DNA from: Gekko japonicus
Lineage: Eukaryota
Length of the DNA stretch: 64,000 nucleotides
Direction of reading: 5' to 3'
Assembly (NCBI RefSeq): GCF_001447785.1
Contig: NW_015173153.1
Location: 39,920 to 103,919, forward strand
The notes under the pieces were generated by a model. It made no database searches and was not told where the DNA came from. It saw only the letters and a program-made list of their open reading frames with translations. The stretch's first letter is position 1. Every line of letters begins with the position of its first letter. A program made the translations under genes and the position numbers. Below, one piece after another: positions 1-64,000 of the stretch.

Positions 1-111
1 TCCCATCCACTTTAGTTCACTGATTACCAAGATGGCAATGTTCAGTCTTGCCATCTCATTTTTGACCACATCAAGCTTACCTTGATTCATAGATCTTACA
101 TTCCAGGTTCC
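1..111 (-). mobile_element. BovB (RTE clade LINE) fragment, 5' region; resumes briefly at 1266-1280 after a MITE insertion
   Basis: 'cttgccatctc..tttgaccac..ccttgattcat.gatctt acattccaggttcc|tatgcaa' matches my recollection of the BovB 5' region (antisense); the sequence reads through once 112-1265 is removed. Confidence 0.75.
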
Positions 112-1265
112 CAGGTCTCTTTTTGTAGAAAAATCCCAGCAGGANNNNNNNNNNNNNNNNNNNNNNNNNNNNNNNNNNNNNNNNNNAAGGAAGGAAGGAA
201 GGAAGGAAGGAAGGAAGGAAGGAAGGAAGGAAGGAAGGAAGGAAGGAAGGAAGGAAGGGCAAAGAGATAGGGGGAGGGGGGAGGTTCTCCCACCACCACC
301 ACCCCGATCAAAAAAGGTCACTGGCCAATAACACACACACACACAGGTGGTCGTCTATTTCTCCAAGGAAGGAAGGAAGGAAGGAAGGAAGGAAGGAAGG
401 AAGGAAGGAAGGAAGGGCAAAGAGATAGGGGGAGGGGGGAGGTTCTCCCACCACCACCACCCCGATCAAAAAAGGTCACTGGCCAATAACACACACACAC
501 ACAGGTGGTCGTCTATTTCTCCCAAACATGGGAGGCAAAACAACAACCCACCAATCTGTCCAATAATTCCACTCACTGCCAGCACAACTCTTCATCTCCC
601 TCTCTACAGCCTGTGTCACAACAATACAGTGACAGGCACAAACCCCCTCCCCTGGATCCTATTCAGGTGTCGCATCTCACGTGCAACAATGCTAGATGCA
701 GCCAAGAGACAAACTGTCAATGCCACCATCTCCACCGTTCTCCCCCTATCCCATTCCCTATTATTATTATTTTGGCTGCTCCCACCAGAGAACACTGACC
801 AGAGACAAAAGCGGGGGGGATGAGAAGAGAAACTCGTAACTCAACCGAGGCATCCTCGCTCTCTCTTTGGCCTCGTTGGGTGCCAGGGCTCTGCAGCAAC
901 CACCAGCAGCAGTGAGAGCCTGGAGGAGCGGCAGCAGAGAGAGAAGACCCCCACCCCACACACCCGAGGAAGGCGATTGCAGAAGGGGGGGAGTAACCAA
1001 GATAAAAGGTGGCATTTGGCAGGTCTGATTTCTTTTACAATCTCACATTCAGTACCTATTACCCTGATAAAGGACTGGAAGATATCTTGATTTATTAATG
1101 TTAAGCAATACTAGGAACAAACCCACTCATAGCAGTTAAGCAATCCCTGACTTGCTTTTCCTAAGGTCTTTTGCAAAGTTTTCCGGGGGGGAGGGGAGAG
1201 GTGGGGTGGGCTCGGAAGCCAGCCAGAACACCATTCTGGTGCATTCCCGCCCAAAAATAGCCCTG
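112..1265. mobile_element. Non-autonomous hAT element (CAGGGCT...-type TIR) with internal (GGAA)n arrays and a captured-looking segment
   Basis: Ends caggtctctttttg / caaaaatagccctg; perfect 8-bp TSD caggttcc at 104-111 and 1266-1273; same ends as the element at 36770-37164; contains an N-gap at 145-186. Confidence 0.85.
187..520 (+). repeat. Two tandem copies of (GGAA)n plus a ~105-bp unit
   Basis: 'gggcaaagagatag...ggtggtcgtctatttctcc' occurs twice, each after a GGAA tract; next to an N-gap, so possibly an assembly artefact. Confidence 0.8.
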
Positions 1266-1335
1266 CAGGTTCCTATGCAAAATTTTCCGGAGGGGAGGGG
1301 TGGGCTCGGAAGCCAGCCGGAACACCAAAACCCAC

Positions 1336-3990
1336 CATCAGCCAAAGATGATAAAAGGCTGACCTGGCAGTGGCCGCCACCCTGGGCCTCCATTGTTAAG
1401 GAGGAATCCAGAAGCACTCCCAGACTTCTAACCTCCAGTGTTGGCACCAATGGTGCGCCAACAAAGGTTGGGAGTCGGGTCCCTCCTCCCAGTCTGCTCC
1501 GACTCACGTACAGGACCTCCATCTTCATCGGGTTCAGCTTCAGCCGGCTCAGCCTAAGCCACCCAGCCACGGCCTGTAAAGCTCGGTGTCCAGATCTTCT
1601 GGACTGGAGTCGAACCGGCCCCCCAACATCAGATAGAGCTTGGTGTAATCAGCGTACTGATGGCATCCCAGCCGATGCCTCCGGGCAATCTGGGCAAGGG
1701 GGCGCATGTAGATGTTGAACAGCATCAGGAACAACACAGCCCCTTAAAGCACTCCGCACTCCAGCAGGTGCCTCATGGACTGCTGTTCACCTAGTGCCAC
1801 CCTTGTCCCCGACCTTGGAGAAAGGAAGCAAACCATTGCTGGGCAAGCCACTGAATTCCCATGTCAGTGAGGCGGTGAAGCAGTAGCTGATGGTCAACCA
1901 TGTCGCGCTGTGGCGATCCAGATGCCTCTGGAGGTCGTCAGTAAGAGCGACCAGTACTGTCTCCGTCCCATGTCCCGGGCGGAAACTGGACTGGAAGGGG
2001 ACTAACGTGGAAGCGTCATCCATGAAGCCCTGTAACTAACACCACCGCCCTCTCAATTAACTTGCCCAAATAGGGCAAGTTGGAAACTGGCCGGTAGTTC
2101 ACCAATTCGGCCGGGTCCAAAGATGGGTTTTTTAGGAGAGGGCAGACCATCGCTTCCTTGAGCACCCCCAGGAACAGCCCCTCCGAGAGGGACTTGTTGA
2201 TAATACCCCTTAGGCACCTTGAAACCCCTCATGGCCAGCTTTAATAAGCCAGGAAGGGCACGGATCCAGGCTGCAAGTGGTTGGGCATATAATCAAGAGC
2301 AATCTGTCAACTTCCTCCAGGCTGAGCAGGTCGAAGTGATCCAAAACCAACGGGGAGGTGGCAGCAGAGCAACAAGACTTTATCTGCGAAATAGCTCGTA
2401 AATGCCTCACAGCCAATATCCAATTCCCTAGCATTTGGCCTGCCCTATGGCAGGGTTGTTATAGACCAAATCATTCTTAAGAATTGGGCTGGGCGTGAGC
2501 TAACAGCTCCAATCGCAGCTGCAAAGTACTCTCTCTTTGCGGCTTTAACTGCCGTCTCATAGGATCTCATAAACATCCTATAGGATGCTCTTGTAGCTTC
2601 GTCACGAGCGCGGTGCCACCGTCTCTCTAGTAGTCGTAGCTCTTGCTTCATAAGCCGCAACTCCTGGGTGAACCAGGGGGCAAACCTAAAGCGGGAGCGC
2701 AGAGGGTGCCAGGGGACGATCTCATCAATGGCTGCGGGGAGTCGGCTATGCCAGTCCTCCACAAGCTCATCCAATGAGCCGCCAGGGGGCATCAGATCCT
2801 GTATTGCCATCTGAAGCCACATTGGGTCCATCTGGCTTCGTGGGCAAGCTAAAATGCACCCGCCAGCTAAACAGGGTCGGGCGGCACATTCAGATGGGCC
2901 CCCAGGACATGGTGGTCTGACCATGGCACTGCCAAAGCAGTAACCCGGTCCACTGTTACCTCTGCCACGAATATCAAATTGAGTGTGTGCCCGGCTCGGT
3001 GAGTGGGGGTCATTACATATTGGGAGAGTCCCAGTGCCACCATGGACAACACCAGGTCCATTGCCTAAGTGGAGGTTGCGTCATTGGCATGGGCATTGAA
3101 ATCACCCAGGACTATCAGTCTAGGGTGTGCCAGTGCCCAGCCTGATATGGTCTCCATCAGAGATGGCAGGCTATCAGCTGGAGCGCTAGGCAGTCGGTAC
3201 ACCAGCCAAATCGCCAAACTCTCCCCGGCCAGCACATTCCCACGCCAGGCCAGCACATTCAATGCCTGTGATCTTTGGTGGTGGGAGCACACTGAAGGAG
3301 TAAACCTCTTACATGAACAGAGCCACTCCTCCCCCCTACCCCTTAGTCCGCAAATGGTGAAGGACCAAGAACCCGGGAGGAGTCAACTGGGAGAGAGCCA
3401 CTTTCTCCCCATCTCGCACCCAGGTCTCAGTCACACACGCCAGGTCCATATCCTGCTCAAGCAGGAAGTCATGAAGGACCATGGTCTTGTTATTTATGGA
3501 CCTGGCATTACACAACACTGATTACAGAGAGGGGTTGTTAATCCGAGCCCCACTGCCAACTACCTTTGGGATGGGATGTAGGCTGGAAGGGGGCCGTGCC
3601 TTTCTGTATCTCAGTCCCCTTCCCTTGTATTTATGCCTAGTCCCACCACTATACTTTCCCCTCCCCAGGAGCACTGGTATCCCTTGGTCAGCCATCGCCG
3701 CTAATGGTCTTCGCTAAGACACAGACCACTAGTAAACTATTTGGTAGGTGGAAATGTAGGGATACAATAGCAGTTCTCTCTGCCTCAGTGGTCATCCTAG
3801 ATAAACTCAAACAAAGCTAAATTATCCTAACATAAATTAATTCCAATGGTCCAACAATTTGGTGCAAAAATCGCTCTCATACACTGGTCAGTAAAAATAT
3901 AAAGGCCAGTGATAACATCCCACTTTGCCCTATGGCTCTAACTAAACACTTCAACCCCCAGTTTGTTAGATATCAATTACTTACCCTCTG
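1336..3990 (-). mobile_element. L2-clade LINE, 5'-nearly complete, 3' end deleted, ORF disrupted (APE endonuclease + RT)
   Basis: Frame-shifted motifs LCNARSINNK, IVLGDFN, PTHRAGHTL, PWSDH (endonuclease) and FQSSFRPGHGTET, HQYADYTKLYL, LGVLLDSSL (RT); ATG at ~3695; colinear with the copy at 13778-15812; 5' boundary approximate. Confidence 0.9.
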
Positions 3991-4255
3991 TTCTTCCCCA
4001 GTAGCATATTGGACACCCTCTGACTGGAGGGGCTCACCTTCCAGCGTCATATCTTTTAGCCTTTTGTTACTGTCCATGGGGTTTTCTTGGCAAAGATACT
4101 GGAGTGGGTTGCCATTTCCTTCTCCAATGGATCACATTTTGTCTGAGTTCTCTGCTGTGGCCTGTCCGTCCTGGGTGGCCCTCCACGGCATAGCCCACAG
4201 CCTTATCGAACCATGCAAGCCCCCTCGCCACGTCAAGGCAGTGATCCATGAGGGA
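3991..4255 (-). mobile_element. BovB (RTE) 5' end remnant
   Basis: 'ccagtagcatattgg...catggggttttcttggcaaagatactggagtgggttgccatttccttctcca..ggatcacattttgtc' is characteristic of BovB/Bov-A; same orientation as 1-111. Confidence 0.85.
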
Positions 4256-7200
4256 GTGTGGAATCATGCCACTTCTTTTTTAAAAAGTCCAGGGGAGATT
4301 GGTTTGAGCAAGACCGGGGGGAAACCTGAAGAAAAAGCAGGACAGCATGGGATTGTTAACAGAGCTGTGTAGAAATCAGGGGGGGGAAACCATGGTAATA
4401 TAGGGAAATGAAAATGCAACACTGAGGAAGTCTCGAAGACCCCCCTGTGGCCACTACAGTAGCCACATCAGACCTTTCCCAATGCTGGATAATACAGCTG
4501 GGATGTTGGTAAAGATCCAGTCTGCTCTGTGAAAGCAACAGCAAATGCAGTAGGCCACACAGTATGACCTGGTGCAACACATCATGACAGAGCCCACCTA
4601 GATCAATTTCCCAGCCCCTCCCCACCACCATCACACCTCAGATTCCAGGTTCCATCTGGCCAAACTTCAAATCTACCACAAATCCCAAGAGTTTTGAAAA
4701 TCTGGCCAAATGGCTCCCCCAGTTCAGGGTAACAGCACAGGGAAAAGGCTGAAACCCCTACTGCACACACAACATGGTCCTGATACAGAGCAGGAACAGC
4801 ACACATGGAAACAGATAAGAATACATAAATCAGGTGTGAACTTCTTGCAAAATTCCCCAATGAGAAAATGAGTATAGCAACTGCCTGGACAAGTTTGTCC
4901 ATTACTACTGACCTTCCTCTGTAATGTGCAACTGAAAGAGAGTTTGGGGTGTGTTATAGGGCATGTGGGATTGCACAAAGGGCCAGGAGGACTGGTCAAC
5001 CCCTCCTGTGAGCTGGGCATTGATTGTTATGAACCCCTTTGAGCACACAGCAATGCTATGTCACAAGATTAGAGAAACTTCAGCAGACAAGCTGATGTAG
5101 AAAGTGTTTTCTGGAGAAAGAAAGCTTGGATATTGTTGCCTAAGCAGAGAAAAAGTGCAGAAAGCAGGATCCAAGAGAAAAGACACTGCATCCTTTTCCA
5201 ATATGCACCGAACTAACAATGCTGCACTTCTATGCTATTCCCCAGTATAGCCTGAAAATCACTGACGTTTAGGGAGTACTGTGAATGGTTTGTGGGGACC
5301 AGCTGCTTTGAATCAAAGAGCTAGAACCCCACCCCTCACCACCCAAAAATCCATGTGGGCATGCTCATAGTTTCTGCTGATCCAATCTTCTAAGGCTTAT
5401 TGGCTTTTCCCCCCATTTTCATTGTTTCCTTGTCATAGCTGTAATGAGTGAAACTTTTCTCTGACAATGACTGCATCTTCCTAAAAGCTTCTAGATTTCC
5501 TTTTTTCTTTTGGAAGCTGGATCCATCTTCATAATTTTCTCCTGTAATTACCTCAGACCAATTTCTTCTAAAAGAATTAAAAATGTAAATCTAATCTCAT
5601 AATTGTGTAATATGATCAGCTTGACAGCTCAATCAATACTCTATCCCACTGTCAATAATAAGGCTATGATGCATGTTTGTCAGAATTGACCAATCTCGCT
5701 TTATCACTGGCACTGTGGTCCTTTCCCATCAATAAGATATGACATTTTATTAGTAGCCTCCTATCAATCAACTGTAATTTGGGGATCATGAGGATTCATG
5801 TTGTCGTCTTGAAGCCTGGCGGTATTGGAGCCAGGCGTCAGAACTTTGCAGCCGTAGCTTTCTCAAAGATTCCTCAGCCACAACCTAGCTGGGTATTGGG
5901 TCTGACAATAGCACACTTGGGTGTCTTCATTTTCTAGCCACAAATGACTGGGGTTAGCAACAAAGGACATGGTCAGTAACCGCTGTGGAAAAGGAAATGC
6001 CTAGATCAATAGGAGAAATGCCCACCGGTACTTGTGCTGTGTTGCATATTTCTAAATGAAGATTAATATGGCATCACTTTATCCCCCATGCTCATCCCAC
6101 AAAAAAACATCCCAGCCAGTAGTTTATCTTACTAAATACTGTCACAACAGCTGTTGATTTAAAATAGAATCAAAACAGTTTTGCAGGCTTATTTGCATAT
6201 GAACCCACACACCATTTGATCCTTTGCAGCCACAGTGGCAGAAGGGGGAGACATATCATGAAGGAAACCAACAGAGCACTGGGTGCAGCTCAACAAATCT
6301 GAGCATGCTTTAAATCTGTTGAAATCACAGGGATTTCAGAATTTAACTATGGTTCTGTTAGATACATCTAATGTTCACTAGATTGCACTCTCTTTTTATT
6401 CTAGAATTTTAACCTTTTAGATAGGTTGCACTTAGTTTTGCTTTTTGTGACTATTACATTTACAGTAGTTTCTTGACTTCAGAGTTACTATGAAACACAC
6501 AGCAGTACTAAATATTTTCCCCTGTTGAATTATGTCTCACAAAGACTCTGTGAGAGCTCAAAAGCAGCTATAAGCCCAATAAAAAACCTTCCTTGTGGAA
6601 CTCAGGGTGCATAGTCAGTATGGATTTGGATACTCAGGCCTAATTGTTTATCATTAATTCTTGTATTTATTTAGTAAAATTTATTAACTGCCTTTCAAAC
6701 CATGGAATGCTTAAGGTGGCTCACAACAATATCCCCATCAATACACATTTATTATATTAAAAAACTACAAATCTAAAAATAAAATGTTATGTTTTCTAAA
6801 AGTTGTGAGCTGTTTAGATCACTCTGGTCAAAAAGTGTACTAGTGATCTAAATATCAAATGAAGTAAATAATTAAAATGCTAGATAAAAGTATCAGCACC
6901 GACCACACAGTCACTCTCGAATCTCGTTCAAAGATCTCTAGATGAAATGTAGAAATTCTCCTGCTCAACAATTTTATACATAACTTTTTAAACTGCTGAG
7001 GTTTCATTCATTCTCCGCTGGTATCTTTTTCTCCCACCCTTCTGCTCTGGAGGAAAGCGTTGCCAAACATGACAGCATCGATTTTCAAATATAAGACTGC
7101 TGGTGAAATATTAAGCCCTATTGATTTGAAATGCAGGATGTTAGCATGTTGGATTGTATGCATATTTTGGGGATAGACAGTTTCATTTATCAGCTCTTCT

Positions 7201-7424
7201 AACTGCAGAATAATTAGAACTCCATCATACTCCCATTTTGAGATGTTGGGCTTGTCAGATTTCTGCATCTACATTCTACAGTATAGCATATGCAATGTGT
7301 TTAGTAATTGGTCAATTTATCCTCCCAAAGAAATTCTTTCATTTAGATTTGCTTGGGGGGGGGGGGAGAGACATCCATCTTCTCCATTCTGGACATTCTT
7401 AAACCATGGAATTGCAAGTAGAAA

Positions 7425-7718
7425 GCCAAGATTAAAGTTTGTCATGGATTTTGGCCAGTTTGTGGTCTGTGAAGCGATGTCTGTGGAGGCTCTACTGTCA
7501 TGAATTTTCATGACATTTTAGCACAATTCATGGAGGTTCATGGCAGTTTGTGAATGAGACAGATTGGCACCAATTAATTAAACTGTTTACAAAACTCCAA
7601 GGCAACAGTGGGGGCAGAATTCTCCAGCCTTGGAAACACTAATAGGAGCATTCCAAGGCTTAACAAGTACTGTTGGCTGTCAATAATAGAGTTCCCATTG
7701 TGATCTGTGGGCTCAGAA
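7425..7718 (+). mobile_element. Subterminal fragment of the hAT family seen at 45400-47469
   Basis: Reverse-complement similarity to 47165-47445 (e.g. aaactgtttacaaaactccaaggcaacag, gaattctccagccttggaaacac). Confidence 0.7.
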
Positions 7719-7905
7719 AGATTTATTTATTTATTTATTTATTTGTTCGATTTATACCCCGCCCTCCCCAGCAGGCTCAGGGCACAATTCTATTTGGGCA
7801 CAATTCTATTTCTGGGGACAATTCAAAGTGCTGGTTCTTACTTTTGAGGCCCTAAGAAGCTTGGGACCAAAGTGCCTCAAGGATCATTTCCTCCCCTACT
7901 ATCCA
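7719..7905. mobile_element. L2 fragments: a minus-strand 3' tail with (TTTA)n and a plus-strand RT C-terminal piece
   Basis: tttatttattt...ccccgccctcccc..ggctcagggc tail; translation FKVLVLTFEALRSLGPKCLKDH. Confidence 0.7.
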
Positions 7906-8396
7906 NNNNNNNNNNNNNNNNNNNNNNNNNNNNNNNNNNNNNNNNNNNNNNNNNNNNNNNNNNNNNNNNNNNNNNNNNNNNNNNNNNNNNNNNNNNNNNN
8001 NNNNNNNNNNNNNNNNNNNNNNNNNNNNNNNNNNNNNNNNNNNNNNNNNNNNNNNNNNNNNNNNNNNNNNNNNNNNNNNNNNNNNNNNNNNNNNNNNNNN
8101 NNNNNNNNNNNNNNNNNNNNNNNNNNNNNNNNNNNNNNNNNNNNNNNNNNNNNNNNNNNNNNNNNNNNNNNNNNNNNNNNNNNNNNNNNNNNNNNCCGTG
8201 GGTGCCAGGGACGGGGGGCAGGGGAGAAGACTCACCTGCGGCTGCTTCCTTTTCCTCCCGTGGAGCTTTTCCTCCCCCCCCCCCACAAGTATCGCAGGTC
8301 CCCATTTTTGTACATATATATTTCCTATGCGACTGCAGTCATAACTGAACTAGGATGGGTGCTGATGGAGCAATTTATCATTCATTATGTCATTTC

Positions 8397-8557
8397 AAGG
8401 GCCGTAGCCAGGATTTTTTTTAATGCAGGAGGCCTTTAAATAAGTCAAGGGGCACCCCACACACACCTCAAGGTAGTGCCTGGGCTGGATGAGAAGTTGA
8501 GAGGCTGTGGCAGTGAGTCAGGGGGCCGGGCCCCAAGATGCCCTACTGTCATGCCTG
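8397..8557. mobile_element. Short hAT MITE
   Basis: 8-bp TSD gtcatttc at 8389-8396 and 8558-8565; ends aagggccgtagcc / catgcctg. Confidence 0.7.
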
Positions 8558-8863
8558 GTCATTTCTATGTTTAGCCCCCTAAAATATTAATGATTCCCTC
8601 TCAAACATATTTTGCTGAACGCTAACATTAATGCTGTTCCCTGGCATAAATGGAGGCAATTGGAATCAGTCAGCCCTTTGTTCAATGGAAACAAACAGTC
8701 TGTTATGTGACAAAGATAACACCTTAGTTATTATGATACACCAGATATCAAAGAATCAAGCTAATCTCTTAACCTGTCTGGGGCATATTTATGCCAATGA
8801 AATGCACAAAACCTGACAAAGAAATAAAATTTAAGATGAGAGAGGCAGTGTGGTTACAGTAGA

Positions 8864-9860
8864 CCGGGGTGGCCAAACTTGCTTAACATAAGAGCCACAT
8901 AAAATAAACATCAGACATTTGAGAGCTACAAGACATGAACAAATATTACAGACATGTTTTTATTGAAAAATATGCAAATTTGCTTTTTATTAACATTAAA
9001 TGATACTGCCAAAAATAAAAACGAAAGGGGTAAAACAGATATTGATAATGGTATTTATTGGTCCAATGATATTTATTTGTTTGCTAATGATATTTATTTG
9101 TCTAAGAGAGAGGTGGAAAGAGAGAATGAAAGAGGTGGGAATAAAGAGAGAGAGAGAGAAAACAAATAGATGGAGGGAGGGAGGAAGAGAGAGAGAGAGA
9201 AAGAAACAAAGAAAGAAAGCAAATAGATGGGGGGAGGGAGGATGGAAGAAAGAGAGAAAGATGGAAAGAATGAAAATGGAAAGAAAGGAGAGAGAGAGAA
9301 TCAGAAACAAAGAAAACAAATAAATGGGGAAGGAGGGGGAGATAGGAAAGAAGAGAAAGAGCAAATAGATGAGGGAGGGGAGGAAGGAAGGAAGAGAGAG
9401 AGAGAAAGAGAAAGGAAGGGGGAGAGAGAGAGAGAGAAAGGTGAAAAGAAAGAGGTAAAAAAAGCAAATGGATGGGGGAGGGATGGAGGAAGGGGGAAAG
9501 AAAGAAAGAGAGAGATATGTGGAAGGAAAGCAAATAAAGGGGGGAAGCTGGAAAGAAAGCAACTTTAAATGTGTTCTCCAACCCCCACCCCCGCACACAT
9601 CCCCCACGCTAGCTGACTTGGCTTGGAGAAGGGATTTAAAGAGACAAATGCTTTCTTCAAGCTGGTGAGCGGAGCCACAGGGCGGGGGCTTGGAGAATGC
9701 CTTTTAAATGTGTTCTCCAAGGCCCCCCCCCCCCATGTCCTTGCTGCCACACCAGCTTGGCTTGGAGAACGGATTTAAAGAGACAAATGCCTTCTCTAAG
9801 TAAGCCAGCCAGCTGGTGTGGCGGTGTAGTGGGGCTTGGAGAACACATTTAACTTTAGAT
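8864..9860 (+). mobile_element. Truncated Charlie-like non-autonomous hAT element with a long internal purine-rich (GA) tract and subrepeats
   Basis: Starts ggggtggccaaactt; GA-rich tract at ~9105-9560; repeated ttaaatgtgttctccaa and ttggcttggagaa..gatttaaagagacaaatg; no second TIR found. Confidence 0.65.
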
Positions 9861-10269
9861 GGGGAGGGAGGGAGGAATCTTGTTTCTCAAGATGAAGGAA
9901 TAATCCAGTTTGCTCAACGGAATAGGACCCCAATCCCCAGCAAATCCTATGGACAAATGATAAAAGGAGCTCTGAACCAGCATTCATACTCAGTGTATGC
10001 TTCAACACACTTCACAGACATTGTTCACTTCCTCGATGAATTTGAAACACAAAGCAGAAATGAAAGACCAAAAAACATGCATGAAACACACAGTGCAGCA
10101 TACAAAAAAGGGAAGAGGATATGGTAATCAGACGGGGGAAATGAAGAATAGAATACTGTTCTTGTGTAGGCTTTTCTCTTTGGAAGCTTTGGTTATGGGT
10201 CGAAGTTGTCAATTTTAATGGGGAAAAGAGTAAGCTCTATTTTGGACTTAAGTGACATAAAGAAAAACA

Positions 10270-11085
10270 ACAAAGCTTGAGTCCAATAGCACCTATATGA
10301 CCAACAATTTTTATTTAAGGTGTAAGCTTTCATGCACAAGCACACTTCCTCAGACAAATTGAAACAAAATTTCTTCAAGCCTTACATACAGGAAGATGGG
10401 GGGAGTGGAAGTGTCAGGAAGGACCAGTCAGAGTTAAGATGCATAAGCGAAGTTGAGATTGAATCAAGGTGGCATGATCAATGAATGGCAGCAAATTAGC
10501 ACACAAATGCTAACAAATAGATGTGAGAACAAAGCTTGAGTCCATCAGCACCCCCAAGACTAACCAAGCTCAGCCCTGGGTACATGTGAGAACAGAGAAA
10601 CTCTGCATGTGTAAATGCACACTTCTTCAAATATAAAGAAACAGATTTCCTCAAATATTACATACAGGAATGGGGGTTTACTTGCCAGGAGGAGCTAATT
10701 AGAGTCAAGATGCATAAGTAACAATAAACACAGAGCAATAAACACAGATAATATTGGAATAACACGTTTGGTAAGACATGCAAATAGCAGCACATTGGCA
10801 TACAGATAATAAAGGAGTTAACAACAGGTGAGAAAAGTTTGAGTCCAGTGGCACCTTTAAGACCAACAAAGTTTAATTTCTGGGTATAAGTGAGAAGTGA
10901 GTGACTTAGCGTGCATAGTGAGATAAGAAGCCAATATCTCTGTTAAGCCCTGGGAGTTCCATAACTTTTCAGAATCTCCCCTTCCAGTCTGTTTCTGAAA
11001 CTGAAATGTTCTCCTACAGGGCACTCAATGGGGGACCTCAAAGTAGCTGTTTTATTGCAAAGGAATTTCAGAAACCAACAACTGA
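10270..11085 (-). mobile_element. Penelope-like element remnant: tandem pseudo-LTR units plus GIY-YIG C-terminal ORF pieces with an internal inversion
   Basis: Unit starts 'aaagcttgagtcca..agcacc..agac.aac' at ~10272, ~10531 and ~10835; minus-strand FRNRLEGE and PGLNRDIGFLSHY; plus-strand GHSMGDLKVAVLLQRNFRN from 11019. Confidence 0.8.
10321..10356 (-). ncRNA. Minimal type I hammerhead ribozyme motif (Penelope-associated)
   Basis: Minus strand reads UGU-CUGAGGA-A-GUGUGC-UU-GUGCAU-GAAA-GC-UU-ACA: CUGANGA and GAAA cores, stem II with wobble pairs, palindromic AGCU stem III, 3-bp stem I. Confidence 0.6.
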
Positions 11086-12494
11086 GAAAGTCTACATTTG
11101 GGCTGTATCAGAACAAACCCTGGTTAGAGGAGGGACACCCAGGAAGACTTGTGAGAAATGAAATTACTGCATGAGTATATACTTAATAGTAGATCTAGAC
11201 ATAGTAGATACATAATCAGTAAGTTCTAGCATGTCTTATGAAACTCCTGGAGTTCCTCAGAAAGCCAAAGAACTTGGAGTGGAGTAGGAGACCCTGTAAA
11301 CCCCACAGCTCAGCAAGTAAGGTGATTTTAAAGTGGGTGTGTGCTATCTAGTCACTCTGTATCTACTTACTAGGATTTACTGTGAAAATGTATATTTATG
11401 CTAAGGGTAAGTCTGATTTCTTTTACACACCCACATTCAGTATCTATTACCTTGATAAAGGACTGGAAGATCACTTGATTTATTAATGTTAAGCAATACT
11501 AGGAACAAACCCACTCATAGCAGTCTTAAGCAATCCCTGACCTGCTTTTCCTAAGGTCTTTTGCAAAGTTTTAAAAATTCCCATTTGCAAAAGACGGGAT
11601 GCACCTGACCTTGAGATCCATAGGGGTTAACCTACTCCGATTAAACTTTCCATGTTATTTCATTAAATAAAAACAGTTTTGACACCCAGAGACTAGGGCA
11701 TCCTAGAGATAATACAATAACCTTATGCAATCATTCCAAATTGAATTGCAATAATTCATTTAGGTGACCATACATATTTGTTATGTGTAATATGAATCAT
11801 AGCCAAATAAAATCAATAGAAATGTTTCTTGTTAATGAAGATATACTGGGCTGTTATATGTGGGTTTGGGGCTCAATACCACAGAAGTAGTATTTGGTAT
11901 TCTATATTTTATGATCTCATGAGACTTAAAAATGAAGCTAGCATTAGTTAAAATGATATTGTTTGCCATCTGGAAATTATGTCATACATTTTGTGTTCAC
12001 CTTGTCCTTTAAGTGCCTTTCTAAACCAGTGCCTAGAAAAAGAAGCGAGTAATATTTATGCATTATTTCTAAAATATGCAAGTGAAACCATAACAAAAGA
12101 CAACAATACCCCCAAACAGTTGTCACACTGGATATTATACCCCATTTATTTATTTTCTTACTCTTTCTGTGCCCATTTGGATGCTCTAGTGGTCCTCAAA
12201 TTGGCTTTCTACATAAAACAAAATAAAAAACAATGCTCCATTTGCATACTGGAAGATCCTGGAGTTTATGCCCATGTGTAGCCACCTGCTCTTATATTTC
12301 CCCCTCAGACCTGATTGTGGTCAAAGTTGAAATGTCCTTGCCATGATGCAGACTGCCTTGTCCCTCCTCCCTGGTTATGTTGGGTTGTATATGTGTACTA
12401 AGAATAAGGCTCGTTGTGGAAATAAATACAATGAGCTCTAGAAAGAGGCTGTGGTAGGGTGTCCTGGCCCTGGGCACTCAGTGTCAATTCGCTG

Positions 12495-13450
12495 TGGTGA
12501 CCTCAGCAGGGTATAATGACACAGAACTTACCATTTTCTCCAGGGGAACTGATCTCTGCCATCTGAAGAGCAGTTGTAATTCTGAGTAATCTCCAGTCCT
12601 CCCCTGGAGATTGGCAACAATGATTCCCCAGGAGGAAATGGCTGGTTTGGAGGCTTGAGTCTATGGTATTGTACCTGTCTCAGGACCCACCCCTCCTCAA
12701 ACCCCACCGTCTCCAGGCTCCACCCCTTAAATCTCCAGGAATTTCCCAACCTGGAGGTGGCAACCCTATTTCCTTCCCAGCCAATCATCAACGTACTATT
12801 ATCTACCCTTCTGACTTCAGCTTTCTATCTCCCACACACACACCTGCAGCCTCTAACTAGGAAAAGTAGTCTTTCTTTGCAGTGGGTACCCAATCAGGAG
12901 GGAAGCGACCTCAGCAGGGTATCATGACACAGAGTCCACCCTGCAAAGCAGCTGTTTTCTCCAGGGAAACTGATCTCTGCCATATGGAGAGCAGTTTTAA
13001 TTCTGAGTGACCTCCAGCCCTCACCTGGAGAATGGCAGCAATGGTTCCCCAGGAGGAAATGGCTGGTTTGGAGGGTGGAAAGCGGTTCAATAGCCAGTTA
13101 CAGGGTTGCCAACTCTGGGTTGGGAAATGCCTGTAGATTTGAGGGATAGAGACTGGGGAGGGCAGGGATTGGGGTGCGGAGGGACCTCAGTAGGGTATAA
13201 TTCCATGGAGTCCATTGCCCAAAGCAGCCATTTTCTCCAGGGGAACTGATCTTGGAGATCTCCAGGAGCTGCCTGGAGGCTGGCAATACTAAGGGGATGG
13301 CCAGACCTGTAGATTTGAGGGGTAGAGCCTGGGGAGGGCAGAGTTTGGAGTTTGGAGGGACTTCAGCAGGGTATAATGCCATAGAGTCCACTGCCCAAAG
13401 CAGCCATTGTAATAGCTGGGAAATTTTCTGTAGGGAAAATGACCTCTGTG
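12495..13450. mobile_element. Cluster of rearranged TAGGGTTGCC-type (hAT/Tip100-like) MITE fragments
   Basis: Repeated modules gacctcagcagggtataatg..ccattttctccaggggaactgatct in both orientations; ends ggcaacccta (~12760) and agggttgcca (~13102). Confidence 0.75.
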
Positions 13451-13631
13451 TTCTGACTGGCTATTGGGGGGAGAGGAACAGCAAACTGTTTAGAATATTG
13501 GAGGTGAGACTCAGGCAAGGCAGCCAGTGGATAGGGACAGGTTCTGAGTAACACATCATGGAGCCAACTGATTTGGGAGCATGTGGAATGTTCATGAAGT
13601 GCCACCCCAAAACACAATTATATATAAGGAG

Positions 13632-16180
13632 AGATGCATGGGATAGAGCAGGTAGAGAAAGAAATACTTTTCTCCCTTTCTTACAATACAGGAACTCATG
13701 GGCACTCAATGAAATTGCTGAGCAGTCAGGTTAGAACAGATAAAAGCTGGTTGGTCTGAGGTCCTAGCTGGTTACGACCAATTGTTTAGAATGATTTGGT
13801 CTATAACAGCTCTGCCACAGGGCAGACCAAACACTAGGGAATGGGACATTGGCTGTGAGGCATTTACAAGCTACTTCACGGATAAAGTCTTATCGCTTCG
13901 CCGCGACCTCCCCGCCCCAGTTGAAACAGTGAATCAGCTTGAGGCCCCAAGCACGTCTTCAGTCTCGGTTTTAGATCATTTCAGCCCACTCAGCCTGGAG
14001 GAAGTTGACAGATTGCTCTTGACTGTACATCTAACCACATGCAGCCTTGATCCGTGCCCTTCCTGGCTCATTAAAGCAGGCCATGAGCGGTTTCGAGGTG
14101 CCCTAAGGGAAATTATCAACAAGTCCCTCTTAGAGGGGCTGTTCCCGGGGGCACTCAAAGAAGCGATGCTCCACCCACTCCTAAAAAAAACAACTCTGGA
14201 CCCGGTGGAATTGGCGAATTACCAGCTTGTCTCCAATTTGCCCTATTTGGGCAAATTAATAGAGAGGCTTCATGGATGACACTTCCATGTTAGATCCCTT
14301 CCAGTCCGGCTTTCACCCAGGACATGGGATGGAGACAGCCCTGGTCGCTCTGACTGACGATCTCTGGAGGCATCTGGATTGGGGCAGTTTGGCAGTACTG
14401 TTGTTGTTGGACCTGTCGGCTGTGTTTGACACAGTCGACCATCAGTTGCTGCTTCACTGCCTCACCGACTTGGGCTTGCCTTGCAATGACTTGCTTCCTT
14501 TCTCCAAGGTTGGGGACAAAGGGTGGCACTAGGGAAGCAGCTGTCCAGGAGACACCCACTGGAGTGCGGAGTGTCTCAAGGGGCAGTGCTCTCCCCGATG
14601 CTATTTAACATCTATATGTGCCCCCCTTGCCCAGATACCCCAGAGCTATGGACTGGGATGTCACCAATATGCTGATGACACCCAGCTCTATCTGATGTTG
14701 GAAGTCCGGTTGACCTCCAGTCCTGAAGATCTAGACCGGGCATTACAGGCCATGGCTGGTTGGCTAAAGCTGAGTCGGCTGAAACTGAATCTGGCAAAGA
14801 TGGAGTCCTGTGTGTGAGCTGGGGCAGTGCACAGGTGGGCACTCCCGATCTTCGGTGGGGCACCACTGGTGCCAATGCCGGAGGTTAGGAGCTTCTGAGT
14901 GCTTTTGGATGCCTCCTTAACAATGGAGGCCCAGGTAGCAGCCACTGCTAAGTTGGCCTTTTACCATCTTCAGCTGATTAGGCAGTTGGTTCCCTTCCTC
15001 GACCGCAACGACCTAGCCACAGTGATCCATGTGACGGTCACCTCAAGACTAGACTACTGTAACGCTCTCTACATGAGGCTGCCCTTGTTGCAAATTCAAA
15101 AGCTGCAGCTAGTGCAGAATGTCGTGGCCAGGCTGCTGATGGGCTTACCTAGATGGGAGCACATCCAGCCTGTGCTGAAGGCCCTGCACTGGCTGCCAAT
15201 AGCATACCAAATTCGCTTCAAGGTGCTGGTGCTTACCTTTAAAGCCCTATATGGCCAGGGTCTGACATACCTAAGGGACCACCTTTCCCCACGTATACCC
15301 CAGAGAGCACTGTAGTCGGGGTCACAGAACCAGTTGACCTCCCGGGCCCCAAGGATGCCAGGCTCGCTGTGACGACGGCCAGGGCCTTTTCAGTGGTGGC
15401 TCCTTATTGGTGGAATGAGCTCCTGGAAGAGATTAGGGCCCTGCAGGATCTCCTACAGTTCCACAGCGCCTGCAAGACGGCGCTCTTCCACCGGGCCTTC
15501 GACTAGGAGCCGCCCCCACTATTACCATCAATGAGTCCGGCCCTCAGCTTTAACATCTGGCTCACACCATCAAGTGACTCAGGATGACACTGAGCCATAA
15601 TTCAGCAGTTGTAGACATCTCTAGCACACCACCACAAGCAAATAACTGTATAACTAATAGCACTTTATGATTTTAGGAATTTATCTGTATTGTACTGTTT
15701 TACAATGTTTTATGGTTTTATTGGCAATTGGTGCCAATGCTGTAAGCCGCCCTGAGCCCACTCGCGGGGAGAGTGGGGTATAAATTGAATTAATAAAATA
15801 AAAAAATAAATAATAAAAGGAAGTACTTATTCACCCAAAGAGTGATTAGCGCATGGAAATCATTGCCACAGGAGGTGGTGGCAGCTACAAGCATGGACAG
15901 CTTCAAGAGGGAATTAGATAAACATATGGAACAGAGGTCCATCAGTGGCTATATCCACAAGGTATAGATAGGAATGCTCAGTCTGGGGCAAGTGATGCAC
16001 TGTATTCTTGGTGCTTGCAGGGGGCAACAGTGGGAGGGCTTCTAGTGTCCTGGACCCACTGCTGGACCTCCTGATGGCACCTGGTATTTTTGGCCACTGT
16101 GTGACAGAGTGTTGGACTGGATGGGCCTTTGGCCTGATCCAACTTTGGCTTCTCTTATGTTATGTTCTTATGTTCTTATG
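13632..16180 (+). mobile_element. CR1 LINE 3' fragment, split by an L2 insertion (13632-13746 and 15820-16180)
   Basis: RT C-terminus (RTHGHSMKL..VRTDKRKY.FTQRVI..W.SLPQEVV) reads through across the insertion; 3' tail (TTATGTTC)n. Confidence 0.85.
13747..15812 (+). mobile_element. 5'-truncated L2 LINE with intact 3' end
   Basis: RT motifs DLSAVFDTVDH, QYADDTQLYL, SRLDYCNALY, LHWLPIAYQIRFKVLVLTFKAL; 3' end tgtaagccgccctgag...(AATA)n; flanked by ataaaag at 13740-13746 and 15813-15819. Confidence 0.92.
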
Positions 16181-16516
16181 TTCTTCATATCTAACCCAGG
16201 TTCCCTGTGCAAATGACATTAGTTTGGTATACATATGTGGGTTCACTTGCATTGATTTTTAGCAAGTTTATAAAACCAAGATTCAGCTGATAATTCAAAC
16301 GCTGGTTTGCCTTGACAAATTCTGGTTCCTTTCTTTCTGATTTCTTTTCCCCCTGCCTCCCCAGTACATACCCATCTGTAATCCTAGTACAGGATTGCTC
16401 TGCAAATTGTGTATATTGCCTTGTTCAAAGCTCTGAATTAGGATATCACAACTGATTCAAGAGTTGACTGTAACCATTCAAAAAATAAAAGCTTCTTCAG
16501 TCTTTCGGTGACCCCA

Positions 16517-16913
16517 TGTCAGGACCCACAGCCAAACAATGGAGCACACACTTCCAAGAAAGGTTTTGCTTTATTGTCAGTACTATGGTTGCAGTAACAT
16601 GGTCACTGCTAGGAATGACGAGCAAGGAACAAGCTCGCAATGATATAGAAGATTCAAGAGGTCCCCCTCCCACCTGTGGTCCAATCGCCCCTTTTCCCAC
16701 AGGCGGGAAAAAGTAACTGATGACCCAACTGATCCCAGGCTGAGAAACGAAACTAGTCTCATGGTTAATTAAAGTGGAGACACTACACAGGCAGGAGTAC
16801 AAGGTCAGAGATAACAAGGGGAGAAGCAAGAGGGAAGGAATGTGGCACCAGCTTGTATACAGGTCAGGCAGGCGAACTCTAGGCCCATAAACAATATGGC
16901 AGCATAGCTGACA
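16517..16913 (-). mobile_element. Solo LTR (Gypsy/ERV-type)
   Basis: TG...CA ends with tgtcag/ctgaca inverted termini; perfect 5-bp TSD cccca (16512-16516, 16914-16918); AATAAA on the minus strand at ~16570. Confidence 0.85.
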
Positions 16914-17019
16914 CCCCATTCACCTCAAATAATGGGAAGTACCATTTTAAACTTTAAAAAATGGTAATAATTTAAAAAGAAGAAACTGAAAATGGTGTTT
17001 AGAAGTAACAATTGAAATA

Positions 17020-17232
17020 AATGTCGGGACGTGGTCCGTCATCTTTTTTTTGGGGGGGGGGGGTTGGAACTGAAGATCATCGAGCACCTTAATTGTAATT
17101 GTATTGGTTTTAAATTGTATAATATGTTTTAATTATTGGAATAGTATGTTTTTATTTGCAAGATTTCTTGCCCTGTAAGCCGGGGAGGGCGGGATATAAA
17201 TCTGATAAATAAATAAATAAATAAATAAATAT
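17020..17232 (+). mobile_element. L2 3' UTR/tail fragment
   Basis: tgtaagccggggagggcgggatataaat followed by (TAAA)n. Confidence 0.65.
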
Positions 17233-17825
17233 TTGGGAATATGGCCAGGTGTTTAATGTATAAAAAGCAGAGACACAGCCTGCCTGAACTCCACACTTTC
17301 TGACCTGTCCATATTCTTACTTAGAACAAAACCTTTAGCAGTTGATCAATGAAGAAGAAGATGTACACTATACAATTTAATGCTAGGGCCACAATCCTGT
17401 GCAAACTTACCTGGAGTAAGTCCCATTAAAGACAATGGGACTTATTTCCCAGAAAGCAGACATCAGAAGCTTTAAGAGGCTGCTCTGCTGACCTGCTCAG
17501 GCCCCAGGAGGACCAAGTCACTGCTCACCTCCTCCTCCTCCTCCTGTCTACTCCAGAGCACAGCCTGCTGCAGGAGCCCTCCCTCCCTCCCTCCCTCCCT
17601 GCCTCCCTGCTGCCTCTGAAAGCAGTCCCTGCCTCAATGGTGCCTGGGCAGGGCTGTCCACCACGGGAGTCCCCTCCACCCAGCCTGCAAGTCCCTCTGG
17701 AGCAGGTGAGTGTGTGGGTGGTGTCGCCATCCCCTGAGAGAAGCATTGCTTTGGATCTTCTAATCTAGAATTCTGTTCCAACAGTAATCCTCGACATGTT
17801 GTTGTCCCCTGCATCTGGCAATCAT

Positions 17826-18056
17826 AAGGTAAAGGTTTCCCTTGCTCGAAAGCCAGTCAAATCCGACTCTAGGGATGTTATGCTCATCTCCGTTTCCAAG
17901 CCGAAGAGCCAGCGCTGTCTGAAGGCATTTCTGTGGTCATGTGGCTGGCATGACTAGATGCCGAGGCACATGGAACGCTGTTACCTTCCCACCGAAATGG
18001 TACCTTTTTATCTACTTGCAATTTCTTGCTTGCGAACTGCTAGGTTGACAGGAGCT
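17826..18056 (-). mobile_element. Sauria SINE, 5'-truncated
   Basis: (AAAGGT)n tail and body colinear with the full copy at 63260-63607. Confidence 0.88.
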
Positions 18057-18057
18057 G

Positions 18058-18437
18058 TCAGGCATTCCCCAGCCATACGTATCCCGTCATAGGACGCCTT
18101 GGAGCCGGGTTAAAAAGGCACCACATCACAAAGTGGTGTTTTCGGTTCCCCGCGCAGTGATTGCACATGGCTGGATGTTTGAACGTGGGGGAGTGTGCAC
18201 AGAACGGATTTGGCATTCTGAACCTGCAGATCCATTCTGCCGCTTCTGAGGGGGTTTTTTTGGCAGTGCGCTCTGTGGCTGAGGTACTGCAATAAGGGGG
18301 ATGCTTTACCACAGGATGTCTCCATGGGTAACCTGCAGCAGGATGTGCTGTGTGACTGATATGCCCCGCAACACTTTCAACCGATTCAATTAGAGGCAGC
18401 CCTATATCGCGCCAAACCACCAGTGTGGCCACAGCCA
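18058..18437. mobile_element. PIF/Harbinger-like MITE remnant
   Basis: Ends agtgtggccacagcc; shares cccgtcatagg with the element at 22384; CpG-richer than the flanks. Confidence 0.45.
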
Positions 18438-18586
18438 TGGAACAACCACATAGAAAATATGGGACTGCAATGAGTTGACCAAAGCATTATCAAGAGTGTT
18501 CAAATCATGGTAATTGCATACTGCTCAGGTAGTCTGGATAGGACGTTGGAGGAAAAGAAAAAAAACCATCCTTTATAAAGTGATAT

Positions 18587-18926
18587 AAAGGTAAAGGTAA
18601 AGGTTCCCTTGCTCGAAAGCCAGTCGAATCCGACTCTAGGGTTGCGGTGCTCATCTCCGTTTCAAAGCCGAAGAGCCAGCGCTGTCCGAAGATGTTTCTG
18701 TGGTCACGTGGCCTGCATGGCTAAACACCAAGGCGCACGGAACGCTGTTACCTTCCCACCGAAGTGGTACCTGTTTATCTACTTGCAATTTCTTGCTTGC
18801 GAACTGCTAGGTTGACAGGAGCTGGGATGGGAGCTCACTCCGTCATGCAGCATTTGGGTCTTGAACTGCTGAACTACCGACCTTCCGGTCTGCAGTTCAG
18901 CATCTTAACTACTTGAGCCACCGCAG
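18587..18926 (-). mobile_element. Sauria SINE, near full length
   Basis: (AAAGGT)3 tail through to the tRNA-like head cttgagccaccgcag; near-identical to 63260-63607. Confidence 0.92.
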
Positions 18927-19889
18927 GTACAAATCATATTACCCTTTAATTTGGAGGCTCCTTTTAGATGTTCCGTTGAATAGCCATTGAAAAATGCATC
19001 CTCTCTTTTTAATTCTGTTGTTATAAATTAGAAGTAATCACTGTATTTATGGTAATAATTTGCATAAATTAATCACATGCTGTGCTAATTACTACTGCTA
19101 CCACTCCCACAGCATTTCTGGTATAAAATAGTTAACAGTTATTACTGTATTTATGTACATGTTCCAAAAGTAATACATGATGTTTTAGAAAAGAATACAA
19201 AGAAAACATTTTGTATGGAGACTGAAATTAATGCACTTTTTTCAAATCTCATTTTTTGTAGTTCTGATAAATCTACAGATTGAATCATTTCTCCTTTGAG
19301 AATGGAACATGGATGAAATAAATCCATATTCAGCACTTGTCCTACACTGGACAGTTCCCCAAAATGACAGTGGCTATTGACAGGAGCATGGGCCTAAGGA
19401 AGTATATCTGCTATTGGAAGCCTTTCACACAACACTTGTGTAAATTCCTTATTAAGACTTAAATGTAACTGGAATAACATGGTATCCAGTTCACTGAGTT
19501 CAGTCCCATTCCACTCTTTAAAAAGAAACTAACTGGTCTGGCAAATACAGTGCTCCTTCCCACACCAGACTCACCCCTCCCTAGGATCCAGGTAATGCTG
19601 GCACAGGACAGAAGCAATAATACTGATGGTCCATGAGGTTTCTCCTCACAAATATTACCATTTGTTGCAGCATAGCTCTTCTCACTGTGCTCCAGTAATG
19701 TATCAATCAGGATGGCTTGAAGTCCAGTTGTACACAGTGGGCCACACTGGCTTCAGGATAACTTAAAATGTACTGTCATCCTGATCCCAAGCCACTTGTG
19801 GGAATCCTCTTCCCCATTTATTTCAGTGGGAGAAGTTAATCCATGTACACAATGAATCGCTCCTGTGAATTGTGCCTCTGTTGAAATAA

Positions 19890-20066
19890 AGTAGTGTGTG
19901 GAGAGGTTTGACTGGGATTGAGGGGATCCAGAATCAAACCTGGGTGGCTTTGGTCAAGTAACTCTTTCTCAGCCTAACCTACCACACACGGCTGTTGTGA
20001 AGACAACACAGAGGGAACCATGTACACTGTCCTGGGTTCTTTGAAGAAAAAGTGGGTTTAAAATGT
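19890..20066 (+). mobile_element. Old Ther1/MIR-derived (Squam3-like) SINE
   Basis: ctctcagcctaacctacc.cac..gg.tgttgtga core. Confidence 0.6.
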
Positions 20067-20931
20067 AAGAAAGGGAGAAATTAATATGGAAATTTATAGC
20101 TGTGTATGTTCTATGTACTTATAACAATGGCTGCATTCCTAAGAGATTACTAGATCAGGGTATATGACTAAAAATGCAAAGTGGACTTCAGGAGTGAATC
20201 TTAATTACAAAGAGAGGAAACAAAGATTGCAATTAGTAATTCCATTTAAATCCATAGGTGGAGAGAACAGATTAAGCAGACCTGAAGTTAAATTAAACAG
20301 GTTCAGCACACTAAAACTCTTTGGTTTAATGTATTTGCAAACTTTAGGCACATTCTTACATAAGTGGCTAAAAATCCTCATCCATCTAGCGTATTTATTA
20401 GATGCAAACTACAAAGTCAGAGTCTTATTAATTAGCTGAGATCCAGACTTTCTAGAACAAATGTAGTGAGGGTCTGCTTCTGATGCCAAAGAGAGAACAA
20501 GATTTGTTTCAGTCGTTATGAAGTGCACACATGTTAAGCTGTGCCAAGTCAAACTGGCTGGTCACCAGCTCCGATTTAAGTATTAAATGAATTTAGGAAG
20601 ACTTTCAATCTTTAGAAGATTTCTGTGCTCCAAAACAATTAACTTCCAGAAAAAGAAGAATCATTTTGAAATATTTGTTTTTGCTTCAAAAGTCCAGTGT
20701 TAGACCTCTGATTAACTTCTGCATCTAGTTCCAAGAGCCATGTCACAGAACTCAGCAATCCTAAAAAGTAAAAGCAAACTGGAAGCCAAGTAATGCCGAC
20801 TGTAGCCAAAAGCTGGGCTAAAAATATAGGCTGTATTGTACCCAATTCATATCTTGGCATAGCCATGAATTCACTAGCTGGTCTCAGTTAAGCTGCCCCA
20901 ATCCTCCCATCTGCATTATACACATGGTATC

Positions 20932-21134
20932 GCTGACCTGGATGGCTCAGGCTAGTTCAGTCTTGTAAAATCTTGGAAGCTAAGCAGGGTTGGCCCCAGA
21001 TAGTATTTGGATGGGAGACCAGCAAGGAAGTCCAGGGTCTCAACACAGAGGTAAGCAACCTCCTCTGAATGTTACTTGCCTTGAAAACCCTATGGGGTTG
21101 CCATAAATCAGCTGTGATTTGACGGCACTTTCCC
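20932..21134 (+). mobile_element. 5S rRNA-derived SINE with RTE-type 3' tail
   Basis: 5S internal promoter region atcttggaagctaagcagggttgg...tagtatttggatgggagacc; tail ggggttgccataaatcagctgtgatttgacggcac. Confidence 0.8.
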
Positions 21135-21339
21135 CAATGTTCCCTCTAAGCTGAGTTAGTGTGAGCTAGTTCACAATTTTTTAGCCTCGGCTCACACATT
21201 TCTGTCTTACCTCAGGAAGGATGGCTCCAGAGCAAACGAATGTATGCAGTAGCGGAATCGCTCACTCACAACTTTAATGCCAGTAGCTCACAAAGCGGAA
21301 TTTTTGCTCACAAGACTCCACAGCTTAGAGAAACCATTG
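21135..21339. mobile_element. hAT MITE (CAGTGTTCCCTCTAAG-type TIR) inserted in the tail of the 5S SINE
   Basis: Ends caatgttccctctaag / cttagagaaaccattg; imperfect TSD ctttccc / ctttccac; same family as 63741-63921. Confidence 0.8.
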
Positions 21340-21847
21340 CTTTCCACCACCACATCACTGACATGTTTTACAGAATTGTAGTGAGGATTACTATATGGGT
21401 ACAAAGTGCTTTGAATGCTCAAAACTGCTATATAAAGTCCAGGTATTATTATATGTAGCCACTTGGCATCGTATGGGCTTCCTGTGTATCATGTATCAGT
21501 AACGGCAGCAATGGCGAACAGTGACAGCGGGACAGCCTGGCGACCCAGTGAGCATGCGGAACCTGGACGGAGGCAGAGCTACAAAGGCGCAGTGACGTGC
21601 AGCACGGCGGAGCCAATCGGACAGAGCCGAGGCTGCGGCCAGCGCGTGGCTGCGCTCTAGGGGGAAGCCGTCGGAAAGAAGCCGCTGAACTACCAGCTCC
21701 AAGGCGCCAGAGAAGAGAACGCTGGAACAACATCTATACCCGAAGCCTGCCGGAATACAACAACAACAAAGAGCCGCTCTGCTACTTGGGTGCTGGTAGG
21801 TAGTCACCTCCGCTGTTAATGTGGCCCTAGACAGGAAATATAATCAT

Positions 21848-21918
21848 ATGTAAACCGCTCAGAGACCCTTGCAAAAAAAAGGGGGTTGAGCGGTATAGAA
21901 GCAATAAATAAATAAATA
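21848..21918 (+). mobile_element. L2-type 3' tail
   Basis: tgtaaaccgctcagaga...gagcggtata...(AAAT)n. Confidence 0.6.
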
Positions 21919-22383
21919 TACAGTCTAATCAACATTTTTAGAAAAATCTCTAAGGTACAAGAGTAATAAAACATTTTTAAAATCTCTTTAATATACTCTT
22001 TTATTGTGTCTGATTATTATAATATACGCATTGCTCTAAACATTAATAAATAGTAATGTTTTAGCATCACTGATTTATTTATTTATTTATTACTATCCTT
22101 CTTGTTTTAGTCTATGGACTATGGGCAAAACTAATAGTGATAACTATATCAATAAAACATTGATTTATTTTGAAATGAAAAGATAAAACATTTGAAATTA
22201 GTGGTCATTTCTCCAAGAACCCTGTTTGATGTTCTCAATCTTTGAAAATCCACCCAGTTCTGCTGATCAGCTTTTATCATGGGGGTGATAGCTTTAGCTC
22301 AAAGATAAATAAATATTGCATCTGTTGCTCAAAGTTAAATAAATATTGTAGTGTGAAGGTTTTCTATGGTCTAACCACCAATG

Positions 22384-22955
22384 GGCGTGATCTCACGCAC
22401 AATTAGCCCCGTCATAGGCACAAATGCCAGGTGGATTTAAAGGCCACAATCAGACACGAACATCTGGGAAGCGCCACGCACCTGTCAGTAACCTATTTTG
22501 CTCCACCGCAGAAGCAGAGTAAAAAGACAACAGGGAAAATGGGTCGCGATGGGCCATGGACAGACTTTCCCCTGTCTGATCACTCCATCACACTCTCAGG
22601 GCATCAGGATGGTCTGATGAGGCCATCCCGACTCTGTGCCAGTCCCCCCCTCTCAGTATGTAAAGGTAAAGGTTCCCTTGCTCAAAAGCCAGTCGAGTCC
22701 GACTCTAGGGTTGCGGTGCTCATCTCCGTTTCAAAGCTGAAGAGCCAGCGCTGTCTGAAGACGTTTCCGTGGTCATGTGGCCAGCATGACTAAACACCAA
22801 GGTGCACGGAACGCTGTTACCAGTATGTGCATCATCGCAAACTCCATAGGGAGCCCTCAGTGAGGAGAAGCGATTCATCAATTCCTCGCGGACGCACATT
22901 AGAAACAAAGGCAAAAAAAAACCCCTGACTCACTCGTGGTTGCGTCTGATCATGC
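22384..22955. mobile_element. Harbinger-like MITE carrying a nested Sauria SINE
   Basis: Imperfect TIR gcgtgatctcacgca / tgcgtctgatcatgc. Confidence 0.55.
22662..22820 (-). mobile_element. 5'-truncated Sauria SINE
   Basis: Tail and 3' body present; perfect 8-bp TSD cagtatgt (22654-22661, 22821-22828). Confidence 0.9.
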
Positions 22956-25700
22956 AGTGGCAGGCAGTTCCTCCAGCTTCCAAGGACTGTGTGATCACGC
23001 AACTGCAGGTCAAATTCCTCCAGAGGAAATAGCCTTGCTTCCCCCCCTGCTTTATCTCATGCATGTGACCACGACCAATGTGTCAGTCAGTACAATACAA
23101 TCAATACTATGCAATCAGACTGTAATATCTGAGAATGTGCTAGGAGAGTGTGTGCTATGCTAACTTGCCACAGGGAAAGTCAGCCATAGACATACAGCTC
23201 GAGACCGCTCAGTGGCATCTTGGGATCAAGAAGTAAGGATCTAAAAGCAGCACCTGGGGCTCCCTCCTCTTCTTGATCCTTCACTGGAAAGGAGTTGTTT
23301 GTCTTCACCTCACAGAGGCTTCAGGTTTGGGAGGGAAGAGGGCTGAAGTTCAGCTGTATCCTGATCATGATGCTTCTTCCTTCTTCCCTCTGTGCTCTCT
23401 GTCTGTCTTCCTCTTGCCTTGGGGAGAGAAGCAGCCCTGACCACTTCCTCCCTGGCCCTTGGCTGTAAGAGTTGAAATATTCCCTCACAGCCCTTGGAGG
23501 CCCCACCCCCTTCCTCTCATCCCACAAGACCAGCTTGCATCCCTGGAATTTCACCAGTAACGTCTGTTGGAACAAGGCTGAAGAGATATGCCTTCAGTAG
23601 CAAGCTGTGCCACAGGGCTGGAGTTGGTATCCATGGTAGCTCCCAGCACTCACACACACAACACATGTAGCAGCAATACTGGCCTGAGTGGAAGCAACAC
23701 CACAGAACCCCTGGCAGGTGCTTCCGGTCAAGTAAGCAGGGCAGCATCAAGATCAGGGGTCTTTCCTGTCACCAGACATAGTCAAGCTTGGCTACCAGTG
23801 CAGTTTTTAACTTTCAGCTTAAGGTAAGTGGTACATGATATCTCAAATACAGTATAAGCAGGCCCTTTTGTTGTGGGAAGTCGATACAGGATCATCTCAG
23901 TGAGTTTTTTAAACAAGGAATACAAGTTGTACTACCCTCTCCAGCTCATTTAAGGTACTTTCAGTGTGACCTCATTGCTGAATCAGGCAACAGATATTTA
24001 TTTATTTATTTTTCGAATTTCTACCCCGCCCTCCTGGCCCAAGATAGGATGTTTGAGCAATGCTTGTGGTTATTAGTACTTAACATACAGATATTGCTAT
24101 GCTTTATGGCCTCCTCTCTTCAGAAAGAGAGGAAATTCTGCTCAAAAAGAACAAGAATTGAACAGCTGATTCTTTGCACCCTGCATGGTGTCAAAGAGGA
24201 AATCAAGAGTGTCCAACAGTGAGTGAATCACACTGTCTTGCAAACATCCTCAATAAACCATGCTAATTAGAGTTCTGTTGTTTTCTTTGTTTCCCCTCAA
24301 TACTTTTGGCTGGCAAAGACTGATGCCTCTAGGCCTCTGGTAAATGAATTATTAATGCAGGAGTTAATAATGCATGTTAATTGGTACTATAAACTACTTT
24401 CCCCAACAAATGTGAGCAAAGGTCAAAACTTGTTAACAGCAATCATGAACTTTATATTTCATTTTCCCTGATATTCAAGAGACCTCAGAACTGTCGCAAG
24501 TGGAGGACTATGCAGTATTCCTTTGTACAGAGCACATTGGCCTTCAGAGGGGCCAATGGAGCCAACAAGGTTAGATAAGTTAATTCCTGTATCCTTCCGT
24601 GTCTGTTTTGCTACTGTCCATTTGTTTACCCAGAATGCTACTCCAAGGAGTTCCTTCCTTCCTTCCTTCCTGCTAACTACTTCTCTTCTTCTTCTCTCCC
24701 TAACCACGATGAAAGTAAGACATGCTCTTTGCAATCTCTTTCCATCCTACCTTAAATAGATAGTGAGAAACTTTTTCCCTATCACTATAAGGCTCCTTTC
24801 CCCACCTTAGCTGAAACACCCCAATTTATCCTTAACCTCTTCTTAGTAGTTTTGAAGGGTAAGTGCAATGGGTGTATGGGGATCTCTGGGATAGGTTTTC
24901 AGAGAGTGCACCTGGCCTGCCATGTCCAGAGCACATTCCATCACAGAGGCAGGATGCCACTAAAGCATTTACATGCCCCCAGCTCCAAGGCATACGACCA
25001 CATCCCCTGCTTTAAAGGATGCATCATCAAAAGCAACATGGGCCATTTCCAGATGATGGGGGTAGTATTACCTCCAGCTATTGATCAAAAAGAGCCCAAA
25101 AAACGATCCACTGAGGATGGGCGATAAAGAGGATGATTTACCTTCATTTCAAATCCACAGTTCTTAAACACCCATCAATTGCCTCACCTTGGAATGTCCG
25201 GTTTCATTTCCTAATCTTCCCACTGAATTTCGATGGCAGTTACCTTCAGATTACCCAATCAAAATCAAACTGTACTTGCTTTATCCAGTCCCAGTCTTGG
25301 GAATGAGGAGTCCCATGTTGAGCTATGGAATTTTCTGCCATAAAGGAATCAGTCCAAGTCAGTGAAAAGTGTGCCATGTTCCCTCAACCACCTGGATACC
25401 CCTGCAACTGTTTTGCAGGCTCTTCTCTCTCCTCATTGAGCTTCTGTTGCATGGACTCCCTGAGATGCTCAGCTTCTCACACATCTTGAATCAGGTAGTA
25501 TCACCCTTCAGAATCTCCTTCCCTCCCTTCCTTTGTCTCTTCCTTCTCAGGCTTGTGTAGGTGCATGTGTTTATTGGGAGGGAGCCGGTGGTTTTATTCT
25601 GAGTTTTACTTGTGTAGTTGTATTCATGGTTTGCAACTGTGGTCTATCTCCAGTTGTAAGTCTGAGTGCAGATGAATAAATATTTCATTTAGGACATTAT

Positions 25701-26223
25701 GCGTGCGGTCGCACTGACCTCTTGCCGTGCTGTTGTTCCTGCTGTCATTTTATCTGCGACATTTTGTATTGGGTGAAGATGGTCACACAGTCCCTCTCTC
25801 AACCGCATTAATCGCACAAACCACTGATCAGACAGCCACGCCGCTCCTTGTGGTGGCACAGAAATTATTATTTTTTTTAAAAAAAATCAATTGTGCATGC
25901 ACTTTTGCACCTTTACGCATGGAATAATTACATAGCCTTTTTTGCACATGCGCAAAACAGGGGTCAGCAAAAAGAAAGAAAGAAAGAAAGAAAGCGCAGT
26001 CATGGCGATATGCAGTCCAGATACGGAAATTGCGAAATCACAGTGGGGAAACCCGGAAAGTATTTGTTCCGGCCAGTGCCAGGAAATGCGGCAGAGAACC
26101 GTGAAAATTGCGGGACTAAGCCCGCTTCAGCGTGGGAGGCGGATTGGCCTATCTGGTCAGCAAATTTAAATGCAGGAGGGAACAGCAGCAAAACCCAATC
26201 AAAAGGACCGTGTGACTGCACCC
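25701..26223. mobile_element. PIF/Harbinger-like MITE
   Basis: Imperfect TIR gcgtgcggtcgcactgacct / aggaccgtgtgactgcaccc; 3-bp TSD tat; CpG-rich. Confidence 0.7.
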
Positions 26224-26811
26224 TATTTTTACCATGTTTGCAAGTTCATTCAGACATATATTCCTATGACTTAGTTACCTTTTTATTTTCTGATGGGGAT
26301 TCAAAAAAAAAAACCTCAAGTAGTTGCAAAAAAAAATTTGTCTCTTGGGTGATAAGTGATTAACAACAACTATCTCCTGCTCAAGTTCAATGTTATCGTA
26401 GAGCTTTTATTGGACAAAAAAAAAGGAAAGGAATATTTCATTTCATTTGAATCACTTGTTTTGCCTCGCTTTCACCATGCATGTCAGTCAGGTTTTCTTT
26501 TTCATTCTGCATTGATTTGCCTCCCTTCAGTGCTCAGTTCACTTTTGGTTGCTGTTTCCCTGGGTTTTCTGAGAATGCTTTTGTGCTGGTTTTTCCATTC
26601 CTACACTTCCAAGCTGAAGGTAATTCAAAAGCATACAGATTCCCTTGGATTTCCCTCCCCCCTTTCCAGCCCCTTGAAGGCTACTCCACTGCCCACACTG
26701 AAGTCATTCCTCCCACTCTGCACTTTCTGCAATCTTCCCCCCTTCATTGGTGTACAAGCTCCATTTTCTCTTCATTTTAAAATTTTTGATATTTTTTTAC
26801 AAGCAGCATGA

Positions 26812-27507
26812 TGCATCTTCTCAGTCTTTCCCCTCAAGCCATTTTGACTCTTAACTGGGAGCAGACTAAGGTAATTGTGAAAGAAAGAATAACAGACATT
26901 GAGAGGCAGTCTGATCTGGCTAGATATCCAACTTTTCTAGCACCTGTGCGAACCAAATACTGTACCACTTATTCTGCTTACCTTGTCTATCTCAGTGTAC
27001 ATAAGTACAGAAAAGCCTTCACTTTGGCCAGGTGTTCAGTGCTCCCCTCAGCAGTGCCTGAGGGCGAGTACAACCTTTGCACAAAGGCTTTGCAAATGTG
27101 GCTTAGGGGAAGCTGAATCTATCTCTCATATGATCCTCAAGTGTCCCTGGTACAAGGAGGTCTGCTCCAAATATTTTGAGCCTATTGTAAAACTAAGCCC
27201 TGATGTGTCAGAATCTGATCATATAAACTATATACTGCCAGATGAAAATCAGTCTACCTCTAAAGCTGTTGCCAAATTCTGTGCCACTTGCTGTTGTATT
27301 CGAAAAGCCCACTAGATTGCGTTTTAGTTCTAAGCCAATCTGCTGACCTATATTTTATGTAATATCTATTTGTCACTTTATTTTAATGTATTTTTATACC
27401 TTTTTGCATTTATTCTAGCTATTTTATTGCTGTAGTCAGTATGTTTTCTAACATCAGTGTGATTCTGTTGATCTACTAGCTTGATGTCATAATAAACTAT
27501 ACATACA
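26812..27507 (+). mobile_element. 5'-truncated non-LTR retrotransposon 3' end (RTE-X-like) with CCHC knuckle
   Basis: RKAFTLARC..RLCKCGLGEAESISHMILKCPWY; AATAAA followed by (TACA)n tail; 14-bp TSD tacaagcagcatga (26798-26811, 27508-27521). Confidence 0.8.
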
Positions 27508-28079
27508 TACAAGCAGCATGAGATTAGCACTAGTCTCAGACCACTGATTTTTTAAAAAAAATTGAAATGGGGGGGAGTTTAAAAGGAGCTGCATGAGGTT
27601 TAGTTCCCTGATGGTATTGACTTGAAAGAGAAATTGGAGAGGAGGCAAATGGCAGCATCTCCAGTGGGGAAAAAAGGGATTTCAGTGCTGCATGCAAACA
27701 AAATAAGGGGGGGGGATAAAGGGGGGGGGGGATCGTCAGTGTGGAATGAAATTGACATGAGATGTAAAGAGAGAGAGATACTGGGATGGGAAGTCTAAAG
27801 CTTTGAAAACATTTTTCCCTTTAATGCTTCCAGGATCCCACGGGAAGCCTGGTCACCCACATATGTACGAGGCACTAAGAAACATGAAATACACTCCCTA
27901 TACCTGTTAAACATGGGTGTAAGTTGTGTGCAACACCAAAAACCTCTTGCAAATACGAGATGATCCCAATCATTGCTTTCTGAGGGTTACAGCTACTTGT
28001 TGGTCTCTAAGGTGCCACTGGGCTTGTTTCTAGCTGTTCTGCATAGGATCTGGCTTTTTGAGACCTTGAGTGAGGAAGG

Positions 28080-28305
28080 AAAGTGGTGTTGTGGTGTTGT
28101 GAGTGTCAGAGTCGGATCTGTGAGTCCCAGGTTTGAATCCCAGCCCTGCTGTGGAAGCTGGCTGGGGAACCTTGGGCCAGTCATTCCCTCTTTGCCTCTC
28201 TTACCTCATAGGGTTGTTGCTGTGAAGATAAAATGGAGGAATGGAGAGAGATGCTTTAAATTGCCTTGGCTTCCCAATAGGAAGGAAAGGGTGGTATAAA
28301 TGTCT
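28080..28305 (+). mobile_element. Squam3/Ther1-like SINE, diverged
   Basis: tRNA-like head gtggtgttgtg...ccaggtttgaatccc; core cctcatagggttgttg; end gggtggtataaatg. Confidence 0.7.
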
Positions 28306-30551
28306 TAAGATTTAAACAATAAAATGAAACATGGAGAGGGAGCTGGAACTGGAAGGCATCTGAAACTGGAAGGCAGATGGATGGCAAAGGAAAACCTGCT
28401 GCTCTTGGGGCAGATGGGAACTTTGCTGCAAGAGATCTGGTGTGGGAGAAAGAGGCCACTCAACTTGTTCTACCCACCAAGGTTCCACCTACTTTCAGGG
28501 CCTCACCTGGAATGCCTGCACTTTAATTGTACCCAGCGAGGAGCTGAGGCAGGAGCCAGCTCTGTGACTCTGCCTGGCAGCCAATAGAGCCCCAGGTCAC
28601 CACTTTATCATTAGCCCTTGCCAGAGAGAATTGTTACATTGGCACCAATGATTTGAGTACAAGGGTACTTATTAATGGTGTTTTAATTGCGTTGGACTGC
28701 ATCAGACTCTTGAAGAGGAAGGATGGAATAGTTTTAAATAAATGCAGCAACATATATTTTTTAAAAAGTTCTCCAGAACTTCTATTAGAGGACTCCTTCC
28801 CCATACAAATTGCAGCCCTGTGCAAAGTATAGTGGAGTTGCAGCTGACTTTGCACAGGTGTGTGCATGCGCGCGCACACACACACACACACATTGCCTAT
28901 GATCACAGCTTGCAATGCCAGTCTCAGTGGGTTCTACCGTGCATTCTGTACACTCAACATGTTCCCCCATATTATGAGATTGTGTGACTCCCATTTTTCA
29001 CAGTAGCTGATAACACAGCAGAGAATCCCCCTAGTGCTTGGCAATATGGAAAATGGGGATTCACAGCTGCTTGTCAGTTTCAGAAAAATTCTGGTCAGTT
29101 TCAACAGTGAGTTTCCCCCTCTTTGCCTGTGTTCCTTTCTGTTCCCTTTCATTCAATGAACTAATGCTAAAATGCATGCGCAAAACCTGAACCACAAGAT
29201 TTAAATGAAAAGTGCTTGCTGGACACTACTGCACAACGGTGATAGGGCAATTGCAGATTTTTAAAAAATACTCTAAATGCAGACGCTGCCACCCTGCACG
29301 TGTTACAAGTGACATTCTCACCCTGATTTAGAAAAGTGTGGGGTTTTTTATTGTAGGTGCAGAATAAATGCACCAGAAGAAAAAGAATGGTGCGCATGGC
29401 GGAAACAGAATCCAAAGTCAAGCTTAAAGGCTCACTGCTTGGAAAATCTGCAGTAAGATGTGCATGTGTAATGGGCCTTGGTTTCTGTTACTCTTTTTCT
29501 TGGGAATTTTGCACAGGAATAAAACCTCCATATACACCAGCAAAAGATCCCTTGTTTATCTGGCTGGAGACCTATAACAAGCTAATTTTTCTCTCTTTGG
29601 GTCCAGTTTGGGTAACACCTCTCCTATCCAGTATGGGGTTCTTGCACAATAAAGCACTAATTTTCTAAAGCAACAAGCCTTGTGTGGACTTGATTTTGTT
29701 AGCAGATTCCTCTTCTGCTGCACATCCCAAGCTCTGAACTAACAAGAATATGAACTGCAAATATGCTTAACTAGGAATAAGGCTCGTTGTGGAAATAAAT
29801 ACAACGAACTCTAGAAAGAGGCTCTGGGTGGGTGCCCCGGCCTTGAGCACTCAGTGTCAATTTGCTGTGGTGACCTCATTAGGGTATAATGACACCAAGT
29901 CCACCATTTTCTCCAGAGGAACTGATCTCTGTAGTTTTGAGTGATCTCCAGCTCTCACCTGGAGAGATCAAGTTCACAGCCTGGGATACTATTGGATGTG
30001 GTGTTGCTTCCAGAACCCAGGTAGCTATTGTGACCCAGCTATGGCTGTATCATTAGCTCTGATAACTGCAAGAATATAGAGATCGATCCATAGTCATTCA
30101 GGATTTCCCAATTATATTTTATAATGTTCTCGACAAGGAGCCTCTCTTGAAGCCTGTCCAGAAACTCCAATTAAGATGAAACCCTACTGCCCCACTTTTG
30201 GCTTGTATAAGTCAACTGGAAATATTATACCAATTCTGCAGCCTCTTTATTAACTACCATTATGTACGCATGCACAATTCAAGGTGTCAGTTTTGACTCT
30301 AAAAACCTTAACTGAGCTGTTTTAAACTCTGCCAGTGAGGCTTTAATCAATTAACCATCTTTTGCATCCACTAGTCCTTGAAGCAGTAGTTGCCCAGTAC
30401 AGTGGCATGCCTTTTCCCAAAGAGATGTGTATAGATATCTCCTTTTGTTGACAGACAAAAACTTTTCTTCTGACAGAGTTTTGAGAAAGAGACCTTTGTT
30501 TTAATGACATGGGAACCCTATGTAATGTTTCATATGTTTCACAGTAGCATC

Positions 30552-30735
30552 CCACAAAGGAGCTCAGAATAACATATATGATTCTCTCTACTCTTTATTC
30601 TCACAATCATACTGTGGGGTAGATCAGGCTGAGGGAAACTGACTGCCCCTAGGGCACCCAGCAAGTTTCATGACTAAGTGACTTGAATCCTGGCCTCCCA
30701 GCTTTTAACCCAGTGCTATAACAACTATACTACAT
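30552..30735 (-). mobile_element. Squam3/Ther1-like SINE, diverged
   Basis: tttattctcacaatcatactgtggggtagatcaggctgag..acttgaatcc..aactatactaca. Confidence 0.65.
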
Positions 30736-32417
30736 AGTTCCCACTGAAGCCTAACTGAACTGTTTTGTTTTCCATGTTTCCTGAGTTAGCCTCTTCACTG
30801 GCTTAGCAGTTAGCATTCTTTGTAGTTTCTAGCCTCCCTGCCTTCTTTGTATGTGTGTATCATAAGGTCTGGTAGCCTACAACTCAACTTGGCAAAATTC
30901 TAAGCCTTTTTCAAACTTAAGTAATTTTCTTACAACTTCATTGGCTCTCCTGCTGAAGGAATATGGTTCACACCCACATACCACTGACCTCAATCTAGAG
31001 AAAATAATTTGCACTTACGTTCCAGTGAAGTTAATGAGACAAAACAGTCATGTTTACCTTGGGACCCATAAAATTCAATGGAAATTAAACATGATGTCTG
31101 GATTGGGGCACATCACATATATAAAATCTTTGAAATTATATCACTGCTGGGTAGAGTGGGGGAAAGGCATAAGGGGGAAGGAGTGGAAAGGAAGAAAAGT
31201 TATAAAAGGGGAAGAGAATGGGAAACTTCTTCCAAATTAGACACTGTAATTGATCTAGGTTGTCTTGACATGTGCCAACTTTGGATATGTAGGGGACTTA
31301 GTGCAATTACAGTCCTGAAGGGGAAAGGCTGATGGGCCAGGAGCCCTCATCTGTGTACAAGGCAAAGGCTGGCTCAAATTGTTGTTTGTAGATCACAGAT
31401 AAGTAAGGCTTAAGTTTCACAAATAATATGCAATGCAAGACAGGTGGATTGCCAAATGTTGCCCACAGTACCCAGTAGAGAAGAAAGAGGTAGACAGTAG
31501 AGCCTACAATTATCTGAGTGAAAGCTTACTGGCTGTGGCTTGGCGAATCTTCTTCCCATTATCATCATTTCCAATGCTAGTAATGTGTGGCAGACAGTAT
31601 ATGATAGCTTGTTCAGTAGCAGGGATGAGTAGTCTCTTGTGCTCCATTTGCAGAGGAGAGGAAAGCAAGTCTAATAGGTTCATGTAACAGCCTGCTCTTG
31701 GCATCGGCTGTTGATAATTTTCTTTGGCATGCTTTGACTACCTGTCTGAAATGGTGCTGCAGTACAGGAAGGAAATTTTTCAAGAGATTAAACTATTATT
31801 GTTTCCTGTGTGGCGGTCTTTGCTGCATATGAAAAAAAAGCTTGAAGGGCACTGGAAAAGAGATTTGTCTGAACAGCGAAGTTGTTGTGATTCGTTCCTC
31901 CAAGCCTCCCCCTCGGAGGGCCTACATTTGGCCAATTTCCTCAGGAAAGTAGTTGATGAGGGCTAGCGGATTTGTCCAAGGTCTACATATAAGATGTCAT
32001 AAAGGTGATTAATACTGAACTCGCCATCAGAGGAAGTTGAAAGTTTATAAAAGCTATTTTAAGGATATGGAAGGAACATAAGTCATTTGTATTTTTGCCA
32101 GCATGTTTCAGTGTTTAAATACCTCTTTGTAGCTGCTGGTAATTAATGCTTCTACCATCAAAAGCCAGTTGTACTTTCTGGCTTCACGAGTTTGTCTGAC
32201 AAATTAATTCAGCATGTCTCAGTGTTTACACAAATGGAAATTGTGAAATAATAATAATTTTAAAAAATTTACTCCAGACATTTATTGCACATTCTTGAAT
32301 TTAAGCTCAACACCCAGTTATGAATATGGGAGCGTAAGCTCTTCACTGCTTTAGATATTGAAATATGATGATAGCATTATAGGATAATTTCTCTAAGTTT
32401 TAGAAGCCAAACAAAGA

Positions 32418-32441
32418 AGCAGTAGCTGTAGTAGTAGTAGT

Positions 32442-32476
<35 letters not shown>
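32418..32476 (+). repeat. Compound (TAG)n/(CAG)n microsatellite
   Basis: Seen directly. Confidence 0.95.
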
Positions 32477-32961
32477 AACAAAATAACAGTTATCATATCA
32501 TTCCTGAAATTCAGCATCAGCCCTGGGTTCAGGCCTCCTGGTAGAGCTACGAGCACTGAAACAAAAATTCCCAATTCAGGCTCACTTCAAAAGTTGCACA
32601 GAAGTGGAAACAGTGGGTACATGTGTGACGTGTTTCCAGTGTAAGGTTCAAAGAGTTGAATCATTATTTCCCCATGGTGAGATGACAGAATTCCAAACAT
32701 AACTGAAGCTTATGTATTTCCACACAGGGAAGATGTATATGTTCTTTGCATACACATTAAAAAGGAAGGGCAAAAGCAGATGCATAAGTTATTTCTGTAT
32801 CCAACTGACCTTCATATGACCCTTTTCTACAATTGTACATTGCAGTTTTTTCTGCAACGTCTACTAGTTGAAGTAGACGTATACCTTCCCACAGTGGGAT
32901 GGTTTGATTTTAGTTATATTTTTCTCTCTCTATCCACAGCTGCTGTAGCTAAGCAAAAATA

Positions 32962-33600
32962 GTCATAAGAGCCTGCTGGATCAGATCAGTGGTCCATCTA
33001 GTCCAACATCCTGTCTCTGACAGTGGCCAACTAGTTCCTCTGGAGGTCCAACAACAGGGCACAGAGGCCAGGGCTTCCCCTGATGTTGCCTCCTGGCACT
33101 GGGATTCAGAGGGTGACTGCCTCTGAACGTGGAGGTTCCCTTTAGTCACCATGGCTAGTAGCCACTGATAGACCTTTAGGGGTGCCAGCCTCCAGCTGGG
33201 ACCTGGGGATCCTCCAGAATTACAGCTCATCTCCAGACTACAGAGATCAGATCTCCTGGAGAAAATGGATGCTTTGGAAGGTGGATTCAATGGCATTGTA
33301 CCAGACTGAGGTCCCTGTCCTCACCAGGCTCCACTCCTGAATCTCCAGGAGTTTCCCAGCCTGGATCTGGCAACCCTACCCCCCCATCCCCTGTCAATGG
33401 CCAGGGGAAACTGGCAACCCTATCTATGAATCTGTCTACCCCCCTTTTAAAGCTGACTATGCTTGTGCCCATCACTACATCCTCTGCCAGCAAATTCCAT
33501 ATTTTAATTTACTGTGTAAAGAAGTATTTCCTTTTTGTCCATCCTGAATCTACTGCTCATCAGTTTCATTGGATGCCCTCAAGTTCTATTATTGTGGGCG
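32962..33600 (-). mobile_element. CR1 3' end interrupted by a TAGGGTTGCC MITE (33177-33422)
   Basis: cataagagcctgctggatcagatcagtggtccatctagtcc CR1 3' UTR; MITE ends tagggg tgcca / tggcaacccta. Confidence 0.8.
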
Positions 33601-36141
33601 GTGGAGAAACAACCTCCATCCTGAATCTACTGCTCATCAGTTTCATTGGATGCCCTCAAGTTCTATTATTGTGGGCGGTGGAGAAACAACCACCCCCCAT
33701 AATCTCCTGCTTTTAGTTGTTACTAAACATCTTTCCTTAAGTTACACAGGACCTGATTTCAGCACTACATTCTCATAATTTCAATATAATATAGATATTT
33801 ATTCTATAGAATTTATAGCACACCTCCTCCCCGTGCATACACACAGAGTTATGTGGATTCATTGTCTTTCTAAGTAAATGCATGGAAGGAAGAGTGTAAA
33901 TAAAAAGGAAGATAGAGAAACATGCTATTTGTGGCTGTGTGACAAAAGCTGATCCAGGCTAAGTACAGTGCCTGATCCAGTAGCAGTACATGTTCAATTG
34001 AGAGCCTTACTAGAGAGAAAGTCAGCAATGGCCTACTAAAAATGGTATTGCTACAGAGGGAAGAAATTATGTTGTAACTGATCCCCATTATTCTCATCAA
34101 TGGAATAAATTAGAATGACAGTGAATCCATTGAACTGACGGGAAAAAACATAGATGTGAATTGGTCAGGCATTCCTTACCTCCCCCAGTTGCAATATAAA
34201 AGAACACAAGTCTTAATTAAGGAAACATCAGCAGTCATCTCCATTGTACCAGATTATCCCCAACTCCTATTTTCATTATAGATATTGACAAAATTGTATC
34301 AGGATATCACAACAAGAGTGGAGGAAGTGAGTCTGAGGCCAAAAATCTAGCATACTTGAATTCTGGGAAATCCAAGGACATTGTGGGATGGCAAAGACCA
34401 GAGAGAAAAATACGAATTGATCAAGGTGACATTACACCCCAGGAAGAAAAGAAGAACAGAAAGCCAAACTTCACACACCCCAACTTTGTATTCTAGTCAG
34501 CCTCTAGATCTTGCCTGAGGGTTGAAATACCAGCCTGGAAAAGAGCAATTTCATTTACAACTTAGCACCATTATCTATTATGTGAATAGGCCCTCAGCAG
34601 AAATAAAATCCAGGCACATTCCTAGTGGATTCAGTGTTGGACAGGTAGCATTAGTAGCTATCAATCTGCAATATATTAAGAAATATCTACTTATTCAAGC
34701 TTTGGAGCCTTTCAGCTGCTTCAGCTTAGCTCAACTTTTCTGGCTCCCAAGTCTTCAGTGAACTCCAAAGTTAAGTAATAAAAGAGGAAAAATATAACTA
34801 CAGAGGGTCTATTTAGAACTTTTTGGCATGAAACATGCAAGGGGAGGGGTGGTAAAGGCGGGGAATGCTGTTTATCTTGAGCAAGGATTTCCTTAGCTCT
34901 AGATGAGAATGCTTTCTTTTTGTCAAGCATAGTTAATGGTCACCCAGCAGCAGTACAAAGAGCAGCTCTCAGAAGTTTAGAATCAACAGGGTGCGACTGC
35001 CAAAGCTATAGGCCCAAACAGATCAAATATGTGGTAACAGCACAACAGCACACTTGATGTCTGACAAGACCAATGACGATTATGACGAGCAAGAGAGGGG
35101 AAAGTTTGTGCAGTTAATATTTTTTCTCCGGGGGGGGGATGTCATCATCCTCCTCCCTGTAGGCAAATAAAGGTCATGACTGAGACAGAAGAGGCGAAAT
35201 ATATCCACAGCTGGAGTCTACAAATGAAGGGCAAAGCACACTCACAAGGAACTGCTGTTTAAATGCATGTTCTCAGAGCTTAATCACTGCAGCACAGCCT
35301 CGTGATCACACTGGGGGACTTTCAATTGGCTCCTCTAGCAGTGTATCAAGCTCTGGTAGTCATTAGTTGTATTTTTTCAGGAAACACCCGCTGAACACTA
35401 CCCCACCTCTGCACACACACTGAGCCCACCAGACTTTTATTAGAGATAGTAGGATTACCACCCCTCACCATCCATTCATGTGGCCAAAATCAAGTCCTCT
35501 TTTTTATCTGGGGCCACCACCAACCACGTCATTAGAACATGTGTCTGGAGCGTCGGCTTGGCTCAAGGCAGCTTTTCTTGCTGCTGCCCATTCTAATTTT
35601 GAGCATTAAGCATTAATTCTCTTTCCAGATGGCTAAGAACTTTCCAAGCAGACCAATAAAAATCCAAAGAGCAGCTAAAGGCCATATTCAGAATAGGAAA
35701 CTTCTGTATAATAGATCTTTAACATGTTTTAACTCTGTATTGAAGACAGAGCCAGAGAGCATTCTCCTCTTTCATAGTATAAAATGAACTGGGCAAGTCC
35801 AATTATGTATTTGTTTCCTAGATTTTATTTGGGAAATTCACAGTGCAGAGATTATACCTGTTGGGTTTGCTCTATCCCATGTTGCAATCCCATGTGGATG
35901 GCTGGTAGTGGAGTTGACGTGTGCATACAGGATGAGCAAAGTTAGGCATGCATTCTCCCTTCTACATCCCTGTTTAGAATATTGTTAAAACGTTACAAGC
36001 AACAGAATTGTTACAAACTTCCTAACAGATGGCTTCTTGCTTAATCAATATATTGCTAGCATCAACGATTTGTTAAATCATCTCTGAAAGAGGAGAACAA
36101 TAGTATTAAAGAATAATTAAATGAGAAGGAACATTTCTAAC

Positions 36142-36435
36142 TAGGGTTGCCAGATCCCCTTGCCATTGATTTGGGGACCATTCAGAGGATGGGCAACATC
36201 GTCACATTGGTGATGTTGTGTGTGACACTCTGCTTTTTGGGCAAAAACTCTATGGTATTTTTGTTTCAAAACCAAACAGTTTGCCCCAAAACCAGTGTCA
36301 TGTGTGACATTGCCAACACAATGACATCACTTCCTTATTTGGGGCTGGGGTTTCCCCCACCAGCCAGCAGGCGTGTGGCATACAGTCCCCAAAAGTGGGA
36401 GAACCTCTGTTGGGACCTGGGGGCTGGCAACCCTA
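36142..36435. mobile_element. hAT (Tip100-like) MITE
   Basis: TIR tagggttgccag / ctggcaacccta; perfect 8-bp TSD tttctaac. Confidence 0.9.
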
Positions 36436-36710
36436 TTTCTAACTGAGAAGGAACAGTTCAAGCCAGTCCAATAACTGCATAACACAGAAAGGCTGGTGAA
36501 ATTATAAATTATCCAGAAGAGAGGGAAGAAGATCTGAAGCAGGGCTGGCTCACTGTCTCTTGTAGCAACTATTAGGTTGTGCCTCTCTATTTAGTCCACA
36601 ATTAGAAAAGTTTGCAGGCCATGATGAGTTACATCCTGGACAAACAATAATATCACTTTAGCATATTAAAAATACCGAGTTGACTTCACAACATAAATCA
36701 TAGTTGTATT

Positions 36711-37357
36711 TTTTAGGTTTTTTGTATTTTTCATATGTGTATGTGTGTGTGCGCATACCTGGAACTTCGCAGGGCTCTTTTTGTAGAAAAAGCCCAGCAG
36801 GAACTCATTAGCATAATAGGCCACAGCCAACAGCAGGAACCTATTAGCATATTGGGCCACACCCATGACAGCACAGCTCATTGGCATATTAGGCCGCAAC
36901 CCCATGTTACCAGAAGTGTGCTCATCCAGCCACACCCACCTTTTGCTTCTTATTCTGTTTATCTTGTTTGTTGTCAAAACCCAGGGCTTTTTTGTAGCAG
37001 GAACTCCTTTGCATGTTAGGCCACACACCCCTAATGTAGCCAATCCTAATGAGTTCCTGATGTTGGGTGTGGCCTATTATGCTAATGATTTCCTGCTGGG
37101 CATGGCCAACTTGGGAGCCAGCCGGAACTCCGTTCCTGTGCATTCCCGCCCAAAAATAGCCCTGCCTGGAAGTCATGGTGACCTCTGGTGACCCCTACTG
37201 GGGGCCTGGAGGATATTCAGAGGGGTGGCTGAATAAATTCTGCCCCTGCCTCTGGTATTTCAAGGAGGTCTCCCATCCAAGCACTTGCCAGAGTTGAACC
37301 TGCTTAGCTTCTGAGATCTGACGAGATCAGGCTTGCCTGGGCTATCCAGGTCAGGGC
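36711..37357 (-). mobile_element. 5S rRNA-derived SINE with a nested hAT MITE
   Basis: Minus-strand head gcctgatctcgtcagatctcagaagctaagcagg...cttggatgggagacc; 16-bp TSD aaatcatagttgtatt (36695-36710, 37358-37373). Confidence 0.85.
36770..37164. mobile_element. hAT MITE (CAGGGCT-type) with repeated ATTAGCAT/TTTGCAT modules
   Basis: TIR cagggctctttttg / caaaaatagccctg; near-TSD cctggaac / cctggaag (4 extra bases on the left side). Confidence 0.85.
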
Positions 37358-37374
37358 AAATCATAGTTGTATTA

Positions 37375-37681
37375 GGTCCTTTCCACACTAGACCTTAAAT
37401 CCTGGTTCAACCCTGTCCCCGAACTTACATTCTACACTAAATGCGAATTCACCCCTGTAATTATTTCAGAGTAATTTTACATTCGACACTACACTCCAGT
37501 TCACCCCTGTAATTATCTCAGGGTATTTTTTGTTTCCACATTATATTGAGGTCACCCCGGTTTCGCCCCACACTTGTCATGGGATAAACGGATGCTGTTA
37601 TAACCAGGGCTAAATGCCAGGTATTGTCCCGAGTTGAACTCTGATAAGAACCAGGGATGAGATCCAAGTGCGGAAAGGACC
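37375..37681. mobile_element. PIF/Harbinger MITE
   Basis: TIR ggtcctttccacact / agtgcggaaaggacc; flanks tta / ata. Confidence 0.8.
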
Positions 37682-38016
37682 ATAGTCATCTCTAACCTAT
37701 ATATAAGAATAATCATGCTTTCAAGCACCCATGTTTAAAGGAAAACAGACTTACATGTGGGAGATGTGCAAACACCCCTCAACCAATTCAGAAATGGCTT
37801 GCAAATCAAGCTATTCCTCTGTCCCCAAAAACGAATACACATTGGTTTATACTGAGCCTAATTTTCAATTCAGACCCCATTGAAAACCCAATGACATCAT
37901 TATGAACATGAGCTGGATCACTCCCCCCAACTACCTGCAACCTCTCCCCTCCATTCTGGCTCTGCCCACAAGACCATGAACCCCATTGCTACTTTATCTG
38001 ACCTGTGGGCAGCGGT

Positions 38017-38340
38017 TAGGGTTGCCAGGTCTGGCGGACGAGCAGGCAGGGGATGAGGGTGCACTTACCAGGAGCAGGGAGGAAAGAAGCCAGAAATAAA
38101 TGCGACAGGCCCACATCCCTCGGAAGTGATGCAGGCACGTCAGGGGCAATGCTGTAGTGTCTATGTCACTTCCAGGTGATGCAGGAACATTGTGTTTATT
38201 TCCAGCTTCTTACCTGTTTTTTTTTTGGGGGGGGGTAATTCCCCCCAGCATCCAGCTGGCCGGCAGCAGAGAGGAGCACCAGAAACCAGGGGACCCCTGC
38301 CTGACTGGAGGCCTTTCCCTGGATCCCTCCCTGTTTGGGG
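38017..38340. mobile_element. TAGGGTTGCC-type hAT MITE, diverged
   Basis: Starts tagggttgccagg; degenerate end ggatcccT. Confidence 0.55.
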
Positions 38341-38504
38341 GAACAAAGTAATTATTACGACCCAGCACAACTTCTTTTAGCCTTACAAGACATTATTTTA
38401 AAAAAATGAAAGAGAAAACATTCACTAAGTCTATGAATGGCTACTAGTCATGTTTACTGAGAGCAACCTCCACATTAATTAAAAAATGAAAGAGAAAACA
38501 TTCA

Positions 38505-38738
38505 CTAAGGATTAGTCTATGAATGGCTACTAGCCATGTTTACTGAGAGCAACCTCCACATTAAGAGGCACTAATCCACTGAATCCCAGAGCCAGCCCAG
38601 AAGGTAACATAAGGGGAAGGCCTCAGCCTCTGTGCCCTGTTGTTGACCTTCCAGAGGAACTGGTTGGCCGCTGTGTGAGACAGGATGCTGGACTAGATGG
38701 ACTATTGGTCTGATCCAGCAGGGCTCTTCTAAAGTTCA
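38505..38738 (+). mobile_element. CR1 3' UTR fragment
   Basis: gaggaactggttggccgctgtgtgagacaggatgctggactagatggac..tggtctgatccagcagggct. Confidence 0.8.
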
Positions 38739-39149
38739 CTAGCTAGCAAGCCAAGAGAGGTATGAGATCTATTCAGGTCCTCTTCTAGATGAGTAATTGG
38801 TTAATGAACCATAAGCAGAGGATAGGAATAAGATAACCATGTTCACAATGAAATGAAATAAGCAGTACATTCCTCTAAGCATCTGTACTGGGACTGATGG
38901 TGTTTAAATTATTTGTAAATGAACTGGTATGGTGGGGGGGTGTGACTTAGTCAAGTTTGTGGACATCACAGTTCAGGACTGTGGAAACAATCCCATACAG
39001 GCTGCAAAAATCTCTGAAAGTATTAACAATGTAGATTCAAAGTAAGTATAAAGTAAAGCAAACTGGGGCAAAAAATCCTAAATTCCCATGTACACTGATG
39101 ATATCTGAACTAGCTAGGAGAATTAGCTTGCCATGGCATCATACTGCCA

Positions 39150-39475
39150 ATGAGACATCACCTCACTGTGCAGTTAAAACAAAAGGGCAGGGTCCATAAA
39201 AAACATTATTTGGAAAGAGAACAAAATTTAAATGATCTATATTGTAATGCCCATATATGAAACTATGGTGCAGCAGCATTCGGAATACTTTTGGTGTGCC
39301 ACCTCAAACTGGATAAGGTACAGATAAGGTTGACCAGCAAGGAGCTGAAATGCCTTCCTTATAAGGCAAGGGTGAAGCATTTGGGGCTTTTAGTTTATAA
39401 AATAATTACTATGAGGGGCATGAAAAAGGTTTACACAATTATTAATGGGGTGGCGACAGTAGAGAGAGAAAATTA
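39150..39475 (+). mobile_element. Old CR1 RT fragment
   Basis: Translation ..ELKCLPYKARVKHLGLL..RGMKKVYTIING resembles the CR1 C-terminus. Confidence 0.6.
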
Positions 39476-40663
39476 GCTTGATTTTGTGGGACTTGGTATC
39501 ACTCAGCCAAAACTGAGAATGTGAGTACTTCTTCTAGTAAAGCAAGATACAGTTCCTGGGCAACACAATGTTGCAATAAGGCTATGAAGCCATCCTTAGG
39601 TTTTGGCAAGCAGTAAGCAGAGCATGTGTTCAAGCCCCATGCCCCCTTTCTCTGCACAATAAATAACTGGGTTGTGCTCTTGGCCTGGCAGCAAAGAATC
39701 TTTGCATGTAGCATATATGGAATGTACAGACAGAAAATGAGTTTAAACAAGTTAATTTTATATTGATAACGTTTTCCCCTAATGCTACTTCCCTTGACTT
39801 TTTACAGGCAGCTGAACCTTTGAAAATTAATAATAGAAAGCTTTTTACTCCTGTCCTCAGCATACTTTGGTTTTAATAACAAGACTGATAGTTATTTCAG
39901 AAATATATCAAGAAAGATTTCAAAAGCTACCTTATTTTATTAGGCACAATTATTAAATTTTCTATGGCATTTGCAGTTCATTTTTGCTAGTAAGCATTAT
40001 ACGTTAATCCTTTGAGTTCATATTGAGTTTAACCATATGAATTTTCTATCATAGAAAAGTACAATGTGCACTGGCAGTAGCAAAGGGATGAAGAATTAAC
40101 AGTTATCAAATTTTAAAGTGAAAGCCATTTCTGCTTGAGAATTTGCTGCCAATGATCATACTTCCATGTAGAAACATGAATATCTCATTGCTGGCCAATA
40201 ATAGCAGCAGGCATTCCTTTTCAGTTGCATATGGTATACACACATAAAGTCTAGGCTTTAGTAATAGGAATTTGGACTTTGAATACTGTAGGTTTAGGAG
40301 ACATTAAGTAATCTGGGAATCTGGTACAACATTTTCTGTAGCAATAGTACCTGATTATTTTTTACAAGTTCCAGATATGGAGATTAATCATTTGGGAAAA
40401 GGGCAGAAAACAAAATTCACTCAAGAGTTGTGGCATATCTGTTTGGTCCTGGTTTCACATACATATGGACTCTTCTTCCTTGCAGGTCTTCAAGCAGAGG
40501 CTGGATGGCCATCTGTTGGGGCTGCTGTACTTCTATATTACTCCAGTGAGCATGGAGTTGGACTAGATGACTTCCAAGATCCCTTCCAACTCTGTGACTC
40601 AGATCATAAAGCACAGATCAGAGTCAATTGAAAAGCATTGTGGATGAAGTGATATGTAGCAAA

Positions 40664-41276
40664 TAGGGTTGTCAGCCCACTGCTGGTGACCCCCAGGATA
40701 CTGACCCCATGACATCATTTCCAGTTGAAGACCCAGCAGTGATGTCACAGCCCTCTAACAATGCTCTAGGAATTCCATAAATCATTATGGTGAAGACCAC
40801 AGAGATTATTGAAATTCCTAGAGCATCTCAGGAGATTGTGGTGTTACTTTCAGGATTTTCTCTGCAAATGACATCATGGTGTCAATGACACCATTTCCTC
40901 CACTTAACCACTACACCAGTTTGGTGTAGTGATTAAGTGTATGGACTCTAATCTGGGAGAACCAGGTTTGAGTCCCCCCTCCTCCACTTACACCTTCTGG
41001 ATGACCTTGGATAAACCATAGTCCTGGCAGAGCTGTTCTTGAAAAAGGGCAGTTTCTGTCAAGAGCTCTCTCAGCCCCACCTACCTCACAGGGTGTCTGT
41101 TGTGGGGAGGGGAAGGGAAAGGTGTTTGTAAGCTGCTCTGAGACTCCCTTGGGTAGTGAAGGGTGGGGTATAAATCCAATATCTTCTCCTCCTCCTTTTC
41201 CTTTCCATTTCCAAAATGATCACCTTGGGTACAACAGTGGGAGATTGCGTGCACCACCTAGTATGTAGCAGCCCTA
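40664..41276. mobile_element. TAGGGTTG-type hAT MITE hosting a Squam3 SINE
   Basis: Ends tagggttgtc / gcagcccta; TSD gtagcaaa / gtagtaaa. Confidence 0.65.
40916..41204 (+). mobile_element. Squam3-like (Ther1-derived) SINE, near full length
   Basis: ccagtttggtgtagtg.ttaag head with A/B-box-like motifs; ctctcagccccacctacctcacagggtgtctgttgtgg core; CT-rich tail; TSD ccatttcc. Confidence 0.88.
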
Positions 41277-42247
41277 GTAGTAAAATGAATGTTCTGACTC
41301 CATTGATCTATGATGGTTCATTCACACATGCAGACACTATAGACACCAAGGCTGAACAGCTTTGTGCAAACCAGTTCTAAGATCAGATCCTGAGGAGAGG
41401 ATCAGAATCTGAGCTCAGGACAAAATAATAATACAAATATAAATATCAACGTCATGAATTTTAGAGGGCAAGAGCCAAAGACAATGCAAATAGCAATAAA
41501 CTGGGATGCCTACCAGATTAGCCATATTGTGAAGTGTCATTTCTCACAACTAGTTTTTATGCTTTTATAAAGGACGCACGCATTGGAGTGTCCACTAGAC
41601 TCTGGATCAGATGAATGTACCTTAACTGATTCCACTACCAATAATATGGAGACTACATATACAACATGCAAATAACATGCATTTGCCATTACACCCTCAC
41701 ATCTCTTTAGGTAGCCAGCTGCTGAACATGCACCTGCTCAAATGTCTATTGTAAACAGCAGAGACATCCTTTTTGGCTCTGCTGAAAATGTGCATAATGG
41801 AAAGACACATTTTATTTAAAAGACCATCATTTTTCGTGATTAAAATAATCCACATCAGAAAAGATTTTCCCAATAATTTTCTAAGTTCCCATTTATCATA
41901 GTTTTGCCACAAGAAGCCACAGTAATTTCATTTTTCTTGACTTCTATTAAAAAGATCAATAGTTATGATTCCAAAGAGTCTCAGCTAAGGAGAAGATGGA
42001 GCAGGTCTGTAATCATATATGAAAGTATTGGTTGTTGTTAGCAAAAAGAGTTATTTGTAAAGACAGTGGCCCCAAATGCAAGTACTTAAACATTTCCATT
42101 GGTCTATGGTTGATCAGCTCTACCTAGCAATATTTCACTTTGCATATTATTAAATATAAATAATAAATTACCATATTAGAAGAAGAGAATCACATTGGTC
42201 TTGTTCAATATATTGCCACCATTCTAAAGTAATATTAATCTTAGGGA

Positions 42248-42308
42248 AGAGTAAGAGTCCAGTAGCACCTTAAAGACTAACACAATTTGTGGTAGAGTAT
42301 GAGCTTTC
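42248..42308 (-). mobile_element. Penelope pseudo-LTR fragment (3' half of the hammerhead region)
   Basis: gagtccagtagcaccttaaagactaac...gtatgagctttc, the same motif as the units at 10272 and 10835. Confidence 0.7.
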
Positions 42309-42309
42309 C

Positions 42310-42736
42310 TTTTTTTTTTTTACCATTTTGTTCATAAAATTTTCCACGTTTTATATACAAAAGAGAAGACAAATACAGCTCTAAAGCGTATTTCCTTTTG
42401 CAGATATCTTCACATCGTTTACATTAAATATCCAACGCACTCTACAATTTGCCTTCTTCAGTTAGTTTAAAACAAATTTTGACTCTTCCAGCCAATTATA
42501 AAAACTAAACCAATATTTTTCATATTTCTCTGCACCTTTTTCTTCAATAATGCAAGTTAATTTTTCCATCTCTGCTATTTCAAACACTTTATAAATAATC
42601 TCCTCTTTGGAAGGAATATTCTCCTCCTTCCATTTCTTGGCCAATACAATTCTTGCTGCTGTCAACATTTGCATTATTAAATATATCTCTTTTCTCAGAA
42701 AGGTATCAGGTATTACATTTAACAAAAAGCATTCTG
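42310..42736 (-). mobile_element. L1/Tx1-type LINE 3' end with poly(A)
   Basis: MLTAARIVLAKKWK..IPS..EIAEMEKLT..KYWFSFYNWL; poly(T) at 42310-42321 on the plus strand. Confidence 0.85.
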
Positions 42737-43462
42737 TGAGGTAGGTTAGGATGAGACTGCATGACTGGTCCATGAACCTGGATCCCCCAGCTCCTAGTCC
42801 AGTCCTCTGAACTAGCTCGCCATGCTGGCTCTCATATCATCATAAACAGAATGCTTATCTGTGGAAGTGGTTCTCAGTCCTTAAGTCAACAGTGATCAAT
42901 AGAGATTGTATTGTATAAGTAAACCAGCCTTACAGCCCATGCAAATCAATGGGGCTTAATAATGTCAGGCAATTCAATCCTATGGTTTAGCTAAAATGGC
43001 TTCAGCTACGTTGAAACTTAATGTAGTGTAAATGTAGTCGAGATCCCGTGCTCCAGCTCCAGCAGAAGAAAGGATGTAGCAGATCACATCATAAGCTTTT
43101 ACTGAAAGGTATCACTGGTAGAGTGAATTATGTAGTTACAGCCTTTTTGTTCTAGCCTGTCGTCTGTGCCATTCAAAGCTGCATATGCTTTTCAGTGGAA
43201 GTGGTTCACATATTTAGAGAGCCAGACCCATAACAGGTACAGTGTTTCTCATCTCTGCAGAGACAAAAGGAACAAGAACATAGTGACTTGTGATCAGGCA
43301 CTCACAGAATTAGTAACTGAGAAAAGATGCTTTACCATTCTGTATATCACTCTCCTGTGGAATGTGCACTCATCTAGTTATCCCACAATGTCTAGATTTT
43401 GGGATGATTCGTCATTAAGGGAGACATGCATCCGATGGATGGTGTTGCCTGTAAAATTTTAA

Positions 43463-44040
43463 TTTTTATTTATTTATTCTTTGGATTTGTATCCCACCCT
43501 CCCCGAAGGCTCAGGGTGGCTAACAAGGGCAAAATGCCAAATTCTAACAATAAAAGCAGTATAAAATACAATAATACAAGTATTACAGTTAATTAAAATT
43601 AGTAAAAATAAGTTTTCGGTGCTCCGATACTCACTCCGAATCATAAAACCAAGATGGTATTCTGAAGATGTTTTAGCTAAACAACAGCAACAATATATGT
43701 CCCCACAACCCTGTTGTCCACTAGGGACATCTCGCACCCTCGATGATTCCCGTACCTGCGGTAGTAGAGTGCGGTGATGAAAAGGCGTTGGTGGAATAAT
43801 GGTGGCGGCGGCTCCTACTCAAAAGCCTGGTGGAAGAGCTCCGTTTTACAGGCCCTGTGGAACTGTACAAGGTCCCGCAGGGCCCGGATCTCCTCTGGGA
43901 GCTCATTCCACCAGGTAGGAGCCGCCACCGAAAACGCCCTGGCCCTGGTCATAGCGAGTTTGATGGTCTTGGGGCCTGGAATATCCAGGAGGTTTCGGAT
44001 CCCCGACCGTAGTGCCCTTGGGGGAACATGCGGGGAAAGA
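43463..44040 (-). mobile_element. L2 3' end fragment
   Basis: RAFSVAAPTWWNELPEEIRAL on the minus strand; tail ttagccaccctgag...(AAAT)n. Confidence 0.88.
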
Positions 44041-44646
44041 TGTTGCTAACCCCACCCCAGTTCAGATTCTGCAACAAAGAATGAATCAGAAATGTTGGCT
44101 CAGCAGTACTAAGGAATAGGTAGTGAATGGCTACACAGTCCCTGGCCATGGATGAACTCAATCATTTAAAAAAAAAAAACTGTAAAAACCCCAGTTCTGA
44201 AATCCCTTCATGTGCCCAATGACATTATAAGAAGCATGACAAAATGTCCAAATGCCTCCTCTGCTAGCGCACAACCTTTCCACTTACCTGGCCTGACTTG
44301 GCCACAGTAGCAGCAGTCACAGAATGTTTCTGAGTACCCACACTCCCTGGTCCCTTGACTGCTGAAATCTTTCCAAGCTCAACACATCTGCAACCCCAAC
44401 TATTATTCATCCCACAGCCTAACTCTAGCCACCAGTCTTTTTTTTTTCCCTTCAGAAAACAGCAATGACATAAATCTCAATGTAATCACTTCTCTTTCCT
44501 CTATTTACACAACACGGAGTTCTCTCTAGGTTTACAATGTCATATGGAGCATCAGAGAATCTGGTCCTGCCTCACTCACCTTAGCCCAAACATGCAAACA
44601 GAAGAAAGTATGGAACAGAAGTACAAGCAAGAGGAATCATTCAGAA

Positions 44647-44682
44647 TTCCTTCCTTCCTTCCTTCCTTCCTTCCTTCCTTCC
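44647..44682 (+). repeat. (TTCC)n microsatellite
   Basis: Seen directly. Confidence 0.95.
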
Positions 44683-44959
44683 ATCCTTTTCTGTAACATA
44701 GACACACAAACACACACACAGCTTTTCTGGTACATAGTCAAAGAAGAGTGGGGAAAAACATTTTCATTATGTTTCATTCAAAGATCTCTAAGCGTTCCAC
44801 ATGCTTCTTTGTCAGGGGATCTATATTTCTAGAACACTGTAATTATCCTTAAAATAGTTTTGCCATACCCAATGTGCACTGATTGTCTGTCTTCAGTTTT
44901 TAATTCTCTGTAATCATATATTTATTTGTTAAAAATTTGTTTTGTGTATTATTTTTGAT

Positions 44960-45388
44960 CATGGGTGTTGAACTGATTTGTTATGAGGGCCAGAACTGAC
45001 ATAAATGAGAACTTGTTGGGCTGGGCCATGTGTGTCATAAAATGTAATGCCAGGTAGCAGAGATATAAACTTTATAAAGGACACAAACACAAAAGGTCTT
45101 TTTTAACTTAAAAACATGCTTAAAACATTAGCACTCTTGCAATATTTTGTTTATTGAACAGTGTCTGATAACTGACACCTCTTACTCTGAATTATTGCAT
45201 CAAAATGTCTATGCTGTTGCAATCTTGAGTATGTTGTTCAGGTGTGTATCTGTAAGCTGCAAACCTACGATGATGCAGCAGCAGCAGAACTGGAAGAAGA
45301 AGCAGAAGACAGCCAGTTCCACTGCGGGCCTGATAGAAGCCCTCCAGGGGTCTGATCCAGCCCCCGGGCCACATGTTTGACACCCCTG
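44960..45388. mobile_element. Charlie-like hAT MITE
   Basis: Ends catgggtgttgaac / gtttgacacccctg; TSD tttttgat / ttttagat. Confidence 0.75.
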
Positions 45389-45399
45389 TTTTAGATCCT

Positions 45400-47469
45400 C
45401 TGACAAAGTGTGCAAAATACTTTGTAGCCAGGTGGCAGGACTGTCCCCTCCACTGTCCCCTCCTGGGGCCTGGGGCCAACAGTCCGGACAGTGAGGTCTT
45501 CCAGTTGCCAGCAGTGGGTCATGAGGAAGAGGTAGCCATGCTGCTGGCTACTCCAGAAGTCTGTGTTGAAATGGACAGTTTAGCCTTGTGCTCTGGAGAC
45601 CTCAGCTGTGACCAATGCCACTGTAGATCAATGCATGGCAGGAAATATTTGCCAGCTCATGAAGTACCAGGGAGCCAGGTGGTGTAGCAGCTGGTGAAAG
45701 GCTACATCCTCCACAAGGGAGATGGGTTGGCCATCCACAACAATCATCTCTCTGATGAAGTGAGTGGGTGCTTCCTGAACACTCCCCCTTGCCCTTTTGA
45801 ATGGCACCTTCGACATCCCTGGGAGCATGACCTCTTGGAGGGAGGCCTGCCTTGGGGTCCCAACCACAGTACCCAGAGTGTGCTGAGCCTTTCTCAGAGG
45901 GGCCTTCTGCTCCCTCTCTGCTTGTCCCTGCTAAGAGGGAGTGGGCCTCTTCCTCCTCCCACTACCCGTCAATCCTTCCTCCGGCAGCAACAAAGTGGGT
46001 GCCTATGGGAAAAGACAGGTGTTGGGTGTTTGTGCCCCTGCAGACATGGGTGTGGCACACCTGGCACTCTGACACATGGGTCACTGGAGAGGATGCATAA
46101 ATGTTTCCACAGGCTGGAGTAGAAATGGAGCCCCATGATTTGAGCAGGTGAGACTAGACACAGCTGCTTTCTGGCACCGGGCTGGAAGGCTCCAGTGGGT
46201 GATATACTTGGGGAAGCAGGAGCAGGAGGGAGTTGGGACTTGGGTGGGGAAGATGCTTCTCCCCAAATCTCTGAACCACTGCAGTCAGAGGATTTCTCTC
46301 CAAAGAGTTCTAGCAACTGCTGTGGTCTGGACATTGCTAATGCCTGTCTCCTCTTGGGAAAGCCCCAAGGACAGAATAGGGGAAGAAGGCTCCAAGAGCC
46401 CTGGTGCTGCCCTGCTAGGGCAGGACTCCAGGGGGGTTGGGTTTTGTACTTAGGGACAGGGGCCTCTGGTTCTCTGTGGGAGGAGGGCTTCTTCCCCCCA
46501 CAACGAGCACCCCTTCCACCCACTTTCACCTTCATGGTGTTCACCAAGCCCCTGTGTTCAGCATGAATGCAGAAAGGACAGAACCAGATCCCTGGTTCCA
46601 GAATACTCCCAAACCCCCACAGCAGAGAGAAGAGGAGATTCGTAGCAGGAGAGATGGGGGATAGAAAGGCACAGAATAGCTGTGTTCAGCATGAGCACAG
46701 GAAGAGCAGGCCCAGCTCCCTGGTTGCAGAAAACTCCAAACCTCCCACAGCACAGAGCAGAGGAGATCAGAGGAGATTTAATTTAAGGGGCTTCTGCAAA
46801 AACATTTGGAGGAACGGGCTGCATTCCTGNNNNNNNNNNNNNNNNNNNNNNNNNNNNNNNNNNNNNNTCCTGCAATCCTATGCTCTGAGTGGCTGCTTGT
46901 TGAAGGTGAAAGGCAAAGTGTCCCACCTGAGTTGAGCGCCAGTCCTCGGTCTCAGCACCTGCTGTCAGCCTGAGAGAGCTTCCTCCTGCAGGGGCTTAGC
47001 CACTCCAGCCTGACAACTGCCAGCACCCGTGCTTTGCTGGCCCAGCCCACTTCACCAGCCAACAAAGGAATGGGAGAGAGGAGAACTCATTCAATATAAA
47101 GACTTCTGAGCCCATAGACCACAATGGAATAAAGGAATGGAAGAGAGGAGAACTCATTCAATATAAAGCCTTCTGAGCCCATAGACCACAATGGAAACTC
47201 TGTTATGGATAGCCAGCAATGCCCGTTGAGCTTTGGAAGGCTCCTATTGGTGTTTCCAAGGCTGGAGAATTCTCCCCCAACTGTTGCCTTGGAGTTTTGT
47301 AAACAGTTTAATTGATTGGCGCCAGTCTGCCTCTGCTCATGAACCATCATGAACCGCACTAAGAATTTGTGAAAATTTGTGATGTTAGAGCCTTCATGGA
47401 CATCACTTCACAGAAACCAGCAAAAATTCAGTACGAACTTTAGTTCGTGTCAGTTCGTGCCCATGCCTA
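45400..47469 (-). pseudogene. Decayed autonomous-type hAT (Ac/ZBED-like) transposon: terminal region plus N-terminal half of the transposase
   Basis: BED-like SLWKHL..C..; REMIVVDGQPISLVEDVAFHQLLHHLAPWY; first catalytic-Asp region TVHFNTDFWSS..GYLFLMTHCW; terminus gttcgtgcccatgccta at 47469. Confidence 0.8.
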
Positions 47470-49378
47470 CACTGCACCATTCTTTTTCCCCTCTGATTTG
47501 ACTTAGTATTGGTGCACTACCACCGCGACCAGCACCCCCTTTTTTGCAGTCTTCAGGAGCAGAAAAAGCCACTGTTAGAGAGGTTACTATGGCTGGATGA
47601 AGGCTCCACACTTTGCTTAGTGGTATGGTAGAATACATGCCATCATCTGGTTGACTGCAGAGCAAAATAATTGGCTGCATGGCAAGATACAAAACAGAAG
47701 GGGGGAAGTTAAGCTGGAGCTGACCTGGACAATCAGTTCCAGAAGAAAGCAGTAACCCAAATGCCAAAACTAAATCATTCTAGTTGGAAAACTGTCCATC
47801 CTATTCTTTCAAAGGATGTTTGATTGGTTCTCTTCATGGTCCAATTGGATTTTTCTTTGGCCAGATAGTTGGCTGTATTGAGAGCCATTCATTCTTACGT
47901 GCTATTGGCAGTACTCCATTTTATAGACAGTGGACAAAGAATAATTTCCCCAGTGCATAAACAATATTGAATAACTCAAATCCAATCTGACACTAGTGGA
48001 GTTTTGTTTGTTTGTCAACTAGAGGAAACATTAACTTCAGTTCTGCTGATCACAGACTTTAAAATCAGTGCCCTTTTCAGTTATCCCTTTGTCCAGTTAA
48101 TTTGGAAGATGCAAACATGCATTCTGAGTTTGAGTCCAAGCAATAGACAAAAGCCAAAGCTACCCTAAAAACATTTTTCTTTTCCTGAAGCAGACTCTAG
48201 CTGGAGCATTAATTTAATAAAACATAAAATCAATATAATTTTAATTTTAAGAAGTCAAAACCAATGCCAAGCTGTCTTTTAGGAATTCATGACCCTTTTT
48301 TCCCCTTTAGTTGGAAAAATAAAATTAAAACCAGAACTGATTTAATGATTCTCATCCTGGTTTGTTTAGCAGTGGGACATTTGATTCAGCAACCTTTATG
48401 CCTACCATCTTTGCTTTTATTTGTTCATTTCAAATGTGTATGTGCAACAGATTTGCTGTTGATACTTTTTAATCTAAAAATGGCAGAAACTACTGTATTA
48501 ACACTTCTGGAAGAAAATCAACACACCCCCAAAAAAATATTTCTGGAAATGCCTTCATTGGTTTCCATCTTCAGGCTATTAGCTCCAGTGTAGCACTCTG
48601 GGCCTTTTACTAGAATACACCAAAGCATCTTTACATAAAGGCCATCTGAACAATTACACGGGTTGTAAATACACATTTGCCAGGAAGCTTATGCACTAAA
48701 AGGAGGTACAGTCCATCCCAGTTCCTCAACAATTGTTCCAGTCATTGAGTGTACAGTAATCAAGTTCAGAGAAATCAAGTGGCAGGCGTGAGCATCTGGC
48801 CCAACCCAGTATTACTTCAGAAGGACAGAGATGCTCTACATATGTGCAATGAGCACATCAAACATTATCATGTGACACACTAGAAGATGTCAAGCTTCTT
48901 AATGGCATTGGACGACTGAAATCAGTAAAAGCCTGTCGGATCTATATAACCCTAGCTGTGACATAATGCCATGGATTTAAAGATCAACCCTTTTGGTGTG
49001 ACTTAATGCAAGTCGTCTAAAAGGAAAAGCAGGAAATCTATCTGAACAGATTTGATCTGTCAGGTGCAATTTACTATAACAGTCCACAACATGAACAGTT
49101 TGGGGAGTTATTGAGTAGTTGTGACTACCAAGAAAAAGAGCTGATTGTAATGTAGCCATTATGTCTGCTTCTGCGTGCTTCAAAAGTCACTGGTAAAAAC
49201 TATCATGTTGTCAAGGAAGTCTGGCCTTAGTGGAGTAACAAGGCTCAGTGATCAAAATCACAGCATTTGAAGGTCTTTTGAGAGGGAAAGTGGCCTCATG
49301 GCACTGGGATAGTGGATGGGCCAATGGCTCATATTTTTTTTTCTTTTTCTTTCTTCTTCTTTTGCTGTTAAGTCATAA

Positions 49379-49738
49379 TGTCAGCTAATGCTGCCATGGG
49401 TTGGAATGTTCAGTCAAAGGGATGTGCTCACTTGCCTCCCCCACTCCTTTTCTTTTGCTTGCGCTTATCTTTCAGGTGTCCTTGAGGCTAGAGTCACTTC
49501 TTCCCCGAGCTTCCCGCTGGGAACCTAATGGCTGGGTGTTAGCCCACACTTAATAGTGCCTCCTTATTGGCTTTGTAGTATCAGGGGGTCCCTTTTGAAG
49601 GGGGTATATCCCAAACGCCCCGTGCCTCTCCCGCCATTCCTGACACAAGAGTTCATGGTGTCTCAAGTATTTTCTCTCTCAATAAACTGAATCTTCTGAA
49701 GACCTGGTGTTGAGCATGATTGATTGGGAACCCTGACA
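49379..49738 (+). mobile_element. Solo LTR related to 16517-16913, inserted in a 5S SINE tail
   Basis: tgtcag...ctgaca ends; TSD cataa / catag; TATA-like gtatat (~49605) and AATAAA at 49681. Confidence 0.85.
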
Positions 49739-49917
49739 CATAGTTGAGTTATGGTGACACCACGGGTTTTAAAGGTATGAGGCATTCAGAGGTGGTTTGC
49801 CATTGCCTGCTTCTGCATAACAACTCTGGAATTCCTTGGCGGTCTCCCATTGAAATACTGACCAAGACCAACTCTGCTTAGCTTCTGAGATATGATGAGA
49901 TCAAACTAGCCTGGGCT
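49739..49917 (-). mobile_element. 5S rRNA-derived SINE (tail continues at ~49345-49378)
   Basis: ggtctccca..aaatactgacca..ctgcttagcttctgagat..gatgagatc, the antisense of the 5S internal region. Confidence 0.8.
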
Positions 49918-49927
49918 TCGCTCAGTG

Positions 49928-50105
49928 GGCATGGCTCAAAGGTAGTGCATAGGGTTTCAGTGCAGACGTCCAAGGCTCAAACCCTTCTTTCTCATGTTAA
50001 AGGATCTCAGGCAGTAGGACTGAGAAATCCCCATGCCTAAAGTCCTAGTGCCAGTCAGGGCTGCTAGTGCTAAGCTAGATAGACCAGAGGTCTAACTCAA
50101 TATAA
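49928..50105 (+). mobile_element. Diverged tRNA-head/CR1-tail SINE (Squam2-like)
   Basis: tggctca..ggtag.gcat head; tgccagtcag..gctagat.gacca..ggtct.actca tail. Confidence 0.5.
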
Positions 50106-51599
50106 TAAAAATATATGATGTCATTCAGAACACTTAGTTAACAAAACAGCTGTGAAGTTTCCTAGTAACAGGCAACTTTACTTAGATTGTAATTCAGGGT
50201 CAAATCCTCAAGTAAAACATTTATATTTAGCATCCCTAAACAAATTCCAGTAAAATCAGCTTCTCTTTACATCTAGGTACACTGGCACTGGCTTAACTGC
50301 AGCTGTCAAATAAAGCTGTGGTCATAGTTTCAGGACCCCCATCCTAGAATCTCACTAAGAAGACTTGCCAGTTGCACAGACATGAAAACTAAACATGGAT
50401 TTCAAGCCCTTGAATATTTTTTATTATCTGAAAATCGATGACAACCCAGGAGCCATCAGCTAGGAGTCTTTCTCCCTGTATAAATCCCATTAAATTGCAG
50501 CAAGACTATCACAGACTTCACTGGAGGCAATATTTTTTTACCCACAGAGGTTATTATAAGCAATTCACTTATGACTGGACCACTAAAATAATATAAAGGA
50601 GGATTTCTAAGTAGGAGTTCAAGTTTGCTAATCTAAAAGTACAAGCTAGGGTCCATAAGAAATCATGGGGGGTAACAGTTTGAAAACCCCACCTATAAAA
50701 TCTCCCTTTCCAGCATTCCATAAGTTCTCAGTAGTCAATCACCCATTCCCTGTAAATATGAAGAATCACAGTTTTATGTTGACTTCACTGACTAGAATTC
50801 CCAAAAAAAAAATCTACAAGAAACGGGAATGGCAGAGGGATCATATGGAGCCATTTTCAAAGTGTGTCTCTCAGACTTTTACCCTTATAGAGTATGAAAA
50901 TTCTATTCATCATAAAACCAAGATGGTTTCCTCAGGAACATAAAATTTGTTGCTCCAAGCTGGCTGCTAAGCAGAAGGAGGTAAGAATAACCTATGCTTT
51001 TCGTCCCCTCCAGAACCAATGCCCATTGCCAGATGGATCAGAGACTAAGTCTTTGAAGCACTGACATGTCAGTGGGGCTCAACTTGCTCCCAGCTGCTGG
51101 TGAGGCTGGAGGAGATCAGGCATAGCTCATGTCTTTGTTACCTCTCAGACAAAGACTACAGATTTCAAAACTTCATTTCATATATTCTTCCTCAGTAGAG
51201 GCTGATTAGAGTACATCATAAGCTTTGTTGGAAAGAATTAGTAAGGCAGCCAGTCAGTATACATGAAGGGAAGTCTCCTTAGTCTTCATCTATAGACTTG
51301 CTTCGTACTTGTACTGTGGACTTGTTCTGTATTTGTATACTTACCTGTTGGAAGACTGGAAATACATTGTATGCTACCTGTTAGAATATTAAATATGTTT
51401 ATTATGTACTTGCCTGCTCAACATTTGTAGATGCTATACATGTATTACTACCTCTTCAATTTTTCTAAGCGTCTTTCTGCACAGTTTTTCCTCCTGATAT
51501 TATATTGTTCACTGTGTGATCACTTGCTGGGTTTACTCTACAATCTCTCCAAGTTGGGGGTGGATTACTTTTCTGGGGTCCCTGTTATGGACCCTCCCA

Positions 51600-52480
51600 A
51601 AAGGTCTCCCACATTTATACCCTCCCGCCCTTCCGGAGTGTGAACTCCTCTGTGCACCATGAGGAGTGGGTAGAAATGGTGCTCATCATGGGGGAAAGAA
51701 TTCCTCCAACCCCTGCATACCACAGGCCCCCATCCCGAGGCACCCAACCCATCCTGCCATGCCATTGGAGCCCGGTCCTAGCAGGGCATCACCAGGGATC
51801 TTGGAGACTCCTTCCCTGATCTGTTTCTGGGGCTCTCCACAGACACAGAAGAGTTGTTAGCACTGCCCAAAGACACCAGAAGTTGCTGCTAACACTCTTT
51901 GGAGAGGAGGACTTTGACAGCAGTGATTTAGATGGTGATGGGAAGCCCACAGTTTGGAAATATTTCAGCACCCTCCCCAGTAACCTGTGTGGCAGAGTGT
52001 CAGGTGTGCCACACCCATGTCTGATGGGGTGCAAACCCCCAACACTTGTCCTCCTTCATCTTCCCCAGGCATCTGCAAATGGTGCACCCCAGCATGTTGC
52101 CACCGGACAAAAGAGTGGCAGCCGGCAGGAGGAAAAACAGGCCCACTCTGTCAGTTCATGAGAAGGGAGGGCAGGAAGGGCTGCATCAGTGCTTAGTTCT
52201 TGTGGCCCTCAGGAAGCAATTTTTCTCCAGGCCAGTTGGTATTTGTGTATTTCCTGTATTGTTGGACTAAATGGCCCTGAAGATCCCTTCCAACTCTATG
52301 ATTCTATGATTCACTCTCAGGAGGGAGAAGCTGAGGGGGAGCCCAGATTGGCTCCACGCACTCAGGCTGCCATGGGTGGGATATCAAGGTGGGCCACCCT
52401 CCAAGAGGTCAAAAGGGCTATGTGGAAGGCCCATGAAGAAATCACTTGCTGTGTCAGGTAGTTGATTGCTGTGGATGGCC
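51600..52480 (+). pseudogene. Second decayed hAT transposase fragment (same family as 45400-47469)
   Basis: PTVWKYFSTLPSNLCGRVSGVPHPC aligns with SLWKHLCILSSDPCVRVPGVPHPC; LIAVDGL at ~52462; small CR1 3' piece inserted at ~52210-52310. Confidence 0.7.
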
Positions 52481-52489
52481 TTCTATACC

Positions 52490-53066
52490 TTGTAGCTAAT
52501 AGTCACTGATGGACCTCTGCTCCATTTGTTCATCTAATCCCCTCTTGAGGCTGTCTATGCTCATAGCCGCCACTTCCTGTGGTAGTGAATTCCATGAATT
52601 AATTACTCTTTGGGTGAAGAAATACTTCCTTTTATCTGTTCTAACCCAACTGCTCATTAATTTCATTGAGTGCCCATGAGTTCTTGCATTGTGAGAAAAG
52701 GATAAAAGTACTTCTTTCTCTGCCTTCTTTAACCCATGCATAATGTTGTAAATCTCTATCATGTCACCCCCCAGTCTTCAGATTTCCAAGTTAAAGAGCC
52801 CTAACCTCTTTAACCTTTCTTCATAGGAAAAGTGTTCCATCCCCTTAATTATTTTCATTGCCCTTTTATGCATTTTTTCCAGTGTTATAATATCTTCCTT
52901 GAGGTGCAGTGACCAGAACTGTACACAGTATTCAAATGAGGCTGCACCAGCGATTTATACAGGGACATTATGATACTGGCTGATTTGTTTTCAATCCCCT
53001 TCCTAATAATCCTGAGCATAGCATTTGCCTTTTTTATTGTAGTTGCACACTGAGTCGACATTTTCA
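52490..53066 (-). mobile_element. CR1 RT C-terminal fragment
   Basis: KKANAMLRIIRKGIENK..LYKSLVQPHL; MIEIYNIMHG..RTHGHSMKL..FFTQRVINSWNSLP. Confidence 0.9.
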
Positions 53067-54283
53067 GGGAGCTACCTGGCAAGGCGGGATGCAAATCGAA
53101 AGTAATAAATACATAAATAAATAAATAAATAAAATAATACCACGACTGCATCACGGTGCTTGTGCAGATGCAGAGTGGAGCATGGGCAGAAGTCCTCTGT
53201 AGCCTTAGGTCCAGATATGGCTTGTCTCTGGCTGCCATGCACCTGTGGCACAAGGTTGCCCTGGCAACAGTATACAGTCCATAGTCCAGCATGGGGAACT
53301 CCGCTTAGGACCTCAGCTCTGTCCATTGCCCTGGCACCCAATTCACAGTCCAGCGAGGCATTGATTAAGAGAGTCTCTTTAACAGTGCACTCTGGAACGG
53401 CTACTTGGCAACAATTCCCAGCCCTGCTATCCAAGAACCTTTCTAATGAAGGTGCCAAATGTGAACATGAGACTTTAGGTTTACAAAGCTCAGCTATGGC
53501 ACCTCCCTTGATTCTTGACAACTGGGGGGGAAGAGTTGTTCCCTTCTTCAACCTTTTGAATTCCTCCAAAAGGAGTAATTGCTCCTATTTTATGATGGCA
53601 TTAAAAACTGTATTAATACTCCATCTTATAATTCTCACCCACAAGATTTATCTTGCCACAAAAAACTACAAAGGGCCCTCAAAGACTTCCTCTGAACATT
53701 GCTCAAATAATGAGGACTTACCAAAAAAAAAAAAAAAGGAAGCTAATAATACCCCTGCATTTCTCCCAGCACACACATGTGCACCCCAATTCTTCTCCAA
53801 AACCACATGACAGAGAGAAGAGTAGTGCAAGTAGCCCACATGATCACTTATGATAGATAGCTGTATTAAAAATTAAACATAAATTATTGGAATTACAGTG
53901 TTGGCACAAGATGAAAAGGTGCTTTGTATTGCTGAAAGTGTTCACTCACAGACTTAGAGTTTGGCTCACAAGATGTGGTTCACCTGAATAAATTAAAACC
54001 ATTTATTGTTTGAAACATGGATTTTAATATAGTAGAAACATCCCCCATCTCCATAAAAAGTGCCCCATGCAATGAAGTTCATGCATAATTGAATCCTGTA
54101 GTAGTGTCAGACAGGAAGTACTTTGGCTATGGAGAATCAAAAAATAAAGCAATCCCCCTAGACCAGCTCCAATCCCTGGAGGAAGATTCTTACCCTTTAT
54201 TATTGCTCTGAAGCCCAGCCTAGCCATATCTTATGATTTTTCATTGTTGTGCCAGAAGAGAAAAAAGTGAGAGGAGCATATTT

Positions 54284-54544
54284 AGAAGAGAAGAGATTGG
54301 ATTTATACCCCACCCTTCATTTCCCAAAGGAGTCTCAAACAGCTTACAATCCCTTTCCCTTCCTCTCCTCACAGCAGACACCCTGTGACATAGGTGGGTC
54401 TGAGAGAGCTCTCTCAAGAACTGCCCTTGAGACAACAGCTCTGAAAGAACTTATGACTGACTCAAGGTCACTCCAGCAACTGCATGTGGAGGAGTGGGGG
54501 ATCAAACCCAGTTCTCTCCTAACTACTACACCAAACTGGCTCTC
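54284..54544 (-). mobile_element. Squam3-like SINE
   Basis: Antisense of the 40916 copy; ends ctacaccaaactggctctc. Confidence 0.88.
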
Positions 54545-55354
54545 AGAGTCATTCTTTTAATCTTGCATTAAACCCAGGTGTCTGGGGATGGATTCTTTTC
54601 CACCCCTGCACTTAGGTCCTTATAAGGAGCCCAGTGAGCCTGCCATAACAATGCCAGGCAGCCTCCTGTGGCCTCTGCTGCTTGCTGGCCCTGCCCAGGC
54701 AGTGGCAGCCTCAGGTGACCATCCTTGGCTGCAAGAGAATGAGCAAGGGAGGGAAGGAGAAGCAACACCAGCAGGGAGCAACTGGGCAGCAACAGGAAAA
54801 TGGAAGAACAACCTCCAGGGAGTCCCTGAAGCAGGTGGGAGGCCTAGCTGGCTAGATACACCCTAGGAAAATATGGGATGGTCCCTAGCCCTGACGAGGA
54901 GGGGCTAGGAGAGCCTTTTAAAGACTCAGAAATGAAATGGCAAGCTGGAGAGGAGGAAGGACAACAGCCAACTAGCTGGGAGGCGAGTCACTAAGGAGGC
55001 AAGGGATGCATCGTTGAAAGCCCAGAGAAGCCCCACCCCCTAGTACCCTTTTATAAAGTCTGCATGCAGACAGCCAAGAAAGAAGGAGACGAGGTTGTGT
55101 CTTCAAAGTCAGAGAGCAGGCAAAGGCCAGGGAGACAAAGAACCAGGGTGAAGGAATGCCACCCTCTCCCCACTGGAGTCCCCGGATGCCACTGGGAAAG
55201 AACTCTTGCTCTTGCCCACCACTCCCATGGATTCAGTGGTTGCTGCTGCTGCTCCTACCCCGGCTGGACACACTGGAAAAGGAGAAGCTGAAAGGCACAC
55301 ACACACACACCTGATTCCAGCCCCCTGACACCAAGAATGATCATAAGTAGAAAC

Positions 55355-56319
55355 CAGGAGGCCCTTAGCCAGGAATGTATAAGCCAGGGGGCATTTTAAT
55401 TCCTCTGGGGGCACTGGCTGAATCAATGAAAGGTAATTTAATTAACTCACACACTCCAGCTGGCCCCACATTCATCTTGGGCCAGCTGACAGGCCATTTC
55501 TCAGTGCACTCGGGACCTTGGTGTTCCAGGGGGGAGGCCTGGTCAGCACCACCACTGCAGTAGGAGGCAGCAGTGGTGGCCCAAAAGCTAACCGCAACAG
55601 TAACCCAGGCGAGGCGTGGGTCCACCGGGAGGCAGAGCAGCTGAATGGCCAAGGGGTAGAGGAGGAAGTGGAGCTGGAGGTGGCACCACTGGAGTTCCCG
55701 GATGCCACCGGGAAAGAGCTCTTGCTCTTGCCCACCACTCCCATGGATTCAGTGGCTGCTGCTGCTACTACTACCCCGGCTGGCCCCATGTTTGCCAAGA
55801 GCAACCGCTGGACCTTGGCTTTCCGTGGAGGCAGCTCATCAGCAGCAAACAATAGCCGCAAGGTTGCAGGAGCAGCCTGGCCATGTCAGCTGCTGAACTG
55901 GCGGGGGGTGGCAGCAGCAGTGTGGAGGAGGAGCTGGAGGGCTTGCTGGAGGGGAAGGAGCTGGTGCAGGATGGGATTGTTGAGCAACAGCACCGAGGAG
56001 GACGGTGAAGGAGGCAGCCTTGGCAATGGCAGCACTCCACCTGGCCCCATGTTCATTCTGCAAGAGCCTCTGAATCAGCACGACTCATGGAAGTGGGGCA
56101 GAGAGTGCGGTCAAGGTCGCCTCTTGATCAGTGACTGGCCCAGAGAGAGGTGTGGTGCAGGGGGGAGGCAAGGAGAAGTGGTGGCCATGGCAGCACAGTA
56201 GGAGTTTGTGGCGGCAGCCTCATCTTGTCAGAAAGTCAGGGGGGCTGGGCAAAAAGGAAGTTGTGGGGCCTTGTCAGGTATTGGGGGGGGCAAAACGTCC
56301 CACTGTAGATACGGGCCTG
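55355..56319. mobile_element. GC-rich non-autonomous hAT element
   Basis: Ends cagg.ggcccttagcc / gatacgggcctg; 8-bp TSD gtagaaac / gtagaaat; internal repeated actcca.ctggcccca motif. Confidence 0.7.
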
Positions 56320-58469
56320 GTAGAAATCCAATGTGATCCCTGACAGTCATTTGTTTATAGGATTTGGTGTTGTAGTTTTTCCAAAATGACAGTATATATG
56401 AATACAACCTGGAGTAATAGTCTATATAACTCTATATCCCATGTTCTAGCAGTGGCCATTCAGAGGCCACAGACACTTGGACTGTATTCACACATGAGAT
56501 GCCATGAAATTCTCAAGGATATGTTTGGATTACACTGAGCAACTCAAGCAGCTGCCAAATAAGTATATAACTGCCTGTTGGTCAGAAAATGACTCACAGC
56601 TGACCCAGGGATCATCTAGGTGGGACGTTATTACCCCAACCCACTCAGTAAAATAGCTACATTGTGAAGCTGTAGAAGTAGGTTTACCAGGCAGTGCCAG
56701 GCAACAAACACGGTGGCTTTAGGCAGGGATATGATACCTGCTGTGGCAGCATGTCATGTCCAGTAAACACTTGGGAGCTCCAGGAATCTTCGGAAACTCT
56801 ATGATAAAACCTAGATTTTCTGGTGATTCTAGAGCTAATGGCCAGAAACACTATGATTTTACCATTTCGTTTCCAGCAAATCCTAGAGCTACTTATGTCA
56901 CTTCCTGTTTTTTACCAGAAAAGATGTGACATCACAGCCAGCATCATGGGGGGGTGTTTGCAAAACAGTAGTATGAAAATGTCAGAGTTATTTTCTTTTT
57001 TAAAAATAATCTGAGGACTTCTGGCTAATTGATGCATATTAGATTTTAAAAGTCTACATCCTCATATAAAATTTACACTTTCTTAGCTACATTTTATACA
57101 TTACCTTTTAACTTTGTAATCAATATAATTTCATATTTTCTAAAATTCTCTCATTCAGGGACCAAGGACACTGTAATGTTCATTCAGACCTCAGACAATT
57201 GAAATGAAAAAGACACTATTCATTACAGCAATAATGTTACTGGAAATGGTTTTTGTTGTTTTCTACTTTGTATACATCATTTCTCAATGTAGGTAAAAGA
57301 AACAGTATTCCATAATGAAGCTGCACTGCTGATTGTTATTTTCTTGCTTCGTAAAATCTGTATTGGAAGTTCAAGCTCCTTACACATCAGATGCATCTGG
57401 CTGTGCCTTTTAGCTCTGCAAAACAAAAGACATCCAAGAGGGACAGACACTTTTCCCCCATCACAGCAGCTATGCCGCTACTGAATTTCTGCCTCTCATG
57501 CAACACAGCAACTTTTCTCAAAGAAAAAATGCCCTGCCCATCACACGGAAGACATAGATTTACAGAAATGAATAGAGATTCATTTCTACATCTTGTTGGT
57601 GGCTTATGGTCTTCTCACTATAAAACGTAGACATCAGAGACCAGGCCTGTTTTCCTTTCTGTCATTCTGTCCTCACTCAGGACCCTAATTTTAATTTAAA
57701 AATAGCTTTCATTGTAATGTCACGGGGAAAAAATCACTGAACCCAGCTGTAGTGCCCACTACTATGAGTATTTATATCCCATGTTTCCTATTCCTAGGCA
57801 GTGACTGCAGTTTTGCTCGTGTCAGTTGGATTATTTTTATCACATGGNNNNNNNNNNNNNNNNNNNNNNNNNNNNNNNNNNNNNNNNNNNNNNNNNNNNN
57901 NNNNNNNNNNNNNNNNNNNNNNNNNNNNNNNNNNNNNNNNNNNNNNNNNNNNNNNNNNNNNNNNNNNNNNNNNNNNNNNNNNNNNNNNNNNNNNNNNNNN
58001 NNNNNNNNNNNNNNNNNNNNNNNNNNNNNNNNTCAGTAACATCTCATTATCATGAGCCTGCAAGGAAATTTTCCAATATGTACACGTTTGGAAAAATAGG
58101 AAAACAGGATATAAAGTTTATGTCAATATATGAATTTTTAGACTACTGAACTTTGTTGGGTGAGATCATTAGGAAAGACACAATCTTTCCTTTATAATGT
58201 TCATTACTCATATCAATGTGACTCAGATTTTTTTTTTGAGAGAAATAGGTGATTCTTTCAATCTGCAAAATAGACCTTTTCAAAGATAGAGAAGTGATTC
58301 TTTCAGTCTGCAGGATGGAGCCATTCAAAGACATGTTTTGGACTGGGGAAAATCCATTTCATTGAAATGGAAACAAAGAGAATGAATCCTAAAGATTTTT
58401 ACAGTATGTTGTACCATGTCTAAATCTGAACCTTCACAGTCCATATGTGATGTAAACCTGATAAAGCAT

Positions 58470-59180
58470 TTTTATAAATATATTTTATTTTAAGAAAACA
58501 AAATAGAAATGTAAAAGGGGAGCAAAAAGAGAAAAGGAATTATATAACAAATTATATATCTGAAAACTTATTATACATTGCAGGAGTGTGTGTGTGTGTG
58601 TGTGTGAATTTCTCCCCAACAGCCTCCTCTTCATAATCTTTACAATAATCCTTACTTCAAACATTTTAATTTCTAAACAGTATAACTAGTCTATTTTACC
58701 ACTACATTATTAATTTTCATCATAGCTACATATTCTATATTACGCATTTCATCATTTCTACATATTTACCTTTAATATAATTATTACCTTTAATATAATA
58801 ATAATGGAGCTGCGGTGGCTCAAGTGGTTAAGACGCTGAACTGCAGGCTGTGGAAGGTCAGTAGTTCAGCAGTTCAAGACCCGGGTGCTGCAAGACGGGG
58901 TGAGCTCCTGTCTCTAGTTCCAGCTCCTGACAACCTAGCAGTTCAAAATCAAGAAATTGCAAGTAGATATCTCATTCTAAATTTGTCTCCTGCTTTCATA
59001 ATAAATTTTTCATCTCTCCTCAAATTTCAAAATTGATCTGTTTTTCAGATATGATGTTAATTTCACCATTACTGCATAATCGGCCAGTTTATTTTCCCAT
59101 TCTTCTAAGCCTGGACAGATGTCAAATTTCCATTTTGCTGCATAGATGATTTTAACTACTGTCACCATAACCTGGTGAAA
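58470..59180 (-). mobile_element. Old L1-type 3' end, interrupted by a Sauria SINE
   Basis: Minus-strand MVTVVKIIYAAKWK..CPGLEEW at ~59040-59170, followed by an AT-rich 3' UTR. Confidence 0.55.
58806..58967 (+). mobile_element. Sauria SINE 5' half
   Basis: ggagctgcggtggctcaagtggttaag head, colinear with 63260. Confidence 0.88.
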
Positions 59181-62100
59181 TTTTTAAAATACCAGGTTTA
59201 AAAATAAACCTCCCACAATTCAAACTGCACAAGAGATCACACAGCCAGAAAAGCTACTAACGGCTATTGTGATATTTCGTTAATATAGCAGAGTTTTGCC
59301 CAGTCATAGAAGCGTGATACTGAGTGCAGTAAATAAATCTCCCAAGAAGTATATTACCAAAAAAAGGTAAACTTACATTTATTGAAGTAGATCCAGTTCA
59401 CATTCAGGTTGCAGTCAAAAGAAGAGAAAAAGAAGCCTAATCTAAAGAGTACTTTCTCCATCACAAATAGCCCACTAATTCAGCATCATGTGTGTGGGAG
59501 TATGAGGGCACTTGTATCCACAGGAGAGACCTGAAGAGACATGTGTCTCCATGGAAGGCCATGTGCAGAAAGAGAGGACAGAGGAGGGGTCAGAGGGCAG
59601 CTCACAGGTTAAGACAAAAGGAGGCATCCCATTCAAGGAGATAACATCTATACACACTTAGAGTGATGTAGCATCCTCCAATGTCCAGGCATTTTGAGTC
59701 ACTCATTCCAACAACAACCTCATCCTAATCCCTAACCTAAGAGGGTTTGTGATGGAGACTAAGACCTAGGCTGGAGTATCCTGAACCTATGCTGGTGTAT
59801 GTGGAGATACGTCAGCAGCAAGCCCTGTCAGCACCATGCCAGAACTGCACCAATATAATCACTATATCAGCACACCACTGGGAAGCATCATGGGTGTGCT
59901 GTGGGAGGGGCAGGACTTAGTTTGCTCCCTCCAGCACAAGATGAAGCCATCGAAACCCCTGTCATAGTTTAGATCAATCCCATAAGGATGCATGCAAGGG
60001 GGGAAACCCAAAGGAATCAGTCAGCAGTCAGTCACATCCCTCTGGAGCAGCCAATTACAGCCCCATATAGACTCCAGCCAAGAGATACCTATAGCTCAGA
60101 TAGATGGGGCTCTATCTCTATGGTCCATGTTTTGCACATTTGCAGTACAAAGCCTTGCACTTTGGTGGAGAAAACTACACTTGGAGGGTAGTCCATCCCC
60201 ATTGATTAGGTTTGACAGAGCAAACTTCAGCTGCCCTCTAGATGGATTGCCTCCGAGCTCTGTCTGCATGGGAATCAAATCAAGGGTCTTGCCTGTGCTG
60301 TCCCTGTCATTCCACTGTTCTCTCCCCACCCACCCTGTTTCTTGTTCTCTCTTCCCTTCCCCACCCTGCTTCATATGGCTGGTGTGGACAGCAGGGCTGC
60401 TGCCCTTTGTGTTTCCTGTTCCTGTGTGCCCCATTGGGTGAGTGGTTGGAGAACTGCTCCTGAGTGCAGGAGGCATGGGTTCTAATTTGACCTCCTATTT
60501 TGCTACTTTTGGCAAAAAGTGTCTTCTGGCTATCCCCCAGGTATTTGAAGCCATGCCTCCCATTGGCCACATGGGTGCCTTTCTCCAGTAAGCTGTTGAG
60601 GGGATGACAGAATTGCCTTTGGAAAGAGGGTAATTGTGTGTTCCCTTGTTGTTCCCAGAGTCTGCAAAAGGCTTGGTGCTGCCACATTCCACTGAGATCC
60701 AAACTGTTTGCAGGAGGGGTCTTGGGTTGCCTGTGCAGAGTGAGCCATGGGAATATGGGGGTGCTGTGGCTGGACTGACCATGTTTCCTCCCTTGCATGT
60801 CCACCTGGCAAAATGTAACATGTCTGCGACTGCAGTACTCCTACTTTACCAGAGATCATTAAATATATCTTAAAATATACAAAGGCAATTGCCTCTTCCA
60901 CAATCAATCTGAACACTAAAACAATCTCAGTCGTAAGACTCACAAGTCAGTCTGTGTAAAGATGTGAGATGAGAAAACAAGGACAGTTTGATTCTGCCCT
61001 CCTAAAAGGATGATTGTTACCTGATCTTTCAGGGGAGCTCTAATATATACTGTTCTCCTGTTGGAGATTACTCTTGTACCAGTCTATCTACTGTAAATCA
61101 CATGGAATAAAAAGAATACTCCAGGTGGCACAAAGAGGCCACATGGAAATACTTAATCTGACCTATAACACTATGGACAGACAAGACTGATTTGCCGTCT
61201 TTTCTATGGTCTTTTACAGAATGCCCATGCAAATATTTGGAAATGAATGACATAGGGATCATCACTCTTCATGAGCCTAAGGCTTAGGCCACAGAGGACA
61301 AGCAAAAAAGGAATGAAATCCTATGAAAAACTATAAGCTGATTAAAAATTTACAGAGCAGGGACTCCATTCCAAGTGCAGTAATTATACATCAAGCACGA
61401 GGCAATGCAATGCTTAGCACTAAAATCCACTTTGCCAGCTATCTGGTTACCGCTGTATCACCATGACTCCCATTAGTGCCTGTTAATGGCAACCAGTCAG
61501 TGGTTCTTTCTCTTCCTCTGATTTCCTGCAGGACATGTCTTCCTCTTTTCAGCAGCCCCTTCTCATGCTTAACTATAATGACTTTAATAACAATACACAG
61601 TTTAGCCCTTGTCACAGAAAACTAAGAAGAATGAGCAATGCTGAATTTACAAATTAAAGGTGAAATTCCCCATTTCAAATCTTCTTTCAAGGCACTTGAT
61701 TTTTAGGCATGCCTGTAAAACTTCTCCAGTGTATACTGGGACTGTAATCTGCAAAATGGCCTCCAGACTATGATCTTTGTGACACTGAAATAGACCCTCT
61801 GGAATTTTTCTGGTCAAAAACCTCCCTGGTCATAAACATACAGCCCGCATGGCAGGACCATAGCTAGAGTGGGCCCCATCGGGCGACGCCCCTTCCCAAA
61901 TTCTCAACACCCCGAATCTGAGAGCCCACCCTGCCCTGCACTCTCTGCCTGGCCATGGCTGCTCCCCCCGCCCCCTCACCTGCTCATTGTGGCTGCTATG
62001 CAGCAATGGGCAGGGTCGGAGCAGCCTCCTGCATGGTTCCCAGGCCTTGCCACAGCCCTGGCATGAGGGACTGGGCAGCCAGACTAGAAGTGTTGTGTCT

Positions 62101-62304
62101 CTCCTGAGAGCAGAATCTGCTCAGTGGATCCCATAACTGCTTCTCATCTGTGCTGACAAAGCACAGGCAAGCACGATTGCTGCACCCCCACGTGGCCCAA
62201 AGGCTTTCCAATGCAGCGGCAGCAGCCATGCACCACAGAGGAGCCAGGCAGGCAGACAGAAGCACCAGCATGAAAGCCAGATGGTACTATATCATCACCA
62301 TCAT

Positions 62305-62599
62305 GGTCTTCCGAGGCCCTGTGGAAGTACCTGGAAAGGAAAGAAGATCATGGGTGCGGACAGCATGGGAAGTACCACCTGGAACTGCGTCGATTCCATC
62401 TCTGGACTTATGATATCAGAAGTTGATTGAGCACCGTTGTTTTTAAATACCGGATGTTTTATTATGTATTATATGCTTTAAGTTATTATGTATATTATGT
62501 TTTAATTATGGCATGGTTATTACATTGCCCTTGTTAGCCGCCCTGAGTCCATCTGGGGAGGGCGGGATACAAATATGAAAAATAAATAAATAAATAAAT
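62305..62599 (+). mobile_element. L2 3' UTR fragment
   Basis: ttagccgccctgagtcc..ggagggcgggata..(AAAT)n; flanking atggtc repeats. Confidence 0.7.
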
Positions 62600-62892
62600 A
62601 TGGTCGGCTAGCCTTTTGCATGAACTCTCCTAGGAACCAGCAGCGGCTTCACAAAGTAGGCTACAAGCTGACACAACCAAGGAAGCCCAGGGCAGTGAGA
62701 GGGAAGAAAAGCCAACTGCGTGGGATGCTCTTTCAGGCAGATTGGAGTGGGAGGGAGGAGGGGGGATAGGAGCCCCTTCCCACCACACGCCCTTCCTCCA
62801 CTGTGTGCACATTTGTTCCACCTCTATTCTTTTTTCTCCCCCACCCCTCCTCCATCCAGTGCCACCACCACCACCAAAAATCATCTAGCTAC

Positions 62893-63133
62893 AGAGCTGG
62901 AGTGTGGTATAGTGGCTAGCGAGTCAGACTAGCACCTGGGATACCCACGTCTGAATGCCCACTCTATCATAAAAGCTTGTTGGATAACCTTGGGGTGGTC
63001 ACCCACTTTCAACCCAATCTACCTCACAGAATTGTTGCGTGGATAAAAACTGAGGAGAGAAGAACTGTTTAAGCTGCTTTGGATCCTCATAGGGAGGAAG
63101 ACAGGGTATAAATGAAGTAAATGAATAAAATAA
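62893..63133 (+). mobile_element. Squam3/Ther1-like SINE, diverged
   Basis: gtgtggtatagtgg head; ctacctcacag..ttgttg core; gggtataaatgaagtaaatgaataaa end. Confidence 0.75.
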
Positions 63134-63259
63134 ACCTGATTGAAATGGCTATAGATAATCCATATCATTCAGGAACACCTGGCATTGCTCAGCCATAGAC
63201 TGTTCAACTATCTTGGATTAAAAGTGGAAGACTGATTATTACTAATCTATACTTCCACA

Positions 63260-63607
63260 GGAGCTGCGGTGGCTCAAGTGGTTAAGATGCTGAACTGCAG
63301 GCTGTGGAAGGTCGGTAGTTCAGCAGTTCGAGACCCGGGTGCCGCATGACGGAGTGAGCTCCCGTCTCTAGTTCCAGCTCCTGCCAACCTAGTAGTTCGA
63401 AAGCAAGAAATTGCAAGTAGATAAATAGGTACCACTTCAGTGGGAAGGTAACAGCGTTCCATGTGCCTTGGTGTTTAGTCATGCCGGCCACATGACCACG
63501 GAAACATCTTCGGACAGCGCTGGCTCTTCGGCTTTGAAACGGAGATGAGCACCGCAACCCTAGAGTCGGATTCGACTGGCTTTCAAGCAAGGGAACCTTT
63601 ACCTTTT
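63260..63607 (+). mobile_element. Full-length Sauria SINE
   Basis: tRNA-like head to (ACCTTT)n tail; perfect 12-bp TSD tatacttccaca (63248-63259, 63608-63619). Confidence 0.95.
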
Positions 63608-63704
63608 TATACTTCCACAAATAATAGGAATGTTTTAAACCAGCTGGAACAACATCCAGCTTTTTAAATACTTGATAATGCTGCGCTGAATTTCCATGAG
63701 GTTG

Positions 63705-64000
63705 GAGAGCCAGTTTGGTGTAGTGGTTAAGTGTGTGGAGCAATGGTCCCTCTAAATTGTGGAGTCTTGTGAGCAAAAATTCTATTTTGTGAGCAATTTG
63801 GCTACTACATAAAATAGTTTGCTCTGGAGCCATCTTTCCTGAGCTAAGATAAAAATGTGTGAGCCGGAGGCTAAAAAAAGTCTGAGCTAGCTCACACTAA
63901 CTCATCTTAGAGGGAACACTGGTGTGGACTCTAATCTGGGAGAACCGGGTTTTATTCCCTACTCCTTCATATGTAACTGCTGGATGTCCTTGGGCAAGCC
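63705..64000 (+). mobile_element. Squam3-like SINE head interrupted by a hAT MITE; runs off the window
   Basis: gagagccagtttggtgtagtggttaagtgtgtgga | MITE | ctctaatctgggagaaccgggtt. Confidence 0.85.
63741..63921. mobile_element. hAT MITE (CAGTGTTCCCTCTAA-type TIR)
   Basis: TIR caatggtccctctaa / ttagagggaacactg; TSD gtgtggag / gtgtggac. Confidence 0.88.

What the first reader, a model, noticed from the sequence alone, without database searches (positions are those of the whole stretch)
10270..10890. Tandem ~260-300-bp Penelope pseudo-LTR array with a minimal hammerhead ribozyme (retrozyme-like architecture)
Seen: three diverged head-to-tail unit starts (~10272, ~10531, ~10835), and the spacers also align (ttacatacaggaa.., agag.taagatgcataag, gtgagaa). 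On the minus strand, unit 1 (10356-10321) reads UGU CUGAGGA A GUGUGC UU GUGCAU GAAA GC UU ACA. Both catalytic cores are intact, stem II still pairs (using G-U wobbles), stem III is the palindrome AGCU, and stem I is UGU/ACA. Unit 2 has a damaged core (UUGAAGA, no GAAA), and unit 3 breaks off at the motif. Known: Penelope-like elements carry minimal type I hammerheads that cleave as dimers via palindromic stem III, and tandem hammerhead repeats of this size in metazoans (non-LTR retrozymes) can yield circular RNAs. Inference: a fossil of a self-cleaving, possibly circle-forming lizard retroelement RNA. Only one ribozyme here still looks foldable, so this locus itself is probably inactive.
Basis: partly seen in the sequence, partly recalled or inferred. 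Interest (0 to 1): 0.7.

Follow-up and report, generated by a model that had tools for sequence, protein, structure and literature searches.

The report
Penelope element end, one decayed hammerhead
This is the broken-off end of a common Penelope-type jumping gene; its three repeats are shared by other copies of that gene and only one of them carries a self-cutting RNA motif, which is predicted to be dead here, so it is ordinary and likely not a circle-making ribozyme array.

Summary
The three repeats and the hammerhead letters are really there, but this is not a retrozyme array. Window 10269-11079 is the 5'-truncated 3' end of an abundant Penelope-like retrotransposon. Its upper end encodes the last codons of the GIY-YIG endonuclease, and a near-full-length relative carries RT, a Neptune-type cysteine linker and GIY-YIG. 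Other dispersed copies share the whole three-unit block at about 85%, while the units are only about 70% alike, so the repeats are an inherited 3' UTR, not a local array. Only the terminal unit has a hammerhead. Unit 2 lacks GAAA in 34 of 34 copies because its 3' half duplicates the ORF end, joined inside stem II; unit 3 joins the ORF. The family motif is genuine (1,788 exact genome matches, control 0; one compensatory pair in stem I), but this copy has three stem II substitutions and is predicted not to fold. I found no sign of cut-site 5' ends or circles. The scan noted decayed Penelope hammerheads elsewhere in this genome before. New member of a known kind; interest low.

The parts
10269..11079 (-). 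Whole insertion: 5'-truncated 3' end of a Penelope-like (likely Neptune-clade) retrotransposon; sense is the minus strand
   Evidence: 10269-10962 matches L002, L017, L027 and L028 end to end at 85%; fixed end at 10269 and variable upper ends across copies; ORF remnant up to 11079
10269..10323 (-). Terminal segment downstream of the ribozyme cut site; ends at the family's common 3' end without the optional tail of about 35 nt
   Evidence: Alignment of 53 copies; tail motif seen in 28 of 90 pattern-sampled copies
10321..10356 (-). Minimal type I hammerhead motif, the only one in the block; predicted cut between 10324 and 10323; stem II weakened by substitutions at 10336, 10335 and 10332
10357..10530 (-). 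Spacer of unit 1 (5' part of the pseudo-LTR)
   Evidence: Aligns with the unit 2 spacer
10531..10612 (-). Unit 2, 3' part: a duplicate of the ORF-end plus unit 3 sequence, standing where a hammerhead 3' half would be
   Evidence: Aligns better with ORF end/unit 3 than with unit 1 in 8 of 8 copies tested, e.g. 55 vs 32 in the window copy and 121 vs 75 in L047
10613..10630 (-). Half-hammerhead of unit 2 (first core and 5' strand of stem II); the duplication junction lies at about 10616-10612
   Evidence: 0 of 34 copies have GAAA after stem II; alignment
10631..10833 (-). Spacer of unit 2
   Evidence: median 85.2% to the same unit in 30 other copies
10834..10905 (-). Unit 3: a copy of about 55 nt of the post-cut segment plus a short linker, directly after the ORF stop; no hammerhead
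10906..11020 (-). Remnant of the GIY-YIG endonuclease C-terminus with internal deletions; stop codon at 10908-10906
   Evidence: Matches L061, L062 and L063 ORF ends at 85-100% in pieces and translates to the same C-terminal peptide
11017..11079 (+). Inverted piece of the same endonuclease ORF at the 5' junction
   Evidence: 95-100% to L061, L062 and L063 in the opposite orientation

Best explanation
This is the 5'-truncated 3' end of a Penelope-like retrotransposon whose three repeats are shared by other dispersed copies; it was likely inserted by the element's own RT and endonuclease, and its single hammerhead is predicted to be inactive. Shown: the upper end is GIY-YIG coding sequence, relatives carry RT, a CX4CX2C linker and GIY-YIG, and only the terminal unit has a full hammerhead. 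Inferred origin of the repeats: in an ancestral master element a short pseudo-LTR end came to lie right after the stop codon (unit 3), and the segment from the ORF end to loop II of the hammerhead was then duplicated, likely by a template jump at the ACAC letters shared by the ORF end and stem II. That gave unit 2 only half a ribozyme from the start. Inferred insertion: reverse transcription began at the family's fixed 3' end, ran about 750 nt into the endonuclease ORF and stopped with a small deletion and inversion. In the active element the hammerhead would have worked as in other Penelope-like elements, trimming precursor RNA weakly, as a dimer through AGCU or with help from the element's protein (from the literature, untested for this family). 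Since insertion the copy has drifted 6.6% from its subfamily.
For: Dispersed copies match the whole block at 85%; each unit is 85-91% (medians) like the same unit elsewhere but only 61-81% like its neighbour in 24 copies. L062 holds pLTR stub, N-terminal ORF, RT (RVT_1, E 9.4e-05) and endonuclease upstream of the same 3' UTR; the L063 ORF end scores 0.96 with GIY-YIG clusters. Unit 2: GAAA in 0 of 34 copies, 3' half closer to the ORF end in 8 of 8. Family hammerhead: 1,788 exact matches, control 0; stem I pair 2.2-1.2 is G-C in 39 and A-U in 26 of 78 distinct rows. Window copy: stem II -0.2 vs -5.5 kcal/mol, active dimer -0.1 vs -10.7. Penelope-type insertion signs: inverted piece upstream in 44 of 90 sampled copies, optional tail in 28 of 90, as described in PMC8557442 and PMC11167929.
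Against: The Pfam hits are below the curated cut-offs (RVT_1 22.6 vs 29.6 bits; GIY-YIG E 0.052). No intact full-length master was found: L062 is broken, lacks unit 1 at its 3' end and has internal duplications. The Neptune assignment rests on the linker motif, not on a tree. The template-jump origin is inferred from sequence alone. The covariation is essentially one change between subfamilies; stem II shows almost none (1 both-sided change), and 'pairs with a change on both sides' did not beat shuffles (485/500). Copies were chosen by likeness to the window, which favours its own subfamily. No clear target-site duplication was found (only 6-mers in an A/C-rich stretch).
Confidence: 0.9

Rival explanations
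1. A decayed non-LTR retrozyme array: every unit once held a hammerhead, and the transcript was cut into unit-length RNAs that circularised.
For: Unit length 259-303 nt is in the reported range of 150-450 bp (PMC7229834); head-to-tail units; unit 2 keeps the first core's C in 7 of 34 copies; pLTR-derived retrozymes are reported in 4 of 5 reptile genomes (10.64898/2026.07.22.740005).
Against: GAAA is absent from unit 2 in 34 of 34 copies, and the sequence there is an ORF-end duplicate. The block is fused to a GIY-YIG ORF. Of 34 distinct places read from the genome-wide search for paired 3' halves, 2 hold two full motifs and both look like sister families.
Confidence: 0.04
2. The repeats are stacked ends of successive Penelope insertions into the element's own 3' UTR (partial tandems) that became fixed in the master, rather than one template-jump duplication.
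For: Units 2 and 3 end at about the same letters as the family's tail-less 3' end; partial tandems are typical of these elements, and PAc cuts its own ORF-pLTR junction in vitro (PMC11167929); unit 3 resembles a sister family's end that follows a full hammerhead. This likely explains unit 3 and is compatible with the best explanation.
Against: It does not by itself explain why unit 2 carries the ORF-end linker in place of the hammerhead 3' half.
Confidence: 0.3
3. The unit 1 ribozyme at this locus is still active and cuts a host transcript.
For: Both cores and the UH site are intact here, which holds for only 35 of 79 aligned copies.
Against: Stem II is predicted not to form; the G10.1-C11.1 pair that PMC4209133 calls highly conserved is G-U here; there is no second hammerhead in the block; minimal hammerheads showed no cleavage as monomers (PMC4209133); no host Pfam domain among 145 of the 169 window ORFs of 80 aa or more, which does not exclude an intron.
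Confidence: 0.03

Closest known systems
EN+ Penelope-like elements of the Neptune clade with min-HHR in the pseudo-LTR (Cervera and De la Pena 2014, PMC4209133; Craig et al. 2021, PMC8557442)
   Same: RT then cysteine linker then GIY-YIG; minimal type I hammerhead with short stem I, an unpaired base before stem II, G10.1-C11.1 in the family and a small palindrome at stem III; mostly single truncated copies; inverted 5' pieces; optional tail
   Different: The 3' UTR has an internal duplication that leaves a half-hammerhead in unit 2. I did not find this described in two paper searches, but did not see the supplements or Repbase.
PAc / Poseidon_Ac of Anolis carolinensis (Frangieh et al. 2024, PMC11167929)
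   Same: Reptile Penelope-like element, hammerhead near the pLTR-ORF junction, two 3' ends about 35 nt apart, no reads ending at the cut site
   Different: PAc is Poseidon clade and expressed; this family has the Neptune-type linker and its copies are old (about 85% alike)
Metazoan non-LTR retrozymes (Cervera and De la Pena 2020, PMC7229834; Li et al. 2026, 10.64898/2026.07.22.740005)
   Same: Tandem units of a few hundred bases related to a pLTR
   Different: Retrozymes are non-coding and have a type I hammerhead in consecutive units; here one of three units has it and the block is fused to an ORF

Membership tests
EN+ Penelope-like element | Single ORF with RT and C-terminal GIY-YIG endonuclease | tested here: met
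   In family copy L062 (broken frames): RVT_1 E 9.4e-05, below cut-off; L063 ORF end 0.96 to GIY-YIG clusters; the window holds the last GIY-YIG codons
EN+ Penelope-like element | Pseudo-LTR at both sides of the ORF, with hammerhead | tested here: met
   L062 has a 5' stub matching window 10270-10337 that runs into the ORF, and the 3' UTR after it; full hammerhead in unit 1 of other copies
EN+ Penelope-like element | 5' truncation with inverted copies and an optional 30-40 bp tail | tested here: met
   44 of 90 with an inverted piece; 28 of 90 with a tail motif
Neptune clade | CX2-5CxxC linker between RT and endonuclease | tested here: met
   CX4CX2C in L061, L063 and L064 translations; motif as given in PMC8557442 passages, shared with Nematis
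Neptune clade | RT phylogeny groups with Neptune | not tested
   No reference set of Penelope RTs was fetched and no tree was built
Minimal type I hammerhead (min-HHR) | CUGANGA and GAAA cores, UH site, stems I and II, palindrome at 15.2-16.2 | tested here: met
   Family: 86.9% of cells paired, stem I pair G-C 39 / A-U 26; 1,788 exact matches. Window copy keeps the cores but has a weak stem II
Minimal type I hammerhead (min-HHR) | Self-cleavage as dimer or with protein | not testable with these tools
   Needs an in vitro assay; even for intact copies the computed active dimer (-10.7) is far above the best cofold (-28 to -32 kcal/mol)
Non-LTR retrozyme | Complete hammerhead in at least two consecutive tandem units | tested here: not met
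   GAAA in 0 of 34 unit 2 copies; unit 3 has no motif
Non-LTR retrozyme | Non-coding, non-autonomous | tested here: not met
   The block is continuous with the GIY-YIG and RT ORF
Non-LTR retrozyme | Accumulates as unit-length circular RNA | tested here: inconclusive
   Ordinary RNA-seq of an organism not shown to be this species; back-joints are explained by unit 3/unit 1 likeness; no RNase R or small-RNA data

The most novel reading that the evidence does not exclude
Unit 3 is the fossil of a cDNA made from ribozyme-cut RNA: it resembles a sister family's end, its likeness begins within 3 nt of the hammerhead cut site and ends at the reverse-transcription start, and it was captured into the master's 3' UTR. 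That would be a genomic trace of in vivo cleavage by a Penelope hammerhead, and the later half-ribozyme duplicate was carried through several subfamilies.
Probability: 0.08. Interest if true: 0.45.

Novelty: new member of a known kind. Interest (0 to 1): 0.15.

Why it matters
As it stands it matters little: one of likely thousands of decayed ends of a known class of retrotransposon. It is a useful caution that a tandem of pseudo-LTR units with one hammerhead can mimic a retrozyme. The family's master seems to have spread with a single full hammerhead and a half one in its 3' UTR, which fits reports that hammerhead cleavage is not needed for insertion in vitro (PMC11167929). Only a shown link between the cut site and insertion ends would bear on the open question of what Penelope hammerheads do.

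Tried and rejected
Rfam scan, E up to 10: no hammerhead family. TRF: array not called. Fourth unit below 10272: rejected. 5' ends at the cut site: 6 of 90 pattern-sampled copies end within 1 nt of it, against about 3.6 expected from the 65 ends spread over -46 to +7, so no peak; that extension under-measured long copies (L092 and L134 are longer by BLAST), and the sample mixes sister families. Younger arrays with all cores: 122 same-strand pairs of 3' halves 235-320 nt apart (100 listed); 40 loci, 34 distinct places, were read, 20 of them picked by hand; 2 hold two full motifs; other spacings were not searched. Sequencing runs: no RNA holder listed. Three raw RNA runs (3-12% of each read) and one contig set of an organism not shown to be this species: family reads on both strands, no place where many molecules begin or end, no depth on the flanks; these libraries are poorly suited to cut ends or circles, so this is not evidence of silence. 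Reads that 'go back' about 560 nt looked like circle junctions but are explained by single pLTRs whose end fits unit 3 better than unit 1 (loose ends). PDB sequence search with the L062 ORF piece: nothing below E 0.28. Protein comparison of the window ORF stub failed on a stop codon; one search answered it. Target-site duplication: none convincing. Host gene search: only two RT fragments among 145 of 169 ORFs. No covariance model was built.

Full report
Observation. The three units start at 10272, 10531 and 10834 and align well above shuffled controls (unit 1 vs 2: 112 against a maximum of 50 in 300 shuffles), at 70.9% identity. Rfam has no matching hammerhead model at E up to 10.

It is one copy of a dispersed family. 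A search of the genome (2.49 Gb) with unit 1 gave 4,188 first-look candidates, 40 scored, with full-length matches at 82-89%; units 2-3 gave 3,286 candidates, 40 scored, 80-88%. Four of the 29 other loci match 10269-10962 end to end at 85%. The end at 10269 is fixed and the other end varies, so the sense strand is minus and copies are 5'-truncated. I aligned 53 loci (64 fetched, 11 dropped as repeats of the same place). Each unit is closer to the same unit elsewhere (medians 87.4%, n=46; 85.2%, n=30; 90.7%, n=23) than to its neighbour (60.9-80.8% in 24 copies). The repeats therefore existed, already diverged, in the master element.

The family is a protein-coding Penelope-like element. L062 carries a 5' stub matching window 10270-10337 that runs into an ORF, then RT (RVT_1 E 9.4e-05, below the curated cut-off), then the endonuclease and this same 3' UTR. 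The L063 ORF end scores 0.96 with GIY-YIG clusters, where the Pfam family is on 23-56% of members. The CX4CX2C linker fits the CX2-5CxxC motif of Neptune and Nematis (PMC8557442, passages); no tree was built. The window copy itself continues past unit 3 into the last endonuclease codons (stop at 10908-10906, pieces to 11020) and ends with an inverted ORF piece at 11017-11079. In 90 copies sampled by an exact 30-mer (the first 90 listed of 314), 44 have an inverted piece upstream and 28 a tail motif, both Penelope traits. At least 3 of these 90 reach units 2-3 without a break.

Only one unit has a hammerhead. In unit 2, none of 34 copies has GAAA after stem II, 1 has a strict CUGANGA and 7 keep its first C. 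What follows the stem II loop is a duplicate of the ORF end and unit 3; it aligned better with the ORF end than with unit 1 in all 8 copies tested. The junction lies at about 10616-10612, where the ORF end and the 3' strand of stem II share ACAC. I infer a duplication, likely by template jump, that made unit 2 a half-ribozyme from the start. Unit 3 is a post-cut segment of about 55 nt right after the stop codon; it resembles the end of a sister family that follows a full hammerhead, and its likeness begins 3 nt before the cut site. One cut site per block cannot release unit-length RNA.

The family motif is genuine. A degenerate pattern for the intact motif has 1,788 exact matches, control 0 (sister families included). 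In 79 motifs (44 of the 53 aligned loci that had the span, and 35 of the 90 sampled copies that reached far enough, 3 repeats dropped) 86.9% of cells pair, and stem I pair 2.2-1.2 is G-C in 39 and A-U in 26 of 78 distinct rows. Against over-reading: this is about one change between subfamilies, stem II hardly covaries, and the number of pairs with two-sided change did not beat shuffles (485/500). Only 35 of 79 keep both cores and the UH site, and the CpG at 11.1-12 has decayed both ways.

This copy is predicted to be dead. It differs from its subfamily majority at 45 of 685 positions (6.6%), three of them in stem II. Stem II computes to -0.2 kcal/mol against -5.5 in L015 and L024, the active dimer to -0.1 against -10.7, and in 160 nt of context the hammerhead pairs have probability about 0. 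Even for intact copies inactive cofolds are far more stable, in line with the low activity of minimal hammerheads (PMC4209133) and the protein-assisted cleavage of PAc (PMC11167929).

Tests of the retrozyme and cleavage ideas. Paired 3' halves 235-320 nt apart occur 122 times. Of 34 distinct places read, 2 hold two full motifs (L168, L186), both apparently sister families; many others are short satellites without a full core. 5' ends do not pile up at the cut site (6 of 90 within 1 nt). RNA lays showed family reads on both strands with no pile of ends, and the back-joints are mapping effects; the organism is not shown to be this species, so this is weak.

Comparison and verdict. It works like, and by the features tested is a member of, the EN+ Penelope-like elements with a minimal hammerhead, likely Neptune clade. 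It is not a non-LTR retrozyme: two defining features were tested and not met. Papers seen: PMC4209133 parts 1-2 of 4 (abstract, results, discussion); 10.64898/2026.07.22.740005 parts 1-3 of 5; PMC11167929 parts 1-2 of 4; PMC8557442 and PMC7229834 12 passages each; others only as search listings. No supplements were read; those of PMC4209133 and of the preprint may already show this reptile family. The half-ribozyme duplication was not found in two searches, which is no proof that it is undescribed. Hammerhead numbering and the CpG-decay reading are from my own knowledge. Earlier notes of this scan on other Penelope hammerheads in this genome agree in kind and were not checked. Interest 0.15; new member of a known kind.

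Noticed in passing
L186:300-900 (G000:C6715, about 313300-313900): A true tandem of about 84-nt units, each with a hammerhead-like motif of a sister family; of 7 units read by eye one is fully intact, one has an insertion after GAAA and the rest are damaged. Closer to a retrozyme-type array than the window locus.
   Followed up: partly
L168:1418-1855 (G000:C1714): Two 147-nt ends of a sister family, 94% alike and 291 nt apart on the same strand, both with intact hammerheads.
   Followed up: partly
L155, L160, L175, L176, L177, L189, L193: Minisatellites of 42-109 nt made from Penelope ends, up to 21.8 copies at 100% match (L175); none has a full hammerhead by the motif scan.
   Followed up: partly
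L062:2258-7260: Near-full-length family copy with 782-nt and 735-nt internal duplications at 99-100% identity in the RT region (possibly an assembly artefact) and a short repeat inserted in the ORF.
   Followed up: partly
Alignment A1: Sister families have C at the cut position (16 of 79 rows) where the window's subfamily has U (60 of 79). The C11.1-G12 step is a CpG and has decayed both ways (CG 27, TG 25, CA 24), as expected for neutral copies.
   Followed up: yes
window 9563-9852: Cluster of short direct and inverted repeats, arms up to 24 nt at 96%, next to a purine-rich tract at 9100-9560; likely another repeat element.
   Followed up: no
window 14263-14814: Two reverse-transcriptase fragments on the plus strand (RVT_1, E 8.5e-07 and 1.7e-05), likely an old LINE.
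   Followed up: no
window 40915-41200, 54290-54516, 63926-64000: Copies of the short repeat that is inserted in L062, 80-87% identity.
   Followed up: no
window 55842 (-), 16717 (+), 5877 (-): Among 7 further loose core-motif hits in the window; none matches this family's pLTR; likely chance.
   Followed up: partly
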